Below, piece by piece: positions 1 through 64,000 of a DNA stretch of 64,000 bases. Position 1 is the stretch's first letter. The number at the start of each line of letters is the position of its first letter. Source of the DNA: a virus (lineage: Duplodnaviria > Caudoviricetes); the IMG/VR virus record IMGVR_UViG_2671180233_000001, positions 21,041 through 85,040 of that record. One strand, written 5' to 3'. The position numbers and the translations under genes are program-made. The notes under the pieces were generated by a model, which saw only the letters and a program-made list of their open reading frames with translations, did no database searches and was not told the origin of the DNA.

Positions 1-2
1 GT

Positions 3-653
3 AGATTAATCGGTTTAAAATTATCTGAGGCGAGAAAACTTGCAAAATATACTCAATCTGAAGTAATGAAAGAAATCTTTAATACTCGGAACCCAACACA
101 AAAAAATCGGATTAGTGAAATTGAAAATGGAAAGGTTTTACCTGATGCTGAGTTATTGGTAGAGCTTTGCTTATTGTACGGCGTTTCCTGTGACTGGATT
201 CTTGGTTTTACCGTAGAGCCTGAAATTGATATCAATGCTAGTCGAGTTGGTATCTTATACAACGGTACACATCGTATGCTATCTGAAAGTATTCAACGCA
301 TTGTAGAGGCATTTTCTGAGATTGGTGCGGCCCATATGTCGAAATTACCTAATTCGTGTTTTCTTGAATTGGTTGAACAAGCAAGAAATGTAGTAACACA
401 GGTCCGGACTGGGAAATTTAGAAAGGAAGATTTTGATAATTTTGCAGCACTGGTAAAAGAGTGTGACATTAAACTCGCTCAACAAGTTTCAGCCAATCTC
501 AAGTTACTGGATAATCTGGTTGAGCGTAGTGATGAAATCGTAACGGAATCTCTTGAAGCCGGCTGTGATGCAGCAATGAAAAAAACCACTTCAAAATCTA
601 AAGTAACTCATGAGTATGTGCAGCAATTAGACGTGTTTGAGGAAATTAATTAA
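3..653 (+). CDS. XRE-family HTH transcriptional regulator, 5'-truncated by the window edge
   Basis: Frame open from base 3 (RLIGLKLSEARKLAKYTQSEV...RISEIENGKVLP...LYGVSCDWILG), a typical XRE HTH; stop overlaps the next start. Confidence 0.8.
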   Translation, partial: RLIGLKLSEARKLAKYTQSEVMKEIFNTRNPTQKNRISEIENGKVLPDAELLVELCLLYGVSCDWILGFTVEPEIDINASRVGILYNGTHRMLSESIQRIVEAFSEIGAAHMSKLPNSCFLELVEQARNVVTQVRTGKFRKEDFDNFAALVKECDIKLAQQVSANLKLLDNLVERSDEIVTESLEAGCDAAMKKTTSKSKVTHEYVQQLDVFEEIN

Positions 654-1519
654 TGGCCTCAAAAAAAAGTTATTCTGATGAAGTTTGGAACATGCTTCAC
701 TTGGTATGGGAGTCATCACCTAAAATCACATGGCAGGCTCTTGCTGATCAGGTAAGTGAAAAACTTGGTCGTGAAGTCCCTGCATCTTCTGTAATTCGTC
801 GCCGTGCGATTTCAGAGGGCTGGAAGAAAAATATCTCATCTTTGGTTGGCAAAGATGCTCAATCCCTTAATGATGAAATTGAAAAACAGGGTGGTCATAA
901 AAACTCTCATGACAATGACCCTGTCAAATCTGACACTTCAAAAAATGACAGTGAATGTCAAAATGACATTAAAAATGACAATCAAAAGTCAAAAAAATCA
1001 AAAACAAAAGATAATGACATTATCGTATTTGATAAAGAATCTGCTGGCCGGGAAAAATTAATCCACGATATCAAAGAAAGAAAACTCACAGCGGCAAAGG
1101 TCGTTCGTAAAACCCGTAATAATTTGGCAAAATTAAGCCATTTCATTACAGATACTTTAGATAGTCTTGGGGGTGTCAGAGATGAATTGCAGTCTATGGA
1201 TGTGATGACCGCTGGTGAAGCAGAGATCAATGCGATTAAATTTAAAATGTCCGTTACTTCACAGATGATCGAGCAAAACCTTAAACAGAGTATTACCATT
1301 GCCAATGTTGCTAGAACCGAGGCCATGTTCTGGGGGCTTGAAGTTGAGGACCTAAAAGATCAGAGCGAGCAGGAAGCCAAGCGCACGGCTGTTATGAATC
1401 AATCTACTGCCAAGTTGGAAGAAGCCAAACGACAAATGAAAGAGAAGAAGAAAGAAGCATTCAAAAGGCAGCTTGAATACATTGAAATGGGCAAGGAAAT
1501 CGAGGAAAATGGACAGTAG
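653..1519 (+). CDS. Probable terminase small subunit (PacA-like)
   Basis: N-terminal HTH ending IRRRAISEGWKK, typical of small terminases; coiled-coil C-terminus; internal TGACA repeat cluster. Confidence 0.6.
   Translation: MASKKSYSDEVWNMLHLVWESSPKITWQALADQVSEKLGREVPASSVIRRRAISEGWKKNISSLVGKDAQSLNDEIEKQGGHKNSHDNDPVKSDTSKNDSECQNDIKNDNQKSKKSKTKDNDIIVFDKESAGREKLIHDIKERKLTAAKVVRKTRNNLAKLSHFITDTLDSLGGVRDELQSMDVMTAGEAEINAIKFKMSVTSQMIEQNLKQSITIANVARTEAMFWGLEVEDLKDQSEQEAKRTAVMNQSTAKLEEAKRQMKEKKKEAFKRQLEYIEMGKEIEENGQ
910..1019. repeat. Cluster of TGACA/TGTCA pentamers, candidate pac site
   Basis: Eight copies at 910, 922, 931, 946, 956, 964, 976, 1015 plus TGACC at 916. Confidence 0.55.
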
Positions 1520-1717
1520 ATTAAGTAATAACCATATGTTAAGTACATTATCAAAAATAGTTATCAACTTTGATAAATTTGATTTCTAAAGATTTCTGAT
1601 CATAGAATTAAGATTCTAAGACAAGTTCTATAATTATTAAGTTAGGTTGATAGTTCCTTTGATAAGTTGATACACATCAATATGTAATAATTAATTTAAA
1701 TTTATGGAGTATTTACT

Positions 1718-2362
1718 GTGATAGTCGAGAAAATAAAACAAGCAAGCATGGTAGACTTAATATCAATAATTACACCTATAATACTTATTATTGGTTTAAT
1801 GAATAAAATTGGTATTTATACTTCTAATGAGATTAATTCAAGTTGGATTTTATCTTTTTTTTCGCCTATTGAATTTATGATTTCCGATCTCGAGGTGTAC
1901 ATATATTATGCTATAGCAATATTTTATTTAGAAAAAGTTATATTTACAACCGATAGAAGTTTTATGGTTGAGTTTTTAAATGCAAATCTTATGTTGATTT
2001 CCTCATTTGGTGGACTTTCTTTATTATATTTTTTTCAAGAAAAATCAATTAGTACAATATTTAATACTTATTTGTATATTGCATTAAGCTTAAATGGAAT
2101 AGGAATACTATTTCTCAGCAAAAAATTCGGTAAAATAATTGGCTTAATTTTAATACTTATTGTTCCATACAAATTGGGTGTTGCACATGCACATAAACTA
2201 TCAACTAAAAGTTTGCCAATAGTTGAGATTACAGACTCACATCAATGGTTCTTACTGGATAAATATTCTGACAATGTAATTCTTATAAATAAATCTGATA
2301 AAGAAAATAGATTTAAATTTATTGATATAAAAGATATAGACTCTGTTAAACAAGTATTTTAG
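1718..2362 (+). CDS. AT-rich multi-pass membrane protein (moron)
   Basis: About five hydrophobic segments; GGAG RBS before GTG start; very low GC. Confidence 0.7.
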   Translation: MIVEKIKQASMVDLISIITPIILIIGLMNKIGIYTSNEINSSWILSFFSPIEFMISDLEVYIYYAIAIFYLEKVIFTTDRSFMVEFLNANLMLISSFGGLSLLYFFQEKSISTIFNTYLYIALSLNGIGILFLSKKFGKIIGLILILIVPYKLGVAHAHKLSTKSLPIVEITDSHQWFLLDKYSDNVILINKSDKENRFKFIDIKDIDSVKQVF

Positions 2363-2369
2363 ATTTTAA

Positions 2370-2473
2370 TAGACCTCTTGCGTAAATCAAATCTTGACCA
2401 GTAAGATTCTATGTTCTATGAGAGATTGTGAAAGTTGAAAATCGATTGAAATAACACTTTCGCAAGAGGTCTA
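2370..2473. mobile_element. 104-bp MITE-like element
   Basis: Perfect 13-bp terminal inverted repeats TAGACCTCTTGCG / CGCAAGAGGTCTA, no coding capacity. Confidence 0.65.
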
Positions 2474-2564
2474 ATTTATTTTATTAAATCAGAATTTATT
2501 AAGTACAGATTCAGTTTGATTTTAATTTAAAATAAGAGTTAAGTTATAATATTAATTGTCGTTT

Positions 2565-2759
2565 CTATTCCTTAAACGTCTCATACAAAGCCTGTTGAAC
2601 AGCATCAACCCTTGATTTGCAGGCTTTATATGCTTGCATGGATTCTTCAACGATTTTCATCAGGTTATCAATGTCTGGTTCTTCCTGAGATTCAAGTAGG
2701 GCAGCATTTTTCTTTAAAATTTCGTAGCCTTCTTTAAAAGTAAGTTCTTTATTGGTCAT
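2565..2759 (-). CDS. xseB: Exodeoxyribonuclease VII small subunit
   Basis: 64-aa helical hairpin (LTFKEGYEIL...IDNLMKIVEES...CKSRV) overlapping the end of xseA. Confidence 0.85.
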   Translation of the reverse strand: MTNKELTFKEGYEILKKNAALLESQEEPDIDNLMKIVEESMQAYKACKSRVDAVQQALYETFKE

Positions 2760-4029
2760 TGTCGATTACCTTGTTAACTGTTGCTTGGATCTGACCATCT
2801 TGCATTTCAATTGAAATATCAGTGCCAGAAATTTGGTGAATTGATCTGATAGCTTTGCCGTTACTGCGTACGATTCCATAGCCTTTTGCCAGTACATTTC
2901 TAGGATTCTGTAGTAGTGTTTCACGCATTAAGGATTCTACGTTGCTATTAGCGATTTTGATCTGTTGCTGGGCAAAATAATGTGTCGTACCTTTCATCAA
3001 CTCCAGGTTTTTGGTTGCCATTGAAATTTGATTTTGGACCACGGTTTTGATTGTACCGATCAATTGCTCATTCTTATTCTGGTAATTGGCAATATGATGC
3101 TGGGAAAGTAACTTTATGGACTGTATGAAAGTAATGACTTCCTGAGCACGATCAGCGATTTGATTGCGTATACCGGCAATTACCTTGCTGGGCGTGTCGA
3201 AAGAGCGATGTGCAATTTCATCTAATATTGTCCGGTCTTTCTCATGACCAATGCCGACCCAGATTGGCACAGTTCGTTTGCACAATAAAGCGGCAAGGTC
3301 ATAGTCATTCAGATACGCCAAATCATTGACTGCACCGCCTCCGCGAATAATCACAATCAGGTCTGGTGGTGTACCATCATAATCTTTTACCCATTGGCGC
3401 AAGCCCGAGCTTAAGGACTCAATAATGCTGACAGCAGCTGTATTGCCTTGAAATGTGGCGGAATGATATACGAAATGACACACACCGGCTTTATCTAAAG
3501 CATCAGCATCTTTTTTGAAATCACCCAAGCCGGCGGCATTTTGTGGAGCAATGACCAAGACATTTTGAATATCAAATGGGACAGGGAGAAGCTTATTTTT
3601 ATTAATTAAACCTTCTTCCGTCAATCGAGCGACAATTTGCTGGTATCGTTTTGCAATATCGCCGAGTGTAAAACTGGAATCGATGTCCTCAATATTAAGT
3701 GAAAATCCATATTGTGGGTCAAATCGTGCTTTGACTTTAATGAGAACGTTCAAATCTTTGGATAATTCAATACCGCTTTCACGTTGAAATCTTAAAACAA
3801 TCTTACTTGTATGTTTCCAGATCGTTGCCCTACAACTTGCAATAACCTTATCTGTATCTTCTTCTTTTTCTGCTAATTCCAGATAATAATGTCCACCTTT
3901 TACACTTAGATTCCGGATCTCGGCTTTAACCCATACAGCTTCATCAAATGAAATCTGAATGACTTCCTTAATCGCGCTAAGGTATTCAGTTAATGAGAGT
4001 TGTTGATCTGGCATGTGTGTTGATGGCAT
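2749..4029 (-). CDS. xseA: Exodeoxyribonuclease VII large subunit
   Basis: OB fold (WVKAEI..GHYYLEL), DLIVIIRGGG, GIGHEKD, TPS and LAKGYGIV motifs. Confidence 0.92.
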   Translation of the reverse strand: MPSTHMPDQQLSLTEYLSAIKEVIQISFDEAVWVKAEIRNLSVKGGHYYLELAEKEEDTDKVIASCRATIWKHTSKIVLRFQRESGIELSKDLNVLIKVKARFDPQYGFSLNIEDIDSSFTLGDIAKRYQQIVARLTEEGLINKNKLLPVPFDIQNVLVIAPQNAAGLGDFKKDADALDKAGVCHFVYHSATFQGNTAAVSIIESLSSGLRQWVKDYDGTPPDLIVIIRGGGAVNDLAYLNDYDLAALLCKRTVPIWVGIGHEKDRTILDEIAHRSFDTPSKVIAGIRNQIADRAQEVITFIQSIKLLSQHHIANYQNKNEQLIGTIKTVVQNQISMATKNLELMKGTTHYFAQQQIKIANSNVESLMRETLLQNPRNVLAKGYGIVRSNGKAIRSIHQISGTDISIEMQDGQIQATVNKVIDNDQ

Positions 4030-4092
4030 ATAAATAATTTATCAATAGTATAAGACCTGAAAATCAGTTACAAGGATTTTGAAATAATGGGA

Positions 4093-4133
4093 TGGAACTG
4101 GCAACATTTTTCATTAAATCCATGGCTTAACCT
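4093..4133 (+). promoter_or_regulatory. Putative phage late promoter
   Basis: TGGAAC-N29-TAACCT upstream of the tape measure gene. Confidence 0.7.
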
Positions 4134-4156
4134 ATACCTAATTTAAACGTAGGGTA

Positions 4157-6220
4157 GTGCCTTTTATGGCTATAGGTGATAGTGGTTTACAATATGATAA
4201 CCAAGGCTTTCTGATTGGTGCGGTTCAGCAAAAAGTTGAAACTATTGATAAGAATATTCTGGAAATCTTAAAGCTGCTTAGGCATGACACAGTAGAACAA
4301 ACACAGCGATTTAAGATTAGCCGGTTGCAGCGTGCGATGTATGAAGCTAACTCGGCTAAGAACATTGAAGATATTATAAAAGATGCAACACAAATATTAG
4401 AAAATCAGTCTAAACAACAGATCAAAGCCATTTCTAATATGGACTCATCTAAATCTGATCAAATTGATCCAGTCCGAAATAATACTAATCAAACTAAACC
4501 TGTGGAATCAACAAGAGACAATACTCAACAGTCTGATAGAAAAAGGGACAGTAACGGTCGTTTTGTTGCTGGTGATGTTCCTGAGAGTGATGAAACTGTA
4601 GACAAACGCAATCGTGATGATAAAGGGCGATTTGTCCCTGGCACCTCAACAACAATTTCAAAGTTTGGCGATATAGTTGGGAAATTTGGACAGGCAGTAT
4701 CTGGATTAGGTACAGATGCACAAGGTTTTGATCCAACGGTTGATGCAATAAATGAACTAGGTACCGTTTTGTCGCCAGTTAAACGAATGGCTGGAATAGT
4801 ATTTAAGCCTTTGACCGGTTTGGCGAAGATGCGTAAACGTTCTGAACCATTGCCGAAAGAGCAAACTGATCATAATAAGAAACAACTTAAGATTTTGCAG
4901 CGTATCGCAGATCGCACGGGCAATAATCAGGGTGGCTTATTATCCAAACTATTGGGATCGGGTGGTGGTTTACTTGGCGGATTGTTGGGTAAAGGAGGAA
5001 AAGTATTATCCAAGATATTAAAGTTTGGTAAAGGATTACCAATTGTTGGTGGATTGCTCAGTGCCATAAGTTTGATGGATTGGGGGGATAAATCTACTGA
5101 ACAGAAAGGAGGTGCAATAGGCTCTATTGGGGGCGGTGTTGTTGGAGGTGTTTTAGGATCGGTTCTTGGTCCAGCCGGTACAATTGTAGGTGCTGGTGTT
5201 GGTGCTTGGATTGGTGACAAGCTGGGAACAACAGTTGCACCTTATTTCAAGAATTGGACTGATTCTTTGATCAAATCAGATTTAGGTCAAAAAATCGTAT
5301 CTATCTGGGATGGATTTGTAGATACAATTTCTGGGTGGTTTGATAAGGCTTGGGGCGGACTAAAATCTGGTGCTGGTGCAATTGGAGGTATGTTTAATGG
5401 TGCCTGGCAAACTGTTAAAAATATAGGCAATAAAGGACTGGATACCATTGGATTTAATGACTATAAGGCTCTAGAGGGAGGAAATGCCCAAGAAAAGACC
5501 ATGGCTTTATTGAGACAACATGAAGGTTTTCGTGAAAAAGCATATTGGGATGTGAATGCATATCGAACTGGTTATGGCAGTGATACTGTAACAGATAAGA
5601 ATGGAAATGTTCGTAAAGTTACTTCTAATACAAAGGTTTCTAGGGAAGATGCTGAGAGAGACTTGTTAAGACGTTCAAAAATTTTTGCAGCCCAAGCAAG
5701 GCGTAAAGTTGGTGGTGAAAATTGGGATAAGCTACCAGATGATGCGAAAGCAGCTTTGACTTCGGTTGCCTACAATTACGGAAGTTTGCCAAAAAGTGTT
5801 ACTAAAGCTGTTCAAACTGGGGACTTAAAAAGAATTTCTAACTCTGTTCAATCTCTAGGTGCACATAATAAAGGCATTAATAGAAAAAGACGTAACCACG
5901 AGTCTTTATTGATTCATAATGCTAAAGATAGTTCTGTTTCTACATCTCAAGTTCAGCATGGTTTATTGGCATCGACAAATAAAACAAATACTCCATTTGT
6001 TGCAAAGGCAGATACTATGCTTGCGACTGCTAACCCAGTAAATTTGAATAACCATACAGCTAAAGCAAATACACCTAAGATTGAAACAGCCAAAACTAGA
6101 TTAAATTCTACCGATCCACAAAAAGTATTGGTGGTAAATCAGTCAGATGGTAGTATTACCCAAAATTTAGGCGATCGTGCTTTAGCACACGCAATTACAG
6201 GGGGAATTGGGGAAAGATGA
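4157..6220 (+). CDS. Tape measure-like protein with lysozyme-fold domain (P1 Sit-like)
   Basis: Gly-rich amphipathic region; LLRQHEGFREKAYWDVNAYRTGYG lysozyme motif; two RDxxGRF repeats. Confidence 0.75.
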   Translation: MPFMAIGDSGLQYDNQGFLIGAVQQKVETIDKNILEILKLLRHDTVEQTQRFKISRLQRAMYEANSAKNIEDIIKDATQILENQSKQQIKAISNMDSSKSDQIDPVRNNTNQTKPVESTRDNTQQSDRKRDSNGRFVAGDVPESDETVDKRNRDDKGRFVPGTSTTISKFGDIVGKFGQAVSGLGTDAQGFDPTVDAINELGTVLSPVKRMAGIVFKPLTGLAKMRKRSEPLPKEQTDHNKKQLKILQRIADRTGNNQGGLLSKLLGSGGGLLGGLLGKGGKVLSKILKFGKGLPIVGGLLSAISLMDWGDKSTEQKGGAIGSIGGGVVGGVLGSVLGPAGTIVGAGVGAWIGDKLGTTVAPYFKNWTDSLIKSDLGQKIVSIWDGFVDTISGWFDKAWGGLKSGAGAIGGMFNGAWQTVKNIGNKGLDTIGFNDYKALEGGNAQEKTMALLRQHEGFREKAYWDVNAYRTGYGSDTVTDKNGNVRKVTSNTKVSREDAERDLLRRSKIFAAQARRKVGGENWDKLPDDAKAALTSVAYNYGSLPKSVTKAVQTGDLKRISNSVQSLGAHNKGINRKRRNHESLLIHNAKDSSVSTSQVQHGLLASTNKTNTPFVAKADTMLATANPVNLNNHTAKANTPKIETAKTRLNSTDPQKVLVVNQSDGSITQNLGDRALAHAITGGIGER

Positions 6221-7134
6221 ATAAAAAAATACTTTTAGGTTTGATATTGGGTTGCTTAAATTCATTTGCGGTTGGGAGCTCAAATGATATTGACCAGAGA
6301 TTTTATAATAATATTTTATCAAATTTAGATAATCCATATAGAATCATTACAATCAAAAAAGAATCTTTAAACAATGTTGAAAGAACTGTAATAAATTATG
6401 CTATTCGGAACTTTAAAAAGGATTTTGTAGAGTGTAATGGTAAATCATATATTCGTGGTATAGATAAGGTTTATTATGTTGTTGATTATAAGCCAACAAT
6501 TTTATTTCGAACATTTCCTACAATCAATAAAGCTGATAAGTTGAATGGCGTGGTGTGGCGCGGGGATATATTAATATTCTTATCAGGTAATAAAGGAGAA
6601 GGAGTAGCCCAAGAAGTAAAAGCTACCGATCATCAGTCTTCTAAATGGCAAGATATGAATAGACTTAGGTTGAGTCAATTTGGAAATTTTGAAGATGTGT
6701 ATAGAGGAACCTTAGTTTTTTATAAAAATGAAATACGTACATATTATGGGGATGGGATAGGTAACACTAAATCTAATGATAATAATCAGTTGGTATGTTC
6801 AGATATTAATCAACTACTGATGCCTGAGCAAAAGCATGAAACTAATATTGAAAGTGAAAAAAAATTAAATTTGGATGGTAAAGTCAGCTGGAGAACTTAC
6901 CCAAAAATAAGGCTTTCTCAGCCAGATTTATTAGGCGTAACAAACAGTAATGTGATAGTTCGTGTTGATGTTGACGTAAAGGGGCGAATAAGTGCAAAAA
7001 TTCTTGAAACCAGTGGCGATGATCAGGTTGATAAAAAAATTGTAAAAGCTGTTGAGGCTGCAAAATTTAATAAATACACTGAAAATGGAGAGCCTGCAGC
7101 ATTTTATATAGAATTACCATTTAATTTAAGTTAA
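6217..7134 (+). CDS. Exported protein with C-terminal TonB_C domain
   Basis: Signal peptide; C-terminal YP...VIVRVDVDVKGRI..KILETSGDDQVDKKIVKAV...F. Confidence 0.75.
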   Translation: MNKKILLGLILGCLNSFAVGSSNDIDQRFYNNILSNLDNPYRIITIKKESLNNVERTVINYAIRNFKKDFVECNGKSYIRGIDKVYYVVDYKPTILFRTFPTINKADKLNGVVWRGDILIFLSGNKGEGVAQEVKATDHQSSKWQDMNRLRLSQFGNFEDVYRGTLVFYKNEIRTYYGDGIGNTKSNDNNQLVCSDINQLLMPEQKHETNIESEKKLNLDGKVSWRTYPKIRLSQPDLLGVTNSNVIVRVDVDVKGRISAKILETSGDDQVDKKIVKAVEAAKFNKYTENGEPAAFYIELPFNLS

Positions 7135-7301
7135 GAGATGGCAAAGCAATAACCTAGCTTAAAACTGATGTTTGATTGAAGCTGGAAAATCAGTTTCAAG
7201 CCAAAATTTCATTGCTAAGAGTGGATATGTTAAATTTGAGGATTCATTTATTAATTAAGAGAAAGTTATCTTGGTTTAGTCACTCAGAAAACTCTTAGTT
7301 T

Positions 7302-7413
7302 TGTTATAATATAGTAATTTTAAATTTCTAGCTTTATTTTTTCAATTACAAATAAAATAGCAGGTAGGCAAACCATTCCCGCTTAGTCGCTGTTAAAAAG
7401 CTAGAAATTTAAA
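7302..7413 (+). promoter_or_regulatory. Extended -10 promoter followed by a long stem-loop leader
   Basis: TGtTATAAT at 7302-7310; perfect 17-bp inverted repeat 7319-7335 / 7397-7413. Confidence 0.55.
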
Positions 7414-7454
7414 CCTATGGGATATCCACAGGTGCAATTTTGATAGGGTGTTAA

Positions 7455-8474
7455 ATGACTTCTGAAAGCAATAGAACCGGATCTCTTGGAACGAACTATG
7501 TGGAGAAAGTCCTACTCAAATGGGGATGGGGATTTCAACCTATTTCACAAGAAAATGATGATGGATTTGACGGCATTATATATATCCGATCGAAACATTC
7601 GAATCCAAAAGATCCTGAGAATCAAAGTAAGCAATCATGGGCTTTCACAGGTGGGTTAATTCATGTACAAGTGAAAAGTGGAAATAGCTATATCAGTAGC
7701 CAAAATAGAAACGAGATAAAACTTAAGATAAATAAACTAGCTCAAAAGAAAGAAATATGGAAAAAATCTCCAATTCCATGTGTTCTAATATTTTTTTTTG
7801 AAGATGAAAATGAGAATGAATATTCATATTGGGCTGATCTAAAATCAAATGAATCATATTTTGAGGGTAGTAGTAGCATTATCAGTATCCCCAAAAAAAA
7901 TAGATTTTCAAAATCACCAGAATGCAAAGGTCCTTTAAGACGCATAGCAAGGAAACAAGGGGATTATAGTGATAAACATTTGATTGATATGGTAAAATCA
8001 GATACCTTAAATAGTATTTTGCCATCAAGTCTTAAAGGGAATATAAACTCCTCTTTAAAAAGCAAAGCTATTGAGTTTTACCAAAAATGGAAATTGAATG
8101 GTGCAATTAACCCTTACTTTGGTCAAGTAATAATTAACAGGACCGGATGGAGTCATATCACTCGCAAAGGCCGCCCTATAGCAAGAATTGAAGCCAGTTT
8201 TAATTTGTTACCTATTGCAGCTAGAATTATAAATGATGTATCCACATGGCGTATGCTAACGCCCATGAGAAGATATCAAAATAGAAAGGATGGTTATGTT
8301 TGTTATACAGATTTTATTGGATTAACAGCAAAGGTTGTTTTAAGAATGAGAAATTCCACCGAAGTTATGGTTGTATTAAAAAGAGAAACAAGATTCAAAG
8401 AAAGCGAAGGTGAAAATGATCCTGAAACCAGACTCTGGTTTTATACAGTTTACGAGCCAGGACGTGGGAAGTAA
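7455..8474 (+). CDS. DUF4365 (PD-(D/E)XK) nuclease-like domain fused to an LPD3/BECR-like domain
   Basis: N-term ENDDGFDGII...HVQVKSG; C-term KAIEFY..INPYFGQVIINRTGWSHI..R...LLPIAARII...WFYTVYE. Confidence 0.65.
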   Translation: MTSESNRTGSLGTNYVEKVLLKWGWGFQPISQENDDGFDGIIYIRSKHSNPKDPENQSKQSWAFTGGLIHVQVKSGNSYISSQNRNEIKLKINKLAQKKEIWKKSPIPCVLIFFFEDENENEYSYWADLKSNESYFEGSSSIISIPKKNRFSKSPECKGPLRRIARKQGDYSDKHLIDMVKSDTLNSILPSSLKGNINSSLKSKAIEFYQKWKLNGAINPYFGQVIINRTGWSHITRKGRPIARIEASFNLLPIAARIINDVSTWRMLTPMRRYQNRKDGYVCYTDFIGLTAKVVLRMRNSTEVMVVLKRETRFKESEGENDPETRLWFYTVYEPGRGK

Positions 8475-8475
8475 A

Positions 8476-8573
8476 TTGCGGCGGTACAATCGCGCTCAGA
8501 CTGCCCCAGACGTGATATATAATCACCGGTACCAGAAAAGGTCTGGCTCCTCTATTGTGCGTGTACCGCCTTT
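8476..8573 (-). ncRNA. Putative structured small RNA convergent on the DUF4365 gene
   Basis: Outer stem GGCGGTACA(8480-88)/TGTACCGCC(8562-70), inner stems CCAGAC/GTCTGG and GTGAT/ATCAC; minus-strand TTGACA-N16-TATTAT at 8605-8578. Confidence 0.55.
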
Positions 8574-8667
8574 GCAAATAATACTATAAAACTCTAAAGT
8601 GTCAATGAGTTAATTTGATTATCAAAGGTTTAAGTGGTGGTGAAAATCCACCAACCACACCAAATTT

Positions 8668-8696
8668 AAAGTCCGTACTCATATGCGGGCTTTTTT
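8668..8696 (+). terminator. Rho-independent terminator
   Basis: Hairpin GTCCGTA...TGCGGGC followed by T6. Confidence 0.6.
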
Positions 8697-8863
8697 ATTA
8701 TTGGAAAAAGGAATTTAGGCTTTTAAATGGTTGAAAGATATTTCTTGAGTCCAGTTAAAAACATCTAATATTTCGTGTTATTTCACTGAAATTTATATAA
8801 TATAAAGTTCAAATATTTAGATATTTTACAAATTTTCATTTAAAAACGTATAGTGAGATAGTT

Positions 8864-9328
8864 GTGAAAATAAAATTAGATTGGCAAGAGCCATTGCAAT
8901 TAGGTTCTTTTACAGATGATGTAAATTACCATGATGAATTGGAGTTAAATGAGATTCCAGAATCAGCAGGCATATATATTTTTTATCGTCAGCATGGTGA
9001 AACTCAACAAGCATTGTATGTTGGTCAGGCACAAAATTTAAGAAGCCGATTAAAACAACAATTTAAGTCTTTAGAGTTAATGAAACACATCAAAAATTCT
9101 AAAAAAGGTTCAAAACACCTTGTTTTTGCATTATTAAAAACTCGTTCATCAAATTTAGTGCATGCTTTAAATCAGGCAGAGCGTGGACTTATTACACATT
9201 ATATGGAAGAAAATAAACATGATTTATTTAATAAACGTGGTCTTTATGAAGAATATGATTTAGTAGAATCCATAGGAGAAAATGTACAGCCTCTTATAAA
9301 CATTGAACTATGGGTCTACGCTAAATAA
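8864..9328 (+). CDS. GIY-YIG nuclease family protein
   Basis: GIYIFY...LYVGQAQNLRSRL...E...FN motifs. Confidence 0.8.
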   Translation: MKIKLDWQEPLQLGSFTDDVNYHDELELNEIPESAGIYIFYRQHGETQQALYVGQAQNLRSRLKQQFKSLELMKHIKNSKKGSKHLVFALLKTRSSNLVHALNQAERGLITHYMEENKHDLFNKRGLYEEYDLVESIGENVQPLINIELWVYAK

Positions 9329-9380
9329 CTTTTCAGCAGTTTGACATTTCGTTGTGGAATATTCTGTAAATGATCAGACT

Positions 9381-9421
9381 TGGAACTCAACACATTCAAT
9401 CCAAATCAAAGCCTATAAAGT
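9381..9421 (+). promoter_or_regulatory. Putative phage late promoter
   Basis: TGGAAC-N29-TAAAGT. Confidence 0.7.
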
Positions 9422-9452
9422 TAAAACTTCTTTAACGATATAGGCTTTATTA

Positions 9453-9929
9453 ATGTCTAAAAACACTGAAAATCAAATTCCAGATACCAGCTATGCTGTA
9501 ATTGATATTATTGGAGAACCTTCAAATTTATCTGTACAGCATCTTGTTGCAATTTCAGATAATGAACTCACCACAGAACAAGAAGATCAATTAAGAAATG
9601 GCCAGTCCATTGATAATGTTTTCAGCTATCCACCTGGTTACTACTACACAATCACACCTGATTTAGAAGCACAGGATTTTGATCATGAGCGTTACTTTGA
9701 AACTCATCTGCATTTTCAGGATGGATCGGTACCAGTAGAAGGTATTAACGGTTTGACGAATGAAGCCTTGCTTGAAGTTTTGATTCACCGGATGAATATT
9801 TTGGATGCTAAATTTCCGTGTAAAGAGAATAAAATTGCTTTGAAACATATGCAGTTGGCGTTATCAGCGTTCAAAGATCGTTCACTCTCACGTAAACTTC
9901 GAGGAGTAGAGGGTAAAAATGTCATCTAA
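9453..9929 (+). CDS. Tad1/Acb2-like anti-defence sponge protein
   Basis: C-terminal HFQDG.V..EGINGLTNEALL.VLIHR....D.KFPCKEN.IAL......R...RGVEG matches the Tad1 family pattern. Confidence 0.75.
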   Translation: MSKNTENQIPDTSYAVIDIIGEPSNLSVQHLVAISDNELTTEQEDQLRNGQSIDNVFSYPPGYYYTITPDLEAQDFDHERYFETHLHFQDGSVPVEGINGLTNEALLEVLIHRMNILDAKFPCKENKIALKHMQLALSAFKDRSLSRKLRGVEGKNVI

Positions 9930-10146
9930 AATAGTGAAAATCTATTGCTATAAGCACCACAATGATCAGCAAATTGATCTTTAAACTGTTGAGTTCGTTG
10001 AAGTAGAAGATACAGAATATTGTGGTGGAATGATTACTGGGCGTGGTAAATATAATAAAGTAACCATCGGTTTTCAAAGCGGTAATAGCTTATTAATGAT
10101 TATAGATAAGATGAAATTGCCTTTGCTGGAACTCAGCTCAAATTAA
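9919..10146 (+). pseudogene. Small ORF interrupted by an in-frame stop
   Basis: ATG at 9919 overlaps the upstream gene; TAA at 9982-9984; same frame stays open to 10146. Confidence 0.4.
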
Positions 10147-10167
10147 CATTCCAATACAAAGCAAAAT
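10127..10167 (+). promoter_or_regulatory. Putative phage late promoter
   Basis: TGGAAC-N29-CAAAAT. Confidence 0.75.
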
Positions 10168-10195
10168 AGCCTCAATACATCGTTGGGGCTTTTTC

Positions 10196-11116
10196 ATGTC
10201 TAAAGGACGAAAAACTAAAGTTTTACAATACAACCTACATAATCGGGGGCGTAAGCATACAGGTGTGGACAGATCAAACATTGATTTTATGAGCATGATC
10301 AATTTGATTAATGCACCAAGCACTCAGGAAATGGTTAAGACAGGGCAATTGATCGGGTTCTATGGACATCAGATTCGACAACGTTTTGGTATGGTACCGC
10401 CTGAGAGCGTACCGATCAGTGGAAAGATGGTGCACCTTGAGCCTGCTTTCAGGACCATTGAAATCAAAGCTGATAAAGATGGTACTGTAAGTCATCGTGC
10501 GGAATTTTTGGAAAATGAATCTGGGGAATTTGCTCGCACGCAGTACCTTGCCAAAGTTGGCGGTTTTAGTACCGCTGTAAACTATCGCAAAACACCACCA
10601 AATAAACTTACACCAAGTGGCTTCTTCGGGTTTGATTATGTAACCCAGCCCAACTATGCCACCAATGTTGGTGATGGTCAGTTATTTGATGGCCTATTTG
10701 TCCCTGAAGATCCGTCTAATAATCTGATTGCATGTTTTGATAGTGCAACTGATTTATCAGCACTAGAACCTTCACAGGCTTTAATTGCAAATATGCTTGA
10801 GCAGCAAATTATCAGCACTTTTGACAGTATCCATGCCCAAATTACCTTGGGGCAAATGAACGAACAGGCACTTGATCAAATTGATGCATTGACTCAGCAA
10901 ATCAGTTTGCATGAACGTAAAAAGCAATTACAGCAGCAACGTCAACAGGATCTTTACACAGGTATGGTTGGTGAAATTCGTACATTTGATAGTGCGCTTG
11001 CTGAAGCTGAACATTATTTAGAACAACTGGAAGGTAATTTAGTTCAGGACAATACAAAGCAGCGAGGAACTGGCCTTGTTAAAACTGTCCGTAAATTCTT
11101 AACATTCGGGGGATAA
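10196..11116 (+). CDS. pro: Prohead (head-processing) protease, P1 Pro-like
   Basis: GFYGH..R, RTIEI..D.DG.V.H..EFL..E.G, GGFS and FFGFDYVTQPNY motifs resemble P1 Pro. Confidence 0.75.
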   Translation: MSKGRKTKVLQYNLHNRGRKHTGVDRSNIDFMSMINLINAPSTQEMVKTGQLIGFYGHQIRQRFGMVPPESVPISGKMVHLEPAFRTIEIKADKDGTVSHRAEFLENESGEFARTQYLAKVGGFSTAVNYRKTPPNKLTPSGFFGFDYVTQPNYATNVGDGQLFDGLFVPEDPSNNLIACFDSATDLSALEPSQALIANMLEQQIISTFDSIHAQITLGQMNEQALDQIDALTQQISLHERKKQLQQQRQQDLYTGMVGEIRTFDSALAEAEHYLEQLEGNLVQDNTKQRGTGLVKTVRKFLTFGG

Positions 11117-11119
11117 TGT

Positions 11120-11926
11120 ATGGATGCAATGCCACATGATCCCCTCAAAGCGATACAAAATGCATGGGTCCTTTTGCTTCTTGATTTTCGAGCATGGACC
11201 ATGCCAGAGACTTTACAATTAGCTGAATGGAAAAGAAGGGAAGTTGCCAAGGCTATTAGATCCTGCCGTGCACAGCTTATGGACGATTCTGAAGGTATGC
11301 TGGGTGCGTATCGTAAAAATAAAAATGATGGTAGTGAAACTGGTACATCATCTTTTTTCCCCGTGATGTTAACCGCTACTGCACCTGTCGATATGCCACC
11401 GGACACCAGTCAATTACTAGGTGTTCCATATTTTGTGGAAACTATCATTAATGAAAAGCTGGTTAAGGTTAGAGTTATACCTCAGGCAATTCGTGCGCAA
11501 GTCGCTTTTTATGCAACCAATCCTCATGATGCCCGGTCTGTGTGTTCACAATTATGTGCTTATTTGTCAGATGATTGGAAACGAAAAATTAATGTTACTT
11601 TTAATCTTGGTGGAAATGTATTTGATGAATTTAGATTTATTGTCTTTGAAAATAATTTAATGCCTAATCCGGTTCCGAGTGAAGCCACTAATATTTCTAT
11701 CTTTACAGTTGATGTCACATTGGTTGGCTACGTTCCGCACGTTCTTGGTCTAGGTGCATATGATGAGGATACTGTAGGCAATGGCTACGATAAGAATGGT
11801 ATGCCTAAAACCGGGGAAATTAATGACAGTGTTGTGATACAGGCTGATCAATATGATGAGTTGCATACTCGCATTACAGCTGATCCGGATACAGGTGTCA
11901 TTGAAGTTGAAAGAATTAAGGATTAG
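11120..11926 (+). CDS. P1-like virion morphogenesis protein (possibly gp24-like tail completion protein)
   Basis: In a late operon after pro; size and context only. Confidence 0.45.
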   Translation: MDAMPHDPLKAIQNAWVLLLLDFRAWTMPETLQLAEWKRREVAKAIRSCRAQLMDDSEGMLGAYRKNKNDGSETGTSSFFPVMLTATAPVDMPPDTSQLLGVPYFVETIINEKLVKVRVIPQAIRAQVAFYATNPHDARSVCSQLCAYLSDDWKRKINVTFNLGGNVFDEFRFIVFENNLMPNPVPSEATNISIFTVDVTLVGYVPHVLGLGAYDEDTVGNGYDKNGMPKTGEINDSVVIQADQYDELHTRITADPDTGVIEVERIKD

Positions 11927-11928
11927 AA

Positions 11929-12138
11929 ATGAGTGATGAAATAGATAAGGCAAATGATCTGGCAGAAATGCTTTTAAAAGAACAAATACTCAATCGTGTA
12001 ATTTTTAATGGTATTTCACTTTTACAATGTGAGGAATGTGGAGATGAAATACCGGAGCAACGTAGAAATTTGGGTGGTGTACGTTTATGTGTTGAATGCC
12101 AGTCTTTAATGGAAAGAAAACCAAATAGATTCAGGTAA
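11929..12138 (+). CDS. TraR/DksA C4-type zinc finger protein
   Basis: MSDEIDKA...CEECGDEIPEQRR...LCVECQ. Confidence 0.9.
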   Translation: MSDEIDKANDLAEMLLKEQILNRVIFNGISLLQCEECGDEIPEQRRNLGGVRLCVECQSLMERKPNRFR

Positions 12139-12145
12139 GTTTGTT

Positions 12146-12652
12146 ATGACCGATTTTATTCGTATTGATGCCAGAGTTGTGGGCTTTGCCAATGAGCCAG
12201 TCAGGATATTAGGGCTTTGTTTTAAAGATACTGGCGAGTTATTAATAGAAAAGCTGGAAAAATTTTCAACTCTTCCAGTACTTGAAGAATATCGTCAAAC
12301 TACCATTGTGGTTACGGATGCACCTGAGTTGGTTAAAAGCTGGCATTTATCATTTAATGCCAAAGAGGATCTTGAGACTGTAATTTCAGTTTATCAAATG
12401 CGTATGCGTTCAAAATTGGTAGAGATTGCAAAAAACTTAAACAGATTTGATCCCGGTAATATTCTGCAAGTTCGTAAAGTGGACAAGAATGGTATCCAAC
12501 AGGAATTTGACAGCAGTTCGTTGGATAATGGCCATGTTGCAACTTTACTTGCAGTCTGGGCAAGTAGCCAAGTGGCATTCAACTATAGTGCATTTGAAGC
12601 TAAAACAGTGTCAGAAGATGTCGATAACAGTATGCTGCCATTTAGTTGTTAG
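12146..12652 (+). CDS. Hypothetical phage protein
   Basis: 168-aa ORF co-oriented in a late operon. Confidence 0.6.
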   Translation: MTDFIRIDARVVGFANEPVRILGLCFKDTGELLIEKLEKFSTLPVLEEYRQTTIVVTDAPELVKSWHLSFNAKEDLETVISVYQMRMRSKLVEIAKNLNRFDPGNILQVRKVDKNGIQQEFDSSSLDNGHVATLLAVWASSQVAFNYSAFEAKTVSEDVDNSMLPFSC

Positions 12653-12780
12653 TATCAATGTGAAATAAAGTGAAACACTGTTTAAAAAATAAACATTTGT
12701 AAGTTATTTCTTACATTCATGTAAGCTAGATCTGACATCTATGTAAGCCAAAAGCTTATAGTCTATTTTTAAAGATTTTC

Positions 12781-12932
12781 TATAATTAACTCATGCATTT
12801 GAAATTGACTTGGTCAAGATTAAAGAGAATGGAAAACATAATTTCAACTACCATCTCAATAATAAATTTCAATGCATGAACTATTGGAACCTTCTCCATT
12901 TCCGGGGGGAATAGGAGAAGGTTCCTTTTTTT
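12781..12932 (+). ncRNA. Candidate sRNA or attenuating leader with intrinsic terminator
   Basis: TATAAT at 12781-86; stem 12791-12806 / 12865-12879; 12-bp hairpin 12886-12925 followed by T7. Confidence 0.45.
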
Positions 12933-12946
12933 ATCGGGAGGAAATT

Positions 12947-13276
12947 ATGTTAAATTTAAAAGACCTTATCTTTTTTTTATTATCAACAATATGTTTTTTT
13001 ATTCTTCTTGTATTATTTGATTATTTTGAGTTAGTTCAAAGTTTAAATTTATTTCTAACATCATTTATTTATAATTTGGTCAATATTTTATATGTGATTC
13101 AATTGAAAAAATCAAAATATTACTTTGTTTTAACAATTCCTTTTTTAATCTTAATTTTTATATTGGGAAATATAAATGAAATATTCCTGATTTATACAGG
13201 AATATTTTTTTCATATATGTCAATTTTCTTATTAAAAAATGCTGATTTTTTAATAAGATTTAAAAAATTGGAGTAA
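12947..13276 (+). CDS. Small AT-rich multi-pass membrane protein
   Basis: GGAGG RBS before ATG 12947 (track ORF starts 12872); about four hydrophobic helices. Confidence 0.55.
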   Translation: MLNLKDLIFFLLSTICFFILLVLFDYFELVQSLNLFLTSFIYNLVNILYVIQLKKSKYYFVLTIPFLILIFILGNINEIFLIYTGIFFSYMSIFLLKNADFLIRFKKLE

Positions 13277-13730
13277 TACCACGGTTAAAAATGCCTTTTT
13301 TAAGACGCGAGCTTGATTCCTTTTGATTGACACATATTAAGTTTTCTAAAAATAATGGTAAAATTTTCAAATCTAATACCTGTGGATCAAATTTTTCGCT
13401 ACCATTCTTTTTGAAGAACATATCGATATCTGAATTTTTGTCTACATATTTCATAGACCACTTTTTAAAACTAAACTTTTCAATATGTGTTGTTTCCAAA
13501 TGTTTTAAAGAGTGATGCCTAGGATCTTTTTTTATGCTTTCAAATAAGGATTCTATGTCACTTTTATTACCTTCAAGACATTGAAAAAAGGAATTATCAG
13601 CATAATAAAGAACGCCATAAATTTTGTTTTCCGAGTTAAATTTACGGGCTACAGTAAGAATATCGATGATATCTTCAATTAAGTTCTCATCTTCATTTCT
13701 TCTACTAGAATAGCAAAGTCTAGCTTTCAT
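13260..13730 (-). CDS. BLUF-domain blue-light photoreceptor (BlsA-like)
   Basis: RLCYSS, ARKFN, IYGVLYY, FFQCLEG, IKKDPRH and FKKWSM motifs with the conserved Tyr/Gln/Trp/Met; likely start ATG 13730. Confidence 0.9.
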   Translation of the reverse strand: MKARLCYSSRRNEDENLIEDIIDILTVARKFNSENKIYGVLYYADNSFFQCLEGNKSDIESLFESIKKDPRHHSLKHLETTHIEKFSFKKWSMKYVDKNSDIDMFFKKNGSEKFDPQVLDLKILPLFLENLICVNQKESSSRLKKGIFNRGITPIF

Positions 13731-13806
13731 TGATTTCACATTAAATTTTCCAGGGGGGATAATTAATGTAGCACAAACATTAATTTTATTTATATATTTT
13801 GATGTT

Positions 13807-13847
13807 TGGAACATCTTAAAATTTAATCTAATTCAAATGATTACCCT
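13807..13847 (+). promoter_or_regulatory. Putative phage late promoter
   Basis: TGGAAC-N29-TACCCT. Confidence 0.7.
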
Positions 13848-13874
13848 ATAAATCAAAGTTTATAGGGTATTTTT

Positions 13875-15413
13875 TTGGCTTTAAAACCACTTAAAGACAT
13901 TCCTGAATGGTGGGAACTGTGCGAACGCTACAGATATGATATTTACGCCTTTGCTGTTGAAGCATTAGGCGTTGAACCTACATGGCAGCAAGAATTACTA
14001 TTTAAATCAATTGCATTCGATGGATCCAGAACCAGTGTTGCGTCAGGTCACGGTACTGGTAAAACAGCTTCATCCGGTATAGTCGCTCTTTGGCATCTTT
14101 TATTTTTTGATGAAAGTATCATGTTGTTTACTGCACCACAGATCGGGCAGTTAAAAAAACAAGTATGGAAAGAAATCAGTATCAATCTGGACCGTCTTAG
14201 ACAAGGACCACTGGGTTGGCTTGCTGAGTATGTTGGTTATCAATCCGAATTAGTCTATATAAAAGGCTATAAAGAAAAATGGTATGTTTTTGCCAAAACT
14301 GCCCCTAAACATCAACCAACTAATATTGCCGGTATGCACGGCGACAATTACATGGTTTGGATTGATGAAGCCTGTGGCGTTGATGATGCCGTCATGGACG
14401 TGGTACTCGGTGCATTAACGCACGAGGACAATCGTGCAGTAATGACATCACAACCGGCTAAAAGTTCAGGTATGTTCTATGATACACACCATAAACTTAG
14501 CCATAGGGTTGGCGGTGACTGGATTTCATTGGTATTCAATGGTGAAGAGTCGCCACTGGTCAGTAAAAAATCTATCCGTGAACAATTACTCAAATATGGT
14601 TCCCGCGAAGATCCTCAATATCAAATTCGTGTACTGGGTAGATTCCCTGATCGACTTGATGAATTTCTGGTTTCTATGCGCCAGGCAGAAGAATGTTATG
14701 TCGGTACCAGTATTTTCGATGATCATAAGTTCGGGTACGTTATAACTGTTGATGTGGGTGGTGGTGTAGGACGAGATGACAGTGTTATTGCCGTGTCCAA
14801 GGTTTTGGGGGAAGCACAGTGGGGAGATCGTGCGCGACGTGTTGAAGTCGTCGATATTCCATTATGTAAAAACAAAGATAATATTGATGAATTGTTTGGG
14901 GTGATTAACGAATGTATCAACTATTATCCTAATGCATTACTTGTTGTTGATGACAATGGAGCTGGTAAGGGCCTAGGGCAAAAGCTTAAGAATAACGGCA
15001 TTTTCTATATTCCGGTATATTGGGGCGGTGCATGTTTCAATAATGAAAATAGAAAGCAATATGTCAATAAACGTGCACAGGCTTATGTCTGTCTTGGCCG
15101 CGCTATATCTCAGGGTCGCTTCAAACTCAAAACCAAAAAGCATTCGGTCAAGTTTAAAGAACAGATTATTCATATCCCATATGCTTTTGATGATCAAAGC
15201 CGATACAAAATCAAATCTAAAGAGGAAATGCGTAGAGAGGGTATTAAATCACCCGATTTGGGTGATGCATTCGCTTTCTTGTTCTTAGAAAATGTTCATT
15301 ACACAGAAGCATATGACACAATTGACCAGATCGATGATACCCCTGAGGGGCAGGAACAGGCAGATAAAGCCAGTCGGTTTGCCAAATTAAGGGAGGCTGC
15401 CAAAGAAATGTGA
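13875..15413 (+). CDS. pacB: Terminase large subunit (PacB-like)
   Basis: Walker A SGHGTGKT, Walker B VWIDEA, RNase H-like VDVGGG..RDDS and SPDLGDA. Confidence 0.9.
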   Translation: MALKPLKDIPEWWELCERYRYDIYAFAVEALGVEPTWQQELLFKSIAFDGSRTSVASGHGTGKTASSGIVALWHLLFFDESIMLFTAPQIGQLKKQVWKEISINLDRLRQGPLGWLAEYVGYQSELVYIKGYKEKWYVFAKTAPKHQPTNIAGMHGDNYMVWIDEACGVDDAVMDVVLGALTHEDNRAVMTSQPAKSSGMFYDTHHKLSHRVGGDWISLVFNGEESPLVSKKSIREQLLKYGSREDPQYQIRVLGRFPDRLDEFLVSMRQAEECYVGTSIFDDHKFGYVITVDVGGGVGRDDSVIAVSKVLGEAQWGDRARRVEVVDIPLCKNKDNIDELFGVINECINYYPNALLVVDDNGAGKGLGQKLKNNGIFYIPVYWGGACFNNENRKQYVNKRAQAYVCLGRAISQGRFKLKTKKHSVKFKEQIIHIPYAFDDQSRYKIKSKEEMRREGIKSPDLGDAFAFLFLENVHYTEAYDTIDQIDDTPEGQEQADKASRFAKLREAAKEM

Positions 15414-15422
15414 TTTCTTCGT

Positions 15423-15463
15423 TGGAACCAACCACAAAATAACCATAGCATTATTATTACCAT
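15423..15463 (+). promoter_or_regulatory. Putative phage late promoter
   Basis: TGGAAC-N29-TACCAT. Confidence 0.72.
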
Positions 15464-15497
15464 GATATTTATTTTAAATATCTTGGTTTTGTATTAA

Positions 15498-16700
15498 ATG
15501 GCGACTCAATTTTATCTGACCAACGTGGGTAAACAAGCAGCGATTGATGCTGAAAATCTGAAAGTTACAATTGAACTTGCTTATATTGCTGTGGGTAGTG
15601 GTCGTTATGATGCTTCTCAAGCAGCAGAAAATCTACAATCTCTCACTAATCAATTGGCTAGATATAATTTAAGTGGTGGAAGTACACAGGGTGGAACACT
15701 AAATTTAATTGCCTCAATTGATTCTACAATTTCAGCAGATATCTATGAGATTGGTTTGCTTACAGAAGATGGAATTTTATTTGCAGTAGCGTCTACAACA
15801 GATATTGATCCATTATTTACACTTGTTAATGAGATTACAACCGTAGTCACGATCGGAATGTCACTTGCTGATGTAAATTCTGATTCGATTTCAATAGTAA
15901 TTGATTCGGATGGTCAGATTGCTACGCAACTTATGAATGAACATCTTGCAGCGGATGATCCGCATCCACAATATTTTTTACGAGAAGAAAATAACCAAGT
16001 CAATGGTAACAATACTTTCAATGGCGAAAATACATTTAACAATAAAAACAGTTTTTCCAAAGAGACAAATACAACCGAGTTGAAGGTTTCCGAGAAATTG
16101 GAAGTAACTGGAGAATCAGAGCTCTCAGGAAAAACGACTATTTCAGGTGATGCCACTTTCACTAAAAATGTAGTTGCAGAAAAGAATCTTACTGCTGAAA
16201 CTTTTATTGCTACAGAATCTATAAGCATCGGTGCAGCCAATGGGGGAAGCGGTACTAAAGCCATTAATTTTAAACCCCATGGTAATGATACTGTTGCTGC
16301 AAGCATCTCAGCTGATACACAAGGAAATTTAAAACTTAATGCAACTGGTGAAGTGCAAATAGGTCAAAGTTTAAAATCCAAAAATGGGTATACGGCCTTA
16401 CCAAATGGATTTATTTTACAATGGGGTTTTGTGTCATTTAGTGAAAATGGATGGGTACGAGTACCTGGATCTTCGGATAGTAATGAACGGTATTATGAGG
16501 TTACATTTCCGTTAGCATTTCCTGAAAATATTATTAATGTTATTACTGGCTTAAATCTAAAAACACTCAATCAACAAAATGACCTAGGTTCACAAACCTA
16601 CAATCCTAAATTAACAGGTGTTACTGTACTGACACAAAATATGTCTGCATCTGTAACAAGAGAATTTGATGGTATTTACTGGCAAGCAATAGGATATTAA
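15498..16700 (+). CDS. Tail fibre protein
   Basis: N-term LTNVG..YIAVGSG..EIGL...G.LFAV, HLAADDPHPQY, C-term LPNGFILQWG...TFPLAFP...YWQAIGY. Confidence 0.85.
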   Translation: MATQFYLTNVGKQAAIDAENLKVTIELAYIAVGSGRYDASQAAENLQSLTNQLARYNLSGGSTQGGTLNLIASIDSTISADIYEIGLLTEDGILFAVASTTDIDPLFTLVNEITTVVTIGMSLADVNSDSISIVIDSDGQIATQLMNEHLAADDPHPQYFLREENNQVNGNNTFNGENTFNNKNSFSKETNTTELKVSEKLEVTGESELSGKTTISGDATFTKNVVAEKNLTAETFIATESISIGAANGGSGTKAINFKPHGNDTVAASISADTQGNLKLNATGEVQIGQSLKSKNGYTALPNGFILQWGFVSFSENGWVRVPGSSDSNERYYEVTFPLAFPENIINVITGLNLKTLNQQNDLGSQTYNPKLTGVTVLTQNMSASVTREFDGIYWQAIGY

Positions 16701-16702
16701 TT

Positions 16703-16984
16703 ATGATTAATGCCTACCGTAATGCGATTAGAACTTTGCTTGAACAACGCAGGAATCAGAGTGATGTCCGGCGCATAATTGTCTGGGATGTTCAGCCGGA
16801 CGAGGCCAAAGATCCTACATTACTTAGTCTGAGGGCATATGGTACCCGGATGCATGTTGATGTTGTATTGGTTGCTTGTGGTGTTTCAGGCATATGGGAA
16901 TTATTACCAGTACAACGGATAATTTTACCATTAATCAGCGATGTCATTGCTCTAAGAAAAACATATATGAGTGATGAAATCTAA
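16703..16984 (+). CDS. Small baseplate protein, LysM/tail X-like (possibly P1 gp26-like)
   Basis: PDE..DPTLLSLRAYG...VDVV..A pattern; operon context. Confidence 0.5.
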   Translation: MINAYRNAIRTLLEQRRNQSDVRRIIVWDVQPDEAKDPTLLSLRAYGTRMHVDVVLVACGVSGIWELLPVQRIILPLISDVIALRKTYMSDEI

Positions 16985-18117
16985 TGGCAGAGATCGAACC
17001 AGATCGTTTGCGTGCTGCACATCAGCATCTTAGGCAGAAAGTTGAGCAATCTGACCTAAGGGCACAAGGTAAAAGTCGATTTACCAGTGAAACCCAACAA
17101 CGAAAGGAAGTTGGCAAAGGCGATTCAAAACTTACAGAACCTACTTTTCTGCGTCCTCAGGATATACAAAAAGGTGTAACTTATGATGTTGAGAAGGTCT
17201 TTTATACGACTCTTGGTAATGAAATACGCCGTGTAAATCGTGATGATCTGGTGGCTTTTCAAAAAAATATCGAGTTGTTGCAGGACCAGTATAAGCGAGG
17301 TATTACAGCAAAACAGGTTATAAATTTAAGCTTGCCATTTGATATCAAAAAATCAAATGAACAAATCTTTATGGCGGTACCTCTAAGCATAAAAAATGGC
17401 GTTGTTCATTTTATGACAAATGCCAGTAAAGAAAGTAATGTTACTGAACACCATGTAAATGTTGAGTTCCTTAATTATCAATCATTAATTTTACAACCCA
17501 CTGCTATTACAGCGGATGCAGTGAAAAAGAAACTGATGTATGGAAAGTTGAAATTTGAATGTGATTGTGGACGGCATACATACTGGTTTAGATATATTGC
17601 ATCAATTGGTGGATATGGTTTTGGGCGTATTGAAGAAGGCTATCCAAAACTCACAAATCCACATCTAGCCGGAGTGGCTTGTAAACATGTATTAAGAGTC
17701 ATGCACTATATTCTTTCACCAGCATTTACACAGTATATTACCAAGCAATTACAGAAAGAACGCAGTAAACAGGCAGGTCAACGACGTAAACAAACTGACA
17801 GGCAATTGATTAAAGAACTGGACCGCCAGTTTGAAATTATTGAGAGTAAAACCAATAAGGTTATCGCACGTAACGATAAGGCAGCTCAACGTGAAATGAT
17901 GCGCCGGGCTAATAATTATAATAAGGCAAAACAGAGAGAGGCAGAAAAACGGCAAAAACAGGAACTTGAGAAAGTTGCTAAAGAACAGGGTAAAGATGCT
18001 GCTGATAAAATCATACAAAAGCAAAAACAGGATGCACTTCGTACTTTAGATTCTTTGCTGGCATCAAAGTTAATCACCCCAGAACAGTACGCATTCTATA
18101 AACGAGGTACAAAGTAA
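16984..18117 (+). CDS. SWIM zinc-finger protein (possibly P1 gp25-like)
   Basis: FECDCGRH...CKHV motif; coupled stop/start. Confidence 0.6.
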   Translation: MAEIEPDRLRAAHQHLRQKVEQSDLRAQGKSRFTSETQQRKEVGKGDSKLTEPTFLRPQDIQKGVTYDVEKVFYTTLGNEIRRVNRDDLVAFQKNIELLQDQYKRGITAKQVINLSLPFDIKKSNEQIFMAVPLSIKNGVVHFMTNASKESNVTEHHVNVEFLNYQSLILQPTAITADAVKKKLMYGKLKFECDCGRHTYWFRYIASIGGYGFGRIEEGYPKLTNPHLAGVACKHVLRVMHYILSPAFTQYITKQLQKERSKQAGQRRKQTDRQLIKELDRQFEIIESKTNKVIARNDKAAQREMMRRANNYNKAKQREAEKRQKQELEKVAKEQGKDAADKIIQKQKQDALRTLDSLLASKLITPEQYAFYKRGTK

Positions 18118-18650
18118 TGCTTAACACAGCCGTTAATCGAGTTGCCAATGGTCGTAGACTTGTGGCTAGGCGTGTCGTAATGAATACACTTGCCAGTGTT
18201 CAGGCTCAGATTTGGCGTAAAAACATCATTTACGACAATGCAGATATTTCAGAACCTTTAGATCCATTATCGTTTGAAGCATTGGCTGTTTCTCAACAGG
18301 ACGAGCCAAATTATAGCTATGAATATATTGGGATGGCCTATATTTTAGCGGATAAATTCAATGGTGGTTATGTCCATAAAAATTTCTCAATGGTCAATCC
18401 TGATGATGTGGCGATATTTGCCCAAATTGAACCATATGATAGTTCTTATGAGCAAATATCAGATCAAATAACTAAAATTCCGGATTTCACCTTAAATGAA
18501 GGTGATCTACTGGGATTGTCTGTATATCAAGATTTTATGGTTTGGTTTGAAATTGTCAGCATTACTGGCCAGACCATCATGGCAGATTTTGGAACCAAGT
18601 TCATTCTTAATCGACGTGATGATTTACAGTTAGACCCAATAAAAGAGTAG
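18117..18650 (+). CDS. Virion morphogenesis protein (possibly P1 gp7-like)
   Basis: Translationally coupled in a late operon; assignment by context. Confidence 0.45.
   Translation: MLNTAVNRVANGRRLVARRVVMNTLASVQAQIWRKNIIYDNADISEPLDPLSFEALAVSQQDEPNYSYEYIGMAYILADKFNGGYVHKNFSMVNPDDVAIFAQIEPYDSSYEQISDQITKIPDFTLNEGDLLGLSVYQDFMVWFEIVSITGQTIMADFGTKFILNRRDDLQLDPIKE
18590..18630 (+). promoter_or_regulatory. Putative intragenic phage late promoter
   Basis: TGGAAC-N29-TACAGT, -10 box ends 32 nt before the 18663 start. Confidence 0.55.
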
Positions 18651-18662
18651 GAAATTATTATT

Positions 18663-18971
18663 ATGGCTTATTTATTGTTCAATGAAACAGGAAAATCAGT
18701 AGGTGATGTTGGTATGAAATCTCAATGTACATCTGCAATTTTTAATTACCAGGTAATTGGCAGTGGAGCAGTTGTTGAGTTTTCTGGATCTAATGTGCCT
18801 TTGGATCAACTAGACATTGGCATTGAGGATCAATGGATCCCTATTTGCACAATTGAATCTGGTGTGGCTGATAGTGAACCTTTTAGGCAACATGTCTGGA
18901 ATTCTTTGCGCTATAAAGTAACCGCAGGTGCGGAAGTAGGAATTTATGTGACCAGCGGGGTTAGTGGGTAA
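18663..18971 (+). CDS. Hypothetical beta-rich virion protein
   Basis: 102-aa ORF with AGGA RBS. Confidence 0.55.
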   Translation: MAYLLFNETGKSVGDVGMKSQCTSAIFNYQVIGSGAVVEFSGSNVPLDQLDIGIEDQWIPICTIESGVADSEPFRQHVWNSLRYKVTAGAEVGIYVTSGVSG

Positions 18972-19089
18972 AATATCCAAGGAATATTTAGGAAATCAAG
19001 ATTCTGCACTCTAGTTTTTTTTAATTATTATAGTAATAATGTTAGTTACTTGACTTAATTTTAAGCAAAATTACTAGGGTGTATTTTAA

Positions 19090-20040
19090 ATGTCAAAAAA
19101 TCCTAAAATTGAAACAGCTTTTTATCTTGATAACTGGACATATGAAAATGGAGATATTAAAGATTTAATTGATAATTCAATCCACATAAAGGCTAATGAA
19201 TTTGAGTTGAGTATGAAAGGCAATATTTTTTGCCCATCATGTAAAACACCTTTATCAAGAGTTCCAACTGATGGAAATATACTTACAAATAATAGAAATG
19301 CATTTTTTAGACATTTACCGAGATTTAAAGATGTAAAATGTAGTCTTCGAACACCAGAGGGGAATGGGAAAAAATATAGTAATGAAGAACAAGCCAAAAA
19401 AGCTATCAATGATGGTGAGCTAATAATAATTTCAAAATTTATTTCTGAACCAGTGGAAAATAATTCAACTGATAAAACTAAACCCTATGATTTTGAGTTT
19501 ATTGAGGATGAGGAAGGTGAAATAACAGGTATTCCAATATCAAGACATCAAGGCGAAAAACTAAATTTACCGACTCGAATAATGTCTATTCAGGCACTTT
19601 GTGTAAATTTCGATAAAAAGTTGCACGCTTATATTTACTTTCCAAATATGCAAAAAGCATTAACATTAAAAGATACTTTAATCAATATTCAAGAATTAGA
19701 CGAACCCAGAATGAGGGAAATGGCTCAAGATATTGACCAGATACCTAGTTTATTTTACGGCAAGATCAAAATATCTAAATTTTTAAGAAACGCGAATGAT
19801 GATTACATAAGAATGACTTTTTTAGAAAAACATGACTCCATTATTCATTTTTCTCTAAAGATTAAATCTAAATTACAGGATCGTAGAGGAATTCGTGAAG
19901 GAGGGTGTTCAGGACGATTTGTACTTTTTTGGGGCACAATTAAAGAAAGTGGTGTTGGTTTCTCTGTTAGTCCATCTTGGGGTGAATTCGGTTTGCTTAG
20001 TGAAAAGTATAATAAGTTCTTATGTGATATTAATGAGTAA
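19090..20040 (+). CDS. AT-rich moron protein with N-terminal CoiA-like zinc finger
   Basis: FCPSC..PL...FFRH......C; no TGGAAC promoter upstream. Confidence 0.55.
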   Translation: MSKNPKIETAFYLDNWTYENGDIKDLIDNSIHIKANEFELSMKGNIFCPSCKTPLSRVPTDGNILTNNRNAFFRHLPRFKDVKCSLRTPEGNGKKYSNEEQAKKAINDGELIIISKFISEPVENNSTDKTKPYDFEFIEDEEGEITGIPISRHQGEKLNLPTRIMSIQALCVNFDKKLHAYIYFPNMQKALTLKDTLINIQELDEPRMREMAQDIDQIPSLFYGKIKISKFLRNANDDYIRMTFLEKHDSIIHFSLKIKSKLQDRRGIREGGCSGRFVLFWGTIKESGVGFSVSPSWGEFGLLSEKYNKFLCDINE

Positions 20041-20066
20041 CTGAACATACACTTATTTTTTTATTT

Positions 20067-20107
20067 TGGAACCCACCATAAAACCCTATTTTTGCTTATG
20101 TAAAGAT
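20067..20107 (+). promoter_or_regulatory. Putative phage late promoter
   Basis: TGGAAC-N29-AAAGAT. Confidence 0.7.
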
Positions 20108-20144
20108 GCTCCCAATGAAGATTTTCTTTACATAGGTAAAAGAC

Positions 20145-21917
20145 ATGGGTGCATTAAGCAACGAAGCACAACAACATTTTGACGCACAATCTCAGGCAAT
20201 TGCAACTTGTGCAAAATATTATTTTAGTAATGGTCAAGTCGCTGGTTTCGATAGTATCAGTGTAGAACCTTCAGCACGTCCCGAACCTTTGCAGGCAATT
20301 TTTGATAGCATTGAAGAAAAATACCAAGCCAAGATTGATGATGCTGTGCGCATGGGGATTGAAGCATATCAAAGCCGAAACGGTGGGGAGTTACCGCATC
20401 CGAGCGTGATTGCTTCGGCCTTGAGTGCTGGTAAAAGTGTTGCGGAAGGAAAATATAATCAAGCTATGTTCGATGGCTTGGCACAATTTGATGATATCTC
20501 CAATGGCTCTTATGAACAGGCTGCTGTAGTTCCGGCTATGACTGTAGTGACCATTGCCAATGTCATTGCGAATTCCTTACCAATTGTCGCGATGTTGCCA
20601 AACCCAACCAATTCTGTTCGTGTCCCTGTAGTTGCTGTTCGGTATATGACTGACTCAGCTTTTGGTGCAATGGCACAAGGTGACTATCTGGATGGTGCCA
20701 ACGCAGCTCTACCATACGCCGAAGGACGTTTTGCTTTTGCATTGACTGCTGAAAGTGCTACTCCTAATGTTTATGCGGTGACTGCTCGGACTACATACGA
20801 GGATTTTACTGCAAAAACTCCGAATGAAAATGGTGATTTACTGCCATTTCTTTCAGGCAATGTTTCATTGCGAGTAAATGGTCGTGAATTAGCGCATACC
20901 CGTGGTGATCAAAATCTTTCAGTTGCTAAAGGTTCAGTCAGTGCAACGATCAAACGTCCAGAAATTGAAATTGCTGGTACTACTTTTACATTGAATGCTG
21001 TATCAGTAAATATTGACACACGTACTATTACTGCAACTTTTGATCAGGCATTACCGGCAAATACAGCAATTGAAGTGCATTTGGTTGCAGATTTTGATGC
21101 AAAAGATGGTAGTAAAAAGCATTTGCTGAATCCAGTTGGTGTATCGCTAGAACCAGAATATGACTTAATTCAGTCTGTACCGGTCGTTAACCACATTAAT
21201 GTTTCTTATAACACCAATAATCAGATGGCCAATGAATTAGGTGTTGGTTTTGTGGGTGCGGCATTGGCCGCGATGCAAGGTAAATATTTCCTGGAACAAA
21301 ATGTACGCCTATTGAAAGAAGCAAAAGACCGTGCGAAATATACCAGTGGCGACGGTGCTGCAAAGCGTATCTTCACTTTTGATGCTTCACGCGGGGCTAC
21401 CGGTAATTTAACTGCTGCAATGAATACTACGGCAGATCTTATTCGTGAAATCCTGAAATTCATTCAGTTTGCAAAATTAAAGATTCGTCAGGCCTCCGGT
21501 GGCGCAACTGTCCGATTTGGCCTTTATGTTGGTGATTTGGGGGCTGTATTCTTTAATCAGCTTGATTCAAGCGTATTCACCAAAACTGGTGCTACTGCAT
21601 CATGGGGTGAGATCGTGCGAATCGGTACACTGAATGATGGTACCGATGTTTATCACACACCGACTGCTCAGGGGGTTGTCATTGAAGGTGTGAATGCTGC
21701 CGAAATTATGCTGGTAGGGAATGGTAATGAACCTGCACGTAATCCAATGGTTGGGACCATTACTCAGCCACCAATTTTCCGTGAAGCTAAACCGGATACA
21801 CGGGATATTCAGTTCGGCCTACATGCACAAATGGCTGCGGAATTAAATCCACTTGAGCGATATGCAGATCAAGTGGCACTAATCGAAATGATTAACCTGC
21901 CAGCCCTTGGTGCGTAA
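20145..21917 (+). CDS. Major capsid protein (P1 gp23-like)
   Basis: 590 aa, Ala/Gly-rich, followed by a terminator; N-terminal region rich in FD motifs; RIGTL.DGTDVYH pattern. Confidence 0.75.
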   Translation: MGALSNEAQQHFDAQSQAIATCAKYYFSNGQVAGFDSISVEPSARPEPLQAIFDSIEEKYQAKIDDAVRMGIEAYQSRNGGELPHPSVIASALSAGKSVAEGKYNQAMFDGLAQFDDISNGSYEQAAVVPAMTVVTIANVIANSLPIVAMLPNPTNSVRVPVVAVRYMTDSAFGAMAQGDYLDGANAALPYAEGRFAFALTAESATPNVYAVTARTTYEDFTAKTPNENGDLLPFLSGNVSLRVNGRELAHTRGDQNLSVAKGSVSATIKRPEIEIAGTTFTLNAVSVNIDTRTITATFDQALPANTAIEVHLVADFDAKDGSKKHLLNPVGVSLEPEYDLIQSVPVVNHINVSYNTNNQMANELGVGFVGAALAAMQGKYFLEQNVRLLKEAKDRAKYTSGDGAAKRIFTFDASRGATGNLTAAMNTTADLIREILKFIQFAKLKIRQASGGATVRFGLYVGDLGAVFFNQLDSSVFTKTGATASWGEIVRIGTLNDGTDVYHTPTAQGVVIEGVNAAEIMLVGNGNEPARNPMVGTITQPPIFREAKPDTRDIQFGLHAQMAAELNPLERYADQVALIEMINLPALGA

Positions 21918-21931
21918 TCACTGGAACATAG

Positions 21932-21958
21932 AAAAGGCGTAGTTTTACGCCTTTTTTT
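21932..21958 (+). terminator. Rho-independent terminator
   Basis: AAAAGGCGTA-gttt-TACGCCTTTTTTT. Confidence 0.75.
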
Positions 21959-21979
21959 ATAAAATTTGAGGATATTCTA

Positions 21980-22546
21980 ATGACTGAAAACACAGAAACC
22001 CTAAATGATCCCGTTGCCACTTCAACCCTTTCAGATGAAAATCTAACAGGACAGCCGGAGGATAAAGCAGATGAAAGTTCAAATGATGCAGCAACAAATG
22101 GATCTGATAGCCTTGTTGTAGCTGATGAAACCAACCAATCCGAAGATACCTCCCCATCGAATTCGACAACAGCTGAAGCAGCAAATTCGATTGATATGAA
22201 AGCGGTAAGTGCTGAAAAAACAACTACGAAGCGTAAATACACAAAAAAAGAAACAAGTAAGACTACTACAGATAAAACAGCTTTAACGACCTCTAAACCA
22301 ACTGAAAATATTGTTGAAGTAGTTCCGCAAGACGAAATTAAACAGGATACCACTGTAACAAAATCGTCAGATCTTAGTATTAAGGTAACCAATTCTGGAT
22401 CAATGACAGTTGTTGAACCCATGACGTGTACTTCAATTAAGCCGGGTGAAACAGTCACAATTGAAGCGAATAGTCGTACTTATTATGATCAGATACGAAA
22501 AAATCTTGCACAATTGCAAGCCTTTGGTCGTAAATTGGAGTTTTAA
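21980..22546 (+). CDS. Putative capsid-associated protein with low-complexity N-terminus
   Basis: S/T/E-rich N-terminus; C-terminal ~50-aa module similar to the N-terminus of the next gene. Confidence 0.55.
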   Translation: MTENTETLNDPVATSTLSDENLTGQPEDKADESSNDAATNGSDSLVVADETNQSEDTSPSNSTTAEAANSIDMKAVSAEKTTTKRKYTKKETSKTTTDKTALTTSKPTENIVEVVPQDEIKQDTTVTKSSDLSIKVTNSGSMTVVEPMTCTSIKPGETVTIEANSRTYYDQIRKNLAQLQAFGRKLEF

Positions 22547-22549
22547 TTC

Positions 22550-23458
22550 ATGACAATTGCAATTAATGGTACCAATGCATTTACTGATTTATTAGGTGAT
22601 GAAGCTACTGAATATGTGCTGAAGCTTGGTAATTTAGCTTCTCGTGACATTTTAGAACCTTTAACCGGTTTAGTGGTAGGGGCTTTGGGCCAAGTTGAAT
22701 TTACATTAACTGGGCGTTTGGCTTATGAGCAACTACTAAAAAATATTGCACAAATTAATCATCTACATGGATTTTCAGCTCTTAAACTCTCAGATGTGGT
22801 CGATGTATTTAATATTATCACTAAGTTTTCGATTGAATCAGAATTTTCGAATCTTGACTACCGAAGTGTTTATCATCTTAATCCAGGTGATACGTTAAAT
22901 TGTATAGTCCGTCCAGATAGTGGGCTAACGCGGCCAGTGCAAATTAAATTTGTTGAACCAGTATCTACAGGCTTGGTAGATTCCCTTGTAAATACAAATT
23001 TTACTTTACAGCCCGGTCAGGATCTTGTTATTCCTTTTAATATCAAGGAAGACATACCTGAGGGGGACAAAGCTATTTCAATAGTAGTGATGCGCTCGAA
23101 TGATGAATATGGACAAGTTGCACCATTGGGAACAACCCGCGGATTTACAGTACACTCCCCAGCTATTGTACCCGCTGAACCCATTTTGAATGGCGCGCCT
23201 CAAATGAGTCAGGTGGCAGTAGCATCATATGGCATCAATGTCGTATGGTCCAATATGCCAAATAATTATCATTTTAAATCCATTAAATGGACAGTTGATA
23301 ATCCAAATTTTGAAATTTCAATTGTTGACCAAAATAATTTAAGTTCTATCAAAGCATCTCTTAAAGCAGGTAGTGAAGTTGATGTTGGAGAGATTATAAC
23401 CATTACACTAGAAGCAGATGAATATACCATCAAAGCTTCAACGGAAGTTATGTCATAG
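22550..23458 (+). CDS. Putative head decoration protein with beta-sandwich/Ig-like domains
   Basis: Shares EPxT...YxQ..KN.AQ module with the previous gene; beta-rich C-terminus. Confidence 0.5.
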   Translation: MTIAINGTNAFTDLLGDEATEYVLKLGNLASRDILEPLTGLVVGALGQVEFTLTGRLAYEQLLKNIAQINHLHGFSALKLSDVVDVFNIITKFSIESEFSNLDYRSVYHLNPGDTLNCIVRPDSGLTRPVQIKFVEPVSTGLVDSLVNTNFTLQPGQDLVIPFNIKEDIPEGDKAISIVVMRSNDEYGQVAPLGTTRGFTVHSPAIVPAEPILNGAPQMSQVAVASYGINVVWSNMPNNYHFKSIKWTVDNPNFEISIVDQNNLSSIKASLKAGSEVDVGEIITITLEADEYTIKASTEVMS

Positions 23459-23484
23459 CCGACCGTCAAGTTAATTACTCCTAT

Positions 23485-23510
23485 TAGGCTGCATGGTGCA
23501 GCCTACTTTT
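23485..23510 (+). terminator. Rho-independent terminator
   Basis: TAGGCTGCA-tgg-TGCAGCCTA followed by a T-run. Confidence 0.7.
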
Positions 23511-23551
23511 TGGAACATACGGTAAATACCCAAAAAAGTATTTGCCACAAT
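23511..23551 (+). promoter_or_regulatory. Putative phage late promoter
   Basis: TGGAAC-N29-CACAAT. Confidence 0.75.
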
Positions 23552-23638
23552 ACATATATCAATGATGTTTGGTGGCAATCCAATGATCGAAAAAAGCAAA
23601 TGTGAAGTTGTCCTTACCTCGTCACAAGGGGGTAATCT

Positions 23639-24946
23639 ATGACAGCAGTCGCAGTAAATCTAAATTCCAGTGGTCAAATCAGTTTAGGAAATACTGAAGG
23701 TGCTGCATTCGGAATTGACTATGATCTATACAATTATCTAGGTTCAGAAGTTGCATTAAAAATTCAGTTTTTCGGAAAAGTGGCCAATCCGACAAAAGGA
23801 AGCCAAATTGTTTGTCGATTAACATGGATTGATACACTGGCTGGTGATGAAATATATCAAGTACAAGGTAATTTAAGCTGGAATGAAGAGGATAACTCAT
23901 CACTCTGGAATGTTGCTGGAGCTAAAAATATTTTCAAATCATTTGAACTGGTTTATGGCAACAATAGTTACAGTAATATGATCGCAGCCATACTCCTAAG
24001 TGATGCGTACAATTCCGTTAACAGCTTAGGCCGAAATTCTATTCAATTGGTCCTTATTGAAGATCAACCACCTGGTTTTGATGCAGATACACTTTATAAA
24101 ACTTTGATTTCTCTTGATCAGCGTCCAAGTGATATTGGCCTGAATGGTCTTGATTATTTGGAAGTATATTCTGCTTTATATCGTGTGATAGATAATCTTA
24201 ATATTCCATTGATAGTCGAACTGGATCCTACTTTAGATCAGGATGTCGCCATAAGTTTGGCTCAATCACTTGATGCACAAGATCATCGAGTACAACTGAT
24301 CTGGTCACCCAACACATGCCGTCCACGTGATGCAAGTTCATTAAGAGGACGTCAAAAGCCTTGTTATGTATTGGGCCATTATTTGGGCTTGAAAGCTTTA
24401 CGCAATGTGAAAACTACTGCTCAATCCATTCCGATGATTGCCGACCCAGTTGCTGGTGAACCTTATCCGTTTAAATTAAAGGCAATGACCCCACGAGATG
24501 ATGTGATTTTTGATGAAGAAACCATCGAGGCACTAGCAGAAGCAAAAATCAATGTCGTGCGACGTATCAATTATGATACTGGTATCCAATTCGTGATGAG
24601 TGATGTACTTACTCAATATGTTAGTGAAACCAGCGCCTTACGTGTCGTAAATGCGGCAGAAATTGCCTGCTATACAACTAATCGTGTGACTGAAATTCTA
24701 AAACGTCATATGTTGAAAAAAACAACATCTTTTCTCGAAGATGCCGGTCGGGATATTACCAAATTTTTAAATGCCTGTTATAGCGCAGGGTTAATCGTGG
24801 ATGCAGAGGATCTAGGTTACCAGCCATATCAATTCAGTCTGGTACCGGACGAATCAAAACCATTTGAACGAGTTCGTTTATATCTTGCACGCCGCCCTGA
24901 AGGTGCTGTGCGTTCAGTCATTTTTGATGATGTCATTACTAAATAG
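23639..24946 (+). CDS. Tail sheath protein, apparently lacking the N-terminal module
   Basis: Sheath C-terminal motifs EALAEAKINVV, DVLTQ....SALR.VN and RRPEGAVR. Confidence 0.75.
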   Translation: MTAVAVNLNSSGQISLGNTEGAAFGIDYDLYNYLGSEVALKIQFFGKVANPTKGSQIVCRLTWIDTLAGDEIYQVQGNLSWNEEDNSSLWNVAGAKNIFKSFELVYGNNSYSNMIAAILLSDAYNSVNSLGRNSIQLVLIEDQPPGFDADTLYKTLISLDQRPSDIGLNGLDYLEVYSALYRVIDNLNIPLIVELDPTLDQDVAISLAQSLDAQDHRVQLIWSPNTCRPRDASSLRGRQKPCYVLGHYLGLKALRNVKTTAQSIPMIADPVAGEPYPFKLKAMTPRDDVIFDEETIEALAEAKINVVRRINYDTGIQFVMSDVLTQYVSETSALRVVNAAEIACYTTNRVTEILKRHMLKKTTSFLEDAGRDITKFLNACYSAGLIVDAEDLGYQPYQFSLVPDESKPFERVRLYLARRPEGAVRSVIFDDVITK

Positions 24947-24958
24947 AGGAAAATAACC

Positions 24959-25747
24959 ATGAATGGTTTTGGTAGTTTACAACGTGTAAAAGGGTCATTT
25001 GCTTTATTTGACGGTGCTACAGCAGCTGAATTTGAAGATGCTGCCAAGCAATTAAGTACCAGTGAAGTTCGTGAGGCACAATCTATCATTGAACACGCCC
25101 GTTCTCTTGGTTTAGGCATTGTTTCGACTTTAATTGCAGATTTAAGTGCCGGTGATTTAGGTGATCAACTTCCTTCTGATTATCTGGATGGACTTTTGGT
25201 TGAGGCAGTAGATGATGCTGACGATGATGATAATGTTTTATTTGATTTGGTCGTAGGTGCAGTTCAAGATGCTTTTGAAAGCCTGGGTGTTGATGAGACA
25301 ACGATTGCTCAAATGTTTAGTGACGATGTGACTGTAGCAGATGCAGCGATTGAAGCAGGTTCTGAATCTGCATTGGCTAATTTGCCAGATGATGGTGAGC
25401 CACTTGATGCATTTATCAGCGATTTTGTTTACGGGGAACCATATGAAGGTGAAGCCGGTTTCGATGCTGCATTATCTTCAAGTCAAATGAAACAAAAAGG
25501 TAAGGCGCGGGTAGGTAGTTTTGCAGCACGTAAAGTACATGGTAAAAAAGTGGTCTACAAAGGTGCTTGGGCTATTCGCAAAGGCCGTAAGGTTATAGTA
25601 AATAAACGTTTACCTAACCAGACTGTTCGCTTAACAGCAAAACAAAAAGTTGCAGTGAAAAAAGCAGGTTTAAAAGCCCGCACAGCCAATGCAATCAAAT
25701 TACGTGTCAAATCATTTAAAAAAGGTCGGAAATTGGGATTATATTGA
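24959..25747 (+). CDS. Putative prohead core/scaffold protein
   Basis: Very acidic N-terminal two-thirds, very basic C-terminus (RLTAKQKVAVKKA..KARTANA); FD motifs. Confidence 0.55.
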   Translation: MNGFGSLQRVKGSFALFDGATAAEFEDAAKQLSTSEVREAQSIIEHARSLGLGIVSTLIADLSAGDLGDQLPSDYLDGLLVEAVDDADDDDNVLFDLVVGAVQDAFESLGVDETTIAQMFSDDVTVADAAIEAGSESALANLPDDGEPLDAFISDFVYGEPYEGEAGFDAALSSSQMKQKGKARVGSFAARKVHGKKVVYKGAWAIRKGRKVIVNKRLPNQTVRLTAKQKVAVKKAGLKARTANAIKLRVKSFKKGRKLGLY

Positions 25748-25770
25748 TCCTGATTTTTTGGATGATTGAT

Positions 25771-25797
25771 AAAAAGATCGCTTAGGCGGTCTTTTTG
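25771..25797 (+). terminator. Rho-independent terminator
   Basis: AAAAAGATCGC-ttag-GCGGTCTTTTT. Confidence 0.7.
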
Positions 25798-25909
25798 TCT
25801 AGATATTAGTTTTGAGTATTTATTTACATTGTAACAATATGTTGTAAATATTGTTTAAATTGTAATTATAATGTTTATTAGTAAAACAATAATCAAAAGG
25901 AGTTTTGAA

Positions 25910-26548
25910 ATGAAAAATGAAATATTAAGTACATGCTTAGTGACTTTGTGTTTGAGTGGCTGTATGTCGTCCCAAATTAATAGAAATTATAAAGAAACTC
26001 GTCAAGACATAAGCGTTGAGGATGCTTTACCTCAAATTGCAATTGGTATTGCTAACATGAAAAAAAACTTAGATGCTGAAAGTGTAAAGGCAGGGGTTTA
26101 TGTTGATGATATTCAGTTAGAAATTAATTTGAGTGCTAATGCATCTAAAGATGGAAAGTTGGGTATAGCGGCAGATCCACTGAGTCTAAAATCATTATCT
26201 AAAAGTGTTTTTTCATTTGATGCATCTCAAGATACGAAAATTGAGGATCTAAGAGGTAGCAAGTTAGTCATCAAATTCAAAAGTGCTAATCAATATAATT
26301 TGGAGTATCTTGAGAAATTAAAAGGGCTTGCTAGTATTAATACTGCTAAGCAATCTAATGAATCAACCAATCAAAATACTGAACCAGACAAGAAACAAGC
26401 AACAGCATCGGCCTCAAATTCTGGCTTCAATATAAATTCTGAGACTATAAATAGGATTATTGATGAAAAAGCGGTACCTAGTAATGTGATGAATGTAATA
26501 AATTCACCTATATTCAAAATAAATACGGACGTCACTAAAACAGATTGA
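25910..26548 (+). CDS. Lipoprotein moron with Trypco2-like segment
   Basis: AAAGGAG RBS before ATG 25910; lipobox LSGC; DDIQLEINLSA..SKDGKLGI. Confidence 0.6.
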   Translation: MKNEILSTCLVTLCLSGCMSSQINRNYKETRQDISVEDALPQIAIGIANMKKNLDAESVKAGVYVDDIQLEINLSANASKDGKLGIAADPLSLKSLSKSVFSFDASQDTKIEDLRGSKLVIKFKSANQYNLEYLEKLKGLASINTAKQSNESTNQNTEPDKKQATASASNSGFNINSETINRIIDEKAVPSNVMNVINSPIFKINTDVTKTD

Positions 26549-26593
26549 ATTCGTGGCTCTAAGGTTTGTTTACGTATTTACTTTGTCTAGTGA

Positions 26594-26727
26594 GAGAAAC
26601 CTATTTATGATAGAGAGATTACACAACCGGAAATAGATTTACAGCCACAGTTTCCTTATTTGTTACAAGGGAAATATTTTAAACTATGACTTGGCCACCT
26701 TAGGGTGGCATTTTTATTTCTGGAACC
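26594..26727 (+). repeat. Copy 1 of a 134-bp repeat (Rha gene 3' end, terminator, TGGAAC)
   Basis: Colinear, gap-free similarity to 52302-52435. Confidence 0.85.
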
Positions 26728-26761
26728 TATAAAAATTTCACTATTTTCTATCAGCCAAAAT
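26721..26761 (+). promoter_or_regulatory. Putative phage late promoter
   Basis: TGGAAC-N29-CAAAAT. Confidence 0.75.
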
Positions 26762-26792
26762 AACTAGATTGAAATCAATTGGTATTTGTGTG

Positions 26793-27317
26793 ATGGCAAC
26801 TCAACTTAATTTAGCGACATTGGCTGTAACAGATCCATATATTCAAAAAATTAAAAATGCACTTGCATCTACGACTGGTCAGGAAATCCCAATTATCAAC
26901 TTAGAAAAAGTCAAGCGGGTATCTGGTGTAAGTGCAGTACCGGTAGAATTTATTTTTGCCGGTGGCCAAGCCTTAAAATTATTCATTCGGGCTGGTGCGG
27001 ACGTTTTCAAAGCAGAATTGAATGGTAAATCAATCGTCTTGTCTGGGGATTTTTCCAATGATCTTAAAATGACTTTTGATAATGGTGTAAATGGTGTAGC
27101 CAAACTAATCCGTAACGGCCAAAAGAAATTTGAGATTTCACGGACCAAAGAAAAGGTAAAAATTCCAAGTACATCAAGTCCCTCTAAATCGCTCACAAGT
27201 TTACTTAAAGAGGTAACTGAACAAGAAAATTCACTTGATCAACAGATTGCAGATAGCACAACAGTTAGAGATCAATTGCTTGAACAAATCGAACAAGCAA
27301 AATTACTTTCAGCTTAG
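26793..27317 (+). CDS. Hdf-like protein (DarA N-terminal domain plus coiled coil)
   Basis: KVKRVSGVSAVPVEFIFAGGQ.L.L resembles the KPFKRKNVVNVAVSYNMADGQSL segment of the DarA-like gene; ATG 26793. Confidence 0.65.
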   Translation: MATQLNLATLAVTDPYIQKIKNALASTTGQEIPIINLEKVKRVSGVSAVPVEFIFAGGQALKLFIRAGADVFKAELNGKSIVLSGDFSNDLKMTFDNGVNGVAKLIRNGQKKFEISRTKEKVKIPSTSSPSKSLTSLLKEVTEQENSLDQQIADSTTVRDQLLEQIEQAKLLSA

Positions 27318-27325
27318 GAGCGATT

Positions 27326-27676
27326 ATGGTTCTTATCCTAGATGTAATATTGGTTGGATTCGTGACATTGCTGGCATTTTTATCTGGTTATTGGGCTAAC
27401 AAGCATAAAACCATGATTCATACATTAAATTCGCATCCCTTTTTACCTATCGTTTTAAAAAAAATTATGGTGCTTTTGGCATGGGTTTTAGCATTTGTAA
27501 CTTTACTTATCTTGATTTCAGCTTGGCGACTTATGCAGGTCATTATTGATCTTGGGGGATATGGGGTCAGTGCATGGACTCTGGTGATTCTATATTTTCT
27601 GTTTTGCATCTGGTTTATTTACATTGCGATAGGGTACCGACTACTGCACGCTGCCAAAATGAGATTCTATCCATGA
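27326..27676 (+). CDS. Small membrane protein (about 3 TM)
   Basis: AGGAG RBS; hydrophobic segments. Confidence 0.6.
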   Translation: MVLILDVILVGFVTLLAFLSGYWANKHKTMIHTLNSHPFLPIVLKKIMVLLAWVLAFVTLLILISAWRLMQVIIDLGGYGVSAWTLVILYFLFCIWFIYIAIGYRLLHAAKMRFYP

Positions 27677-28008
27677 TTGTAACCAGTGATGTTATTGCCA
27701 TGATCGAGCACTGGTTATTTACACCACCCAATGGCTATTTTGGATCAAGTTATGGTGCAGATTTGAATGGTTTGTTGTTACGACCTTTAAACTCGACGGT
27801 AGCGGATGAGTTTATTGCAAAGATGAAAACAGATATTCCAATTTTAGCAGGGTTAGATAGTAGTCAATTGGCATTGTATAGCACTGCTGAAGGATTTGAA
27901 AAACGCATTATTGTTCTGAGCGTTGGAACAATCACAATTAATTTAAACAATGTTCAAAATCAGTTATTGAGTGAACAAGGGGAAACATACGATGCTAACG
28001 CAAGCTGA
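27673..28008 (+). CDS. Baseplate wedge protein, gp25/W-like
   Basis: ATGA overlap at 27673; HWLFTP.NGYFGSSYGADL..LL motif. Confidence 0.6.
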   Translation: MIVTSDVIAMIEHWLFTPPNGYFGSSYGADLNGLLLRPLNSTVADEFIAKMKTDIPILAGLDSSQLALYSTAEGFEKRIIVLSVGTITINLNNVQNQLLSEQGETYDANAS

Positions 28009-29446
28009 GTTTGAAACGAAACTGGTTGCCCAGTTATCTGATTCGGATATTCTGCAACGTTATAATGCTGGTGATCCTATTGTTATCCAGCAAATACGCT
28101 CAATGGCAGCATATTTGTCCCTAATGTCACGTGAAATTGATATTGCTACACTTGAACCGTTCATTAAAACTCGTGATCGTTCAATCATTGCCGATGCGAG
28201 CAACAAAAATATTTTACCAACGGCTACCGCATGTCAACATCAGATGCTGATCAACAATAATGGAAACAATAGTGTTTCTTTATCACAAGGTAGGGAAATT
28301 GAAGATAACAGTGGGGGGCGGCCTTGGCGGTTACTGCAATCGGTAACAATTGCTGCTGGAGATAGTGCCACCGTTATTGCAGAGCAAAGTACATATCGAG
28401 AAGTGAGTTATACGGTTCCAATGACTGAAGTGTTTCATCAGGCAGAGATTCAATTACAAGATGATATGTCATTGTGTGTGCTTTCTATATTTGATGATGA
28501 TACACCTACCCCAAATCAATATGCATTACAGCCACGTTGGATGAATGTTGATATTGATGATTATGCCGTAAATATTGTTACAGATAGTCTAAGACGATTA
28601 TTTGTTCAATTTGGAGATAGTGAACGTGCTGGCCGTACTGCCAAAATTGGTGAAGTATTTACTTTTGGAATTACAGAAACTTATGGATATGTCGATACAT
28701 CAAGACTTAAAGATGCATCTTTGGTAGATATAAATAATAATGCTGAACAAAAACTGACAATAAAGTTTATTTCAGGTGGTGTTATTCGTGCTGGGTCAGA
28801 TCCCCTCAATATCAATCAATTACGTGTTTTGTCGAGTTATCCCTCACTTTATGATGAAAATGCTGTGTATTTAGGAAATTTTGATTATTTAGTGCGTAAG
28901 AAATTCATGTCTCGTTGTCATTTTATTAGTGTTTGGAATGAAAATTTACAGGACCGATATTATGGTGCAACTTATCAAGATATCAATCATTTACATGTTG
29001 CTGTTGTCGCGCAAAATCAAGATGAACAGAGCAGTATCATAGCCGAGATCAGCCAACTAATAGGCCATGCTGATAATTTGTATCAGGATCGGGTGATTAC
29101 TGAAACAGTCGAAGAAAAGAAATATGCACTGACAATTTCCGGTCAATTAGCAGCAGTACATGATATTGATAGTGTTACAGCACAGATTAAGGCGCTTTTG
29201 GTAGAAAAGTATGGTCGCACGACATTATCTGCAAGCCGCTGGCTGGTGAATGGCTTCAATAAACAAGAAATTTCCACGTTATTACGGAACAATATTTCCG
29301 CATTTCAAGATCGTATCAGTGATTTTTCACTTATCGCTTCTTCAGACAGTGTATTACCACATCAGTGGTTATATATGAGTGCTGAAAGTATCAATATTAA
29401 TCTTGAACGAACAGCAGACAGCATAGGAACTTCATGGATATTGTAA
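27992..29446 (+). CDS. Baseplate J-like protein (P1 BplA-like)
   Basis: VQFGD..RAG, GG...AGSDP....LR and AVYLGNF motifs. Confidence 0.75.
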   Translation: MLTQAEFETKLVAQLSDSDILQRYNAGDPIVIQQIRSMAAYLSLMSREIDIATLEPFIKTRDRSIIADASNKNILPTATACQHQMLINNNGNNSVSLSQGREIEDNSGGRPWRLLQSVTIAAGDSATVIAEQSTYREVSYTVPMTEVFHQAEIQLQDDMSLCVLSIFDDDTPTPNQYALQPRWMNVDIDDYAVNIVTDSLRRLFVQFGDSERAGRTAKIGEVFTFGITETYGYVDTSRLKDASLVDINNNAEQKLTIKFISGGVIRAGSDPLNINQLRVLSSYPSLYDENAVYLGNFDYLVRKKFMSRCHFISVWNENLQDRYYGATYQDINHLHVAVVAQNQDEQSSIIAEISQLIGHADNLYQDRVITETVEEKKYALTISGQLAAVHDIDSVTAQIKALLVEKYGRTTLSASRWLVNGFNKQEISTLLRNNISAFQDRISDFSLIASSDSVLPHQWLYMSAESININLERTADSIGTSWIL

Positions 29447-31473
29447 GTTTTACTCAACCCATCCAGCAATCTTTTGCTCAAGATGGACTTGAAACTGATT
29501 TGGTCTCAGCATTTATTGCTGTAATGGCAAATGAAATCCATGCTGATTTTCAGGATTTGGTTGATTATGGCTGTCCACATATTGGTAGTGCCCGAGTTGT
29601 TGAACGTTTCACTAAACAAGATGGTCTGGTTGTATTAAGGCGTTCAGATTCATCAGACAAGATTATGCAGGTTATTTTTGCAACATGGCAAAGTCTTGGC
29701 AGTGAGCGCGGTCTTAATTTTTTAGAATTTGTCTTAAAAATGCTTTGGGCAAATAATTGGACTATAAAAAGGCTTTGGCATAAAACGGACCAAATAGAAA
29801 ATTATCCACGTTTTTTATCAGAAATTAAGCAAAATCATCATTTCCTAACAAGTCGAATTAACCTTGAAATTGGTGAAAATGTTGATTTATCTGAAATTGT
29901 AGAGCTATCTCCAGCTGTCAGAAAACTTGTGCCGGCAAATATTGTGCTTAAAGTGATTGCCAAAGCTCTTAATAAAGATTTGGGTGAATCTCAAATTGGT
30001 GTCGCCTGTGTAGCAAAAACCTACAACTTTGTCAGAATTGGCGTTGAATATGATCGCTATAGCGGCTTTGCACCACCTTATTTACTGAATTTGCAAAAAA
30101 TTGACGAGAAAATTATCTGTAGTTGGCAAAGTGATGATGTTGTGACAGGATTTCACATCTATCGTTGTGAAGAAAGCTTGTTGAATCTAAGCTTGAATTC
30201 TATCGCTGAAAAATCCTTTACAGTATCAGAATATCAACAATATTTTATTGATCTTTATCAGAATTTCACACCAGATTTATTAGCAAAAAATAGTGGATTC
30301 ATCTTTTCTTTAAATCAAGTGATGAATGATGAAGGTATGCTATTTATAAGTGCTACAGTAGCGTTAAACAAATCAATTCATGCCACACTCTACAACTACA
30401 GCACCGGTGCAAATACATCAATTGCCCTTGTTGATATAGTTTCGATTATTATCAATCGTTGGCAATCAGCCAAAGCCTACGATCTAGTGAACTTTAAGGG
30501 GTTAAATGCTCTTAGTAATATCTTATCGAATAATGCTTGGTCTATTTCTAATACGGGGAATGCCTATTATTCAGAACTTAACCCAGATTACTATGAAAGT
30601 TCATATGTAATTGATGGCAAAGCTTATAGCTTCCAAAGTTTTGATAATGCAGCAGCGACATATTATTCGCAGATTATTCAGGCAAATGCTACGGATGAAG
30701 ATGACTATGGTTATTTTGATTCAATTTCTCATAGCTGTAATATCCTGGATAAAAACTGTGAAGTAACAATTCACTATTTGAGTAAATCAGATAATACAAC
30801 AATAAAAACCATAACTATTGATGTAGTTAGGATAGACAATCCAAATCATTTTGCATATTTGTATCAATATGAAGACGTAATTTATAGTTATCGTGATTTT
30901 AACGAAGCTGCTCAAAACTATTATGAAAATGAACTTTTGGCCAATAGTGCTGAAAGCGATGATTACGGTGAATTTCAGTCAGCTTCTCATAGTTGTGGTA
31001 TCACGGATGCAAGTTGTGAAGTGTTGGTGACTTATTTGAGTAAAATTGATGGCACTGAAAAGACACTAACTATCAATTTAAATTGTATTGATAATCCTGA
31101 TTATGTCTCCGATCCTGATGCGTATCGACAAATTACGGTCAGTAATGAGGAGGTGACAACTTTTGTAGAGGATTATCTGCTTAATAATCTTTCGGATGAG
31201 GCGAGTCAATCTTTTATTCAACAAGCCGCTGCATATGATGAAATATATGAAAATAATGATCTGGCATTGATCTGGTCACAAGCTTTATTGAATGTACTTA
31301 CTGATCGTACCTATCAGCTTTCTCCATATCCGATTTTGAAATTAACCACTGATCAGTTGAATTATGCAGATGATTTTGTATTACAACATGATCAACGCTA
31401 TTTTTATCGGATTAGTGCCTACACTTCTACAAAAGAGAAATTGGCCGTTTCTGAGGAAAGTATAGTTTTTTAG
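29434..31473 (+). CDS. Baseplate wedge protein with large acidic C-terminal extension
   Basis: SERGLNFLEFVL..LW and VPANIV wedge motifs; internal 86-aa tandem repeat. Confidence 0.65.
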   Translation: MDIVSFTQPIQQSFAQDGLETDLVSAFIAVMANEIHADFQDLVDYGCPHIGSARVVERFTKQDGLVVLRRSDSSDKIMQVIFATWQSLGSERGLNFLEFVLKMLWANNWTIKRLWHKTDQIENYPRFLSEIKQNHHFLTSRINLEIGENVDLSEIVELSPAVRKLVPANIVLKVIAKALNKDLGESQIGVACVAKTYNFVRIGVEYDRYSGFAPPYLLNLQKIDEKIICSWQSDDVVTGFHIYRCEESLLNLSLNSIAEKSFTVSEYQQYFIDLYQNFTPDLLAKNSGFIFSLNQVMNDEGMLFISATVALNKSIHATLYNYSTGANTSIALVDIVSIIINRWQSAKAYDLVNFKGLNALSNILSNNAWSISNTGNAYYSELNPDYYESSYVIDGKAYSFQSFDNAAATYYSQIIQANATDEDDYGYFDSISHSCNILDKNCEVTIHYLSKSDNTTIKTITIDVVRIDNPNHFAYLYQYEDVIYSYRDFNEAAQNYYENELLANSAESDDYGEFQSASHSCGITDASCEVLVTYLSKIDGTEKTLTINLNCIDNPDYVSDPDAYRQITVSNEEVTTFVEDYLLNNLSDEASQSFIQQAAAYDEIYENNDLALIWSQALLNVLTDRTYQLSPYPILKLTTDQLNYADDFVLQHDQRYFYRISAYTSTKEKLAVSEESIVF

Positions 31474-31475
31474 AT

Positions 31476-31516
31476 TGGAACCTTGCGCAATGTACCTCTA
31501 AAGCATATTGCAAACT
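31476..31516 (+). promoter_or_regulatory. Putative phage late promoter
   Basis: TGGAAC-N29-CAAACT. Confidence 0.72.
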
Positions 31517-31547
31517 AGCACTATGAAATAATTATGAGTTCAGAACA

Positions 31548-32204
31548 ATGCGTCAGACCAATCCAGTTTTATTGTCTCAACTACGCCAAGATTATGAGTC
31601 TATTCAAGCGATAGGTGCGCCTTTACTCGCTTCACAAGGAATGTTGGTTTTTGAAGATAGTAGTATTTCATTGATGCGATATCACATCAAATCATCAATG
31701 CGTCCAATTGTCAGCAATGGTGATCCAGCAGAGGTGCAGTATGCTGGTGGACTTACTGGTATTGTTGCCGGTGTGCCCAATACAAAATATACCGGTAATA
31801 TTCAGATTATCGCAACTGAGTCAGGCTATGAACAGGAACTTGCTGAATATGTAGTAAATACACTTGGCGGGATCATTGAACAAGCCACCTATTATGATGG
31901 TCGTATGGACAGCTATACTCGTGCATATAGTCTTCATAATTTAGCTTTGCGGTTTGAACCAGGTGAATTTGATTCCGAAAGCCGCTCGCAAGTTATGACT
32001 ATATCTTGTCCTTGTGATTATAACTATTTTGGACTATATGCTGATATTGGAAGTAATGGTACTGTGTCTGTGGGGCAAAAAACTGCTGCTGCCACAAGTT
32101 TCTCAAATACTGTTCAATCAACAATCAGAGCAACTCAGGCTGCTTTATCATCTGTCGGTCAAATTGCTAATGCAGCCAATACATTAGGTTCATTATTTGG
32201 GTAG
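31548..32204 (+). CDS. Tail tube protein (P1 BplB-like)
   Basis: Size and pattern G..L..S...L.F...P......V....G......G....G.I resemble P1-type tube proteins. Confidence 0.6.
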   Translation: MRQTNPVLLSQLRQDYESIQAIGAPLLASQGMLVFEDSSISLMRYHIKSSMRPIVSNGDPAEVQYAGGLTGIVAGVPNTKYTGNIQIIATESGYEQELAEYVVNTLGGIIEQATYYDGRMDSYTRAYSLHNLALRFEPGEFDSESRSQVMTISCPCDYNYFGLYADIGSNGTVSVGQKTAAATSFSNTVQSTIRATQAALSSVGQIANAANTLGSLFG

Positions 32205-32210
32205 CTCAAT

Positions 32211-32672
32211 ATGACTTTTAATTTGCAGCCAGACGATGAAAATACAGCGCGCCCGGTTTACCTCAGAGTAGATGCGGGTACGATTGAAACTTTAGCAACT
32301 CAGTTGCATGATGAATTATCCGGTGCCGGGTATTCTCTACTAATTGATGATGTAATCAATATTGCGCTTATGGAGGCGCAATATTATTCCGCTTGGGCAG
32401 TACTGGAAGCCCAGCGTAACGCCACGATGATCATTCCCTTTGATAAAAATATCACTCTAGAAGCTTACGAGTGGGCAGTAATTGATCCTGTATTACGTGC
32501 GCATTGTGATCTGGTTCAATCACGATTGGTCGAAGGATCTCGGTCGCTTGGTGGTGATGGTTTTGGTCTATCTGTCAGTGAAGCCAATCAAATTTATTTG
32601 GAGGCACGTAAGACTATGCAACTGGAAGCATTTGTTGAACCGCCTTTTTCTTATAAAACTATGAGTGAGTAA
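32211..32672 (+). CDS. Hypothetical virion protein
   Basis: 153-aa ORF in the tail operon. Confidence 0.5.
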   Translation: MTFNLQPDDENTARPVYLRVDAGTIETLATQLHDELSGAGYSLLIDDVINIALMEAQYYSAWAVLEAQRNATMIIPFDKNITLEAYEWAVIDPVLRAHCDLVQSRLVEGSRSLGGDGFGLSVSEANQIYLEARKTMQLEAFVEPPFSYKTMSE

Positions 32673-32674
32673 AG

Positions 32675-33565
32675 ATGCAGATTACATTGTTGAATGAAAA
32701 TTTAACGATTTCAGCATCTGATCTATTAAATGCTACGTTACGCACTGATCTTGTGCCTGTGCCAGTAAGTCTAGAATTTACGGTACAGGACACTGAACAG
32801 TTATCCGCTGCATTGGTTTTGGATGCTCAGTTGAGCATTGGTGATTTTGGTGTAATGCTGAATATCATCAAAGTTGCTCCACTAAAGACACAATTGGTCA
32901 AAAATGGCCGTCGGATTGGTGGCATTGCCTGTGTTGCAATTCCTGTAGGTTGCAATCGGCTAATTCAAGCAGCAAACAATGCGGTTATATTAGAGCAAAC
33001 TTCTTTTAATTCAGCATACCGGGCATGTGGTGCAAAAATTGGACTTGGATCTGATTTGCCTCTGCCTGAATTTATTTGCCTCAAAGGATCCCTACCTACT
33101 CAACGAATTGCCTTATATATGCAACAAGAAGCAGCAGTCATTGGGTACCAGAATAAAAAAATTTGTGCATTAAAGATTGATGCACTGTTTAAACAAGAGG
33201 CTAAACAAAAAATTGATCCAAGTGCAGTTACTTGGATCCATAGTGATCGATTGGCAAATATTGAAAAAGCATCATATGTTTCGGTAGATGATGATGGCAG
33301 CACTGTACTTGGAGAAGATACAACATCTGATCAAAAGATCATTCAAAGGGCGAGATTGAGTAGCCGTCAGCTGAAAAATTTAAATAAGGTATTGATTCAG
33401 CGAGGTACAATAATGCGACCATTAATGACTGATCTCAATGCCGGAGATTTAATCAATATTGATAGTAAAAATTATGTGATAGTTACAGCTGCACATCTGA
33501 TTAATACCGGTTCACTTGGTGGAGCATCCGCTATGGCCAGTAAATTTTGGATTGCATCACTTTAA
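32675..33565 (+). CDS. Baseplate hub protein (P1 gp6-like)
   Basis: LRTDLVPVPVSLEF N-terminus; located near the spike gene. Confidence 0.55.
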   Translation: MQITLLNENLTISASDLLNATLRTDLVPVPVSLEFTVQDTEQLSAALVLDAQLSIGDFGVMLNIIKVAPLKTQLVKNGRRIGGIACVAIPVGCNRLIQAANNAVILEQTSFNSAYRACGAKIGLGSDLPLPEFICLKGSLPTQRIALYMQQEAAVIGYQNKKICALKIDALFKQEAKQKIDPSAVTWIHSDRLANIEKASYVSVDDDGSTVLGEDTTSDQKIIQRARLSSRQLKNLNKVLIQRGTIMRPLMTDLNAGDLINIDSKNYVIVTAAHLINTGSLGGASAMASKFWIASL

Positions 33566-33569
33566 TTAA

Positions 33570-33610
33570 TGGAACTCTCAATAAAAGGTATATAACAAAT
33601 CAATCAAAAT
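33570..33610 (+). promoter_or_regulatory. Putative phage late promoter
   Basis: TGGAAC-N29-CAAAAT. Confidence 0.75.
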
Positions 33611-33643
33611 AGGATTAATAAATCATTTTTTGGTAGTTAGAAC

Positions 33644-33904
33644 ATGATCCGGACAAAAGTATTAGGTGAAGCGGCAGGAATTCAGTGGTCAGGCTTACAG
33701 GATCGGACTGAAACAAATAGCGTGACAGGCTTAGGTGCACCATTAATTGTCGGTCAATTCCGCCGTGGTCGTATCGATAAGCCAATAACAATTACAAACG
33801 GCAATATTAAGGCCGAGCTAGGCTATGACCCGACCAACAAAGACTATATCGCCGTGCAATCTATGCTTGATACCGGAGTGCCTAGTGTGCAGGTGTTACG
33901 GATT
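33644..33904 (+). repeat. 261-bp direct repeat, copy 1 (copy 2 at 36828-37088)
   Basis: Near-identical DNA, mostly synonymous differences; 2 amino-acid changes in 87. Confidence 0.95.
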
Positions 33905-33919
33905 GGAAACCACAATTAG
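33644..33919 (+). CDS. Stand-alone tail sheath N-terminal module
   Basis: LG.A.GI....D...LIVGQFRRG..KP..IT..N....LG...VLRI resembles the N-terminus of P1-type sheath proteins. Confidence 0.65.
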   Translation: MIRTKVLGEAAGIQWSGLQDRTETNSVTGLGAPLIVGQFRRGRIDKPITITNGNIKAELGYDPTNKDYIAVQSMLDTGVPSVQVLRIGNHN

Positions 33920-33921
33920 TT

Positions 33922-34437
33922 ATGTTGCAATCCCTTTTTAGACGAGCAAAAATGCTCAGCTATGATGCATCAAACCGTACAGCGAAAGTGCATATCTTTG
34001 GTTTAACTGATGGTGCTAGTGAGGGTTTGACGGCAACTTTTGCGTATCCGGTTGGTGATGATGATCGAGATACGGAACGGCAAATTGTTTTGCAAAATGA
34101 TGTTTATGTTTTCTTTGAGGGTGGTGACGAAGCCCGACCAGTTATAGCATTTTACAGTAGCCATGGTTCGGGAAACACCACTGATATTCGACGGATACGG
34201 CAGAAAAATATTGAACTTTTAGCGACTGCCAAGGTGGCAATTGCGGCACCTGAAATCTATTTAACAGGCCATGTCATTATTGATGGAGATATTACCCACA
34301 CTGGTAATCAGACCACTATTGGAACTATTACGGCAACTGTTGATATGGTCGCAGATGGTGTTTCAACTGTAAGCCATGATCATAGTGGTGTAGAGCGAGG
34401 ATCTGGTGATACCAATAAACCCAATAAGTCTAATTAA
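33922..34437 (+). CDS. Baseplate central spike (gpV / P1 gp5-like)
   Basis: OB-fold VYVFFEGGD..RPVI; C-terminal HDHSGV..G..T metal-binding tip. Confidence 0.85.
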   Translation: MLQSLFRRAKMLSYDASNRTAKVHIFGLTDGASEGLTATFAYPVGDDDRDTERQIVLQNDVYVFFEGGDEARPVIAFYSSHGSGNTTDIRRIRQKNIELLATAKVAIAAPEIYLTGHVIIDGDITHTGNQTTIGTITATVDMVADGVSTVSHDHSGVERGSGDTNKPNKSN

Positions 34438-34443
34438 TCGTAT

Positions 34444-34484
34444 TGGAACAACTCAAAAATTGTACAATAAGTCTAAGCCAAAAT
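34444..34484 (+). promoter_or_regulatory. Putative phage late promoter
   Basis: TGGAAC-N29-CAAAAT. Confidence 0.75.
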
Positions 34485-34501
34485 AACCATTAATTGGTTT
34501 T

Positions 34502-36127
34502 TTGGCTTTTTTTATGGCAGCGCAGGATATTTTAGCGATTTTACTGGGTGCTGATTCAAGCGGCATGTCCAACCTTCAACAAAATGAATTAAGTAATGCA
34601 AGTCAAGAATCTATGGCTCGTATTCAAGATTCACTAAATCCATTTTCGCTTGGAACTTTTGAAACTAAAGACAATAAAAAACGCACTCGCATGGAGATCT
34701 ATAGCAAATGGGAGAAAATGCTTAGATTTGCACCTATTTCGGAAGCAATGGGGATCCACGTTACAGCTGCTTTAGGTGGTGATGCAACGACCAGTCAACA
34801 GGTTTTTATCACACCGGCCCAACGTTTACGGGGAGGTGGGGGCACAATCAATAAAGCTCAATTGGAAAAATTAGAAAAACGTATAAAGCCCATGGAAAAG
34901 CTGATTAACAAACATATTGTTAAAATATGCCGGGATGCAATAGGATTTGGCGATGGTTACACACGAGTTTACGGTACCAAAGGCATGGGTATTGTTGATC
35001 TAATGGCTAATGAATTCACCTATCCACCACTTATTCAAGCCTATGAACAGGTCAATAAAACTGTAGCGTACCAGGCATTAGATTATAAAAATTGGCAAAA
35101 AGTTGTCTCAAAATTAAATATGATCCAGATGCTTCGTTTGAAAATGCCTCGAATTTCTCATGTGCCACAATACCATGCATCAGATAGTTTTTTTAATATC
35201 AAGACATTACAAGTTGATAATATTAATGAAGCACCTATTGTACCAGCGCCAGTAGGCGGCTCATATTGTGCTGATGTAGAACCATTTTACGATAATATTA
35301 TATTGGCATTATCGACAATGAACAGTCAGCAGATCGCAGATGCTGTGAATCAGGTTTTTTTGTCGGTTAATATGTCTGCAATGCCACCGGCACAACGTGA
35401 TGCATATAAAAATGGCCTTAATACCATGATGCGTGACCATGAGAAGTTCGTGCGTGATGCATTAGAGGGTGGCGATTCAATCTGGAATACAAAATATCAT
35501 TTTCTACCTACAAATAATGAGAAACAAATTTTAAATACATTGGGTGATTTAAAGGGACAACGTACATCACCGATCAATACTGAAACTTTAATGATTAATA
35601 TTCGCCTGCTGATGGGTGGACTTGGCCTTGATCCATCCATGGTAGGCTGGGCAGATATGCTGGCTGGTGGTTTAGGTGATGGTTCTGCATTTCATACATC
35701 AGCACAAATTATGCGCCGTTCGATGATGCAACGTCAGGCAACTATGGATTTTGTAAATCAGATTTTAGCTTTGGACTGGGGATATGCTTACAATGAAGAG
35801 TTCAATGAAACTAACGATTATCCATGGAAGATTGAATATTACAGTGATCAATCTGCGGCAATGACCGAAGCAATTACAAATCAACAGCAGCGAATGAATA
35901 ATTTGATGCTTAAAGCTCAAGCAATTGCATCATTAAAAGACTTGGGCCTAAGTGAAGAAACGATCACTCGTCTTTTAGAGCGTGACGGTGGCATGGATTA
36001 CGATGAAGCTATTAAATTGGCAAAAGATTTAGTACAGCAGAGAGAACAGGAACAACTCGCTGGTAGTAATAATTCAGATGATCTTCCGACTGATGATCAA
36101 AATATTGAAGAAGAGGAAGGTATTTGA
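34502..36127 (+). CDS. Portal protein (P1 Prt-like)
   Basis: 541 aa; FGDGY.RVYG and LGLDPSMVGWADMLAGGLGDG..F.TS motifs; acidic tail. Confidence 0.75.
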   Translation: MAFFMAAQDILAILLGADSSGMSNLQQNELSNASQESMARIQDSLNPFSLGTFETKDNKKRTRMEIYSKWEKMLRFAPISEAMGIHVTAALGGDATTSQQVFITPAQRLRGGGGTINKAQLEKLEKRIKPMEKLINKHIVKICRDAIGFGDGYTRVYGTKGMGIVDLMANEFTYPPLIQAYEQVNKTVAYQALDYKNWQKVVSKLNMIQMLRLKMPRISHVPQYHASDSFFNIKTLQVDNINEAPIVPAPVGGSYCADVEPFYDNIILALSTMNSQQIADAVNQVFLSVNMSAMPPAQRDAYKNGLNTMMRDHEKFVRDALEGGDSIWNTKYHFLPTNNEKQILNTLGDLKGQRTSPINTETLMINIRLLMGGLGLDPSMVGWADMLAGGLGDGSAFHTSAQIMRRSMMQRQATMDFVNQILALDWGYAYNEEFNETNDYPWKIEYYSDQSAAMTEAITNQQQRMNNLMLKAQAIASLKDLGLSEETITRLLERDGGMDYDEAIKLAKDLVQQREQEQLAGSNNSDDLPTDDQNIEEEEGI

Positions 36128-36756
36128 TGGCTTCCAATCAAGGCACATTAGAAACAATTGTAGTTACAGCTACAGATGAAAATCCAGGTCCATGGGTAGG
36201 AAGGACTGCCAAAGATGCTTATGCGCTTTACAATGCTATATATGCACTTGGTACAATATCAACAGCACATTTTGGGGTGGAATTTTCGCCGTTATTTAAT
36301 GATGGTAAGATTGCAAATTTAGATTTGGCCCTTTTTGATAATTCTACTTACAAAATACCATTTTTAGCCCAAAACGTTGAAGCGTCTTTAATTGATGCAG
36401 ATACAGACAGTATTAAGGTTGGTGCATTTAACCTAAATCATATAACGGGTAATGCTTCAAATGAGGTGCAAATATCTTTTATTGAAACTAAAAATGGTGA
36501 TATTTCAGAAAGCTTTCGGTTAATAAAAAACTGTACATTTAATGATGATGGCACCCAATTCCCACCAAAAGATTATTTGATGAGAGTGCAAATATATAGT
36601 TTTGATAGAAATGATTATAATTTCAGAGCAATTGAACAAGCTTATATCGTCGCACTACAAGCCGCGAGTGTGCCATTTGATGCAACAAACTTAAATGGTG
36701 TGTTAGTCGTACCTGTCACATTTACCAAAATGTTTCCTATGCTAGTCAATTTATAA
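36127..36756 (+). CDS. Tail tube-like / tube initiator protein
   Basis: VQISFIETKNG.I...DGT..PPKDY motif. Confidence 0.5.
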   Translation: MASNQGTLETIVVTATDENPGPWVGRTAKDAYALYNAIYALGTISTAHFGVEFSPLFNDGKIANLDLALFDNSTYKIPFLAQNVEASLIDADTDSIKVGAFNLNHITGNASNEVQISFIETKNGDISESFRLIKNCTFNDDGTQFPPKDYLMRVQIYSFDRNDYNFRAIEQAYIVALQAASVPFDATNLNGVLVVPVTFTKMFPMLVNL

Positions 36757-36758
36757 AA

Positions 36759-36800
36759 TGGAACCCAGCTAAAAACACAATTATTAAATCTTAAATAATA
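36759..36800 (+). promoter_or_regulatory. Putative phage late promoter (N30 variant)
   Basis: TGGAAC-N30-AATAAT. Confidence 0.6.
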
Positions 36801-36827
36801 TGTCTATGAACAATTTAGGCATTTTTT

Positions 36828-45986: not shown

Positions 45987-46598
45987 ATGGAAAGACATCA
46001 TCCTTCTTATTTTGAACCTCAACTGACTGATGAAGTGGTTAGTTTTTTTGCCCAACATATGTTGAATATTTACACGGATATTCTTGATGTATTAAGTACT
46101 GAAGATGATTCAAATTATGGGCGAGGCACCAGTATTTTTGATCGGACCCGTAATCGTTTTCTAAACTTAATAATGAAAAGACAATGCCCGGTTGATGTCC
46201 ATCTGGTTGATGGTTCATTAAAATTCATTTTTCAAATCGGTAATGCAAATATCAGATTTCTCAAAGATGATTTTGATAATCCAAAGAAAAAGAAATATCT
46301 CATGCAGCAATTGCAAAGTATGAGTTTATTTCCACTTGATGATCAACAACCTCAATTTTGGCGATTTATCTTAAATGAGCCCAAAACATTAGATGATGAA
46401 CCAATAGTTGTTTTTGCAGGTTATAACTTGGCAAATGAAGTGGTTGCATATTGGGATTCAAGTAGCATTACTGATTTGAATTATATTCATTTAGTCGAAC
46501 CAGAAACTCCAAATTCGGTGGAACTTGGTTCACCGTTAGTTGAAGATCCAGATCACGATAGTGATAAGGATGATGATTCCGAAGCTGTAAACAACTAA
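45987..46598 (+). CDS. Putative toxin of a RosmerTA-like pair
   Basis: Immediately upstream of the HTH-Zn peptidase gene; acidic tail; likely start ATG 45987. Confidence 0.5.
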   Translation: MERHHPSYFEPQLTDEVVSFFAQHMLNIYTDILDVLSTEDDSNYGRGTSIFDRTRNRFLNLIMKRQCPVDVHLVDGSLKFIFQIGNANIRFLKDDFDNPKKKKYLMQQLQSMSLFPLDDQQPQFWRFILNEPKTLDDEPIVVFAGYNLANEVVAYWDSSSITDLNYIHLVEPETPNSVELGSPLVEDPDHDSDKDDDSEAVNN

Positions 46599-46615
46599 TT
46601 GTAAGATGACTAGCC

Positions 46616-47716
46616 ATGGCAACAGAGTTTAATGGCTTGGAGCTAAAGCTTCTTAGACAATTCAATGAATTATCTTTAGAAGAGTTAGGCGGCAAGCTGG
46701 ACTATACACGTCAATATCTTCATAAAGTTGAAACTGGGCAAACCTTACCCAATGATCAATTTATTGACAAGGTGGCGCATTACTTTAATGTGCCACAGTC
46801 TTTTTTTATGCAACTAAAACCTGTTTTACAGGAAGACCAGATTCATTTTAGAGGTAATCGTACTGCCAAAGTTTCTTTTAAACAGATTGTTATAGCCAGA
46901 GGTGAATATATAAAGCGATTGATCGAATATCTGGATTCAAAGCTAAAATTGCCAAAATATGATATTCACAGTTCAGAAGATGAGCCGATTGCTCAGAACC
47001 CTGTAATTGAATTTATTGCTGAACAATGTCGTGAAAAATGGGGCTTAGGTTTAGGACCCATTAGTAATATGGTTCGTTTATGTGAAACACATGGCGTTAT
47101 TGTGACTACATTTTCATCTATATCTAAAGAAGTAGATGCTTTATCTTTAGCCACAAAGCGTCCAGTTTTTGTGCGTAATGAAGCAAAAGAAAGTGTATGT
47201 CGCCAGCGTTTTGATTTAGCTCACGAGCTTGGTCATCTTGTTCTTCATGATGGTATTGTTACTGGTGATAGATTAACTGAATCACAAGCAAATCACTTTG
47301 CTTCTGCTTTGTTAATTCCACAAGTAATGATGCGTACGCACTTTCCTACTTGGTACAGAAATGGTCGTTACAACTGGACAAAGTTAGGTGAGTTTAAGCA
47401 GACATGGAAGGTAAGTAAGGCTGCTATTTTATATCGTGCAAAGCAATTGGGATTGTTAACTCAAGAGCAATATACAAGTGGTGTGATTTACTTGAAAAAA
47501 ACAGGCGAGGGCATCACTGAAAAAGAAGATCACTTAATTCCAGAGGAAAAGCCTGAATTACTTCAAGCTTGTTTTACTATGTTGGCAAAAAAGAAAATCT
47601 TTGCAGAGGATATAGCTCAAGCTTTGGATGTGAATGTAAGTTTTCTTGAAAATTTGGTTAATATGGAGATTCCCAAAAAAACAAGAGTTTTAAGGGTGGT
47701 GGAAGAAAGCACCTAG
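46616..47716 (+). CDS. XRE HTH fused to ImmA/IrrE Zn-metallopeptidase (RmrA-like antitoxin)
   Basis: N-terminal HTH; RQRFDLAHELGHL and ESQANHFASALL. Confidence 0.88.
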   Translation: MATEFNGLELKLLRQFNELSLEELGGKLDYTRQYLHKVETGQTLPNDQFIDKVAHYFNVPQSFFMQLKPVLQEDQIHFRGNRTAKVSFKQIVIARGEYIKRLIEYLDSKLKLPKYDIHSSEDEPIAQNPVIEFIAEQCREKWGLGLGPISNMVRLCETHGVIVTTFSSISKEVDALSLATKRPVFVRNEAKESVCRQRFDLAHELGHLVLHDGIVTGDRLTESQANHFASALLIPQVMMRTHFPTWYRNGRYNWTKLGEFKQTWKVSKAAILYRAKQLGLLTQEQYTSGVIYLKKTGEGITEKEDHLIPEEKPELLQACFTMLAKKKIFAEDIAQALDVNVSFLENLVNMEIPKKTRVLRVVEEST

Positions 47717-47728
47717 GGGGGTGCTTTT
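47706..47728. terminator. Bidirectional terminator between convergent defence operons
   Basis: AAAGCACC...GGTGCTTTT. Confidence 0.55.
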
Positions 47729-48723
47729 TATGACGCAATTTCAGAAACTAGCTTACTAATTCTAGAATGGATTTCATCATCGGTTTGAATTGGGTAACAT
47801 TGACAAAATGTTTCAATCGCAGATTGCATTTTGAAAGTATTCTTAAATTGTTTAATCCTGTCATTAATTGCTTGTCCTTCATATTCAGATTTAATTTTAA
47901 TCAACTCCATGCTAAAAAGAGTATCTAGTAACTGATTGTGTATTTTTTTAACTAAATTATACATTGTATGACCAGATATAAAACGATAAGAGTTACTTTC
48001 ATTAATATCTAGATCGAATAGATATTTTTTTGATTCATTTAAATCATTTTCAGAAAATACTAATTGTGAAAAATAATTATTTAAATTACTATCAATTATT
48101 TGCATTAAGCTTTCATCTAATGTTAGATCATCTTTAACAATTTGTTTGTCCAGAATATTAAAACAGTTATGAAATTCATCTGCAATAAGTCCAAGTTTAT
48201 TCCCTGAATTTAATTCATGGGAGAAATGAACTAATCCCTTGAAAGTTAGAATAGACAGTTTTTTAATAAATGAATCTATGTCAATATTGTGTTCAATAGT
48301 ATATTTTATAGATTTGAAGAAATTATTTAAATGATGTTTATCTAATAATGCACTTTCTCGACTAAAGCCAAAAGTATGAATGACAAATTTATTATTAATT
48401 ACATCTTGAGAGTATGGGATATTAGAGTCAGGACAAATAAGATCATAGTCTGCATCTACAGCACATAAAGCTTTGATATTTGCATCTGTATACAGTTTTT
48501 CTAATGCTCGTTTACCTCTTTCTCCTGGGCGATCTGCGATTGATGCTTGGACATTGTATTTATTTGGAAAGTAAGAGTTTATAAACTTTTCCCAAAACAC
48601 TTGATCTGAATCATCTTCTATATAGACTATTCCCTTCTCAGCAGCATCTTTATTACCTTCCTTGCTTGCATTATAAGCACCAATATAGTTTGGATTTGTT
48701 AGATACTTTATAAAATCGGACAT
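47728..48723 (-). CDS. ariB: DUF4435 TOPRIM-like nuclease, PARIS effector
   Basis: VYIED..D..FW, CAVDADYD, T..FSRE and ISGH motifs; downstream of an ABC ATPase. Confidence 0.8.
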   Translation of the reverse strand: MSDFIKYLTNPNYIGAYNASKEGNKDAAEKGIVYIEDDSDQVFWEKFINSYFPNKYNVQASIADRPGERGKRALEKLYTDANIKALCAVDADYDLICPDSNIPYSQDVINNKFVIHTFGFSRESALLDKHHLNNFFKSIKYTIEHNIDIDSFIKKLSILTFKGLVHFSHELNSGNKLGLIADEFHNCFNILDKQIVKDDLTLDESLMQIIDSNLNNYFSQLVFSENDLNESKKYLFDLDINESNSYRFISGHTMYNLVKKIHNQLLDTLFSMELIKIKSEYEGQAINDRIKQFKNTFKMQSAIETFCQCYPIQTDDEIHSRISKLVSEIAS

Positions 48724-48725
48724 TA

Positions 48726-49694
48726 TTAAGACTCACTTATAATATCTTTAATATCAATGAAGCTGTCCATCCATCCATTCATAACTATAGCAGGGCTATG
48801 AGTCACGATAATAATCTGACTATTCTTATTAACTTTTCTTATTTGAGATAGTAGAGATTCTTGCCATGATAAATGTAATGATATTTCAGGTTCATCCATT
48901 AAAATAATTGAATTATTAGTATTAGCATTAATTACCTTTAAGAAAATATAAATAATTTGTCGTTCACCAGAAGATAGGTTTTTATATTTTATAGACTCAG
49001 AGTTTTTAAGATTAATAATTAGGTTATTATCCAATATTTCAACTGTCTTCTGAGACTCTTTAAAGAAGAAATTTAAAGAGTCTATTAAATCCTCTTGCAA
49101 AGATGCATTTTTGCTTAATAAGCGTTCTAATTCATTTTTAATTTCGAAATCAAGGAAATTTGAAATACGACCATCACTTGTTCGAATACTATTAATTGAA
49201 TTTGCACTCATATTTACAGTTGAAATAAATTCTGTATTGTATTTATTTTTATTTTTTTTAAACTGATAGGATTCTATTTTATCTAAATTTAAATCCTGTT
49301 TTGCTAAATTTTGAGTTAGCTCTAATCTAATTTTATCTTTTAATAGCGCAAAATTTTTACGTTGAGATTTTTCGAGTTTATTTAATAATTGTTTTTCAAG
49401 TTCATTTGAATCAATAAATTCTTTTAAAGCCTTTTTAAAAATATCATCTGGAAGATTAAACTTTGAAGTTGCAAATGTTGAATCTCCATTATCAAATTCA
49501 ACATTGACCTTATCACATAGCTTTAACTCATCATCTATGGGCTCTTGGGTGAGAGCAGTACTAATTAAACGAAGTATTGTAGACTTTCCTAACCCATTTT
49601 TTCCAACTAAGACGTTAACATCTTTTAATTCCCAATCAATATTTGTGTAACCAAACAAATTATCAATTGTTAATTTTTTTATCTTAGTACTCAT
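48726..49694 (-). CDS. ariA: ABC/AAA_21 ATPase, PARIS sensor
   Basis: GKNGLGKS, LSSGE, ILMDEPEISLH and VTHSP. Confidence 0.82.
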   Translation of the reverse strand: MSTKIKKLTIDNLFGYTNIDWELKDVNVLVGKNGLGKSTILRLISTALTQEPIDDELKLCDKVNVEFDNGDSTFATSKFNLPDDIFKKALKEFIDSNELEKQLLNKLEKSQRKNFALLKDKIRLELTQNLAKQDLNLDKIESYQFKKNKNKYNTEFISTVNMSANSINSIRTSDGRISNFLDFEIKNELERLLSKNASLQEDLIDSLNFFFKESQKTVEILDNNLIINLKNSESIKYKNLSSGERQIIYIFLKVINANTNNSIILMDEPEISLHLSWQESLLSQIRKVNKNSQIIIVTHSPAIVMNGWMDSFIDIKDIISES

Positions 49695-49809
49695 ATAGTT
49701 TATATAACCTTAAATTTGGTTCAGTTCTACTAAGCTTGACTTAGTAAGATTGCATATAAATGAAATTAGTATCGTAACGCAAATTCTAAATGTAGAAAAG
49801 ACTTTATTG

Positions 49810-50202
49810 TTAGTCCCTAAAGCTTTCACTTCTAGGAATAGAATACCAATATCGAATTTTTTCACCATTATTCAAAGTTTCAATATTAATGAGTTGGTAC
49901 TCTGGATGCTCATAAAATAGTCTTGAAATCATTTGCTCAGCACGTGAAGTGCGTTCGTGTTGTGGCTGCTTAGGGTATTCTTCAACACAATTCACATCCA
50001 TAAAATAAATTGATCGGCCTGATTTACCTTCCTCTTTTGATTTTAGACCTATCTCCATAAGCTCAAGCATTGCGGTATTTAAAGATAAGTTATGGGTTTC
50101 AGCATAAGTCATTATTGCCTCATATTGTTCTTGTGGCATGCGAACTTGTGTGCGTTTCCAGTCATCTTGAGAAACGGCTCTACCAGTCTTTATATCATTC
50201 AT
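49810..50202 (-). CDS. Arc-like ribbon-helix-helix regulator
   Basis: RTQVRMPQEQYEAI..YA.....SLNTAM; likely ATG 50202; divergent from an antirepressor remnant. Confidence 0.7.
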   Translation of the reverse strand: MNDIKTGRAVSQDDWKRTQVRMPQEQYEAIMTYAETHNLSLNTAMLELMEIGLKSKEEGKSGRSIYFMDVNCVEEYPKQPQHERTSRAEQMISRLFYEHPEYQLINIETLNNGEKIRYWYSIPRSESFRD

Positions 50203-50347
50203 TGAAAATGACCTTAAATTAATTTGACATGGTAATAACACTATGGAATACCAATTTTAATGACATGATAATCTTGTCAAAATAAAACTCCCCGAGAACT
50301 TTAGATGGTAACAGGTCTTCTCTCAACCTTCTATCAGTAAAACTGAT

Positions 50348-50527
50348 ATAAATATTTTAACACAGATCACAATGCCGTTTCATGCTTACGAGTTATTAAT
50401 AGTAGAGCACAATAACCAACCTTATACTGCCATACGTCCGATTGTCAAAGGTATGGGATTAGCATGGTAGCTCAATATGTTAAGTTAAAACAATGCTTTG
50501 CATCAACTGTTATAGAAATCACAATAT
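50348..50527 (+). pseudogene. Remnant of a P22 Ant-type antirepressor N-terminal domain
   Basis: Translates as ITMPFHAYELLIVEHNNQPYTAIRPIVKGMGLAW*, then after a frameshift QYVKLKQCFASTVIEITI. Confidence 0.7.
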
Positions 50528-50751
50528 TATATCTTAATCTTAAGATAGGTAAAAAATTACTCGATATTCATACAACCCTATAAATCTAAAATAATTAAAT
50601 ATAAGAGTTATATTTGTATTGCTAGTGATAACGATATCTTAAATTTATTTGTTTAAAATAATACTTTTATGGTTATTGACAATAAAATATTAATAGATAC
50701 TATATTATTAGTAATCCAAATTTTTAATTTTTAAGATTTAAGGAGGTATTT

Positions 50752-51687
50752 GTGAAAAATTACACAGTTATCGTAAAGGTTTTTGAATATAAATCATTGT
50801 TTAAAAAAGATATTTATGACGCAACTCTTTTTGAACAATCAACAATTAATGCGACTGGTTCAAGTTATGAAGAAGCTATAAAAAAGATTCATGAAAAAAC
50901 TCTTGAATATTTTGATTTTTTAAGCGATCAAGGAACTGAAATTCCAGAGCCTGCGGAAATGTCAACAATCATGTTTAAAAATCGTGATAAAGATGTTTTC
51001 TTCCATGTAATCACAATCGATACATCGATATATAGCGAAAAAACGGAAAAAATCAATGTAACGATGCCGATTTTTTTAATAAGAAAAATTGATGATTTCT
51101 TAAAACATAAAGTACACAATACAAATTTGTTTTCTTCTCGATCAGATTACATAACAAAAGCATGTAAGCAATACCTTCCTCATGCTCATAATCTTGCAGC
51201 AATTTACAACAATGAAAAAAAATATTCTGCATTTAGATATAAAGTTGGAAATACGACAGATAATTGCAGTAATTTAATTGAATATTTAAATCATTCTTTT
51301 TGTGAAGAAGTTACTCTTTTTGCAACGCATAGAACACCAACTCATGGTTTTAGTCGTGACGATGGTCCTGATACGAATCTGCCCCTTTTGGGAGCAATTG
51401 TTAAACTTAAAATGCCTGCTTTAAAAGAGACTTATATTTTATTTGATGGACTTTTCTTGACTGCGCAAAGAAAGCCGCGCTACAACGAAGTCAAAAATGT
51501 TTTAGATACAGCTGTTGCAACAAACAAAACATGCTTCATACAATTGCCTGTTCCTTTTACCTCTCAACTAGATCCCGAAGAAGCTGTGAAATTATTGGGT
51601 GAATTCCCTCGTCATAAATTAACTCAAGATTCTAGACCTCAATTTTTTAATTTATTGAGTAGTCTTTCAGAAGCTCAAATGAATTGA
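50752..51687 (+). CDS. HicB-family antitoxin-like protein with long C-terminal extension
   Basis: ATGSSYEEA....IPEP (HicB) and KINVTMP..LI.KID...SRSDYI (RHH). Confidence 0.7.
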   Translation: MKNYTVIVKVFEYKSLFKKDIYDATLFEQSTINATGSSYEEAIKKIHEKTLEYFDFLSDQGTEIPEPAEMSTIMFKNRDKDVFFHVITIDTSIYSEKTEKINVTMPIFLIRKIDDFLKHKVHNTNLFSSRSDYITKACKQYLPHAHNLAAIYNNEKKYSAFRYKVGNTTDNCSNLIEYLNHSFCEEVTLFATHRTPTHGFSRDDGPDTNLPLLGAIVKLKMPALKETYILFDGLFLTAQRKPRYNEVKNVLDTAVATNKTCFIQLPVPFTSQLDPEEAVKLLGEFPRHKLTQDSRPQFFNLLSSLSEAQMN

Positions 51688-51718
51688 TTTATAGCCCTGC
51701 ATAAACAGGGCTTTTCTT

Positions 51719-51759
51719 TGGAACCCACTACAAAACCATTATTTACGCTTTTCTATGAT
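51719..51759 (+). promoter_or_regulatory. Putative phage late promoter directly after a terminator (51693-51718)
   Basis: TGGAAC-N29-TATGAT. Confidence 0.72.
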
Positions 51760-51851
51760 TGATGTACAGGCTAGACCGTACATCGAAAAGAAAATGTATA
51801 GATACCATCCATTTTCTTGCCTGTCATCTATAGACGGTTAGATATCTACTT

Positions 51852-52382
51852 ATGAACATGATGACCAGCTTAACCATGCGAGGCTTGGTATCAAACTAAA
51901 ATGGTGAACCAACTACCACCAGCTATGCAGTGGCAGATGCTTTTGATAAAACACACAGCTATGTAATGCGAGATATTAAAAATTATTAATCATTGTGGCT
52001 AAGAATTTGTTAAATCCAATTTTGGATTAACCTTTGAAAACAAAAAGATAGGAGACACAACAAGAAGTACACCCTTTATCGAATTTCTAAGGATGGATTT
52101 ATGTTGCTTGTCATGGACTTCACTGGTGAAAAGGCTATGAAAACCAACATAGATTTTATTAATGCGTTTACCTGGATGGCAGAACAATTAACTCAAGTTG
52201 TCCAATCAAAATGGGTGAGATACAATCAAGTTAGCCTTGAGCATAAAAGTAAAAAAGAGCATGTAAGTTGTTCGGCTCGTGATATGCGGTCTTGGCAGGA
52301 GGAAAAGCCTGTTTATGAAGGTGAGATTACTCAACCTGAAATAGATTTACAGCCTCAGTTTCCTTATTTGATACAAGGTTAA
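51852..52382 (+). pseudogene. Disrupted Rha-family regulator
   Basis: MNMMT...*NGEPTTTSYAVADAFDK.H..VMRDI; later frame DGFMLLVMDFTGEKA...FINAF; internal stop and frameshift. Confidence 0.8.
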
Positions 52383-52435
52383 TTTTTTAAATTATAACTT
52401 GGCCACCTTTGGGTGGCATTTTTACTTCTGGAACC
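52302..52435 (+). repeat. Copy 2 of the 134-bp Rha-end/terminator/TGGAAC repeat
   Basis: Matches 26594-26727. Confidence 0.85.
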
Positions 52436-52469
52436 CTGCATATTTCAGCATCAATCCACCTGAAAAAAT
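52429..52469 (+). promoter_or_regulatory. Putative phage late promoter
   Basis: TGGAAC-N29-AAAAAT. Confidence 0.68.
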
Positions 52470-52493
52470 ACCCTAAACAAATAGGGTATTTTT

Positions 52494-53303
52494 ATGAGTG
52501 ACGATTTCATTACAAATGCTACTGCTGCAAACAGTAAATATGCAGAACTGCCAACAAGTACTAACAGTCTTCTAATTGAAGCGCTTTCAGATAAGTTAAT
52601 TGCGACTTTCGCCCTATGCGATAAAGAAGGAAAGGCTTCGGAAGACAAAACCACAGTCAAAGGTATGTTTACAGATGGTGATATGAGTATTGAAAGTCAG
52701 TGGCAAACCCCTTTTGAAAACTCCAATCCGGAAAATAAATTGCCAACTTTGATGGCTGGAATTCAATCCGGTGAAATGTTAGAGGCGGGAGGGAAGGTCG
52801 TTAGCAATCTTGCAGGTGATTATGCTAAAAAAATTACTGATGCTATTGATCCACTCACATCTACATTAAGAAATGGTTTAAATGGATTAGTCGGTAAAAC
52901 TAATCTTACTAAAGTTAATACCCAACAAGTTTTTTTATCAACAGCATCTGTAAGATTGAGTTTAAGTCTTTCATTTATAGCTATTAAAGATGCCCGTGAA
53001 GAAGTCGAAAAGCCAATTTCAATACTCCAGCAATGGGCCTTGCCAAAATTTCTATATGACGACTCATTAATTACAAGTGTTTCTAAAGATGGATTATCAG
53101 GATTATATCCCAGTGAAATCCCTCCATTTGTTTCTCTAACTTTACATGGCAAAACGTATAAGCCTCTCATTATAGAGAGTGTCCATGCCCCTTTAAATGC
53201 ACCTATAGACAGCAATGGTAATCGATTGGCAGTAACCGTTCAGGTGAATGTCATTACTCTGACCGCATGGGATAAACAAGATATCGTAGATTTATATAAA
53301 TAA
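52494..53303 (+). CDS. Tail/baseplate morphogenesis protein (tube-initiator-like)
   Basis: WQTPFE, LQQWALP and P..IESV..PL..P.D.NG motifs; late promoter upstream. Confidence 0.5.
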   Translation: MSDDFITNATAANSKYAELPTSTNSLLIEALSDKLIATFALCDKEGKASEDKTTVKGMFTDGDMSIESQWQTPFENSNPENKLPTLMAGIQSGEMLEAGGKVVSNLAGDYAKKITDAIDPLTSTLRNGLNGLVGKTNLTKVNTQQVFLSTASVRLSLSLSFIAIKDAREEVEKPISILQQWALPKFLYDDSLITSVSKDGLSGLYPSEIPPFVSLTLHGKTYKPLIIESVHAPLNAPIDSNGNRLAVTVQVNVITLTAWDKQDIVDLYK

Positions 53304-53312
53304 GGAACAATT

Positions 53313-54026
53313 ATGATCACCTTTGATGATGTAAAAATCGGACCAAATCTTTATCAATTGAAAGAACTAACATTCAATGAGGCATTGAAAGTATCAGTCA
53401 TTCAAAAAGACTTAAATGAAAAACGTATAACTGAATTTTTACGTAATGTCTTGGTCAGTGATCAGGATCCCTTAAAAATGTTTGTACAAGAACGCTATGC
53501 AATATTGCTCAAATATTTAGAAAAACAGACCAATACACTGTTATCCATTAATATTGACATGCAGCAATATTTACCTAAATTGAATACCGACTGGTTACCA
53601 GAAATATCAGTTAAAGGGGCTGTAGTACGTCAAATGTCAGGATTTGAAGCTGAATATTTAGAATCAAAATGCAAAAGTGTTGCGGAATGGATTGCCTGTG
53701 CTATGGCCATACAACTTAAATACGATAAGCATGAAAAATTAGATGCTTTTCCGGATCCAGAAGAAAACGACTTTGAAATACATTTTCTGGAACGTTTGGA
53801 ATATCTAAAGTCACTTCCACAAAGTGAGTTTGAACAGCATTATCAGGTATATGCTGATCTAAATGATTTACTATGTACCGTTGTGGATTTAGCTGTCAAT
53901 GATCAAGGCTTTGTCGTAAGAGGTACAGATGATGCGCCGCTTCGATTTTGCCCCTCTGCCGCTTTTATCGGATTCGTCAAAGACGTGGACGAGTTGCGTT
54001 ATGGAAACAGCATTCAAACTCAGTAA
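53313..54026 (+). CDS. Putative tail/baseplate assembly chaperone
   Basis: DPL.M.VQERY..L..Y pattern; context only. Confidence 0.45.
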   Translation: MITFDDVKIGPNLYQLKELTFNEALKVSVIQKDLNEKRITEFLRNVLVSDQDPLKMFVQERYAILLKYLEKQTNTLLSINIDMQQYLPKLNTDWLPEISVKGAVVRQMSGFEAEYLESKCKSVAEWIACAMAIQLKYDKHEKLDAFPDPEENDFEIHFLERLEYLKSLPQSEFEQHYQVYADLNDLLCTVVDLAVNDQGFVVRGTDDAPLRFCPSAAFIGFVKDVDELRYGNSIQTQ

Positions 54027-54213
54027 AGATTCTGGCATGCAATTAAATCATGCACTTGATTCCCCAATCAGTTTTGCATCGATTTTTTATGATTCAGATG
54101 CTTATAAGATTGTGAAACAGGAACGCAAGTACGAAGCTGAAAAACAACAAACACTTTATAAAATTGCCAATGAAATAATTAAGGCACTTAACAATATCAA
54201 TAGTTCATCTTGA
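53929..54213 (+). CDS. Small overlapping ORF, possible second chaperone segment
   Basis: Overlaps the previous gene in another frame; true start uncertain. Confidence 0.4.
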   Translation: MMRRFDFAPLPLLSDSSKTWTSCVMETAFKLSKDSGMQLNHALDSPISFASIFYDSDAYKIVKQERKYEAEKQQTLYKIANEIIKALNNINSSS

Positions 54214-54226
54214 ATTAATGTAAATC

Positions 54227-54267
54227 TGGAACATGCGATAAACCCCTTTATTTCATCAACTCATAAT
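54227..54267 (+). promoter_or_regulatory. Putative phage late promoter of the lysis cassette
   Basis: TGGAAC-N29-CATAAT. Confidence 0.75.
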
Positions 54268-54316
54268 TATGTCTATCGAAGAACGACTTAATTTATGAGA
54301 TGAAAGGGGATAAAGC

Positions 54317-54598
54317 ATGTCAGCAGATCATGCCCAAACCGCAATAGAGGCAAGTGCAGCTGTAACAAGCGCCTCTTCAAAAACAGCAGTAGTGGGTGGT
54401 TCAGTTACTTTTCTTGGGTGGGTTACCAGTTTAGATCCGATCACCATTATTGGTGTGTCTGTGGGTATTGGTGGTTTGCTTGTCAGTGTTTTGAGTTTCT
54501 TAATCAATTGGCATTACAAAAAACTCGAGAACAAACGTGCGGATGAAATTCATCAATTAAAAGTAAAAGAATTAAAGGGGGAGTGTGATGCAAAATAA
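54317..54598 (+). CDS. Holin
   Basis: Small TM protein with basic tail (INWHYKK) directly before the endolysin. Confidence 0.75.
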   Translation: MSADHAQTAIEASAAVTSASSKTAVVGGSVTFLGWVTSLDPITIIGVSVGIGGLLVSVLSFLINWHYKKLENKRADEIHQLKVKELKGECDAK

Positions 54599-55100
54599 AA
54601 CTAAATATATTGTAACCTTGGTGTCGGCTGTAAGTTTAGGTGGAGTAGCTTTTACTGCTGGATACGAAGGATTCACCTCTAAGCCGGTGATTCCAACCAA
54701 AGGCGATGTGCCAACAATTGGTCATGGTACTACTGTTTATCCCAATGGCCAAAAAGTCAAAATGACCGATAAAGCCATTACTAAGCAAGAAGCTGCATAT
54801 TTCTTGAAAGATCATATGAATAAAAATCAGAAAGGTTTTAACCAAAGTTTATCTGGTGTGAAATTATCTGAGCAGGAATATGACTTGTATAACGACTTTG
54901 TTTACCAATTTGGTCTAGCGAGTTGGAAAAATTCTTCAATGCTTAAAAATTTAAAAGCAGGGCAATACGTCGCAGCATGTAAGTCGTTATTGAAATGGAA
55001 ATATGTTGCAAAGCGTGATTGCTCTGTGCGATCAAATAATTGCTATGGTGTGTGGACCAGGCAACTAGATCGATATAACAAGTGTATTGGGGTAAATTGA
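54585..55100 (+). CDS. GH24 endolysin, probably SAR-type
   Basis: Hydrophobic N-terminus, then EG...DVPTIGHGTT triad; GVWTR...C. Confidence 0.9.
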   Translation: MMQNKTKYIVTLVSAVSLGGVAFTAGYEGFTSKPVIPTKGDVPTIGHGTTVYPNGQKVKMTDKAITKQEAAYFLKDHMNKNQKGFNQSLSGVKLSEQEYDLYNDFVYQFGLASWKNSSMLKNLKAGQYVAACKSLLKWKYVAKRDCSVRSNNCYGVWTRQLDRYNKCIGVN

Positions 55101-55101
55101 A

Positions 55102-55464
55102 ATGACTTGGATTCTACTGAATAAACGCTGGGTTGTGATCCTTATTTTATCGGTATTGTACGTAATCCAGATTGCGTACACTAATCATCTATCAAAAAAA
55201 CTGAATGAAGCTGCCGCAGAATGCACTACAAAAATTCAGAAAATTGAACAGGCACAGCAAGAGGCTTTATTAAAAGCACAAAATCAGGCAAATCAAGTGA
55301 GCGCAGACTATGAAGCAGCAAAAGCAGAACAACAAATCAAAGTTGAAACAGTTACACGTGAAGTTCAAAAAATCGTTGAACGTCCTGTGTACCTTAACAA
55401 TTGTTTTGATGATGGCGGCTTGCAGCAACTCAACAGTCTTATCAAAGCCGACAATCCCGAGTAA
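55102..55464 (+). CDS. Inner-membrane spanin (Rz-like)
   Basis: N-terminal TM, coiled coil, VERPVY...C. Confidence 0.75.
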   Translation: MTWILLNKRWVVILILSVLYVIQIAYTNHLSKKLNEAAAECTTKIQKIEQAQQEALLKAQNQANQVSADYEAAKAEQQIKVETVTREVQKIVERPVYLNNCFDDGGLQQLNSLIKADNPE

Positions 55465-55603
55465 TTTAACTCAACCTTGTGCATATCTACAAACCATAAA
55501 CGGTACCGATGGTAAGTCTGTAATGCTATGGGCTGTAGATACGGTAGCAAAGTATAATGATTGTAAAATCAGGCATGGTGCGCTTGTTAAGGCGGTTCAA
55601 TAG
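55310..55603 (+). CDS. Outer-membrane spanin lipoprotein (Rz1-like); true start probably further downstream
   Basis: Overlaps Rz in another frame; lipobox MAAC; P..LTQPC...YNDC..RH. Confidence 0.7.
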   Translation: MKQQKQNNKSKLKQLHVKFKKSLNVLCTLTIVLMMAACSNSTVLSKPTIPSNLTQPCAYLQTINGTDGKSVMLWAVDTVAKYNDCKIRHGALVKAVQ

Positions 55604-55612
55604 TATTTAATT

Positions 55613-56275
55613 TTACCTATTCGGACCAAACATTCCTGATTTTACCAATAATTCCCATACTTTTTTAATCGCTTGTCCAGTTTCTTGGTTTACGAACAAC
55701 GATGATCTTTTGCCATGTGGCTTACCTAAAAGATAGGGAGTGATAGTTTCCCATGACTCTGAAAAATCACTATATTTTGAATATTGAATAGCTTTGTCTA
55801 ATAGTAATGGCATAACTGTAGGCAATGATATAGTCCCATCTTGATGAATATCACCATACCAATGACATGTCACTTTTATAGGGGTTGCTGAAGAATTATA
55901 TAGTTTCACATTTATTCTTTCTGCTTTGATAAATGCTCCAGTACTCTTTAACTCTTCAACTGAGTCAATTACTTTTTGTCCATCATCATATGGACATGTT
56001 ATAAATCCATGTGCAAAGAAAACACTATGATCCAATCCTTCATAGCCACAATCTCTATGGGGCACAATAACTTCCCGCTTTCTTTTATTGGTGTTAATTA
56101 AAGGGTGCCATTCTGGATACCAATCAATTATAGGCCCCAACTCTTCAAATAAGTTTTCTAAAAAAACAGAACTTTTAGCCTTCTCTACATCACTTAAGTC
56201 GGTTAAGTTTGATAATAAATATCTTTTAGCCGACTCTTTACCATCATGAATTTCTTCATCTGCTCTAAAAGCCAT
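55613..56275 (-). CDS. Hypothetical moron protein
   Basis: 220-aa ORF with GGAG RBS; YPEWHPL and GLDH motifs of unknown family. Confidence 0.6.
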   Translation of the reverse strand: MAFRADEEIHDGKESAKRYLLSNLTDLSDVEKAKSSVFLENLFEELGPIIDWYPEWHPLINTNKRKREVIVPHRDCGYEGLDHSVFFAHGFITCPYDDGQKVIDSVEELKSTGAFIKAERINVKLYNSSATPIKVTCHWYGDIHQDGTISLPTVMPLLLDKAIQYSKYSDFSESWETITPYLLGKPHGKRSSLFVNQETGQAIKKVWELLVKSGMFGPNR

Positions 56276-56378
56276 AAATAATTACTCCAATTAATAATTT
56301 AGTCATGATATTTAAATTTAATGCATAAAACAACAATATTATGCGCAATGTTTAAATTTCATGTTTTAGTTTTAAGAT

Positions 56379-56993
56379 TTAAGGCTTTAGTTCTTGTTTA
56401 TATTGTTCAATATCAAATAATTTAAAAAATTCACCGGCATTCTGCTTATTAGATGAAAGCCAGTCATCTCGTAAATCTTTTGGTACCACTACAACGGATC
56501 TCTTTTCATCTTCCGGTTTATGAAACTGCTTCATCATGTCATGATGTTCTGCATTTACAGTGAGCATAGTAAATGATCGAATTATTTCATCTTCAATTTT
56601 TGTGATTTCATATAGGCCGGCTATTGTGAAGATTTCACCATCTTTGCGTTCAATGCCATAGCTGTGTGCTTTTCCATTTATATATTTGGGTTCATAGATT
56701 TTTTGAACCGGGATTAAACAGAATTGAGATCTTGCCCAAGATTCACGAAAACTTGGTTTCGATGCTACAGTTTCGGTCCGAGCATTATATGTAAAGCGGC
56801 TAAATTTCTTATCGTCTGTCCATTTCGGTACTAATCCAAACTGCGCCTCTCGCCATTCCCAGCCAGATTCACTTTTAAAAATAATAGGTGAAGTATAGCC
56901 AGGGTAGATGTCATCTCTATAATCAAAAGTCGGCTCAAACATATCCAGCTGATATGCCTGTATTTTGGCAATAGGTTTAAAGTTTGCGCACAT
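56379..56993 (-). CDS. SRAP (YedK/HMCES-like) abasic-site protein
   Basis: Starts MCANF (catalytic Cys2); FGLVP.W, YNARTETV..KPSF, YEP and SFTMLT.NA. Confidence 0.9.
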   Translation of the reverse strand: MCANFKPIAKIQAYQLDMFEPTFDYRDDIYPGYTSPIIFKSESGWEWREAQFGLVPKWTDDKKFSRFTYNARTETVASKPSFRESWARSQFCLIPVQKIYEPKYINGKAHSYGIERKDGEIFTIAGLYEITKIEDEIIRSFTMLTVNAEHHDMMKQFHKPEDEKRSVVVVPKDLRDDWLSSNKQNAGEFFKLFDIEQYKQELKP

Positions 56994-57522
56994 CATAACA
57001 CCTGCATTAATTTCAACCGGAAAGAGGACCATCATTCACTATAAGTGGTGAGTTAATCATGCTTTAAACGATAAATATAGCAAAAATTATATTGCTTCTA
57101 ATGTTAGACAAGCTTTACTTTATTACAAACGTCATGATGAGCTGTACTGATTGATAGTCTATATGAACTTCATATGCGGTGTATTAACGGAATCATTAGA
57201 CGAAGTTGCTAACGTTAGTATAAGACGTGTAACGTTACGCTAATTTGTGCGGTTTTTTATTAAATTGTGCGAAATAATCATTGCTCACAACAAACGTTGT
57301 ATATACTATACTAATAACAAACCTTGACGACCAACTAGTTGCCAAGGTGTTTTTATCTTAAGGAGGACACTATGAACATGCATATCCGTGAGGTTAGCAC
57401 TCTTCATCTAACCTCTGTATCAATTCTTTATTTTCACCTTGTAGAATACCGACAATGATGTGCCATTAATTGTAATAAAAATTTTTAAAATAATGGTAAA
57501 TATTAAACAGGTGAGGTGTATT

Positions 57523-58047
57523 ATGAATAACGATAATGTTAGATTTTCAGCATTAGACATTGCAAATTTCATTGTTGACTATGCAAATAATGAAATGAAG
57601 TATAAAAATTTAACGCCAATTAAGCTACAAAAAATATTGTATTATGTTTATGTAAATTGTTTAACTAAGCATAATTATAAGTTATTTGATGATTCTATTG
57701 AAAAATGGAAATTTGGACCTGTTGTGAATCGTGTTTATCATAGTTTTAAAACCTATGGTACTTCGCATATAGATGCTACAGTAGACAATTATAAGTTTAC
57801 TGATAGAGCTGATGGAGGGTTTAGTTTTGAAATTATTCCGTTTAATAAAAGAATTATAGAAAATTCTTTAGTGGCAGATGAAATTAAAGCTACAATTAAT
57901 CAATATATTGATATGGCTCCTTTCGATTTAGTAGAAAAAACTCATAAAGAAATCCCTTGGAAAAAATTTGAGTCTGATATTTTAAGTGGAATTAAGGGCT
58001 TAGTTTATTCTGATGAAGAGCTAATTAATTACTTTGGTAATAAATGA
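57523..58047 (+). CDS. Panacea-domain (DUF4065/SocA/GepA) antitoxin
   Basis: LTPIKLQKILYY, LF..IEKWKFGPVV..VY and L...THKE.PW. Confidence 0.88.
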   Translation: MNNDNVRFSALDIANFIVDYANNEMKYKNLTPIKLQKILYYVYVNCLTKHNYKLFDDSIEKWKFGPVVNRVYHSFKTYGTSHIDATVDNYKFTDRADGGFSFEIIPFNKRIIENSLVADEIKATINQYIDMAPFDLVEKTHKEIPWKKFESDILSGIKGLVYSDEELINYFGNK

Positions 58048-58069
58048 TTTAAAATATAGGGGCTGGTAG

Positions 58070-59014
58070 GTGGAAATACAAGGAAATATTTTAGATGAAT
58101 TTCTTAAGCGCCTAATTACCAGCCCAGCCAGTAAAGAAGCTATTCAAAGTTTATTGGAGGCATTTGAGGAAGTAGTTAAAATTAGAAAATGCTTGCCAAA
58201 CTTTGATATTCCATATGATGATATTACTGAGTTTATTTACCAATACAATGGTGATATAAATATTGATGATCTTGAATCTTTAATGGGACAAGTTGAAAAA
58301 TTATGCATAAAAAAGTTTCCTAATGATTCGAGTAACAAACATCCAACACATAAATGTTTTTATAAATTCAAACAGCATATATATTTGGCAACAACTCAAA
58401 AAAATTATATTCAAAAAATATCGGAAGATGCTTCTAAAATTGCGAAACAGGCTGAGAAAGATGCTACATATGCAAAAAAACAAGCTGGTAAAGCTAAAAA
58501 ACTTACTCAAGGCATGGTCGCAAATTACGTTTCAATTTTAGGTATTTTTGCGACAATTATTATCACGGTATTTGGTGGGATTAATTTAATAAGTTCTACA
58601 GTGAAATTGCTTGAAGATAATTCAAGGTTATCCTTTTTAGTATTTGTAGTATCTTTCCTTATGGCATGTTTATTAACACTTGTACGGATGCTTACAACTT
58701 GGATAAGTTCAATAAATAGATTTGAAGAAAAAGATGAAACTACTTTAAATGAAAAAGAAATATCCATAAAAGCTGTATGGACATGGTTTACTAACACGCT
58801 AGGTAATATTGTTAATTGGTCACTGTATACAAAAGCAATGCTATTTCTCGGTATTTTAATAATTGGTAGTTTAATTTGTATCATATGTAATTCCAATGCA
58901 GTTTTCCATAAAAATGGATTTACTGAATTTGATGATATGAAAAAAGTTCACAATCAAAGTACAACTGGTATTAATATCAATATAAACCCTGAAGAAAAGA
59001 AAAATGCTCCTTAA
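58070..59014 (+). CDS. Membrane protein, putative cognate toxin of the Panacea antitoxin
   Basis: Directly downstream; coiled coil then YVSILGIFATII..FGG and further TM helices. Confidence 0.6.
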   Translation: MEIQGNILDEFLKRLITSPASKEAIQSLLEAFEEVVKIRKCLPNFDIPYDDITEFIYQYNGDINIDDLESLMGQVEKLCIKKFPNDSSNKHPTHKCFYKFKQHIYLATTQKNYIQKISEDASKIAKQAEKDATYAKKQAGKAKKLTQGMVANYVSILGIFATIIITVFGGINLISSTVKLLEDNSRLSFLVFVVSFLMACLLTLVRMLTTWISSINRFEEKDETTLNEKEISIKAVWTWFTNTLGNIVNWSLYTKAMLFLGILIIGSLICIICNSNAVFHKNGFTEFDDMKKVHNQSTTGINININPEEKKNAP

Positions 59015-59036
59015 AACAATAAGGTAAAGTTACTTT

Positions 59037-59255
59037 TTATTCTCTCACCACGTCCACATATCTCAACCGATTCTTGCAAATATAATATTGTGCATCACTC
59101 TGAGTCCCAAATTGTTTTGCTATATCTTTATTGCTATCAAATCGTCGTATTGTTAGGTGCATTTCAGAAATATCAGAATAATCCTGATATTCTTCAATAA
59201 CTTCAATTGACGTTGTTAAATATTTGCCATCTTTTTTTATATACCAAGGTCTCAT
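59037..59255 (-). CDS. Hypothetical protein
   Basis: 72-aa ORF. Confidence 0.4.
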   Translation of the reverse strand: MRPWYIKKDGKYLTTSIEVIEEYQDYSDISEMHLTIRRFDSNKDIAKQFGTQSDAQYYICKNRLRYVDVVRE

Positions 59256-59464
59256 AATTTGATTTCGTTACAAATTCAAGGCAAATATTAAACAATGAGG
59301 AATAAAAATTCAAATTAAAAAAAGAGGTTGATAATCAGTAATGCGACTATCTGTGACGTTCAAAATTGTATCTGATGCTTCATTAAACCACTACATAAAT
59401 ATAATGGATTGCTAACGCTAGATATCATATTTATTAGTTAATCATATACCCGAGGAAAATAAAC

Positions 59465-59605
59465 ATGACTAACAAATCAGATCAAGAGTTAAATGAGCAA
59501 AAAGAATCCAATGATGACAAAGGAAATCAGGACTCTTATCAGAATTCAAAACCTGAGAAAAAACCGAACAAGGAACCTGAGAATCCGCTTAGAGAGCAGA
59601 AATAA
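59465..59605 (+). CDS. Small hydrophilic 46-aa protein
   Basis: GAGG RBS; MTNKSDQELNEQKES...EQK*; below the ORF track cutoff. Confidence 0.45.
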   Translation: MTNKSDQELNEQKESNDDKGNQDSYQNSKPEKKPNKEPENPLREQK

Positions 59606-59755
59606 GTGAAAACTGATATTTATACTCTATAGATTTGACAGGATTTTTGACAGACTTCTATCAAATACAATGATACACTATTTGAGATAGCTATTGTAAT
59701 GCATTGATTTATAAGGCATGTAATATGATAGAGTATAATTAAATAGTATTAAAAT

Positions 59756-59781
59756 AGGTTCGAGTCCTTGATCCTCTGCCA
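59756..59781 (+). other. attR: 3' fragment of a tRNA (probably tRNA-Ser)
   Basis: AGGTTCGAGTCCTTGATCCTCTGCCA = partial T-arm, acceptor strand, G discriminator and CCA; no 5' half upstream. Confidence 0.75.
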
Positions 59782-59787
59782 ATATTC

Positions 59788-59820
59788 AAAAAAACCTGTT
59801 GAAATATAACAGGTTTTTTT
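59788..59820 (+). terminator. Terminator after the tRNA fragment
   Basis: AAAAAACCTGTT...AACAGGTTTTTTT. Confidence 0.75.
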
Positions 59821-60263
59821 ATGTCTAAAATTTTAACCCACATAATAGCCCACATAAAATTTTTGATTAGTTTGGTTTCTGTTGGAAGAAGTTAGAAGCT
59901 TTTGGACAGTTGTTTAGATTTGTAGGTTATTCATCACTTTTGAAAAATAAAAATAACTTTTAACTTTTGATAGGATTTTAGTGGTCTCAAAAGTTTTAAG
60001 CTAGCTAACTGTTTTGTTCAAGATATGTAATCAAATATTTTAACCACTGAATCTATGTTAATCCCTACCATTTGTATCTCGTATAAGATTTTGGCCTATA
60101 TTCATCTAATACTTAGTCTTAATTTTCCTGATAAATAAGAAATAAGAACTTGGAATTAATGTAAAAATATCTGAGAATTGTATAGAAAATTAATGGGAAT
60201 TAATGGTTTACTGGCTTTGAATTCTTATTGTAGTTTTGTTTATTACCCTTAAGAGCATAATAT

Positions 60264-61769
60264 ATGGATCAGGAAAAAATAATGCAGAATGATGCACTAG
60301 ATGTGGCAGAAGATAGTGCAAGTAGTGGTTTAAATAATATCTTAACTGAGCAAGTTAGCCAATCTATCGATGATCTTGCAGGGGCAATCATTGAACAGTT
60401 AGTAGCGGATGAGCGGTTTAAAAAGTTATTCAATCAGCCTCAGCGTAGTGACCAACCAAGAAAACAACGGTTGTTGGCTAGGCAAAAAAATAAGGAACAG
60501 CACTATCTATTACTAGAGGATTTAGTTGCCCAAGATAATAATGGTCTAGCATTGAGCATTAAGGCTGACCAATTTGCGAAAGAATATTTACAGGTTGTAG
60601 ATATTTTATATCGGGAACTTGAAGCTGAGTATAATGATTTTCCAGTTAAACATCATAAAACAAATTCGTATCTACAACGGCTTCTTGTGGGGGATAGCCG
60701 GAACTTACAGACTTTAATGCGGATAGAAGTTTTTATGCTGACTTTATTACAGCAAAGTACGCCTGCATTTTTATATTCTAAAGAGCAAATGCCACAGATA
60801 AAGCTTGAAAGTTCCAAACAGTTAGAACAAAGAGTGACTCGTTTAGGTCGAGAGTTTTTATTTCTTTGGAGCGAAATGGACTTTATAAAACAATTGAACG
60901 GAGGTTACTTCACCCGCAATGTGCAACTTCTTGCAGATTTCTTTTGGCACCAAGATCCTTCAATCAAAAAATTTAGTGGATTTAAAATCATAAAAAGGGA
61001 CGCAAATCCTGAGTCATTAAAAGAGTTAAGTGATCTGTTTATTGAACTGGTAGGTTTTGCTCGGAGAGGTAAGTTTCAACCTAATACAAGGGATCATCGT
61101 CCAAGAGCTGGATTTGTTGAACCTGATACTGAAATCGTCAAACCAAGCTCTATTGCGATGACTAAAGACTGGATTAAACGGTCGCAACAACTGCAGGAGG
61201 CTATTGACTATTTCAGAAGGTATAAACAAAAAAATATTGTTCTATATCGTTTTCAAATACAATTAAAACTTAAAAATAGTAAAGTGCCTTATGAGCAATT
61301 CCAGAAGTTTTTTGGCATAGTAAATAAAAAAGCAGTTAGACCACAGGGCTTCAAGGGGTATTTGGATTTCTTGTACTTTTGGAAAGAAAATTTTATTACC
61401 CAAAACCTTATACAGGATATGATTATTATTCTGGATGCTAGCTCTCTCATAGATATACCTGAACAAGATGATCAAAAAGCAAAGCTTCGGGACATTCCTG
61501 CTGAATTCCTTGAATACATGCGAATGATACTAAATGAGAATTCCGAAATTTTTGGGGATCGGAAACCTATTCTAAAGCTTTATCCTATTCCTGTTATGCA
61601 AAGTAAGGCGTGGGACATACCAGCAGAATTGATTATTGAAACAGATGATAAGGTAAAAAGAGCGTTTTTTGAAGATCGTATTTTGCCTTACTTTGTGTAT
61701 ATGGAAACATTTGATGTGAATTACTCTGACGACATTAAAAACCGTTTTAAGCGAGGACAAAAAAGTTAA
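60264..61769 (+). CDS. Hypothetical island protein, possibly a divergent YagK/inovirus Gp2-like protein
   Basis: 501-aa ORF; weak resemblance (IVLYRF.I.L...FKGYLDF) to the 63455 ORF. Confidence 0.45.
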   Translation: MDQEKIMQNDALDVAEDSASSGLNNILTEQVSQSIDDLAGAIIEQLVADERFKKLFNQPQRSDQPRKQRLLARQKNKEQHYLLLEDLVAQDNNGLALSIKADQFAKEYLQVVDILYRELEAEYNDFPVKHHKTNSYLQRLLVGDSRNLQTLMRIEVFMLTLLQQSTPAFLYSKEQMPQIKLESSKQLEQRVTRLGREFLFLWSEMDFIKQLNGGYFTRNVQLLADFFWHQDPSIKKFSGFKIIKRDANPESLKELSDLFIELVGFARRGKFQPNTRDHRPRAGFVEPDTEIVKPSSIAMTKDWIKRSQQLQEAIDYFRRYKQKNIVLYRFQIQLKLKNSKVPYEQFQKFFGIVNKKAVRPQGFKGYLDFLYFWKENFITQNLIQDMIIILDASSLIDIPEQDDQKAKLRDIPAEFLEYMRMILNENSEIFGDRKPILKLYPIPVMQSKAWDIPAELIIETDDKVKRAFFEDRILPYFVYMETFDVNYSDDIKNRFKRGQKS

Positions 61770-61852
61770 GTTGTTTATAATGAATGGGAGGATTGGAAGA
61801 GTTAAGCAAAGTTAGTGTTGTGCCTACATAGAACAGATATACTGGTATAAAT

Positions 61853-63048
61853 TGGAATAGTCTCAATCTGATCGGACACTGCTCTTGAAAAAGAGAAAGT
61901 TACCCGTTTTGATAAAGGTGTCGAATCTTAATCAAACAAAGGTAACTTTCTTATGTTGCATACTAACAACCAAATCATCAAACACAAAGTAGGCTTGCTC
62001 AATTTGGCTGAAGAACTTCAGAATGTTTCTAAAGCCTGTAAAGTCATGGGTGTTTCAAGAGACACCTTCTATCGTTATCAAGAGTTAGTCCAGTCAGGAG
62101 ATGTTGATGCGCTCATCAATAAATCCAGGCGGGTTCCTAACTTAAAAAATCGTGTAGATGATGCCACAGAACAAGCCGTTATTGATTTTGCAATCCAATA
62201 TCCAGCTTATGGTCAGCATCGTACCAGTAATGAACTACGCAAGAACGGAGTATTCGTTTCAGGAAGTGGTGTCCGTTCGATTTGGTTGCGCCATGAGCTT
62301 GAGAACTTTAAGAAACGACTAAAAGCGTTGGAAGCCAAGGTAGCACGAGATGGTATTGAATTGAATGATCATCAGATTGCAGCACTTGAACGTAAGCATG
62401 AAGATGACGTAGCCTGTGGTGAAATTGAAACAGCCCATCCAGGTTATCTGGGTGCACAGGATACGTTTTACGTTGGTAATCTCAAAGGTGTTGGACGCAT
62501 CTATCAACAAACGTTTATTGATACCTATAGCAAGGTTGTTCATTGCAAGCTCTATACAACCAAAACGCCCATTACAGCTGCTGATTTGTTGAATGATCGG
62601 GTTCTACCATTCTATCAAACTCAAAACTTACCCATGCTTCGTATCCTGACAGACAGGGGCACAGAATATTGTGGGAAGGTAGAACAACATGATTATGAGC
62701 TGTATTTAGCGATTAATGATATTGATCACACGAAAACCAGAGCAGCATCCCCTCAAACGAATGGGATTTGTGAGCGTTTCCACAAGACGATCTTACAGGA
62801 GTTTTATCAAATTACTTTTAGGAAAAAATTGTATAGTACTCTAGAAGATTTGCAGTCTGATCTGGACGAATGGCTAAAATTCTATAATACTGAACGAACT
62901 CATCAAGGCAAAATGTGCTGTGGTCGAACACCGCTAGAAACATTACTTGATGGAAAGAGAATTTGGGCTGAGAAGAATTTAGCTCAAATTTAACCTGACA
63001 GGCACATTAAAAAATGGGTAACTGTCTGATCAGATTTGAGCCAGTACA
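61853..63048 (+). mobile_element. IS481-family insertion sequence
   Basis: Imperfect ~28-bp terminal IRs (TGGAATAGTCTCAATCTGATCGGACACT / ACTGTCTGATCAGATTTGAGCCAGTACA); 7-bp target duplication TATAAAT at 61846-52 and 63049-55. Confidence 0.9.
61953..62993 (+). CDS. IS481-family DDE transposase
   Basis: N-terminal HTH; QDTFYVG, LTDRGTEY and PQTNGICERF. Confidence 0.95.
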   Translation: MLHTNNQIIKHKVGLLNLAEELQNVSKACKVMGVSRDTFYRYQELVQSGDVDALINKSRRVPNLKNRVDDATEQAVIDFAIQYPAYGQHRTSNELRKNGVFVSGSGVRSIWLRHELENFKKRLKALEAKVARDGIELNDHQIAALERKHEDDVACGEIETAHPGYLGAQDTFYVGNLKGVGRIYQQTFIDTYSKVVHCKLYTTKTPITAADLLNDRVLPFYQTQNLPMLRILTDRGTEYCGKVEQHDYELYLAINDIDHTKTRAASPQTNGICERFHKTILQEFYQITFRKKLYSTLEDLQSDLDEWLKFYNTERTHQGKMCCGRTPLETLLDGKRIWAEKNLAQI

Positions 63049-63454
63049 TATAAATTTAGAGAGCCTTAATTCTTGTTTGTATTTTGAACTTGAATAGGGC
63101 TTATAATTAGTAACATCTGATAGCTTCAAATCCCTCTCCCATCGAGCTTTACTGCTTTATCTCCTTAACCTCTCATTGTACATATGACTTAAAAAATCGC
63201 TGGGATATAAATTTAATTATAATTACATAACTTATAAATCCATATGTACTCAGTATGTATTCAAAACCATGTTCGCTAAAAAAAATCTATAAATCATACG
63301 AGTGTACAACTATAAATTATTTCTTTCTAAAAATCTAAGATTAGAAAATCTCATGATTGGTATTAAAGAATTTTCATTTCTGATTCATCAAACCCTTGGG
63401 TAGTTAATTACAGAGTCATCTCTCCTATGGGTTAGGACCATAGGAGATACTTAC

Positions 63455-64000
63455 ATGAATCACAATGAAATACTCATTCAGATCGAAGACTTGATGCTGG
63501 ATATTTGTTCTGACAAATATCATTGGAAAGAAGTTCAATACGAACTTGAAGATTATTGGGAAGTTGCTACTAATATTTATGATCCTGACCTTGAATATTC
63601 ACCCATGTTACAAGCTTACTTTGACTTGATGTCGATTCATAGTTCATCAAGGCTTACATGTAGAACAAGCTCAAATAGATCATTGTTCCATTCACGGTCT
63701 AATTTTCTCAATTTCTGTGATGGCCTATTGGACGAACATCAAGCTTTTATTAAAAAGCATAAACGACAACGCCGACGTAATTTTATTGTCCTTAAAGACA
63801 ACTTTGAAGCGTTATTGGATAGACATTGTAAATTACTACTGGTACGTGTCGATGTCAGTTATCCCTATGAGGTAGATATTGATATCCACCGATTTAATGC
63901 TGACCTCCAAATTCTTCGAAAACGTATTAGTGACCGTCGGCATTGCTTTAAAGGTGTACTGGATTATGCATGGGCGATTGAACAGGGACGAGACAAAAGC
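63455..64000 (+). CDS. YagK/YfjJ (inovirus Gp2-like) protein, 3'-truncated by the window edge
   Basis: MNHNEILIQIE...KLLLVRVDVSY...FKGVLDYAWAIEQG; AGGAG RBS. Confidence 0.75.
   Translation, partial: MNHNEILIQIEDLMLDICSDKYHWKEVQYELEDYWEVATNIYDPDLEYSPMLQAYFDLMSIHSSSRLTCRTSSNRSLFHSRSNFLNFCDGLLDEHQAFIKKHKRQRRRNFIVLKDNFEALLDRHCKLLLVRVDVSYPYEVDIDIHRFNADLQILRKRISDRRHCFKGVLDYAWAIEQGRDKS

Follow-up and report, generated by a model that had tools for sequence, protein, structure and literature searches.

A gene for a two-domain nuclease of the DUF4365 type and a gene for a small, structured RNA, the latter lying directly past the stop codon of the former and on the opposite strand, are strictly co-inherited. 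The pair is described here from a 64,000-nt stretch of viral DNA (Duplodnaviria; Caudoviricetes; positions 21,041 to 85,040 of IMG/VR record IMGVR_UViG_2671180233_000001), with 'the window' referring to the whole of that stretch. Our favoured reading, to which we give a probability of roughly one half, is that the RNA is a type III-like antitoxin of a phage-cargo defence nuclease, with the nuclease being released upon infection. Coordinates are collected in Table 1.

Table 1. Features of the nuclease-RNA locus, as positions of the window
Feature	Position	Strand	Basis or remarks
Nuclease gene	7455..8474	+	ORF, stop codon included; product 339 aa
DUF4365 / DREN-type PD-(D/E)XK nuclease domain, residues 10-154	7482..7916	+	Pfam, PADLOC, Foldseek
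Basic C-terminal alpha/beta domain, residues ~200-339	8052..8471	+	AF2 model, charge, motifs
Structured ncRNA gene, ~100 nt, convergent with nuclease gene	8468..8571	-	Covariance model R1; both ends predicted
P1, 3' strand	8480..8493	-	Then U-rich tail, 8468-8477
Junction J31	8494..8505	-	GGCAGUCUGAGC, consensus AUCAGUCUGAGA; most conserved unpaired stretch
P3	8506..8529	-	Base CCG/UGG with conserved G-U pair, GUC bulge, distal stem GUGAU/AUCAC; helices 3 and 4
P2 hairpin	8532..8546	-	CCAGA / UCUGG, loop CCUUU; helix 2, covariation
Junction J12	8547..8558	-	ACAAUAGAGGAG, conserved
P1, 5' strand	8559..8570	-	Pairs with 8480-8493; A-U bulge 8489-8490
RNA promoter	8578..8605	-	-35 TTGACA (8605-8600), 16-nt spacer, -10 TATTAT (8583-8578)
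Terminator-like hairpin and T run, past RNA gene	8668..8703	+	Sequence

The nuclease gene, its two domains and its surroundings

The preliminary description of this DNA, made from its letters, posited a DUF4365 nuclease gene, and this is borne out by the open reading frame 7455-8474, whose product matches PF14280 (DUF4365) over residues 10-154 with an E of 3.6e-22 (79.3 bits versus a cut-off of 24.3). The PADLOC model Aga_REase matches this same N-terminal domain (E 9.1e-10), and with Foldseek the domain resembles the DREN-APAZ chains of SPARDA (E 1e-10; PDB 9qcc, 9qbp, 9vx6 and 9jt2), the best local match being one of 170 columns at an rmsd of 3.7, with longer alignments exceeding an rmsd of 20. 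Residues D39, Q72 and K74, i.e., a D ... QxK motif, are the same in all 23 sequences aligned. In TmuRE, which is also a DUF4365 nuclease, Q62 and K64 are named as active-site residues, and it is the QxK motif that was mutated there (PMC10810196). Judged by sequence, the window protein is a member of the DUF4365/DREN PD-(D/E)XK nucleases, with the catalytic motif retained.

Homologues of the whole protein number 91 at E<=1e-3, most of them approximately 340 aa in length, and among those aligned conservation spans the entire protein, that is, both the DUF4365 N-terminal half and the very basic alpha/beta C-terminal half. The family currently is annotated as 'DUF4365 domain-containing protein'.

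The C-terminal domain is modelled by AF2 with a pLDDT of 91.8 and a pTM of 0.85. It has a pI of 10.1 and a net charge of +12 in the window protein, with medians of 10.2 and +13, respectively, across relatives (n=28), and it displays the conserved motifs NRTGWxHITRxGR...R...S..LLP and WFYxVYE. The domain is present in 313 representative proteins and, among 20 representative relatives scanned, is found fused to TIR (3), CHAT (3), SIR2_2 (1) and EAD11 (1), all of which are typical immune effector domains.

As to what this domain resembles, Pfam recognises no family within residues 161-339 even at E<=10, its profile finds nothing below E 0.18 among PDB chain sequences, and Foldseek of its model against the PDB finds nothing at E<=0.001. 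LPD3 (PF18798), however, is matched by 1 of 28 relatives (E 0.0015), is carried by 18% of the members of the nearest Atlas cluster, and is the annotation of 5 of the top 19 rows with BFVD (E 0.004-0.06). With VIA, 15 of the 50 matches listed are toxins, at Z 5.5-3.5 as compared with the tool's caution line of Z 8, the best of these being 6cp9_A (Z 5.5, hence below that line; rmsd 3.6 over 96 aligned residues). The titles of these matches name RelE, ParE, YoeB, YafQ, BrnT, PfiAT, an unnamed toxin-antitoxin complex, CDI toxins and a colicin-type RNase, and we take such toxins (RelE, ParE, CDI, colicin-type) to possess BECR folds. The domain therefore can be described as remotely LPD3-like and as weakly BECR-like, and it is to this extent that its earlier designation as an LPD3/BECR domain stands; the window's own domain falls below the PF18798 model. 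LPD3 also had been said to have a predicted BECR fold, which is not a term applied to it in the available text of Iyer et al. (2017; PMC5512222), where the LPD domains of phage polyvalent proteins are listed as being of unknown function.

The flanks of the nuclease gene in the window are phage genes, with the four flanking ORFs scanned consisting of Phage_lysozyme, TonB_C and GIY-YIG matches along with one ORF lacking a Pfam match. Neighbours vary among loci. Thus, among 10 neighbours scanned from 8 other loci, 3 are integrases, and also encountered are DarT, a UvrD-like helicase, YhcG, GAP1-N1, FRG and a D5 primase. Integrases often adjoin relatives of the module. The hosts of the loci are Gammaproteobacteria, Betaproteobacteria, Bacteroidota and several MAG lineages, and those with class-I RNA, i.e., the class to which the window's RNA belongs, are as far apart as Gammaproteobacteria, Betaproteobacteria and an Acidobacteriota MAG. 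The module is cargo of prophages and other mobile elements, and its context is one of mobility and defence.

Within the genome that the window comes from, the 131-nt stretch 8470-8600 is found a single time. Searching 150 further genomes of its genus with the RNA model yields nothing, and blastn of 7300-8900 against a phage collection returns no match. Scanning viral contigs with the relatives P0196, P0224 and P0123 found no relative, a scan of viral contigs for the core pattern of J31 matched solely the contig of locus L052, and a scan of 401 genomes from the family of genome G001 gave 2 matches, one of them new. Megablast of one enteric locus against E. coli genomes likewise returned nothing, but in 'distant' search mode 22 of 5426 E. 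coli genomes match; in RefSeq E. coli the RNA gene is without annotation. An inverted repeat in the 5' leader of the nuclease gene (7319-7335 / 7397-7413) is not kept among the 8 further loci of class Ia that were aligned.

A three-way-junction RNA past the stop codon

A GC-rich structure had been proposed to begin 5 nt past the stop codon, and indeed, with that codon at 8472-8474, the structure begins at 8480. As minus-strand RNA its fold is a three-way junction, the closing stem of which (P1) abuts the nuclease stop codon, and the minus strand of 8470-8600 folds at -40.5 kcal/mol (z -3.14, with 1 of 200 shuffles as good). Among the 13 pairs of P1 (helix 1), 8 show compensatory change and 97.7% of cells are paired; the outer stem first proposed, 8480-88 with 8562-70, is a portion of this covarying helix. 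Compensatory change is seen as well in 5 of 5 pairs of P2 (helix 2) and in 8 of 8 pairs of the distal stem of P3, the tip of which is the inner stem GTGAT/ATCAC of the preliminary description. The second inner stem given there, CCAGAC (8507-12) with GTCTGG (8541-46), is not a conserved pairing. Instead, 8532-8546 forms in relatives a local hairpin, P2, with a sequence that shifts to GGCUA/UAGCC, and GUCUGG, which is constant in relatives, has as its partner the CCG(G) at the base of P3. The G-U pair of that base is present in 21 of the 23 rows with letters.

Contacts beyond these helices were considered as well. At least 4 contiguous pairs are possible between the 3' part of J12 and the loop of P2 in 18 of 23 distinct sequences, with the paired triplets varying among loci (GAG/CUC, AGG/CCU, UGG/CCA). 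A pseudoknot nevertheless is not claimed, as shuffled loops often do as well (fractions 0.007-1.0). A hammerhead-like core, with reference to CUGAGAG in J31, was rejected: the junctions in the window are of 12, 2 and 12 nt, which are unlike those of hammerheads, and no ribozyme family matches at E<=10.

P1 in combination with the U-rich tail (8468-8477) is probably the terminator of the RNA. A closing stem trailed by a U tract is seen again in other subfamilies. The tail runs antisense to the final codons of the nuclease ORF, stop included, and in class Ib the TGA stop even lies inside of P1. From this one might view the RNA as purely antisense in its action, type I-like, that is, lowering expression through base pairing at the mRNA's 3' end (with cleavage by RNase III) or via transcriptional interference, and doing so without binding protein. 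The RNA's 3' end does abut or overlap the stop codon. Furthermore, the sole plus-strand terminator-like site of the window locus lies beyond the RNA gene and therefore, if it is there that the mRNA ends, the mRNA's 3' UTR would be fully complementary to the ncRNA. Simple antisense, however, has no need of compensatory helices, of an invariant G-U pair or of junctions that are near-invariant across distant hosts. Pairing at the 3' end of an mRNA also has little obvious effect on translation, and the conserved, very basic extra domain would be left with no other proposed ligand. Type I toxins, in addition, are small hydrophobic peptides, as distinct from the 339-aa, two-domain, soluble-type protein seen here; the geometry of the locus does fit type I systems and cis-antisense RNAs. 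A purely antisense role thus appears unlikely.

Covariation, strand and promoter

For covariance model R1 the training set was limited to 13 sequences of class Ib, with the window's subclass excluded. R1 nonetheless matches the window at 8576-8468 on the minus strand (58.8 bits, E 1.2e-13). In a search space of 55 sources (526,445 bases), R1 matches once per locus, always directly after the nuclease gene and on the opposite strand, at E 5.8e-33 to 1.2e-6. The preliminary description had set down beforehand what homologues ought to contain past the gene, namely a covarying structure and a reverse promoter, and this is what was found: the structure in 27 of the 27 subfamily loci with downstream DNA, its covariation score of 0.528 (versus 0.198 upon shuffling) being reached by 0 of 500 shuffles. 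In the alignment from which that score comes (A4), 96.6% of cells pair versus a shuffled mean of 76.2%, with changes on both sides in 21 of 29 pairs, and sliding the partners reduces pairing to merely 30-39%. As A4 is fitted to R1, it favours R1's structure; with an alignment made by MAFFT only (A3), 95.0% of cells are paired and both-side changes are found in 14 pairs versus a shuffled mean of 5.8.

As to strand, A4 holds 63 G-U cells versus 3 A-C cells, and pairing is 96.6% when read as minus-strand RNA versus 87.4% as plus-strand. The RNA therefore is on the minus strand. A TTGACA-N16-TATTAT promoter had been claimed for the minus strand, and that at 8605-8578 is the best promoter match within 7100-8950, agreeing at 11 of 12 positions and placing the predicted start at ~8571, i.e., the first base of P1. 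A -10 TAnnnT is kept at a fixed distance from P1 in 22 of 23 distinct loci. Class Ia possesses TTGAC[AGT] at 16-nt spacing in 9 of 9 loci and class Ib an extended -10 (TGn) in 12 of 14; the spacer sequences differ among loci.

Might the element not be an RNA gene at all, but instead a site that acts as DNA (for recombination, attC-like, or a bidirectional terminator) or else part of a mobile element? It is rich in inverted repeats and is found right after a cargo gene, integrases are often beside relatives, and the plus strand of 8470-8600 folds too (z -3.67). The excess of G-U over A-C, on the other hand, is a signature of selection upon one RNA strand, the promoter is kept at a fixed distance, and the U tract follows P1 on the minus strand only. 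The element, moreover, accompanies the gene in neighbourhoods that are otherwise unrelated and is present once per locus and not elsewhere. That it serves as a DNA site we consider very improbable.

Remoter protein subfamilies have structured elements of their own at this position. In 18 such loci the minus strand just beyond the stop codon adopts a fold with a long closing stem, with z <= -2 in 14 of the 18 and between -1.5 and -1.8 in 3 more, and with a U tract following the stem in several. The distant locus L022 has no structure past the stop (z 0.11), and L063, from a very divergent member, has the same arrangement as the others. By Alifold energy the minus strand is favoured in 4 of 5 groups, the fifth being without structure on either strand. 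R1 does not detect these remote elements (best match E 0.044, over P1 only), and they resemble the class-I RNA in where they lie, in strand preference and in architecture only, their kinship being unproven.

Known RNA families do not account for the element. Rfam 15 gives 0 matches over the whole window at its gathering threshold. At E<=10, over 8400-8720 of the window and 6950-7250 of locus L006, there are sub-threshold rows only, mostly in the plus-strand terminator region, the sole row touching the RNA being snR78 (15.8 bits versus a gathering score of 48). ARAGORN finds no tRNA or tmRNA.

The RNA had been put forward at the outset as a partner dedicated to the nuclease. We agree, because of its constant presence at the loci, its covariation, the strand asymmetry, the fixed promoter and the lack of a described RNA pairing for this protein. 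The preliminary description did not recognise the pairing as a described system, and in the available portions of the literature on DUF4365, on RNA antitoxins and type III TA systems, and on structured RNAs with prophage nucleases, as well as in Rfam, there is no system that pairs a DUF4365 plus LPD3/BECR-like protein with an RNA.

Possible control of the nuclease and what it would mean

With the antitoxin reading, nuclease and dedicated ~100-nt RNA would constitute a self-contained, two-part module. Transcribed from a strong promoter of its own and convergent with the gene, the RNA would begin at the base of P1 and end with P1 plus the U tract by the nuclease stop codon. It would bind the basic C-terminal domain and thereby keep the nuclease silent, as in AvcID or AbiF/RCd22. 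Phage shut-off of host transcription, or instead destruction or titration of the RNA, would then release the nuclease, and the released nuclease would degrade DNA, such that infection would abort or the incoming phage would be excluded. Antisense overlap at the mRNA's 3' end could supply a second layer of control.

Type III TA systems (ToxIN, CptIN, TenpIN) similarly combine an RNA antitoxin with a protein toxin and give rise to abortive infection. Their RNAs are tandem repeats located upstream of the toxin gene, with a terminator in between, and are processed by the endoRNase toxin, whereas the loci considered here have a single RNA unit each, which is downstream, convergent and equipped with its own promoter. 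Against the antitoxin reading, then, it can be observed that the canonical tandem-repeat array upstream of the toxin is absent, that the convergent 3' overlap alone could explain an antisense regulatory role, and that effector swapping (TIR, SIR2, DREN) fits an activating sensor as well, as in short-Argonaute systems.

Closer to the proposed mechanism is AvcID (PMC10511110), in which a deoxycytidylate deaminase toxin, AvcD, is kept off by an sRNA, AvcI. Phage shut-off of transcription results in decay of the labile AvcI, and the toxin becomes active, the system being both anti-phage and borne by mobile elements. One enzyme toxin with one dedicated small RNA would be, by analogy, the working model here as well, though with a nuclease rather than a deaminase and with RNAs that are presumably unrelated. 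[quoted passage not shown] That too is a prophage-borne protein next to a structured ncRNA. AbiF, however, is of the Abi_2/HEPN type and related to Cas13 ancestors, unlike the present protein with its DUF4365 and LPD3/BECR-like domains, and RCd22 has a pair of abiF motifs, whereas the RNA here is a convergent three-way junction belonging to no Rfam family. Divona, a single-gene anti-phage integron cassette of V. cholerae (bioRxiv 10.1101/2024.07.02.601686), shares the DUF4365 N-terminal nuclease within a compact defence gene, and its homologues are reported near integrases. It differs by its C-terminal crr6 (PF08847), which is absent here (at E<=10 for residues 161-339 and at E<=1 in 28 relatives, with the preprint's method perhaps being more sensitive). 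No RNA partner is mentioned in the available text of that preprint, and it is by this description that Divona is set apart here.

The RNA could instead be a permanent subunit of a ribonucleoprotein sensor, one that together with the C-terminal domain is needed for activating the nuclease, TIR, SIR2 or CHAT upon a phage cue. Such a cofactor would be akin to the pAgo and guide that act on DREN-APAZ in SPARDA, but with an RNA that is fixed and folded. SPARDA and TmuRE-Ago (PMC10810196) indeed employ the same nuclease domain family, with its QxK motif, and in SPARDA an RNA-dependent partner controls an unspecific DNase, with the partner domain also joined to alternative effectors (TIR, SIR2). The APAZ partners of short pAgos carry DUF4365, HNH, SMEK or REase nuclease domains or else TIR or SIR2 domains (PMC10810196), such that DUF4365, TIR and SIR2 are common to those partners and to the partners of the C-terminal domain considered here, which is joined to TIR, SIR2_2, CHAT, EAD11 and DUF4365 alike. 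Highly conserved junction strands also are as expected of a specific tertiary fold or of a ligand or protein site. The RNA, though, is genome-encoded and folded, is invariant where unpaired, and has no variable, guide-like segment, with variation found in helices and loops only. No Argonaute gene is adjacent, as judged from the four window flanks and the 10 neighbours in 8 other loci, nor is APAZ recognisable by Pfam in the C-terminal half. An antidote would be no less expected to have a promoter that looks strong and constitutive and to be tightly linked in cis. An obligate cofactor role consequently seems to us improbable.

A broader proposal is that the basic LPD3/BECR-like domain and its fixed, folded RNA make up an unrecognised ribonucleoprotein sensor module of prokaryotic immunity, plugged onto DREN nuclease, TIR, SIR2 or CHAT, in which the RNA serves as bait, decoy or ligand-sensing aptamer. 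We offer this tentatively, as something possible but doubtful. Were it true, then the module would be a functional parallel to APAZ/short-Argonaute that uses a fixed RNA instead of a guide, and the RNA would represent a new class of immune RNA, its sequence classes co-evolving with protein subfamilies. Linkage of the C-terminal domain to TIR, SIR2 and CHAT effectors does suggest a general sensor principle.

Whatever the RNA's role, the transmissible unit consists of the gene plus an unannotated RNA gene, one which defence catalogues would list as a single-gene system. At approximately 100 nt, with a three-way junction and conserved junctions, the RNA is compact and thus tractable for structure and binding studies. 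If it does control the nuclease, then it would be a new, widespread RNA family among what are as yet few known RNA-protein toxin or defence pairs, cloning the ORF alone could mislead as to toxicity or defence, and the carriage by prophages of a potentially lethal DNase would be explained.

RNA gene convergent with the nuclease gene

A co-inherited, convergent RNA gene, dedicated to the nuclease and possessing a selected fold as well as its own promoter, is established computationally. A GC-rich structure right after the nuclease's stop codon had been claimed in the preliminary description and is indeed present, that is, as a GC-rich, self-complementary stretch that begins at position 8480 within AT-rich surroundings. 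The 131 nt from 8470 to 8600, which are single-copy in the window's own genome, have a better fold than dinucleotide shuffles on either strand, with z of -3.14 on the minus strand and -3.67 on the plus strand. Rfam 15, at gathering thresholds, yielded no match over the whole window, and a tRNA/tmRNA search found none.

Relatives' loci were fetched from genomes (24), metagenomes (18), and viral contigs (12). Approximately 100 nt past the stop are still alignable in loci with proteins about 40% identical to that of the window, with unpaired stretches near-identical and with helices varying in sequence while staying complementary. A covarying structure, which had been put forward as a check on homologues, thus is seen at this protein identity. 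The structure itself (table) was derived from 13 sequences of class Ib, a more distant subclass of the same protein subfamily as class Ia, the latter consisting of the window along with enteric and Acinetobacter-type loci. In the plain MAFFT alignment of those sequences (A3), 95.0% of cells are paired and both-side changes are found in 14 pairs versus a shuffled mean of 5.8, with observed values reached by none of 500 shuffles; sliding partners by 1-3 columns leaves pairing at just 29-36%.

A covariance model of the RNA (R1), trained on the same 13 sequences and searched against the window plus 54 loci (526,445 bases), gave 27 matches (E 5.8e-33 to 1.2e-6), each directly after the gene and on the strand opposite to it, plus one spurious plus-strand row (E 0.06). 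These 27 represent every subfamily locus with downstream DNA, locus L033 stopping within the gene, and include class-Ia sequences, the window's among them, which were absent from training and score 34-69 bits. The R1-derived alignment, whose 24 distinct rows take in the spurious match, has 96.6% of cells paired, compensatory changes in 21 of 29 pairs, and a covariation score of 0.528 versus 0.198 (0/500 shuffles as high). As this alignment was fitted to the model it favours structure, a bias which the MAFFT-only A3 does not carry.

Features of the module and its surroundings, with positions in the window
Feature	Coordinates	Strand	Description
TonB C-terminal domain ORF (PF03544/PF13103)	6217-7134	+	305 aa, signal-peptide-like start
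Leader inverted repeat	7319-7335 / 7397-7413		15-17 bp
Leader hairpin	7413-7433		short, CCTATGGGATATCCACAGG-like, ~25-40 nt before nuclease start codon
Nuclease ORF	7455-8474	+	339 aa
Nuclease stop codon	8472-8474	+
RNA promoter	8605-8578	minus	TTGACA-16 nt-TATTAT
RNA helix P1		minus	closing helix, 13 pairs, small bulge
RNA junction J12		minus	ACAAUAGAG.., then hairpin P2
RNA helix P3		minus	opens with CCG..; 3 + 8 pairs, GUC bulge
RNA junction J31		minus	AUCAGUCUGAGA, then return to P1
Hairpin beyond RNA promoter	8634-8655	+	GGTGGTG/CACCACC-type
Hairpin beyond RNA promoter	8668-8703	+	terminator-like, with T run
GIY-YIG protein	8864-9328	+	154 aa, Pfam E 1.2e-5, directly downstream

The outer stem and the GTGAT/ATCAC stem of the preliminary description both recur in this comparative structure, but its long-range CCAGAC/GTCTGG stem was in error, those bases being part of P2, which is a local hairpin, and of the P3 base. 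A possible pseudoknot of the 3' part of J12 with the P2 loop did not beat its shuffle control.

The RNA strand is the minus strand, because the alignment contains 63 G-U cells versus 3 A-C cells. One G-U pair is retained in 21 of 23 rows, and pairing is 96.6% as read on the minus strand where the complement would reach 87.4%. On that strand the RNA is inferred to extend from ~8571 to ~8468, a length of roughly 100 nt. A U-rich run follows P1 on the minus strand, antisense to the nuclease's last codons, and P1 itself contains the TGA stop codon in class Ib; no conserved U tract follows P1 on the plus strand. That the RNA acts only as a cis-antisense regulator of this overlapping 3' end is a serious, though less likely, rival reading.

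The minus-strand promoter originally proposed for the RNA is the best sigma-70-like promoter within 7100-8950 (11/12 matches). Comparison of the 42 nt upstream of the R1 match over 23 distinct loci finds the reverse promoter in homologues as well: 22 of them have, at a fixed position, a TAnnnT hexamer whose end lies ~6-8 nt ahead of where P1 pairing starts. TTGAC[AGT] is seen at 16-nt spacing in all 9 class-Ia loci and an extended -10 (TGn) instead in 12 of 14 class-Ib loci, with spacers not conserved between loci. Because of this conserved promoter, and the G-U asymmetry, it is very unlikely that selection here is on a DNA-level element instead of an RNA gene. The sole locus without the -10 element, L019 (2162-2778; an Acidobacteriota MAG), has an intact RNA (120 bits), a 164-aa ORF with the C-terminal domain only, and an unrelated ORF upstream; the 164-aa ORF represents a remnant undergoing decay or else a solo-domain form. 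Beyond the window's RNA promoter, 8634-8703 gives weak Rfam rows (Leu_leader, MicC, DUF3800-I), all far below gathering scores.

On loci with ~30% identical proteins (Bacteroidota, Marinobacter, Rhodovulum, others) R1 recognised nothing. Beside the stop codon these loci nevertheless have a structure that a long stem closes, often with a U tract after it, and minus-strand z is at or below -2 in 14 of 18 such loci and between -1.5 and -1.8 in three, with L022, which shows no structure, the one exception. Of 5 groups compared, 4 have better alifold energies on the minus strand and the remaining one could not be aligned; a still more divergent member, L063, behaves the same. A convergent structured element therefore is a family-wide trait, the RNA classes having been replaced or else drifted too far apart to be recognised.

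The two domains of the nuclease

The expected DUF4365 domain is borne out at residues 10-154 (PF14280, E 3.6e-22), which also match PADLOC's pAgo-associated REase profile (E 9.1e-10). A protein search returned 91 homologues at E<=1e-3, almost all of ~340 aa, with those named being 'DUF4365 domain-containing protein' of Acinetobacter, Yersinia, Serratia, Enterobacter, Klebsiella, Pseudomonas, and others. The full-length model has two domains (pLDDT 81, pTM 0.50), of which the N-terminal one resembles DREN-APAZ chains of SPARDA complexes (Foldseek E 1e-10; best local superposition 170 columns, rmsd 3.7), with archaeal Hjc resolvases and EcoRV ranking lower. D39, Q72, and K74 are invariant in 23/23 aligned sequences; for TmuRE, a DUF4365 nuclease, PMC10810196 names Q62/K64 as active site. 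As judged from sequence, the gene keeps an intact catalytic motif and its product is a predicted nuclease. Within its 5' leader (7302-7454), the inverted repeat is not conserved across 8 other class-Ia loci aligned, and the short hairpin recurs in four Acinetobacter-type loci (window, L002, L026, L027).

The C-terminal 145 residues, modelled alone, fold confidently (pLDDT 91.8, pTM 0.85). Strongly basic, this domain has a median pI of 10.2 and a median net charge of +13 across 28 relatives, with R229, G231, W232, H234, T236, R240, R244, S248, and R310 among its invariant residues. Pfam gave no match to the window's copy at E<=10. Remote signals point towards LPD3, i.e., a match in 1 of 28 relatives (E 0.0015), LPD3 in 18% of members of the nearest Atlas cluster, and LPD3 annotation on 5 of the top 19 rows of a BFVD search (E 0.004-0.06). 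Foldseek against the PDB was blank; a Foldseek-independent structure search scored weakly (best Z 5.5), with toxins (RelE, ParE, YoeB, YafQ, BrnT, PfiAT, CDI, colicin-type) making up 15 of 50 rows. The toxin rows hint at a BECR-like fold, falling short of demonstration.

A profile of the C-terminal domain matched 313 representative proteins, 20 of which were scanned. DUF4365 is present in all 10 of typical length, and the 10 longest include carriers of CHAT (three), TIR (three), SIR2_2 (one), and EAD11 (one), several retaining DUF4365 in between. Immune sensor or regulatory domains attached to swappable effectors typically look like this. The effector repertoire is shared with short-Argonaute systems and speaks for a second serious, though less likely, rival reading, in which the RNA is a subunit without which a sensor complex would not be activated. 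Five proteins of 146-173 aa (P0095, P0096, P0100, P0102, P0092) have the C-terminal domain alone, as solo forms or short-contig fragments.

Genomic surroundings and distribution

Phage genes flank the module in the window: one encodes a tail-associated lysin/tape-measure-like protein, and several PHROG families are represented. Between the tail-lysin-like gene and the module is the TonB ORF, which has no PHROG match and may be a prophage moron. The GIY-YIG protein, with weak PADLOC matches to PDC-S14 and homing endonuclease, might be encoded by another gene carried as cargo or for defence, or else be a homing endonuclease. Neighbours vary between loci, with integrases being 3 of 10 scanned and with DarT, UvrD-like helicase, YhcG, GAP1-N1, FRG, and D5-type primase also found; gene and RNA therefore are the mobile unit. 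A mobile and defence-related setting is likewise established computationally.

Among 151 sampled genomes of the genus, R1 matches the window's own genome only and the protein domain is found there plus in one other, at L066 (G541:C1:370234-373662). The latter (locus 1492-3347) is a divergent member split by two transposase-like ORFs (1948-2699) into DUF4365 (2760-3347) and C-terminal (1492-1827) parts, that is, an insertion-inactivated copy. A relative is present in 22 of 5426 complete E. coli genomes, the RefSeq ORF being annotated beside a prophage integrase with nothing annotated over the RNA, which R1 matches at E 1.1e-17.

Possible working and relation to known systems

We favour, at a probability of about one half, a type III-like arrangement in which the RNA silences the predicted DNase. 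Abundant RNA would bind the basic C-terminal domain, thereby holding the DNase silent, and infection that halts host transcription, or attacks the RNA, would release it. Such RNA control is shown for AvcID (PMC10511110) and AbiF/RCd22 (bioRxiv 2025.04.15.648962). Classical type III systems have a repeat array upstream, a defining layout which the module does not have. It similarly is without the Argonaute of SPARDA and, as compared by description only, gives no sign of crr6, a domain that has been reported for Divona, a DUF4365 defence gene.

Our literature search turned up no publication describing an RNA that partners a DUF4365 protein. The module would fall among RNA-protein toxin or defence pairs, a known kind; a bolder possibility is that the C-terminal domain together with its RNA may represent a ribonucleoprotein sensor that is both new and general in prokaryotic immunity.
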